From NCBI RefSeq assembly GCF_004010195.1, contig NC_057758.1, positions 1,570,927 to 1,592,640 on the forward strand: a DNA stretch of 21,714 nucleotides. The letters are read 5' to 3'. The stretch's first letter is position 1. Every line of letters starts with the position of its first letter. Both the position numbers and the translations under genes were made by a program. The notes under the pieces were generated by a model. It was not told the origin of the DNA, did no database searches, and saw only the letters and a program-made list of their open reading frames with translations. The DNA comes from Chiloscyllium plagiosum (Eukaryota). Shown piece by piece: positions 1 to 21,714 of the stretch.

Positions 1-664
1 GCAGCTTAAGAGATGTTTTCTGGTACTTTGCATTCATGAGTAACTGTCAACTCATGAACTTCCCTTGGTTTTGTGTTGCATTAGACAATGCTCAGAGCTT
101 TCTACTCAGGATAACGGTCGAGTTTCTCCTCCATTCCCACTGATTTTACAGTGCAACACCTTCACAGTCAGGCACATTTTAGTGAGCAGCAAATCCCGCA
201 GGCCAGTTTGAGTTTCGAGCAGTAAGCAAAGTCACAATGGCGCAGAGGTGGACAGTAGATGGAAATCCATCATTTTACTCCTGGCTATTCCGCCAACTTT
301 AACTTGTTATGGTCAACATTAATGACTTATTCTGTCCAGACGTAGATGTATAATTTAGTTTTCCGATCTGTGAAGATCGACAATTATGTGTATAATTGAG
401 CTCATGCTGCAGTTCCTGAGTTGCTGCACTCACACTTGAGTCCACAAATCACGACAATGAGTAATTTCAGACAGTAGATGACCAATATGCTGAAGAAACA
501 CTTCATACAAATTTTTCAATGTCTGAAGTGAGGTGAAAAACATATCAGGGAGAGAGTCCAGCATAAAACAACAGTTCTTGATAACTACGTATTAACCTAA
601 AATCCTTTACTGTCATTAGAAAAAATAAAAGCACTTTCTAGGTTTTATGGATCATCTTTTGGTA

Positions 665-1310
665 ACAGAATAATAACTCGGAGCATTGCAATGTCATTTA
701 GCTCCAGGAATCTGATTCTACCATATTATATGATCAAGGCTGATCTCATTCTGGCCTCAAGTCCACTTTCTTTCCAGCCCTCCAGAACCCTTTCGTTCAT
801 TACTGATTAAAAATCTATCCATACACGTCAATTTGTTCAATGTCCCGTCATTTTTCACACTCCAAAACAGTGACGTTCACAGATTCATAACACTTTATGA
901 AAATTATAACCACCTTACCTGTCACTTGTACTCAAACTAAGATCTCTCACTTTAGATCGTCCCTCCTATGAAAATAACACCTCGACATCTTTTTTGTCAA
1001 TCATCTTTCGCATCTTGTCCACGTCAACTAGATCTACTGTCATTCTACAAACTCCATAAAGACTAAACGCCAAACTGCTCAATCATTCGTCACAAGACAA
1101 ACACTTAAATCTTGATTGACCTGGTGAACTTCCTCTGAATTTCCTCCAAAAAAGTAACATTACTTTTTAAGTAAGATGATGAGAATTGTATGAAGTAGCC
1201 CAGGCCCAGTTTCATGAGTATCTATCACAGTTGCGGTAACAATCCCCAGCCCTCATGTTTCAGGCCTAGAGCGATAAGCGATTCGTGATTCTCCTTTCCT
1301 GTTTTTCTTG
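665..1310 (-). mobile_element. Decayed CR1-clade LINE, 3' portion
   Basis: Resembles the reverse complement of CR1-type 3' UTR/ORF2 end (gatcaaggctgatctcattctggcctcaagtccactttc; ttcacagattcataacact; ctggtgaacttcctctgaat). No ORF; boundaries approximate; recognised by eye. Confidence 0.5.
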
Positions 1311-1659
1311 CATCTGAAATGTCTGGTTTCATTAAGTTAGTATTTGGAATAATTCGTAAGAAGGAAGTGTCGTTTGAAACAAGCACGAAATGATTGCTTA
1401 GAAATGAGATATCACGCTTGCATATTTCTGACTCTCAGTGACGCTGATAATTCCAAAATAATATGTGATGAAAACGGCTGTGACTACCTACCAGACATTT
1501 TCCAATTACAGTTGACTCCGCCAGTCGATCCAAAGTCTGTCTCTCTCAGACGGGAAGATAGTGAGTGACCCAGAGTCTCCTGGGAATGGGAGTGGGGAGC
1601 AGAGTGCCGATTGAGTTTGAAAGGATATTGTGGAGAAACACGTTCCAAAAATTCCCTCC

Positions 1660-2100
1660 TCCAGCAGACGAGACATCTTTCCATTAACGTTTCAAGTTGG
1701 AAAACAGTCGATAAAATATTTTAGACTCTCGAATATCTTGCCACCTAGCTCTATTCTATGTTTCAATCAGATCATGTCGGAATTGTTTGATCTCCATTGA
1801 GCACAACTACAAATGTGTTCACCTTTTGCTCATCAATCAAACGCTACTCATCAGGAATTATAAAAGGACATCTTCCTTTTGAAATGGCCTCACCTAAATC
1901 TGTCCACAGCCTTCTTGGCAAGATTATTGCAAGAGTTTTCAAAACACTCCTCTTTTCAAATGCAAGAAGCATCAACATCGCGTTTCTTTTCCCAGTTGCT
2001 TCTGCACGTGAAAATATTTTCAAACTCGGCCAGCTCAGTGTTTCATGCCACACCTCTAGGAGCTGGTGGGACTTGAAATTGTGCCGTCCGGTCATGAGAT
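1660..2100 (-). mobile_element. Possible decayed Gypsy-type gag remnant
   Basis: Minus ORF 1844-2107 contains KIF..AEATGKRNAMLMLLA....VLKTL, and downstream minus frames give EQKVNTFVVVL and IRESKIFYRL. These loosely match fish Gypsy gag patterns. Weak, by-eye similarity only. Confidence 0.25.
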
Positions 2101-2359
2101 GTGGCATTGCCGCTACATGAAAAGGCGCTCTCAGAAATGAAGAAAGTGAGAGAACTCAGCCATGGAGAAGTGAAATTGTAAGTATTTTGAATCAAACTCT
2201 TCGGGTGTGTTGTGAGACAATTCCAGCACATGCGGGACTTGAATCCTGGGTTTTCTGGTCTGAAGAACAACTACCACTAGACACCCGCTGCCATTTGGCA
2301 ATTCATGTTCGAGGATTGTCGTGTCACTCAGTAGAATTCTACAGGACTTCTCCAATTAC

Positions 2360-3030
2360 ATGATCCTGACTTCTGTTCGACAACTGCGTGTCTGGCTGCG
2401 GTTCCTCTCAGACTCCATGGATCGCTTGAGGAGTATACAGATGGCACAGAGATTGATGGATCGGTGGTTATAACGCAGATACAATCAGGTAGATGGGTGA
2501 CCAGCAGGGAGAGGTAGGCAGGTAGTGCAGAATTCTCCTGTGGCTATCCTCATCTCAAATAAGTATGCTGTTGGGGTTAGGGATATAGCCTCTTAGGAGA
2601 AAATAGCAGGAGCATTCGGGTCTTTGGCACCACGAAGGCGCTGCTGTAAAGCAGAGTATGGCACCGTCCAAGGCGGCATTTCAGGTAGGTTACTATCTAG
2701 TCGGGGCTCAGACAGGCGTTTTTGTGCAAACGAGTGAGATACCACGACGATGCGTGCCTCCCGTTTTGCTAGACCAAGTCCGTCTCGAAACAGTTGCAGC
2801 AAATTCTCAAAACAAAGCGCAAGCCATTGGAGCTCGTTGTATACATTGGTACCAATGATAGAGATAGAAAATGGGATGATGGCCTGCAGTGGAAGGCAGG
2901 AGAACAAAATACATGACATCAAAGGCAGGAGTCTCTTGTGCCACGTACTCGTGAGCGTAGGAACAGGAGAATCGGACAGATGCATGTAAAGCTGAGAAAC
3001 CATTACAGAGGTCAGGAATTCAGATGTTTC
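2360..3030 (+). mobile_element. Decayed CR1 LINE ORF1 (SGNH esterase-type) fragment
   Basis: Frameshifted + translations give GRWVTSR (~2489), VVQNSPVAILISNKYAV (~2522), SDRRFCANE (~2708), LVVYIGTND (~2833-2859, the GxND block of the SGNH esterase in CR1 ORF1p) and VPRTRERRNRRIGQM (~2938). Confidence 0.65.
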
Positions 3031-3117
3031 ATGCTGATGAAAGAACAGCTCTGCGAAACTTCTGTTTTCAAATAAACTTGTTGATCTGCAACCTGCTGTT
3101 GTGTAAATTCTGAATTT
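3031..3117 (+). repeat. Short interspersed repeat remnant with a hammerhead-like core (Penelope-derived?)
   Basis: CTGATGA at 3034-3040 and GAAA at 3055-3058, followed by aaataaacttgttg...gttgtgt. Helix II is poorly paired. Confidence 0.4.
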
Positions 3118-4427
3118 AAATTATTAAATTCTACGGCAACGAATTAAGTAAGCAAAAAAAATCTGTTTTCTAGATGTTCTCATGGCTGAATTTTAAGAAG
3201 ATTCTTAAGTGCTGAAAATGTTGCAAGAGTCTGCAAAAAAAAATCAGACAATTCTAATGAGTAGCACTAAGTGGTTGATAGATTACTTTGGGGGACCATG
3301 CACAGGCATCTGCTTTCATTGTTCTGGATTCCATGGTGTCGGTATGCAAGAAAATAACTAATTGAGAAATTACAGTTTCATCAATTGTTACTGCAAGGCA
3401 CTGGAATAACAATATAGGGTGCATGTGCTCTAACATATGCGTATCACTGATGTCATGACATGCAGAGAATTTCAGGCAGATTTTATAGTGCGATTTAATG
3501 AATGATCGAATGGTTTTACTCAATGTAATCGTTTGAGTTCAGAACAATGAGAGGCGATGTTTCTAACATTTAAAACATGACTATTTCCAAGGCAGTCATT
3601 CCTGTGGTGTATTGGTCGTTTGTTAAGCAAACAATGAGCGTGAAGTGGGACGAGGAGTTTCTGACAGAGCAACTAGTGGGAATCAAAGGGAAACCAAAGG
3701 GAAAGGCGAGTGAACATGAAGGAACAGTTATGAAGGAACAATGACAGAGACAAACATTAGCAGACGCACAACTTGATGATGTGATTCAATGCAAGATTTA
3801 GTCTGCGATGTCTCAAACTTGTTAATTCCGGACAGACAAAGGTAAAGATGGATTGAAAATTTTGTGTCAAAGAGAGAGCCAGACATAGTGTTAAGAAGAA
3901 AGAGAAACAGGAAAAAAGAGTGAAAGTGTAGGCGTATGAACAAGTGTGACGGATATGTGCGCTGAGTGATATAATGGAGAAAGAAAAAGAGAAATCTGAA
4001 ACAGGAACCGAACAAATGCAAGGCATTAACAGAGAGATCCAAACTTTCAAAAGAAAAGGCAGGGAAGTTAAATTGAAAGAAAGAGAAAGACATATAGAAA
4101 CAAAATGAGTGGAACGAAGACCTTTGGCAGCTGCAAACACATTTTTAAAGGCTGAGGCAATGTACACGAGGAAACAACAAAAAAAAACTCAAGGTGTACA
4201 AAGATCTGAGGGACCGAAAACACAGAATTGAATTTCTTGGGTCAAAATGCAAATATAACCTGCAGGAATAAGTCATAAAAATCACGAGGATTCCAGGGCC
4301 ATAGAAGATTGGAATGACAATGGAGGGTTGTTTTGAGTGTGAAGGTGGTTGCAGCAATAAGGAGAGAGCAATGCCCGTGAAGGGAATGGAGAGATTGAAG
4401 GCTTTCAGCCTGGTGATAATTAAAATA

Positions 4428-4590
4428 ATAGAGAACATAGAATATAGAACAATACAACGTTGTATAGGCCTTTCAGCCCTCGATGTTGTGCCGACCTTTT
4501 ACCTACTCTAAGATCATCTGACCTACATACCCTTCGTTTTACTACAATTCATGTGCTTATCCAAGTGTTGCTTACATGTCCCTAATATGA
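4428..4590 (-). mobile_element. CR1 LINE 3' end with (GTTCTAT)-type tail
   Basis: agaacatagaatatagaacaataca...ggcctttcagccctcgatgttgtgccga is the reverse complement of the 3' terminus seen at 9736-9807 and 16266-16330, and aligns directly with 21476-21541. Confidence 0.75.
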
Positions 4591-4594
4591 GCAG

Positions 4595-4988
4595 TAACTC
4601 AGGAGAAGGGTAGGGACGTTTGTGAGCCTGGAGGCAGTAACGGTCACAAGGAATGAGCAATAATGTAGAAGCAGATTCTGGGAGAATTGGGACGTGGAAC
4701 CCGCCCTCCTCCTCTAACCAAAACAAAAAAGGACAATCATGTGTTTATTGTGTATCGTGTGATTGATTAAAGGTTTACTATTAATTGATTAATTTAATAA
4801 AACGACAGAGAAGTACAATAAATTACTGAGCTCATTAATTTGCATAAGTTAATTAAATAAGTAGAGATGGCTCGAGAAGTGATGTGCTGGGGATGTATGG
4901 TGTGGGAGTTGGCTGATCCCATTGTGAACAGTAGGGGTCACACATGTAGCAAGTGTTGTTCCGGAGCAGAATTGATGGTATAGAATCT
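4595..4988 (+). mobile_element. CR1 LINE 5' UTR and start of ORF1 (zinc-finger region)
   Basis: An AT-rich leader is followed by ATG at 4867 reading MAREVMCWGCMVWELADPIVNSRGHTCSKC (CxxC-x16-CxxC, typical of the CR1 ORF1p N-terminus), then RSRIDGIES. It is cut at 4988 by the SINE. The 5' boundary is uncertain. Confidence 0.6.
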
Positions 4989-5260
4989 GGGCGGCATGAT
5001 GGCTCAGTGGTTAGCACTGCTGCCTCACAGCACTAGGATCCTGGGTTCGATTCCTGCCTGTCTGTGTGGAGTATGCACATTCTCCTGGTGTCTGCGTGGG
5101 GTTTCTCTGGGTGCGCCGGTTTCCTCCCACAGTGCAAAGATGTGCAGGTCAGGTGAATTGGCCATGCTAAATTGCCCGTTGGTCAGTGATAAATAAAGGG
5201 TAGGGGAATGAGTTTGGGTGGACTTCTGTTCGGAGGGGCGGTATGGACTTGGTGGACTTG
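4989..5260 (+). mobile_element. tRNA-derived V-SINE (HE1-like)
   Basis: Starts GGGCGGCA; Pol III A box TGGCTCAGTGG at 5000-5010 and B box GGTTCGATTCC at 5044-5054; V-domain GTGTGGAG..TGCAC.TTCTCC..GTGTCTGCGTGGG...CCGGTTTCCTCCCAC. Homologous to 9449-9629 and 13962 onward. The 3' tail is missing. Confidence 0.9.
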
Positions 5261-5606
5261 AGGGGGGAGGTGTGGGCGCAAGGCGCAAGGCTCCCAGGAG
5301 GACCAGTTCCAAAAACGCACATCCCAGATGGCCTCCTTCTTCAAGGACCGCAATTTCCCCCCCGACGTGGTCGACGATGCCCTCCACCACTTCCCGATCC
5401 TCCGCCCTTGAACCCCGCCCCTCCAACGCCACCAGGACAGAACCCCACTGGTCCTCACCTACCACCCCACTAACCTCCATGTACAGCGCATCATCCGCCG
5501 TCATTTCCGCCACCTCCAAACGGACCCCACCACCAAGGATATATTTCCCTCCCCTCCCCTACCAGCATTCCGTAAAGACCACTCCCTCCGTGACTCCCCC
5601 GTCAGA

Positions 5607-5857
5607 NNNNNNNNNNNNNNNNNNNNNNNNNNNNNNNNNNNNNNNNNNNNNNNNNNNNNNNNNNNNNNNNNNNNNNNNNNNNNNNNNNNNNNNNNNNNNN
5701 NNNNNNNNNNNNNNNNNNNNNNNNNNNNNNNNNNNNNNNNNNNNNNNNNNNNNNNNNNNNNNNNNNNNNNNNNNNNNNNNNNNNNNNNNNNNNNNNNNNN
5801 NNNNNNNNNNNNNNNNNNNNNNNNNNNNNNNNNNNNNNNNNNNNNNNNNNNNNNNNN
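5607..5857. other. Assembly gap (251 N)
   Basis: Run of N. Confidence 1.
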
Positions 5858-6037
5858 AATCCATCGAATTCAGCACCGCCTTCCTAACCTGCAATCTTCT
5901 TCCCGACCTCTCCGCCCCCACCCCAGTCTGACCTATCACCCTCACCTTGTCCTCTTTCCACCTATCACATTTCCGACGCCCCTCCCCCAAGTCCCTCCTC
6001 CCTATCTTTTATCTTAGCCTGCTGGACCAACTTTCCT

Positions 6038-6074
6038 CATTCCTGTAGAAGGGCTAATGCACGAAACGTCGATT
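6038..6074 (+). ncRNA. Degenerate minimal type I hammerhead ribozyme motif
   Basis: attc-CTGTAGA(6043-6049)-A-GGGC taat GCAC-GAAA(6063-6066)-CGTC(6067-6070)-gatt. It matches CUGANGA/helix II/GAAA/UH with an A6>U change in the core and one helix II mismatch. Confidence 0.6.
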
Positions 6075-6114
6075 CTCCTGTTCCCTAGATGCTGCCTGAC
6101 CTGCTGCGCTTTTC

Positions 6115-8029
6115 CGGGAAAAAAATCTGTCAGCATTCACCCTATCCATGTGTTTCATGATCTCATTAACTTCTAGTAAGTTCTCCCTCAGCCTCCTGCG
6201 CTCTAAATAAAAGAAGTCGGAACTTTCCCAAACTCCCTGTAACTCAGTTACTTCAGTCCTGACATCAACTGTGTAAATTTCTTCTGCACTCCTTCCACTG
6301 TGATAATATAAATCCTAAAACAAGATGACCAAAACTGGACACAATACCACAAGTGTGGCTTCACCAACATCAGTATCCCTGCTACATAACTTCCCAACGT
6401 TGATATTCAATGCCTTGACTGATGAAGGCCAAAGTACCAAAAGCCTTCTTCACTGCCTTGTCTACCTGTGACTCCACTTTCAGTGAACTGTGCACTGAAT
6501 TCAATGGACCCTTTGTTCCACTACATTCTTAAGGTCGTGCTATTCACCATGAAACTCTTGCCTTGATGTGACACTCCAAGAAGGAATATCTCACACCATT
6601 TGCCATTTCTTGGCCTATTGCCCCAGCTGATCAAGATCCTTCTGCAATTTGTGATAACCTTCTGTACTGTTCAGTCCCACCTATTTTAGTGTTATCAGCA
6701 AATTTACTAATCATGACTTACACATTCTGATTCAAATCATTAATATAGATAACAAACAATAATGGGCCCATACTGTCCCGGGCCTGTCCACTATTCACAG
6801 GTCTCCAGCCCAACAAGCACCCTTCAACTATTAAACTCTTAACATCAAGGCAATTGTGTATCCAATTGGCCAGCACCTCTGGCCTTCATCGATCTAACCT
6901 ACTGGCAGCCTAATATGTGGAAATTTATTAAAGGCCTTACTGAAATTCATATCAACGACAGCTTTAGCCCGGGACTCATTAATCTTCCTGGTCACTTCAC
7001 CAATGAGCGCTAACAAATTTGTGTGGTATGGTCTCCCACGCAGAAATTCATGCTGAGTATTCCTCATCAAGCCCTATCTTCCCATATCTTATCTCTCAGA
7101 ATCTTCCAAGTAACATATCCACCACAGGTAGATGCATTACTGGTTTATAGATCCCAGGTTTATTTTTGCATTCTAATACGTCCAACACCTCTTCTACTGT
7201 GATATGGACGGTGCTCAAGATATCACCACTAACGTCCCCACGTTCCCAAGTCTTATGTGTGTCTGTACGGCAAACATCCAGAAGAAATATTCATCGAAGA
7301 ACTCGACCACTTACTGCGATTCCACACATGCATGTCCACTTTGGTTATTGAGAGGTGCAATTGCTTGTCTAGTTATTCTTTTTCCTTTAATATATTAAAC
7401 AACCTCTTTGGATTTAATCAAATCATCTCAACCAAGACTATTCCATGCACCCTTTTCACCCTCCACATTTCCTTCTTAAGTATACTCCTGTATTCTGTAT
7501 ATACCTGCAGGTGATTCCCTTGATCCCAGATACCCGTACCTGAGCCACATTTCCTTTTTTTGTTTAAATGCGTCAATATCTGTTTTCATTCAGAACTCCA
7601 TATTCCTGTCCACCTTGCCTTTCACCCTCACCGGAGCATATGGACCTCCAACTCGATCTATCTAACTTTTAAAATTCTCCTCCTTGCCGGAGGTCTCGTT
7701 GCCTGCAAACACATTATGCTAATCAACCCCTGCAAGCTCCTGTCTAATTGCATCAAAATTCGCCTTGCCCCACATTAGAACTGGAACCCGTGGATCAGTT
7801 TACCCCCTTTCCATAACTATTCAAAAATAATAGAAGGCTCCAAACTGTTCCCCCACTGACAATACAGTCACCTGTCCTGCCCTATATCCCAAGAATCTTT
7901 CAGAGTTTGCCACTTCCCGACTGGACCATCAATATACGGCTTAAGGCAACTTTTCTAAACGCACATAACAAATTCCATCCCATCTAACCCCATAAAGCTC
8001 TGGTAGTCCCAGTTTATGTCAGGACAATT
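6115..8029 (-). mobile_element. Older CR1 LINE ORF2 pseudogene, 3' part (end of APE through RT)
   Basis: Minus-strand translation gives DRVNADRFFP (~6147-6117), MISKFADN (~6714-6691, RT FADD-like), DMNFSKA (~6953-6933) and [19 protein letters not shown] next to the 8029 junction. It has many stops and frameshifts. Confidence 0.8.
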
Positions 8030-9807
8030 GTTAGTGGGTGAACATTTTGGTGATGGTGACCACAATTCTGTGACTTTCACCTTGGTTATGGAGAGAGATA
8101 GGTGCGCACAACAAGGTAGATTTTATAATTGGGGGAAGGGAAATTACGATGCTGTAAGGCAGGATTTGAGGAGCATACGTTGGGAGCATAGGCTGTCAGG
8201 GAAGGATGTGGTGGAAATGTGGAACTTTTTCAAAGAGCAGATAAGACGTGTCCATGATATGTATGTACCTATCAGGCAGGAAAGAAATGGTCGTGTGAGG
8301 GAGCCTTGGTTGACGAGAGAGGTTGAATGTCTGGCAAAGAGGAAGAAGGAGGCTTACATAAGGTTGAGGAAACAGGATTCAGACAGAGCAGTGGAGGGAT
8401 ACAGGATAGCCAGAAGGGACCTGAAGAAAGGGATTAGGAGAGCTAAGAATGGGCATGAAAAATCGTTGGCGGATAGGAACAAGGATAACCCCAAGGCATT
8501 TTATGCGTATGTGAGAAACCTGAGAATGACGAGAACGAGGATAGGTCCGATCAAGGACAGTAGTGGGAGACTGTGTATTGAGTCGGAAGAGATAGGAGAG
8601 GTCTTGAACAAGTACTTCTCTTCAGTATTTACGAACGAGAGGGACCGTATTGTAGAAGAGGAGAGTGTGAAATGGACTGGTAAGCTAGAAGAGATACCTG
8701 TTAGGAAGGAAGATGTGTTGGACATTTTGAACAACTTGAGGAGAGACAAGTCCCCCGGGCCTGACGGGATATATCCTAGGATTATGTGGGAAGCAAGAGA
8801 GGAAAGTGCAGTACCGTTGGCAATGATCTTCTCGTCTTCACTGGCAACGGGAGTGGTACCAGGGGACTGGAGAGTAGCGAATGTTGTGCCCCTGTTCAAA
8901 AAAGGGAATAGGGATAACCCCGGGAATTACAGGCCTGTTAGTCTTACTTCGGTGGTAGGCAAAGTAATGGAAAGGGTACTGAGGGATAGGATTTATGAGT
9001 ATCTGGAAAGACACTGCTTGATTAGGGACAGCCAGCACGGATTTGTGAAGGGTAGGTCTTACCTTACAAGTCTTATTGAATTCTTCGAGGAGGTGACCAA
9101 GCATGTGGAAGAGGGTAGAGCAGTGGATGTAGTGTACATGGATTCTAGTAAGGCATTTGATAAGGTTCCCCATGGTAGGCGTATGCGGAAAGTCAGGAGG
9201 CATGGGATAGAGGGAAATTTGGCCAATTGGATAGAAAACTGGCTAACCGGTCGAAGGCAGAGAGGGGTGGTAGATGGTAAATATTCAGCCTGGAGCCCAG
9301 TTACAAGTCGAGTTCCGCAGGGATCAGTTCTGGGTCCTCTGCTGTTCGTAATTTTTATTAATGACTTGGATGAGGGAGCCGAAGGGTGGGTCAGTAAATT
9401 TGCAGATGATACGAAGATAGGTGGAGTTGTGGACAGTGAGGAGGGCTGCAATTTAGTATGGCCAATTCACCTGACCTGCACATCTTTGGACTGTGGGAGG
9501 AAACCGGAGCACCCGGAGGAAACCCATGCAGACACGGGGAGAACGTGCAAACTCCACACAGTCAGTCGCCTGAGGCGGGAATTGAACCCGGATCTCCACT
9601 GTGCTAACCACTGTGCCACCGTGCCGCCCACTACAGTACCTTTTACTATTCTTCACTGAACACTGCAATTCATTGGCGACCTTTAAGCGGCATTTGGATA
9701 GGTACATGGATAGGTACTTAATCTAGGTTAGAAGTTCGGCACAACATCGTGGGCCGAAGGGCCTGTTCTGTGCTGTATTGTTCTATGTTCTATGTTCTAT
9801 GTTCTTT
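8030..9807 (+). mobile_element. Young 5'-truncated CR1-clade LINE (HER1-like) with 7-bp TSD; ORF2 open from the end of the APE domain to RT motif FADD
   Basis: ORF2 motifs [56 protein letters not shown] and KFADDTK. The 3' UTR has a stem-loop and a (GTTCTAT)n tail ending at 9807. GACAATT is duplicated at 8023-8029 and 9808-9814. The element is interrupted at 9449-9669. Confidence 0.95.
9449..9629 (-). mobile_element. V-SINE (HE1-like), antisense within the LINE, 3' part missing
   Basis: The reverse complement reads GGGCGGCACGGTGGCACAGTGGTTAGCAC..GGTTCAATTCC..GTGTGGAGTTTGCACGTTCTCCCCGTGTCTGC..GGCCATACTAAATTG. It has a short deletion between the A and B boxes relative to the other two copies. 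Confidence 0.92.
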
Positions 9808-10360
9808 GACAATTAAAATCCACTACTTCAACAACCCTCTTGCTCCTGAATGACTCCCGAATCTCCCTGCATGTGTTTTCCTCTAATTCCTGTTGACTAA
9901 TTGAGTCCTTGAGTACAACTTCAATCACATCACCATGCCCTTCTTTTTACATAGCTGCACCCACAAAGGTTAACTGGATAATTCTTCAGTTATTTCATTT
10001 CTGATTAATGCTGTGAAACTCGCCTAAATCAAAAATGCAACTCCACCTCCTCTCTTTCCGCCACTTCTGTCTTGACTAAAGCACCGAAACAATTCTACAT
10101 TTAGCTGCCATTCGTGTCCCGTTTTTAGGCAGATTTCTATAATGGCTATAATATTCCACTCCCACTTACCTGTCCACACCCTGAAGTCATTGGTCTTCCC
10201 CTTCAGCCCTCTTGCATTGAGATATATGCATTTTAATACACTGTTGCCTGTCGTGTCCTGGCCTGACCTGACTCTTCACTTTATTATTTCTGATTAAGGT
10301 AGGTCCTTCCAGCCTCCCTGCTGTTGAGAATTCCATCCCCCGCCAATCTTATTTATTCAA
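9808..10360 (-). mobile_element. Older CR1 LINE, 5' part of ORF2 (APE endonuclease) and probable ORF1 end; continuation of 6115-8029
   Basis: The minus strand from ~10236 reads LKCIYLNARGLKGKTNDFRVWTGKWEWNIIAIIEICLKTGHEWQLN (APE N-terminus). It joins across the TSD to restore [10 protein letters not shown]. Confidence 0.8.
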
Positions 10361-10466
10361 CAACACTGATGCTTCATACATCTATGGATATGCAGATCGA
10401 TTTCGCATTGTTCTCCTGCACTTTTCATGTTCCTTCGATTCATAACGTACTCACGTGTGTGTTTAA

Positions 10467-12900
10467 AAGAACAAAGAACAAATGAGAAGTACAGCACAGG
10501 ACAGGCCATACGGCCATCGAAAGCTGTGCTGACCATAATTTCCAAACGGGACCTAAGACACAAACTCTCTACCCTTATTTGGTCCATACCCCGCTATTTC
10601 CTCCCTATTCATGTAACCATGTAATCATCACATCTTAAATGTGGCCAAAGTCCTTGCTTCCACTGACTCTTTTAAGCTCCTATCACTCCCTGCGTGAAAA
10701 ATGCCCTTCGCACATCTTCTTTAACTTACTGCTATCAGTTTGAACCTGTGCCCCCTTGTAGTTGAAACTTTAAAACTGGAAAAAAGATACCTGACAATCC
10801 AGCCTATTTATGCCACTCATGATTTCGTAGACATCAATCAGGTCTCCTCGCAGCTGCCGTCTTTCAACGGAAATCAATCCTCGTCTTTTTAAACTTTTAT
10901 CCTCGGAAATGCTGTCGAGATTAGGCAACATCCTGCTGTATGTTCTCTTCACTCTCTCCAAAGCTTCCACGTGTGGCGACTATAATAGCCCACAATACGA
11001 CAAATTCGACCCGACAGGGTTTTATTCAGCTGCAACATGCTTTGTCAACTCTCACAGTCCATCTTCCGGCCTTTGAAGGCAAGCATACCTGATCACTGCC
11101 CGAGCATTTTCTGCTTCCTTTCTAAAATGTGGGAACAACACTGGCTTATCTCTAGTTCTCTGGACCCTCGCCTGCTGTCAAGGAGGATATGAAGGTATCC
11201 ACTAATAATCTAGCAACTTGTTCCCTTCCCACTCGCAGCAACCTGGGATCGATCCAATCTACACCGGGAACTTGTTTATCTTAGTGGAATTTATGATAAC
11301 CTAAACTTTCTTCTTCAGTATGTTAAACACCTTGGCCAGCTGTGTTGCCACTTTTAAGGAAACGGACACCTGCACATCCATTAATGTTGCTAAGGGTTCT
11401 GCCATTTTCAGTTCCACTCAGACCAAAATTTTATAGTCCAAATTGCATCACCTCGCATTTGCCTGGAATAAATTCCATCTGACATATCTTTGCCCAAGTA
11501 AGTAATCTATTTATATTAGGTTGTATCATTTCACAAACATCAGCAATATCAGTAACTAAACCAATCTTCATGCTATTTGCAAACTTGCTAATCAGACCTC
11601 CAACATTATCCTCCAGGTTATTTACATATGCTACAAGCAAGAGATTCTAGAAACTGATCTCTGTGGAGCACTACCAGTTACCAGTTGCGTTGCTGAAAAT
11701 ACACTTCCACCACTTACTTCTGTCTTCTGTGACAAAAGGCAACAATATATACTTCTGGCTAACATACCCCGAATCTTATGTCATTTGTCTTTGTGCAAAT
11801 CTGCATTTACTAAAGTCCACATGGCAGATTGATGCAAAAAACTAGTCGATATAAAATACATCCACGGCCGTTCCCTCATCAGTTATCTTTGTTTCCTCTT
11901 AACAAACTTTCAATCAGATTGGTGAGGCATGACCTTTCCTTTAAAAAACAATGCTGCCTGACACCTACTACTCCATTTTCTCCCGAAAGATCATATATTT
12001 TGACCCTCAGTAACTTCTGCAAGAGCTTCCCTACCACAGACGTCAAGCTCACTGCCCGAGCATTTTCTGGATTATCCCTGCTTCCTTTCTAAAACATGGG
12101 AACAATACTGGCCAATCTCCAGTTCGCTGGACCCTCGCCTGCGGTCAAAGAGGATATGACGACATCTACTAATAATCTAGTTGCTTTTTCCCTTCCCACT
12201 CGCAGCAACCTGGGATCGATCCAATCTAATCAGTAACTAAACCAATCTTCATGCTATTTGCAAACTTGCTAAACAGACCTCCAAGGTGAAATTTATGATA
12301 TCCTAAACTTCTTTCTTAAGTATATTGACATTAGAGTACTCGCACACTCATTTCAAACTTCAAAATCAGTCGTGTCGTTCTTCTTTGTGAATACTCATTC
12401 AAAGTACTCATTGAGGATCTCTGCCACCCTCTATGACTCCATGCAGAAATTCTTTCCTTTTTCCTTGAACGGGCCTTATCTTTCGTTCACTGCCCTCTTT
12501 CGTCTAATATATGCTTAAAGGCCTACGGATTCTCTTTGAACCTGTTTGCCAAAGGCATTTCATGAACCCCTTTAGCCTTCCTAATTGCATGTTTACTTTC
12601 CTTCCTACGTTCTCCATACTGCTCAAGAGCTTCGTCACTTTGTAGCTCCATAGACCTATCATTACATTTTCCTTATTGATGAACCTTACAATTTTCTTTG
12701 TTATCTGTGGTTTATGAATCCTAAACTTCCTATCTTTTAGTTTTGCAGGGACAGAATATATCCTACACTTTAATCAACTGATTTTAAAAGCCGCCCACAT
12801 GCCAGCGCTAATTTGCCATCAAGAGAAAAGAACTGCTCCCAATCCACATGCCCCAGTTGCTGTCTAATTTGGTAGTAATTGGGCCTTGCCCAATTAAGCC
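10467..12900 (-). mobile_element. Decayed CR1 LINE, ~2.4 kb of ORF2 plus 3' end
   Basis: An (AAAGAAC)2 tail lies at ~10467-10481. Minus ORFs give ALERVKR..SRMLP...ERRQLRGDLIDVYEIM and NNLEDNVGGLISKFANSMKIG...QMEF...[29 protein letters not shown] lies at ~12085-12020. It contains internal duplications (see findings). Confidence 0.85.
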
Positions 12901-12914
12901 CTCTTGAGATGTTC

Positions 12915-13140
12915 TCGAGTCATTACCTCATCCTTTCTGGGTTGAACTTATTTCCCACAGATCTTCTCATTCGAAGAATCCATTGACATTCAACGGTTTT
13001 CAGCTGTCCTCCTTTCTATTTATCACAATATGCAGTTTGCTATTATCCGTAAATTTATTTGTCATAGCTCCTACGTTTAAATATTCCACAAATAACCACG
13101 GATCCGGCACCAAGCTCCAGAAATCTCCTCTTGTGTAGGT
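12915..13140 (-). mobile_element. Small decayed CR1 RT fragment
   Basis: The C-terminus of minus ORF 13000-13434 (LFVEYLN.GAMTNKFTDNSKL...NRKEDS) resembles the FADDTK region. Confidence 0.45.
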
Positions 13141-13947
13141 GCAACTGTACGCATGTTCTGGTCTGTTGATCATCCAACTAGTCAGGAACGTCTGGCATTT
13201 TCTGCATAGTACCCAGAGTGGAGAAATCGCAACACAATATAAATGGACACTTGCATGACCCTGCAGTGTTCCTATCTCTTCTGATATGGATAACTCAGGT
13301 AGAGTGTTCTGTTTCTGCAAGCAATCTGTCATTTCTCCAATGCAAAGTCGATTCAATGAAAACAGCGTAAGAACATTTGCCACTCTCGAATGCTGATAGA
13401 ATTCCAGACACAAACAGAAGCCTTCTCCAATCATGAATCCAGTTTCACATTACACTATTTAGTTGATATTGTCCTGTTTCTGTCTAACATCTAAAAAGCA
13501 GCGGCTCATTTCAGTTTGGATTTCAACTACAGAAGTCCAAGAGTTGAGCAAAGAGTTAGGTGTGTTTTAATCTGCAAACCCGAGATGATGCTCTCACAAC
13601 ACTCTTTTACACAAAGGGAACAAAGAGTGGGACTTGCCAATCCATATCCATTGGAATGTAACATAGATTTACCAGAATAATAGCAGGAAAGCAAGAGTTC
13701 AAAGGGGAGGGACTGGAATGACACAAACGTAGGGTGAATTTTAAATTATCTGGAATGATTAAACATTTTCAATAGAATAATCGAAACTGTTGAAACAGAT
13801 AAAGAGAAATGCGTTGTGCTTCTTGGGGATTTAAGACTTGGATGACCATCTAAAAGTTTAACAGTACACTGAAAATCTTTCAACTAGAAGAAATAGAGGG
13901 CTGCAGATGCTAGAGATCAGAGTTGAGAGTGAGGTGCTGGAATAAAA

Positions 13948-14190
13948 CACGGTGGCACAGTGGGCGGCACGGTGGCACAGTGGTTAGCACTGCTGCCTCA
14001 CAGCGCCTGAGNNNNNNNNNNNNNNNNNNNNNNNNNNNNNNNNNNNNNNNNNNNNNNNNNNNNNNNNNNNNNNNNNNNNNNNNNNNNNNNNNNNNNNNNN
14101 NNNNNNNNNNNNNNNNNNNNNNNNNNNNNNNNNNNNNNNNNNNNNNNNNNNNNNNNNNNNNNNNTAATCTAATCTAAAAAATCTAATCTA
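13948..14190 (+). mobile_element. V-SINE (HE1-like) with duplicated 5' segment and (AATCT)n tail; middle lies in a gap
   Basis: GGGCGGCACGGTGGCACAGTGGTTAGCACTGCTGCCTCACAGCGCC starts at 13962; the tail taatctaatctaaaaaatctaatcta is at 14165-14190. Confidence 0.88.
14012..14164. other. Assembly gap (153 N)
   Basis: Run of N. Confidence 1.
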
Positions 14191-14220
14191 ACAGGTCAGA
14201 CAGCAGCCGAGGAATAAGAG

Positions 14221-14252
14221 AATCGACGTTTCGGGCATAAGCCCTTCTTCAC
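14221..14252 (-). ncRNA. Minimal hammerhead-like motif, lacking C3 and the 5' helix I strand
   Basis: The minus strand reads gTGAAGA-A-GGGC ttat GCCC-GAAA-CGTC-gatt, with a perfect 4-bp helix II and intact GAAA and UC. The first core base is G instead of C. Confidence 0.6.
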
Positions 14253-14309
14253 CATTGCTGATGGCAGGAACGTGGGAATGTTCGCTGATGACCGAGTACG
14301 TTCAGATAA

Positions 14310-14550
14310 ATTTTAAATGTTCAGACTGGGCCTGACTGGGCAAATAACGTACGTGACAGGCAATCACCAGATCACCAATAATGTGTGTAACCATCGTTTT
14401 CATCCATTCACCAAAATGAAAATTGATTGATTCACCAAATTGAACATTCGGCATGGTCATGATTAAACTGAAACTAAATTGAATAAGCCACATAAATAAT
14501 TCAGCTGCCACAGCAAGATATCAGCACAATATGGATAACTCAGCTGGAAA
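14310..14550 (+). mobile_element. Heavily decayed CR1 RT C-terminal fragment
   Basis: tcagactgggc...ggcaaataacgt..caggcaatcacca...gaaactaaattgaataagccacataaata resembles the W..KWQVTF...KLNWT.HIN region. Recognised by eye only. Confidence 0.45.
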
Positions 14551-14899
14551 GAATACACAAATTTTGGTTGATGAAGATGCAAATTTCACAAAGTCTTTAA
14601 ACTCGCTCGCCTAAAATAATGAAGTGCTTCAGCAGTGCCTTGCGAGCAATCCAATTTGAAACACACAGGTTGATAGGGAATTTATCAAAAAGCACATGCC
14701 TGTTTAACCGCTCAATTGGAGCTTTGCAAGTCTTTTTTTTCAGAACCTATCTGCGTTTTAACTCGGTATCAGACTGATTTATCCCGAATACATTAAGTTA
14801 TAAAATACCAATTGTGACTTCAAAAGCTGTGCTGTGTAAAAAACAAACTAAATTCTTCAGCAACTTAAAAAAAAAAAACTAGTTCCCAGATATACGTAT

Positions 14900-15060
14900 G
14901 CTTTGTTTGTTGGTACTTGTGAGGAAGGAAGTACGAATGTGAGGGAATGTGGTTTTGAGCAAATGTGTGATTTTGAGCCAGTGACAGTTTGTGGTTGAGT
15001 TGCATTGAGTGAGATATTGTGTTTGAATATTTTTGAGGTGTATGTACTTGATATATATGT
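14900..15060. repeat. TG-rich low-complexity sequence (continues at 16380-16545 after the LINE)
   Basis: Degenerate (TG)n/tgag runs on both sides of 15061-16330 suggest the LINE inserted into one TG-rich tract. Confidence 0.55.
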
Positions 15061-16330
15061 ATTTATGAGTATCTGGAAACACACTGCTTGATTAGGGACA
15101 GCCAGCACGGATTTGTGAGGGGTAGGTCTTGCCTTACAAGTCTTATTGAACTATTTGAGGAGGTGACCAAGTATGTGGATGAGGGTAGAGCAGTGGATGT
15201 AGTGTACATGGGTTTTAGTAAGGCATTTGATAAGGTTCCCCATGGTAGGCTTATGCGGAACGTCAGGAGGCATGGGATAGTGGGGGTTTGGCCAGTTGGA
15301 TAGAGAACTGGCTAACTGCTCGAAGTCTGAGAGTGGTGGTAGATGGTAAATATTCAGCCTGGAGCCCAGTTGCAAGTGGAGTTCCGCAGGGATCAGTTCT
15401 AGGTCCTCTGCTGTTTGTAATTTTTATTAATGACTTGGAAGAGGGAGTCGAAGGGTGGGTCAGTAAATTTGCAGACGATACGAGGATTGGTGGAGCTGTG
15501 GATTGTGAGGAGGGCTGTTTTCGGCTGGAAAGGGACTTAGATATGATGCAGAGTTGGGCTGAGGAGTGGCAGATGGAGTTCAACCCTGTCAAGTGTGAGG
15601 TCGTCCATTTTGGAAGGACAAATAAGAATGCAGAATACAGGTTTAACGGTAGGGTTCTTAGTAAGGTGGAAAAGCAGAGGGAGCTTGGAGTCTATGTTCA
15701 TAGATCTTTGAAAGTTGCCACTCAGGTGGATAAAACTTGTAAGAAGGCCTATGGTGTATTAGCGTTCATTAGCAGAGGGATTGAATTCAAGAGTCGTGAG
15801 GTGATGTTGTAGCTGTATATGACCTTGGTAAGGCCGCGTTTAGGGTACTGTGTGAAGTTCTGGTCGCTTCATTTTAGGAAAGATGTGAAAGCTTTGGAGA
15901 GGGTGCAGAGGAGATTTACCAGGATGTTGCTTGGAATGGAGAATAGGTCGTACGAGGATAGGTTGAGAATGCTAGGCCTTTTCTCATTGGAACGGAGAAG
16001 GATGAGGGGTGACTTGATAGGGATTTATAAGATGATCAGGGGAAAAGATAGAGTAGACAGTCAGAGACTTTTTCCCCGGGTACAACAGAGTGTTACAAGG
16101 GGACATAAATTTAAGATGAAGGGTGGAAGGTATAGGGGGATGCCAGAGGTAGGTTCTGGTGGGGGCATGGAATGCGCTGCGGGAGTGGCAGAGTCAGAAT
16201 CATTGGTGACCTTTAAGTGGCAATTGGATAGGTACATGGATAGGTGCTTAAGCAAGGACAAATGTTCGGCACAACATCGTGGACCGAAGGGCCTGTTCTG
16301 TGCTGCATTGTTCTATGTTCTATGTTCTAT
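15061..16330 (+). mobile_element. Second young 5'-truncated CR1 LINE copy, same family as 8030-9807; ORF2 disabled
   Basis: It aligns directly to 8991-9448 and 9670-9800. Motifs are [39 protein letters not shown] and LFSLERRRMRGDL. It has a frameshift near 15285, a TAG at 15810-15812 and a (GTTCTAT)3 tail. No clear TSD. Confidence 0.95.
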
Positions 16331-17889
16331 CTCTGTGTACAGTTGAGAAATGCAGTCACATCGTGAAATTGTAATGTCCTTTAAGTGAGCGCCTGTGTGA
16401 GAATGTGTGTATCTGCAAGCGTGTGTGAGCAACTGAAAGCGGACAAAAGCATGACAGTGTGTTTGCATATGTGGGCATGTGTGCATGTGAAAGGCTAAGT
16501 GTGTGAGTGTTTTTGTCTATGTATTTCTATGTCTATGTGTGTGAAGGGGGATCTCCAAAGGAACACTAATATCTTCAGTGAAATAGCAAATCTGATTGAG
16601 AGAGAACCACAACATTTCCTTGCATTTGTAATAAATGTCTCCTAACACTGACTGGTCATGCAGCGTTTGTCCTTCGCATTATTGACTATATGGTCATGCT
16701 AAAGTTCTGATATCATAAAGCCGACGGACCAAATCATTAAACAATTTCCCACCATTTAGAACAGAGGCATTCTGTTTCATTTCTTCTTTTCTTCCCACAA
16801 ATGTGAATCACCTTTCACCACGTTATATTCGAACTGCAATTCTTAAAGCAACCATCTATAAGATAGAGATAGAAAATTAAGTGGTATGACGGGATGTAGG
16901 AGGCTCCACTATATTCAATACTTTCATATTGTTATTATAATTTCTAGTCAGAAAACTGACTTCCGTCAGAGACAAATACTGACTGGAACTGAAAGTATAG
17001 ATTGGAAATAGAGTGTGATTTTAACATGTCACTGAGTTCGTTTGCAATTCTCCATTGCACTTTGACTGCAATCCACGTTATGTTCCATGTGACAAATATC
17101 TGTCCAAACAGTGAATTCGTCCATATCTGTTGCATTCCCTTTGATCTTAACCAAAGTCATCTCACACAACGTGGTCTTGTCTTTTAAGTTGGAGGCACGA
17201 CATTGTTTCTCTTCATCTAAGTTATTGATATGAATGATATATTGCTGCGACTTTATGAGTGACGCTTCTGGCAGCCGATTAGTACCGGCACACCAACCTG
17301 CAAAATAGTCTTTTGTGGTCCTTCTATTTTGGTGGGCACAAACAGCACTTTAGACGCATTACACAGTGTATTCAGGCTTTCCAATGTTGTTGTATACTTT
17401 CAGTACATTAGGTGACAGGGAAGGGATTGCGAAGCCACAGGCAAAAAGAAAGGGAACGAGCCAAAAAGGAAAGAGAGGAATAAAGGTTGAGGTGGAGCTG
17501 TGAGAAATTATTGAACTGAACCACTTCCTAAATGATTATATAAATTCAAAAAAAAATAACATTCATTTGGGATTGGAATTGAAATTTGTGGCGAACTTTC
17601 ATGTTATCCAGGGGTTAGCTAAGAATTCTCCTGGATAAATGCGACCTGAATCACAAATCCCCTCTGGTCAGCTCGTTTGACCAAGTTTAAACCAGGACGT
17701 TTGTCAGAAAATAAACTAGGTAGTTGTGGCGAACTCAAATGAGTACCAGTGAGCAGGATGTTTCGTGTGCAAATTGTGCTTGATAGTTCTGTTGATCACA
17801 CTGAATATCTGGTTTTTTAGATAACTAAGAACAGACTGATGGAGCCGTTGTTAATTGGTTTAGACATCTCTAAAATTCATTTGTTGCAC

Positions 17890-18020
17890 TTGGGCTTCGC
17901 TGGTTCGCCAGCATTATTAGCCCATCCTATTTACCTTTGACAAGGTAAGCTGCCTTCTTGAATCACTGCAGTCTAGTTGTCGTACATTGAACCAAAATGC
18001 CGGTAGGGCATGAATTCCCT
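17890..18020. repeat. Decayed interspersed repeat (probable antisense LINE/SINE 3' end)
   Basis: cgctggttcgccagcattattagcccatcc...gctgccttcttgaatcactgcagtc resembles a common elasmobranch retroposon terminus. Family not assigned. Confidence 0.4.
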
Positions 18021-18328
18021 GCTTAAAATGCACTGCACATCACTGGATATTTGTTATTAATATATTAGGTAGATGTCATTGTTATACTTGGATTGCAAAA
18101 GTTTGTTTGTGACAAGTCAGGTTTTGGAGTATTCACTACCGTAGGCCAAGTACTTTTTTAGCTCACTTCCTTTGTGAAATCTATTATACTCACATGTCAC
18201 GTGGAATAAATGAAATTGACTGAGTACTGGCTGGGCCTCTTAAGGAGTCATGAAATATTGCCTTCGCATATTTGCGCTGTTTCAGACCTGCCAGGATGGC
18301 CATTTAGTATTTTTTATATTTAATGAAT

Positions 18329-18454
18329 ATTGGTTTGTTTTCGAGGCGCTGAACGCCAATTAAACTGATCTCAGTATATGAATTGAACAATTGTAAATAG
18401 TGTTTGTGATGATGTAACTTGAGTGTGTCACAGGAGACTTGAGGTATGTATAAA
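18329..18454 (+). promoter_or_regulatory. Candidate core promoter of the GPCR gene
   Basis: TATAAA at 18449-18454 (80 nt before the ATG), CCAAT at 18356-18360 and ATTGG at 18329-18333. Supported only by short motifs and position. Confidence 0.35.
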
Positions 18455-18528
18455 TGGGCGATGACTTCCACTGCCTCAACCGTGCATCAGTCTTCAGCTG
18501 TGACTCAATTTTCGTACTATTACAGAAA

Positions 18529-18598
18529 ATGGAACAGCCAGGAATTCTGTTGATGAAAGAAATTTACTATCCGATTTTGGCAGCCATTGGTGTGCCTG
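18529..18598 (+). CDS. GPR139/GPR142-like class A GPCR, coding exon 1 (MEQPGILLMKEIYYPILAAIGVP + 1 nt)
   Basis: Good Kozak context (AAAATGG). It encodes the first half of TM1 (YYPILAAIGVP) and ends at a canonical donor G|GTGAGT, phase 1, in frame with exon 2. Confidence 0.9.
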
Positions 18599-18689
18599 GT
18601 GAGTCACTTTATTTTGTATTGTTATCGTGCATGAACTGTCTCTCTTCTTTCTCGCTCGAAATGTAGAATAATGCAACACATTTATACAA

Positions 18690-18850
18690 AGTCACAAGTA
18701 ACAGTTGCAAACGCAGGCATTGCTGGAAAAATGCTGGCAGCAACTGTGAAATTAAGAACTGAGGTAACGTTTCTGAGCTAGTGACTCTTTGAAGTAATTT
18801 CTGTTTCAGTTTCAGATTTCTACTATCGGCAGTTCTTTTTGTTTTATTTG
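18690..18850 (-). repeat. Intronic decayed short repeat related to Penelope terminal repeats
   Basis: ttgctggaaaa...ggcagca...aacgtttc.gag....gactctt resembles 13935-14250 in layout. The minus strand has a collapsed hammerhead-like ...aagagtcactagctcaGAAACGTTA. Confidence 0.4.
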
Positions 18851-19176
18851 AACTGTTAGTAGATATTTGTATCATTTGGCCAAACCTTACGTTGCAGTTT
18901 ACTTGTAATTTAATCAGATTGTGTTGCACTGCTTTTGAACGTTTAGGAGAATAATTTAGTCGCATTGCTTGGCACTCAGTTCCTTTTGAAAAGCCAGGTT
19001 TGTAACAAACCTTTACTCATTACAGAAGGTTTCCAAGGCAATTGCTTTAAAACAAATCGTCTTGCTACACGATAGTTTGCATTCACGCTGATAGAGTGAA
19101 CATTTGCTGTTCAGGTATATCTATTGCATTCTTCAACAGACAATGGAACATTGCTATCTGTTTTCGTTTCTTACAG

Positions 19177-20081
19177 CGAACCTGCTGACAATTGTGGTTC
19201 TTTTTCGAGGAAACTGCGCTCTTTCGAAGTGTATCTCTGTCTATATGGTGGCCATGGCAACAGCAGATCTACTGGTCATGCTCAATAATGTTTTAATATA
19301 CTATATTTTCAGTTATCACTTTCCAACTTCATTCCTGTCACAGACCTCCGTTTGTAAATGCATTATCTACATGACAGGTGTTACGCTTGATTGTTCTGTT
19401 TGGTTCACTGTTTCCTTTACGTTCGACCGATTTGTGGTGATATGCTGTCGGAAGTTTAAGACAAAGTACTGTACTGAAAGAACAGCGGTTATAGTTGTTA
19501 CAATTCTCGTTCTCCTGGTCTTTTTGAAAGATGTCCCAATTTTGCTTTCATTTGATCCTGAGATAACAGTTAACAAAATACAATGGGGATGCCGGGCAAA
19601 GGCATCTTTCTTCTCCTCAGATTTTGGTAAAACATTTGTGTGGTTTCACAGCTCTTCCCTCATTTGGTTCCCTTTCATTTTGATTGCCACATTTAACTCT
19701 TTAACTATCAGAAAGATTGTGCTGAGCAGTCGAGCCAGAAGAAGAATCCACAACCATACCCATGAGAATCAGAGTGATTCTGAGATGCAGAATCGAAAGA
19801 AATCCGTAATCTTGCTCTTCGCTATTTCAAGCAGCTTCATATTGTTGTGGTTAACACATGCTGTGACATTAGTAACGACCAAACTGACAAACACTACTTA
19901 TTACCGAGGTGATCGCACAGACCCAGGCTACATCGCCACTGAAGTTGCAGCTCTCTTGAGGTATTTTAGCTCCTCTCTAAACCCATGGATTTATGCAGCA
20001 ACCCAGACGGTATTTAGGGAACAACTGAAATATACATTATTATCTCCCTGTACGCTATTTATCAGATTAAGTAGGAAATGA
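19177..20081 (+). CDS. GPR139/GPR142-like class A GPCR, coding exon 2 (spliced protein 324 aa)
   Basis: The acceptor ttttcgtttcttacAG at 19175-19176 restores GVP-A-NLLT. There are seven hydrophobic segments with TM2 MATADL, a TM3 Cys and DRF (19425-19433), an ECL2 Cys (WGC), a TM5 Pro, TM7 NPWIY (19980-19994) and helix 8 FREQL. No stops before TGA at 20079-20081. It is too divergent to call an orthologue of GPR139, so no symbol is given. Confidence 0.93.
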
Positions 20082-20699
20082 GGGACAAAACGACAACTTT
20101 GAAACATTTTCTCGACGTAAAGCTTTTATTTAAACGCATTTCATATCGAACTAGCTCCTTCACAGTGTGGTGACCATCACAACGCGACTTTGTGTATCTT
20201 TCTTCCGAAGTGCAGAGTATCGTTTATGCAGAATTAATTTTAGGCATGATGCAAGATGTGATCTGTGCAGTGTCAGGCAACTTTCATCTTTAGAAAAAGA
20301 TACAGAACAGGAGGAAGGAAACTAAATACGTAGAATTAGGAATGAGAGGGTTTGCAGAACTGAGATTGAAATGACTGGGTGGAAGATGAGAAGAAGTAAT
20401 ATATGTAATAACAAACGAGCCAAGCATGGCGTGGTGCTGAACGGGGTTCATGTGATAAGTAGGGAGTAGTGTGTGTGGGTGGTTAACAGAGTGTGGAATA
20501 TGAGCAAGTGAAATTGGAGTGTGGATCAAAGATATTAATGAAAACATATATCAGGTTGTCCTCATGCTTGGTAAAAACCGTGTAAGTTGTATTACATGTC
20601 GGCGTGAAATATGTCCCCATTGGACTCAATGGGGCATTGGTTCTTTTAATGGACGAGTGACCTCATCATTCAATCAAGGAAAGGTATAATTTCATTGGG

Positions 20700-20960
20700 G
20701 CAGTTCAGAGAAATTCAATTGGATTATCGCTGGTATGAAGGCACTGTACTGTTAACAAATTAAACTAAGCAGGTTGAAAGCTTGCTCACTGGAGTTTACA
20801 AAAATGTGTAGTTATCTCAATGAAAGAAAAAATACTCATAAGTGGTGTGACCTGAAAATATAAAGAGTATTTTCCATTTCATAGTAGCGTCAAAGACAAC
20901 TGGGCAGCCTCTTGGAACAACGGATTGATAACTGAGGAGGGATTTCTTCCTAGAGAGTTG
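20700..20960 (+). mobile_element. Heavily decayed CR1 ORF2 C-terminal fragment
   Basis: aggttg...ctcactggagtttacaaaaatgtgtagttatctcaatgaaa resembles the RL...SLEFRRMRGDLIE region seen intact at ~15960-16030. Confidence 0.4.
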
Positions 20961-21071
20961 AGTCTTTGATCTAATTTGAGTTGATGTATTGTCATGTACA
21001 GTGAAAACTTTGCTTGACAACAGTGAAGGCAGACCATTGAAAACAAGGACATGGACATCACAGGTGAAAAA

Positions 21072-21503
21072 AAGGTGACAGAATAAGGCGTACAGGTTGC
21101 ATTACACAGAGCATGCGTGAGGCAAGGAAAAGGTGAACGAGACCAACATGAATTGAAATTAGAAACTTTTCGTCATCCTAGTAACGGCAGAGAAGGAGCT
21201 GTTCTTGAAAACGCTGGTGTGTGTGTTCAAATTTGAATCTCATTATCATGGAGAGGTTACATAGAACATAGAACATAGAAGAATACAAAGGTGACAGAAT
21301 AAGGCGTACAGGTTGCATTACACAGAGCATGCGTGAGGCAAGGAAAAGGTGAACGAGACCAACATGAATTGAAATTAGAAACTTTTCGTCATCCTAGTAA
21401 CGGCAGAGAAGGAGCTGTTCTTGAAAACGCTGGTGTGTGTGTTCAAATTTGAATCTCATTATCATGGAGAGGTTACATAGAACATAGAACATAGAAGAAT
21501 ACA
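21072..21503. repeat. Perfect direct tandem duplication, 2 x 216 bp
   Basis: 21072-21287 is identical to 21288-21503 by direct comparison. Confidence 0.97.
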
Positions 21504-21714
21504 GCGCAGTACAGGCCCTTCGGCCCTCGATGTTGCGCCGATCCAAGCCCACCTAAACTACACTAGCCCACTATCCTCCATATGCCTATCCAATGCCCGC
21601 TTAAATGCCCATAATGAGGGAGAGTCCACCACTGCTACTGGCAGGGCATTCCATGAACTCACGACTCGCTGAGTAAAGAACCTACCCCTAACATCTGTCC
21701 TATACCTACCCCAC
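21476..21714 (-). mobile_element. Young CR1 LINE 3' end, continuing off the window
   Basis: A (CATAGAA)3 tail is followed by an intact 3' stem-loop (21504-21538). The minus strand reads RYRTDVRGRFFTQRVVSSWNALP, the CR1 ORF2 C-terminus. Confidence 0.92.

What the first reader, a model, noticed from the sequence alone, without database searches (positions are those of the whole stretch)
18529..20081. Intact two-exon orphan GPCR of the GPR139-like group, hidden from the ORF track, with atypical microswitches
Seen: splicing across a 578-nt phase-1 GT-AG intron gives an uninterrupted 324-aa 7TM protein. It has only about 10 residues before TM1, no N-terminal glycosylation sequon, DRF instead of DRY, no TM4 Trp, WLT in place of the TM6 WxP, a canonical NPxxY and a short C-tail. 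Known (from recall): GPR139 has YY..L...GLP/AN in TM1 with an intron at this position, GPR139/142 sense aromatic amino acids, and shark annotations contain many divergent 'probable GPR139' genes. Inference: this is one member of a cartilaginous-fish expansion of uncharacterised small-molecule receptors, possibly chemosensory or metabolite-sensing. It is the only intact gene among decayed repeats.
Basis: partly seen in the sequence, partly recalled or inferred. Interest (0 to 1): 0.7.

Follow-up and report, generated by a model that had tools for sequence, protein, structure and literature searches.

The report
Shark receptor from large unnamed family
This is an intact shark receptor gene from a large, apparently undescribed family, distantly related to the brain receptor GPR139, whose binding pockets have diversified the way smell receptors do, so it may be an overlooked chemical-sensing system in sharks and rays.

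Summary
Observation confirmed: 18529-18598 plus 19177-20081, across a 578-nt phase-1 GT-AG intron, encode a stop-free 324-aa class A GPCR. It has 1170 homologue clusters; the best 120 are all shark proteins, 115 auto-named GPR139. It is not a GPR139 orthologue: it nests in a shark/ray clade whose sister is a salamander lineage; low-copy relatives occur in bony fish, coelacanth, amphibians, reptiles, lamprey and amphioxus. Those keep the basic 6.51 residue that binds L-Trp/L-Phe in GPR139; none of the 120 nearest shark proteins does. Pocket-facing positions are hypervariable in the expansion but conserved in a low-copy relative: the signature of a ligand-diversified repertoire. The 'atypical microswitches' are family traits, partly shared with GPR139. 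A decayed paralogue at 3-528 was missed. Best reading: a sensor of external chemicals (0.55); tissue and ligand are untested. Ten literature searches found no description of the expansion. This scan noted the same family before, in a ray genome (e1-7813824).

The parts
18357..18440 (+). Upstream block shared at 90% or more with another contig of the same organism (candidate shared promoter); holds a homeodomain-like CAATTA (18357) and TGATGTAA (18410-18417)
   Evidence: run X1 contig of depth 56 matches up to 18440 and again from 18538; the left end is estimated from the listed differences. The 8-mer is not enriched in the window (11 of 100 shuffles reach 5 matches). Lead only.
18449..18454 (+). 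TATA-like hexamer 80 nt before the ATG
   Evidence: Sequence; function inferred
18529..18598 (+). Exon 1 coding part: 23 codons + 1 nt, short N-terminus and first half of TM1
   Evidence: 102 tblastn rows from the 120 homologues fall here; 89 of 120 homologues align from residue 1
18599..19176 (+). 578-nt phase-1 GT-AG intron inside TM1, in the codon before N1.50
   Evidence: present as DNA in run X1 (record 3); splicing not shown by reads
19177..20081 (+). Exon 2: rest of TM1 to helix 8 and stop codon
   Evidence: PF00001 83.3 bits; no indel listed in the CDS in run X1
20759..20764 (+). ATTAAA, first poly(A)-signal-like hexamer after the stop
   Evidence: use not shown
3..528 (+). Decayed paralogue of the same family (ECL2/TM5 to helix 8, cut by the window start), with frameshifts and stops, about 18 kb upstream on the same strand
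   Evidence: Family HMM 39.4 bits, i-E 1e-13; tblastn pieces in frames 3, 2, 1, best to P0159/P0141/P0142, a different sub-branch

Best explanation
An intact two-exon class A GPCR, one copy of a birth-and-death family that grew in sharks and rays out of an old low-copy chordate lineage related to GPR139/GPR142 (shown). The family kept the signalling face and fold (N1.50, D2.50, R3.50, P5.50, W6.48, N7.49, Y7.53, helix 8, TM3-ECL2 cysteine pair, ECL2 hairpin), lost the ancestral R/K6.51 carboxylate anchor and P6.50, and diversified the pocket-lining residues (shown). It most likely works as one unit of a repertoire: each paralogue binds a different set of small external molecules or short peptides in the orthosteric pocket and all feed a common G protein (inferred). 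Two kept acids (D3.37, E7.35/36) with H5.43 and H6.51 in this copy point to amine-bearing or peptide ligands (inferred, weak). Most likely cells: sparse chemosensory cells of nose, mouth, skin, gill or gut (inferred; no expression data).
For: 1170 of 3673 candidates are homologues; the best 120 come from 10 shark species, up to 32 clusters from one species. Hits share scaffolds: 9 of 9 S. canicula and 6 of 6 S. torazame rows have one longest-contig length each, 17 of 29 Heterodontus rows another. Pseudogene neighbour in the window. In run X1 the TM1-TM2 bin has summed depth 1357 against 9.6-12 on unique flanks (the tool warns this is no copy number). Entropy at 27 pocket positions 1.67 bits against 0.98 at other TM positions (p 4e-5) and 1.20 at 52 non-pocket positions of the extracellular halves (p 0.008); in low-copy lineage B (115 rows, 61% mean identity against 66%) the pocket is more conserved (0.65 against 1.00 and 1.10); sliding the pocket list by 1-2 residues weakens both contrasts. 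Intracellular face 0.69 bits. 31 of 32 Pristiophorus paralogues have distinct 10-site pocket strings. Basic 6.51: 0 of 120 nearest, 7 of 56 distant members, but 115 of 115 B, 3 of 3 A, 2 of 2 C, 6 of 7 amphioxus. 13 of 23 CDS differences in X1 contigs are synonymous against 0.26 expected (p 0.002), none makes a stop. Short N-terminus without sequon in 85 of 85 short-start models. A relative (P0243) passes the Pfam cut-off for nematode Srw chemoreceptors.
Against: No expression data and no ligand. 'The Sensory Shark' (PMC11979771) reports no GPCR gene among the top 50 brain/olfactory genes and never names GPR139 (passages); this says little for rarely expressed receptors. Syed et al. (PMC10116579) account for the catshark nose with V2R/OlfC in microvillous neurons (passages). 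Variable pockets also arise in immune or skin receptor expansions and under relaxed constraint. The pocket list and residue numbering are mine (generic class A positions from recall, anchored on motifs); p-values treat sites as independent, and paralogues are compared with orthologues. This copy departs from the family consensus at 15 core sites against a median of 7 and 90th percentile of 13, so it may be under weaker constraint, though its own species is not in the set. The synonymous test uses only segments 90% or more alike, which favours conserved parts.
Confidence: 0.55

Rival explanations
1. Immune or barrier surveillance repertoire: the paralogues sit on leukocytes, mast-like or skin cells and detect microbial or parasite peptides and metabolites, as FPR- or MRGPR-type expansions do in mammals (recalled). 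This overlaps with the best explanation in mechanism and differs in cell type.
For: Same sequence signature. Peptide-receptor-like ECL2 hairpin with the cysteine pair in both models; the top fold matches are peptide receptors. About three reads 90-95% alike to the TM1-TM2 segment in a single-cell run of unknown tissue may be paralogue transcripts.
Against: No immune expression data; fold matches are tied among class A receptors (Z 27-28) and show no function.
Confidence: 0.2
2. GPR139-like neuromodulator or nutrient sensor for an endogenous ligand (L-Trp, L-Phe, a neuropeptide), merely present in many copies.
For: GPR139 is the best PDB match of the family profile (65.4 against 49.6 bits; 141.5 against 105.5 with outgroups); H5.43 and W6.48 are kept in this copy.
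Against: R6.51, needed for GPR139 activation and for binding L-Trp/L-Phe (PMC8807744), is absent in 120 of 120 nearest members; the acids at 2.61, 3.29, 3.32 are absent; sharks keep a separate low-copy lineage B gene with that pocket; one ligand does not predict a hypervariable pocket.
Confidence: 0.12
3. Largely neutral amplification: copies spread by segmental duplication in repeat-rich DNA and drift; this copy is intact by chance or is an early pseudogene.
For: LINE-rich surroundings; decayed neighbour; 15 departures from consensus; near-identical copies in some species (clusters 5 and 6).
Against: Invariant signalling residues across ten species; variability concentrated in the pocket; synonymous excess; sub-branches shared between shark orders; confident full 7TM model of a 64%-identical homologue (pLDDT 90.6).
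Confidence: 0.1

Closest known systems
Human GPR139 (PDB 7VUG, 9M42) and GPR142
   Same: Best solved-structure match of the family profile. Shared TM1 YY...G-x-P-A-N, S-x-W in TM3, no TM4 Trp, N5.58, W6.48; two-exon gene (PMC7318219 passages).
   Different: About 20% identity (P0006 against 7VUG); exon 2 alone scores 24.8 bits, no better than other class A receptors. No R6.51, no acids at 2.61/3.29/3.32, T6.50 for P, T or P at 7.50 for F; the family has C3.25 and an ECL2 Cys (120 and 118 of 120), while the GPR139 row of the alignment has Asp opposite C3.25. Many clustered copies against one conserved gene.
Low-copy non-mammalian GPR139-like lineages A (salamanders), B (sharks to reptiles), C (anchovy, lamprey), amphioxus; probably including GPR210A/B of Rinne et al. 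2019 (PMC6504862)
   Same: One clade with the expansion against mollusc-type outgroups (100/100); A is sister to the expansion (99/99). Short N-terminus, C3.25-ECL2 pair, ECL3 R-x-D in B and C, similar helix 8.
   Different: 24-34% identity to this gene; they keep R/K6.51 and, in B, a nearly invariant pocket; low copy number. The match of B or C to GPR210 was not verified by identifier.
Vertebrate chemosensory repertoires (OR, TAAR, V1R/ORA, V2R/OlfC, T2R)
   Same: Many clustered copies, pseudogenes, short termini, variable pocket on a conserved signalling face (hallmarks recalled; tested here).
   Different: No Pfam hit to an olfactory, vomeronasal or taste model; different ancestry; coding intron; no N-terminal sequon; sensory expression not shown.
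Nematode Srw/Srx chemoreceptors and protostome FMRFamide/MIP/proctolin receptor group
   Same: The wider clade: Srx E 0.008 for exon 2 (below cut-off), Srw above cut-off for P0243, Srw clusters at 0.95-0.96 in the Atlas; GPR139 linked to MIP, proctolin and FMRFamide receptors (PMC12208981 passages).
   Different: Separate expansions in far lineages; about 20-23% identity for the mollusc-type outgroups.

Membership tests
Class A (rhodopsin) GPCR | PF00001 above gathering score | tested here: met
   83.3 bits against 30.5
Class A (rhodopsin) GPCR | Seven helices, helix 8, core residues N1.50, D2.50, R3.50, P5.50, W6.48, N7.49, Y7.53 | tested here: met
   model of homologue P0006 pLDDT 90.6, pTM 0.88, Z 27-28 to class A receptors. 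Exon-2-only model was weak (pLDDT 64.5).
GPR139/GPR142-related superclade | GPR139 is the nearest characterised receptor by profile | tested here: met
   GPR139 first, by 13-36 bits; only receptors with solved structures are compared
GPR139/GPR142-related superclade | Grouping with GPR139/142 in a tree | not testable with these tools
   No GPR139 or GPR142 sequence was returned (motif scan); trees lack them
GPR139/GPR142-related superclade | Phase-1 intron just before N1.50 | tested here: inconclusive
   Homologue models often start at this boundary in the expansion (18 of 120) and in lineage B (12 of 118 at the equivalent residue); the GPR139 position is recalled, the review says only two exons
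GPR139 orthologue | High one-to-one conservation (70% human-zebrafish, PMC7318219) | tested here: not met
   About 20% identity; dozens of paralogues per species
GPR139 orthologue | Basic residue at 6.51 | tested here: not met
   His251 here; 0 of 120 nearest homologues have R or K; requirement from PMC8807744
GPR139 orthologue | Acids at 2.61, 3.29, 3.32 and F7.50 | tested here: not met
   Y65, I87, T90, P293
GPR139 orthologue | Activation by L-Trp/L-Phe, Gq/11 coupling, habenular expression | not testable with these tools
   No assay or tissue data
GPR210 (Rinne et al. 2019) | Orthology to the named coelacanth/gar Ensembl proteins | tested here: inconclusive
   Identifiers could not be linked to P0213/P0273; that study has no occurrence of 'shark' or 'cartilaginous'
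OR / TAAR / V1R / V2R / T2R | Sequence membership (family-specific Pfam models, ancestry) | tested here: not met
   Only 7tm_1 and a sub-threshold Srx hit; nearest PDB profile match GPR139
Works like a chemosensory repertoire | Large clustered family with pseudogenes | tested here: met
   per-genome totals not counted
Works like a chemosensory repertoire | Hypervariable pocket, conserved G-protein face, purifying selection | tested here: met
   with lineage B and register-shift controls
Works like a chemosensory repertoire | Sparse expression in sensory cells | not testable with these tools
   read 2% and 6% of two single-cell runs of unknown tissue: no test

The most novel reading that the evidence does not exclude
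Sharks and rays carry an unrecognised fifth chemosensory receptor family, as large as or larger than their V2R set, built from a GPR139-related ancestor by loss of the 6.51 anchor and pocket diversification, and expressed sparsely in olfactory, taste or solitary chemosensory cells. It would overturn the view that cartilaginous fishes have few chemoreceptors and few GPCRs.
Probability: 0.38. Interest if true: 0.88.

Novelty: new variant of a known kind. Interest (0 to 1): 0.62.

Why it matters
Papers describe the shark olfactory repertoire as small (catshark: 34 V2R/OlfC and 4-9 genes in each other family, PMC10116579) and note a paucity of GPCRs in cartilaginous fishes (PMC8455134). One branch of this family alone gives 25-32 clusters per species among the 120 best hits, hidden under an automatic 'probable GPR139' name. 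If sensory, it bears directly on the open question of how sharks discriminate chemicals with so few known receptors, and it is testable with existing organ transcriptomes. The graded series (amphioxus, lineages B and C with R6.51; salamander A with K6.51; basal shark members with W-x-P-R/K; derived members with W-L-T-x) shows how a fixed-ligand receptor may become a repertoire. Lineage B is also a conserved, unassayed orphan with a GPR139-like pocket in fish, amphibians and reptiles. This single gene is only one more member.

Tried and rejected
Whole-genome search: no genome is held for this window, so copy number, cluster layout and dN/dS over paralogue DNA could not be computed. RNA: no RNA holder listed; laying runs X21, X22, X23 gave 4 partial reads at 90-95%, 0 reads, and only repeat-like contigs, with no junction 18598-19177; 2% and 6% of the two single-cell runs were read and their tissue is unknown, so this is no test. 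Retrieval of true GPR139/142 through an amphioxus TM1-TM3 region search returned 8 amphioxus proteins only. Fold searches do not single out GPR139 (rank 11; not among rows shown); all class A receptors are tied, so no inference is drawn. Alternative acceptor 19209 rejected (deletes N1.50); in-frame ATG at 18454 judged unlikely (overlaps the TATA hexamer); intronic ATG 19143 rejected (replaces TM1 with non-homologous sequence). Promoter 8-mer TGATGYAA: 5 matches in the window, reached by 11 of 100 shuffles; no O/E-like site at 17800-21000: lead only. Literature: 10 searches, listings only unless named in the report; none listed a description of the expansion; the library lacks most subscription papers, the supplement of PMC11979771 was unreadable and bioRxiv supplements are closed, so a table may mention these genes. 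Look-ups of earlier findings by sequence, by a second word set and by place gave nothing. Trees used subsets: 87 and 39 rows out of about 400 proteins held; 26 of the distant representatives were drawn at random and partial models were left out; P0204 was labelled chimaera and P0254 frog from recalled accession prefixes, not from a call, so chimaera membership is unverified.

Full report
1. Observation. Exon 1 (18529-18598, 70 nt) and exon 2 (19177-20081, 905 nt) flank a 578-nt phase-1 GT-AG intron and give 324 residues without a stop. Of 11 AG sites tested only two keep the frame, and the second removes N1.50. The stop-free frame of 328 codons exceeds all 500 shuffles (max 198). Exon 2 hits PF00001 at 83.3 bits. 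89 of 120 homologue models align from residue 1 of the spliced protein. A TATA hexamer lies at 18449. A DNA run of organism A covers all 30 bins, lists no indel in the coding part and holds the intron. Splicing was not seen in reads; that call was no test. The gene is not hidden: exon 2 lies in a 312-codon ATG-started frame.

2. Surroundings. Two LINE-type reverse-transcriptase remnants (Pfam RVT_1 in frames starting 8007 and 15249), shorter repeats, two N gaps and an exact 216-nt tandem duplication fill the window. The gene therefore sits in a mixed tandem neighbourhood with gene death.

3. The family. The protein search gave 1170 homologue clusters among 3673 candidates; only the best 120 were visible. 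They come from 10 shark species at 44-65% identity, and 115 are named probable or putative GPR139. Counts per species among the 120: Pristiophorus 32, Heterodontus 29, Heptranchias 25, S. canicula 9. All 9 S. canicula rows share one longest-contig length, as do all 6 S. torazame rows and 17 of 29 Heterodontus rows, which points to clustering. A profile search of 50%-identity representatives gave 132 proteins at E up to 1e-30; named ones include skates, a stingray and a devil ray. In the window's own organism the TM1-TM2 bin has summed contig depth 1357 against 9.6-12 on unique flanks; the tool warns that this is no copy number, but it fits very many similar copies.

4. Ancestry. GPR139 is the best solved-structure match of the family profile (65.4 bits against 49.6; 141.5 against 105.5 with outgroups), although exon 2 alone scores only 24.8 bits. 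The tail led to low-copy relatives: lineage A in salamanders, B in coelacanth, C in anchovy and lamprey, and amphioxus genes. Lineage B has 145 hits; the 120 listed cover sharks, sturgeon, teleosts, amphibians, turtles and squamates, mostly one per species, with no bird or mammal among the named rows; two rows are named TMEM183A isoforms, which hints at a fixed neighbour. In a careful 39-row tree the window gene nests in the chondrichthyan clade (93/94), next to a Stegostoma protein (95/89); that clade plus lineage A has 99/99; B, C and amphioxus are separate clades (the 87-row quick tree agrees). A has a long branch, so its place needs more taxa. True GPR139/142 sequences could not be retrieved and are not in the trees. 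Rinne et al. 2019 (PMC6504862; passages and a supplement search) named fish and coelacanth orphans near GPR139/142 'GPR210A/B'; B or C are probably these, unverified; the paper has no shark data. So the expansion is restricted to cartilaginous fish as far as names were seen, but the lineage is not.

5. Motifs. DRF, WLT and the missing TM4 Trp are family traits. GPR139 itself has no TM4 Trp in the alignment and F at 7.50 (PMC8807744, parts 1-2 of 3 read). NPxxY is the minority: P7.50 in 42 of 120 near and 1 of 56 distant members. The derived features are loss of P6.50 and of the basic 6.51. In GPR139 R244(6.51) binds both side chain and carboxyl of L-Trp/L-Phe in docking, only Lys substitutes, and D84, E105, E108 face the amine. 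Here these positions are H251, Y65, I87, T90. R or K at 6.51: 0 of 120 nearest, 7 of 56 distant members (4 with W-x-P), 3 of 3 A, 115 of 115 B, 2 of 2 C, 6 of 7 amphioxus. The family keeps C3.25 (120 of 120) and the ECL2 cysteine (118 of 120), and both models show an ECL2 hairpin.

6. Pocket variability. With 27 generic class A pocket positions (list recalled, numbering anchored on motifs), entropy in the 120 nearest members is 1.67 bits against 0.98 for other TM positions (p 4e-5) and 0.69 for the intracellular face; in 56 distant members 2.56 against 1.53; in lineage B 0.65 against 1.00. Against non-pocket positions of the extracellular halves only: 1.67 against 1.20 (p 0.008), and reversed in B (0.65 against 1.10, p 0.003). 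Shifting the list by one or two residues lowers the value to 1.16-1.47 in the expansion and raises it to 0.87-1.21 in B. The 16 positions named for GPR139 give 1.53, 2.89 and 0.52. 31 of 32 Pristiophorus and 21 of 25 Heptranchias paralogues have distinct 10-site pocket strings. Among 23 coding differences in X1 contigs 13 are synonymous (0.26 expected, p 0.002; conserved segments are favoured). Against: this copy has 15 departures from consensus (median 7, 90th percentile 13).

7. Mechanism. Shown: intact frame, class A fold, family membership, loss of the GPR139 amino-acid anchor, diversified pocket on a conserved signalling face. Inferred: each paralogue binds different small molecules or short peptides, probably amine-bearing given D3.37 and E7.35/36, and signals through a shared G protein (GPR139 uses Gq/11 mainly, also Gi). 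Most likely role: sensing external chemicals (0.55), with sensory cells proper at about 0.38; rivals are immune or barrier surveillance (0.2), an endogenous-ligand receptor (0.12) and drift (0.1). Nothing here shows tissue or ligand.

8. Literature. Ten searches listed no description of the expansion; 'GPR139' with 'shark' gave 4 papers, none on it by title or abstract start. Passages read: PMC11979771 (no GPR139; small OR, ORA and TAAR sets; supplement unreadable and possibly relevant), PMC10116579 (34 V2R/OlfC genes dominate the catshark nose), PMC8455134 (paucity of GPCRs in cartilaginous fishes), PMC12208981 (GPR139 related to MIP, proctolin and FMRFamide receptors), PMC7318219 (two exons; 70% human-zebrafish). 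Subscription papers are mostly not searched.

9. Verdict. Real, intact gene; one member of a database-annotated but apparently undescribed family that behaves in sequence like a ligand-diversified repertoire. Not a GPR139 orthologue and not a member of a known chemoreceptor family. Novelty: new variant of a known kind. Interest 0.62; 0.88 if sensory expression is shown.

Noticed in passing
window 3-528 (+): Decayed paralogue of the same receptor family, from a different sub-branch, with frameshifts and stops; cut by the window start.
   Followed up: yes
P0213, P0279, P0282, P0286 and the other rows: Lineage B: a conserved low-copy GPR139-like orphan in sharks, bony fish, coelacanth, amphibians, turtles and squamates with a nearly invariant pocket (E2.61, D3.29, Y3.33, R6.51, D7.35) but S/C at 6.48; two models are named TMEM183A isoforms. 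Possibly GPR210 of Rinne et al.
   Followed up: partly
P0210, P0269, P0272: Salamander lineage A, one 90% cluster across three genera, sister to the shark expansion, with S1.50, N2.50 and W-L-P-K in TM6; no other bony-vertebrate member was seen.
   Followed up: partly
window 8007-9660 (+) and about 15061-16346 (+): Two LINE (CR1-like, recalled) reverse-transcriptase remnants, 92% identical over 458 nt; the first contains an N-free 550-codon open frame.
   Followed up: partly
window 21071-21502: Exact 216-nt tandem duplication next to a LINE end; recent duplication or assembly artefact.
   Followed up: no
window 18357-18440 and 18520-18531: Upstream block and the ACAGAAAATG start context are shared with other contigs of the same organism; the AG before the ATG could also be an acceptor for an upstream non-coding exon.
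   Followed up: partly
window 4988-5600, 9448-9630, 17907-18013, 18763-18869: Short high-copy repeat fragments (summed depth 11375 at 17907-18013 and 124 in the intron bin); the 5412-5600 frame looks like a Penelope-type element piece (recalled, no Pfam hit).
   Followed up: no
window 5607-5857 and 14012-14164: Two assembly gaps (251 and 153 N).
   Followed up: no
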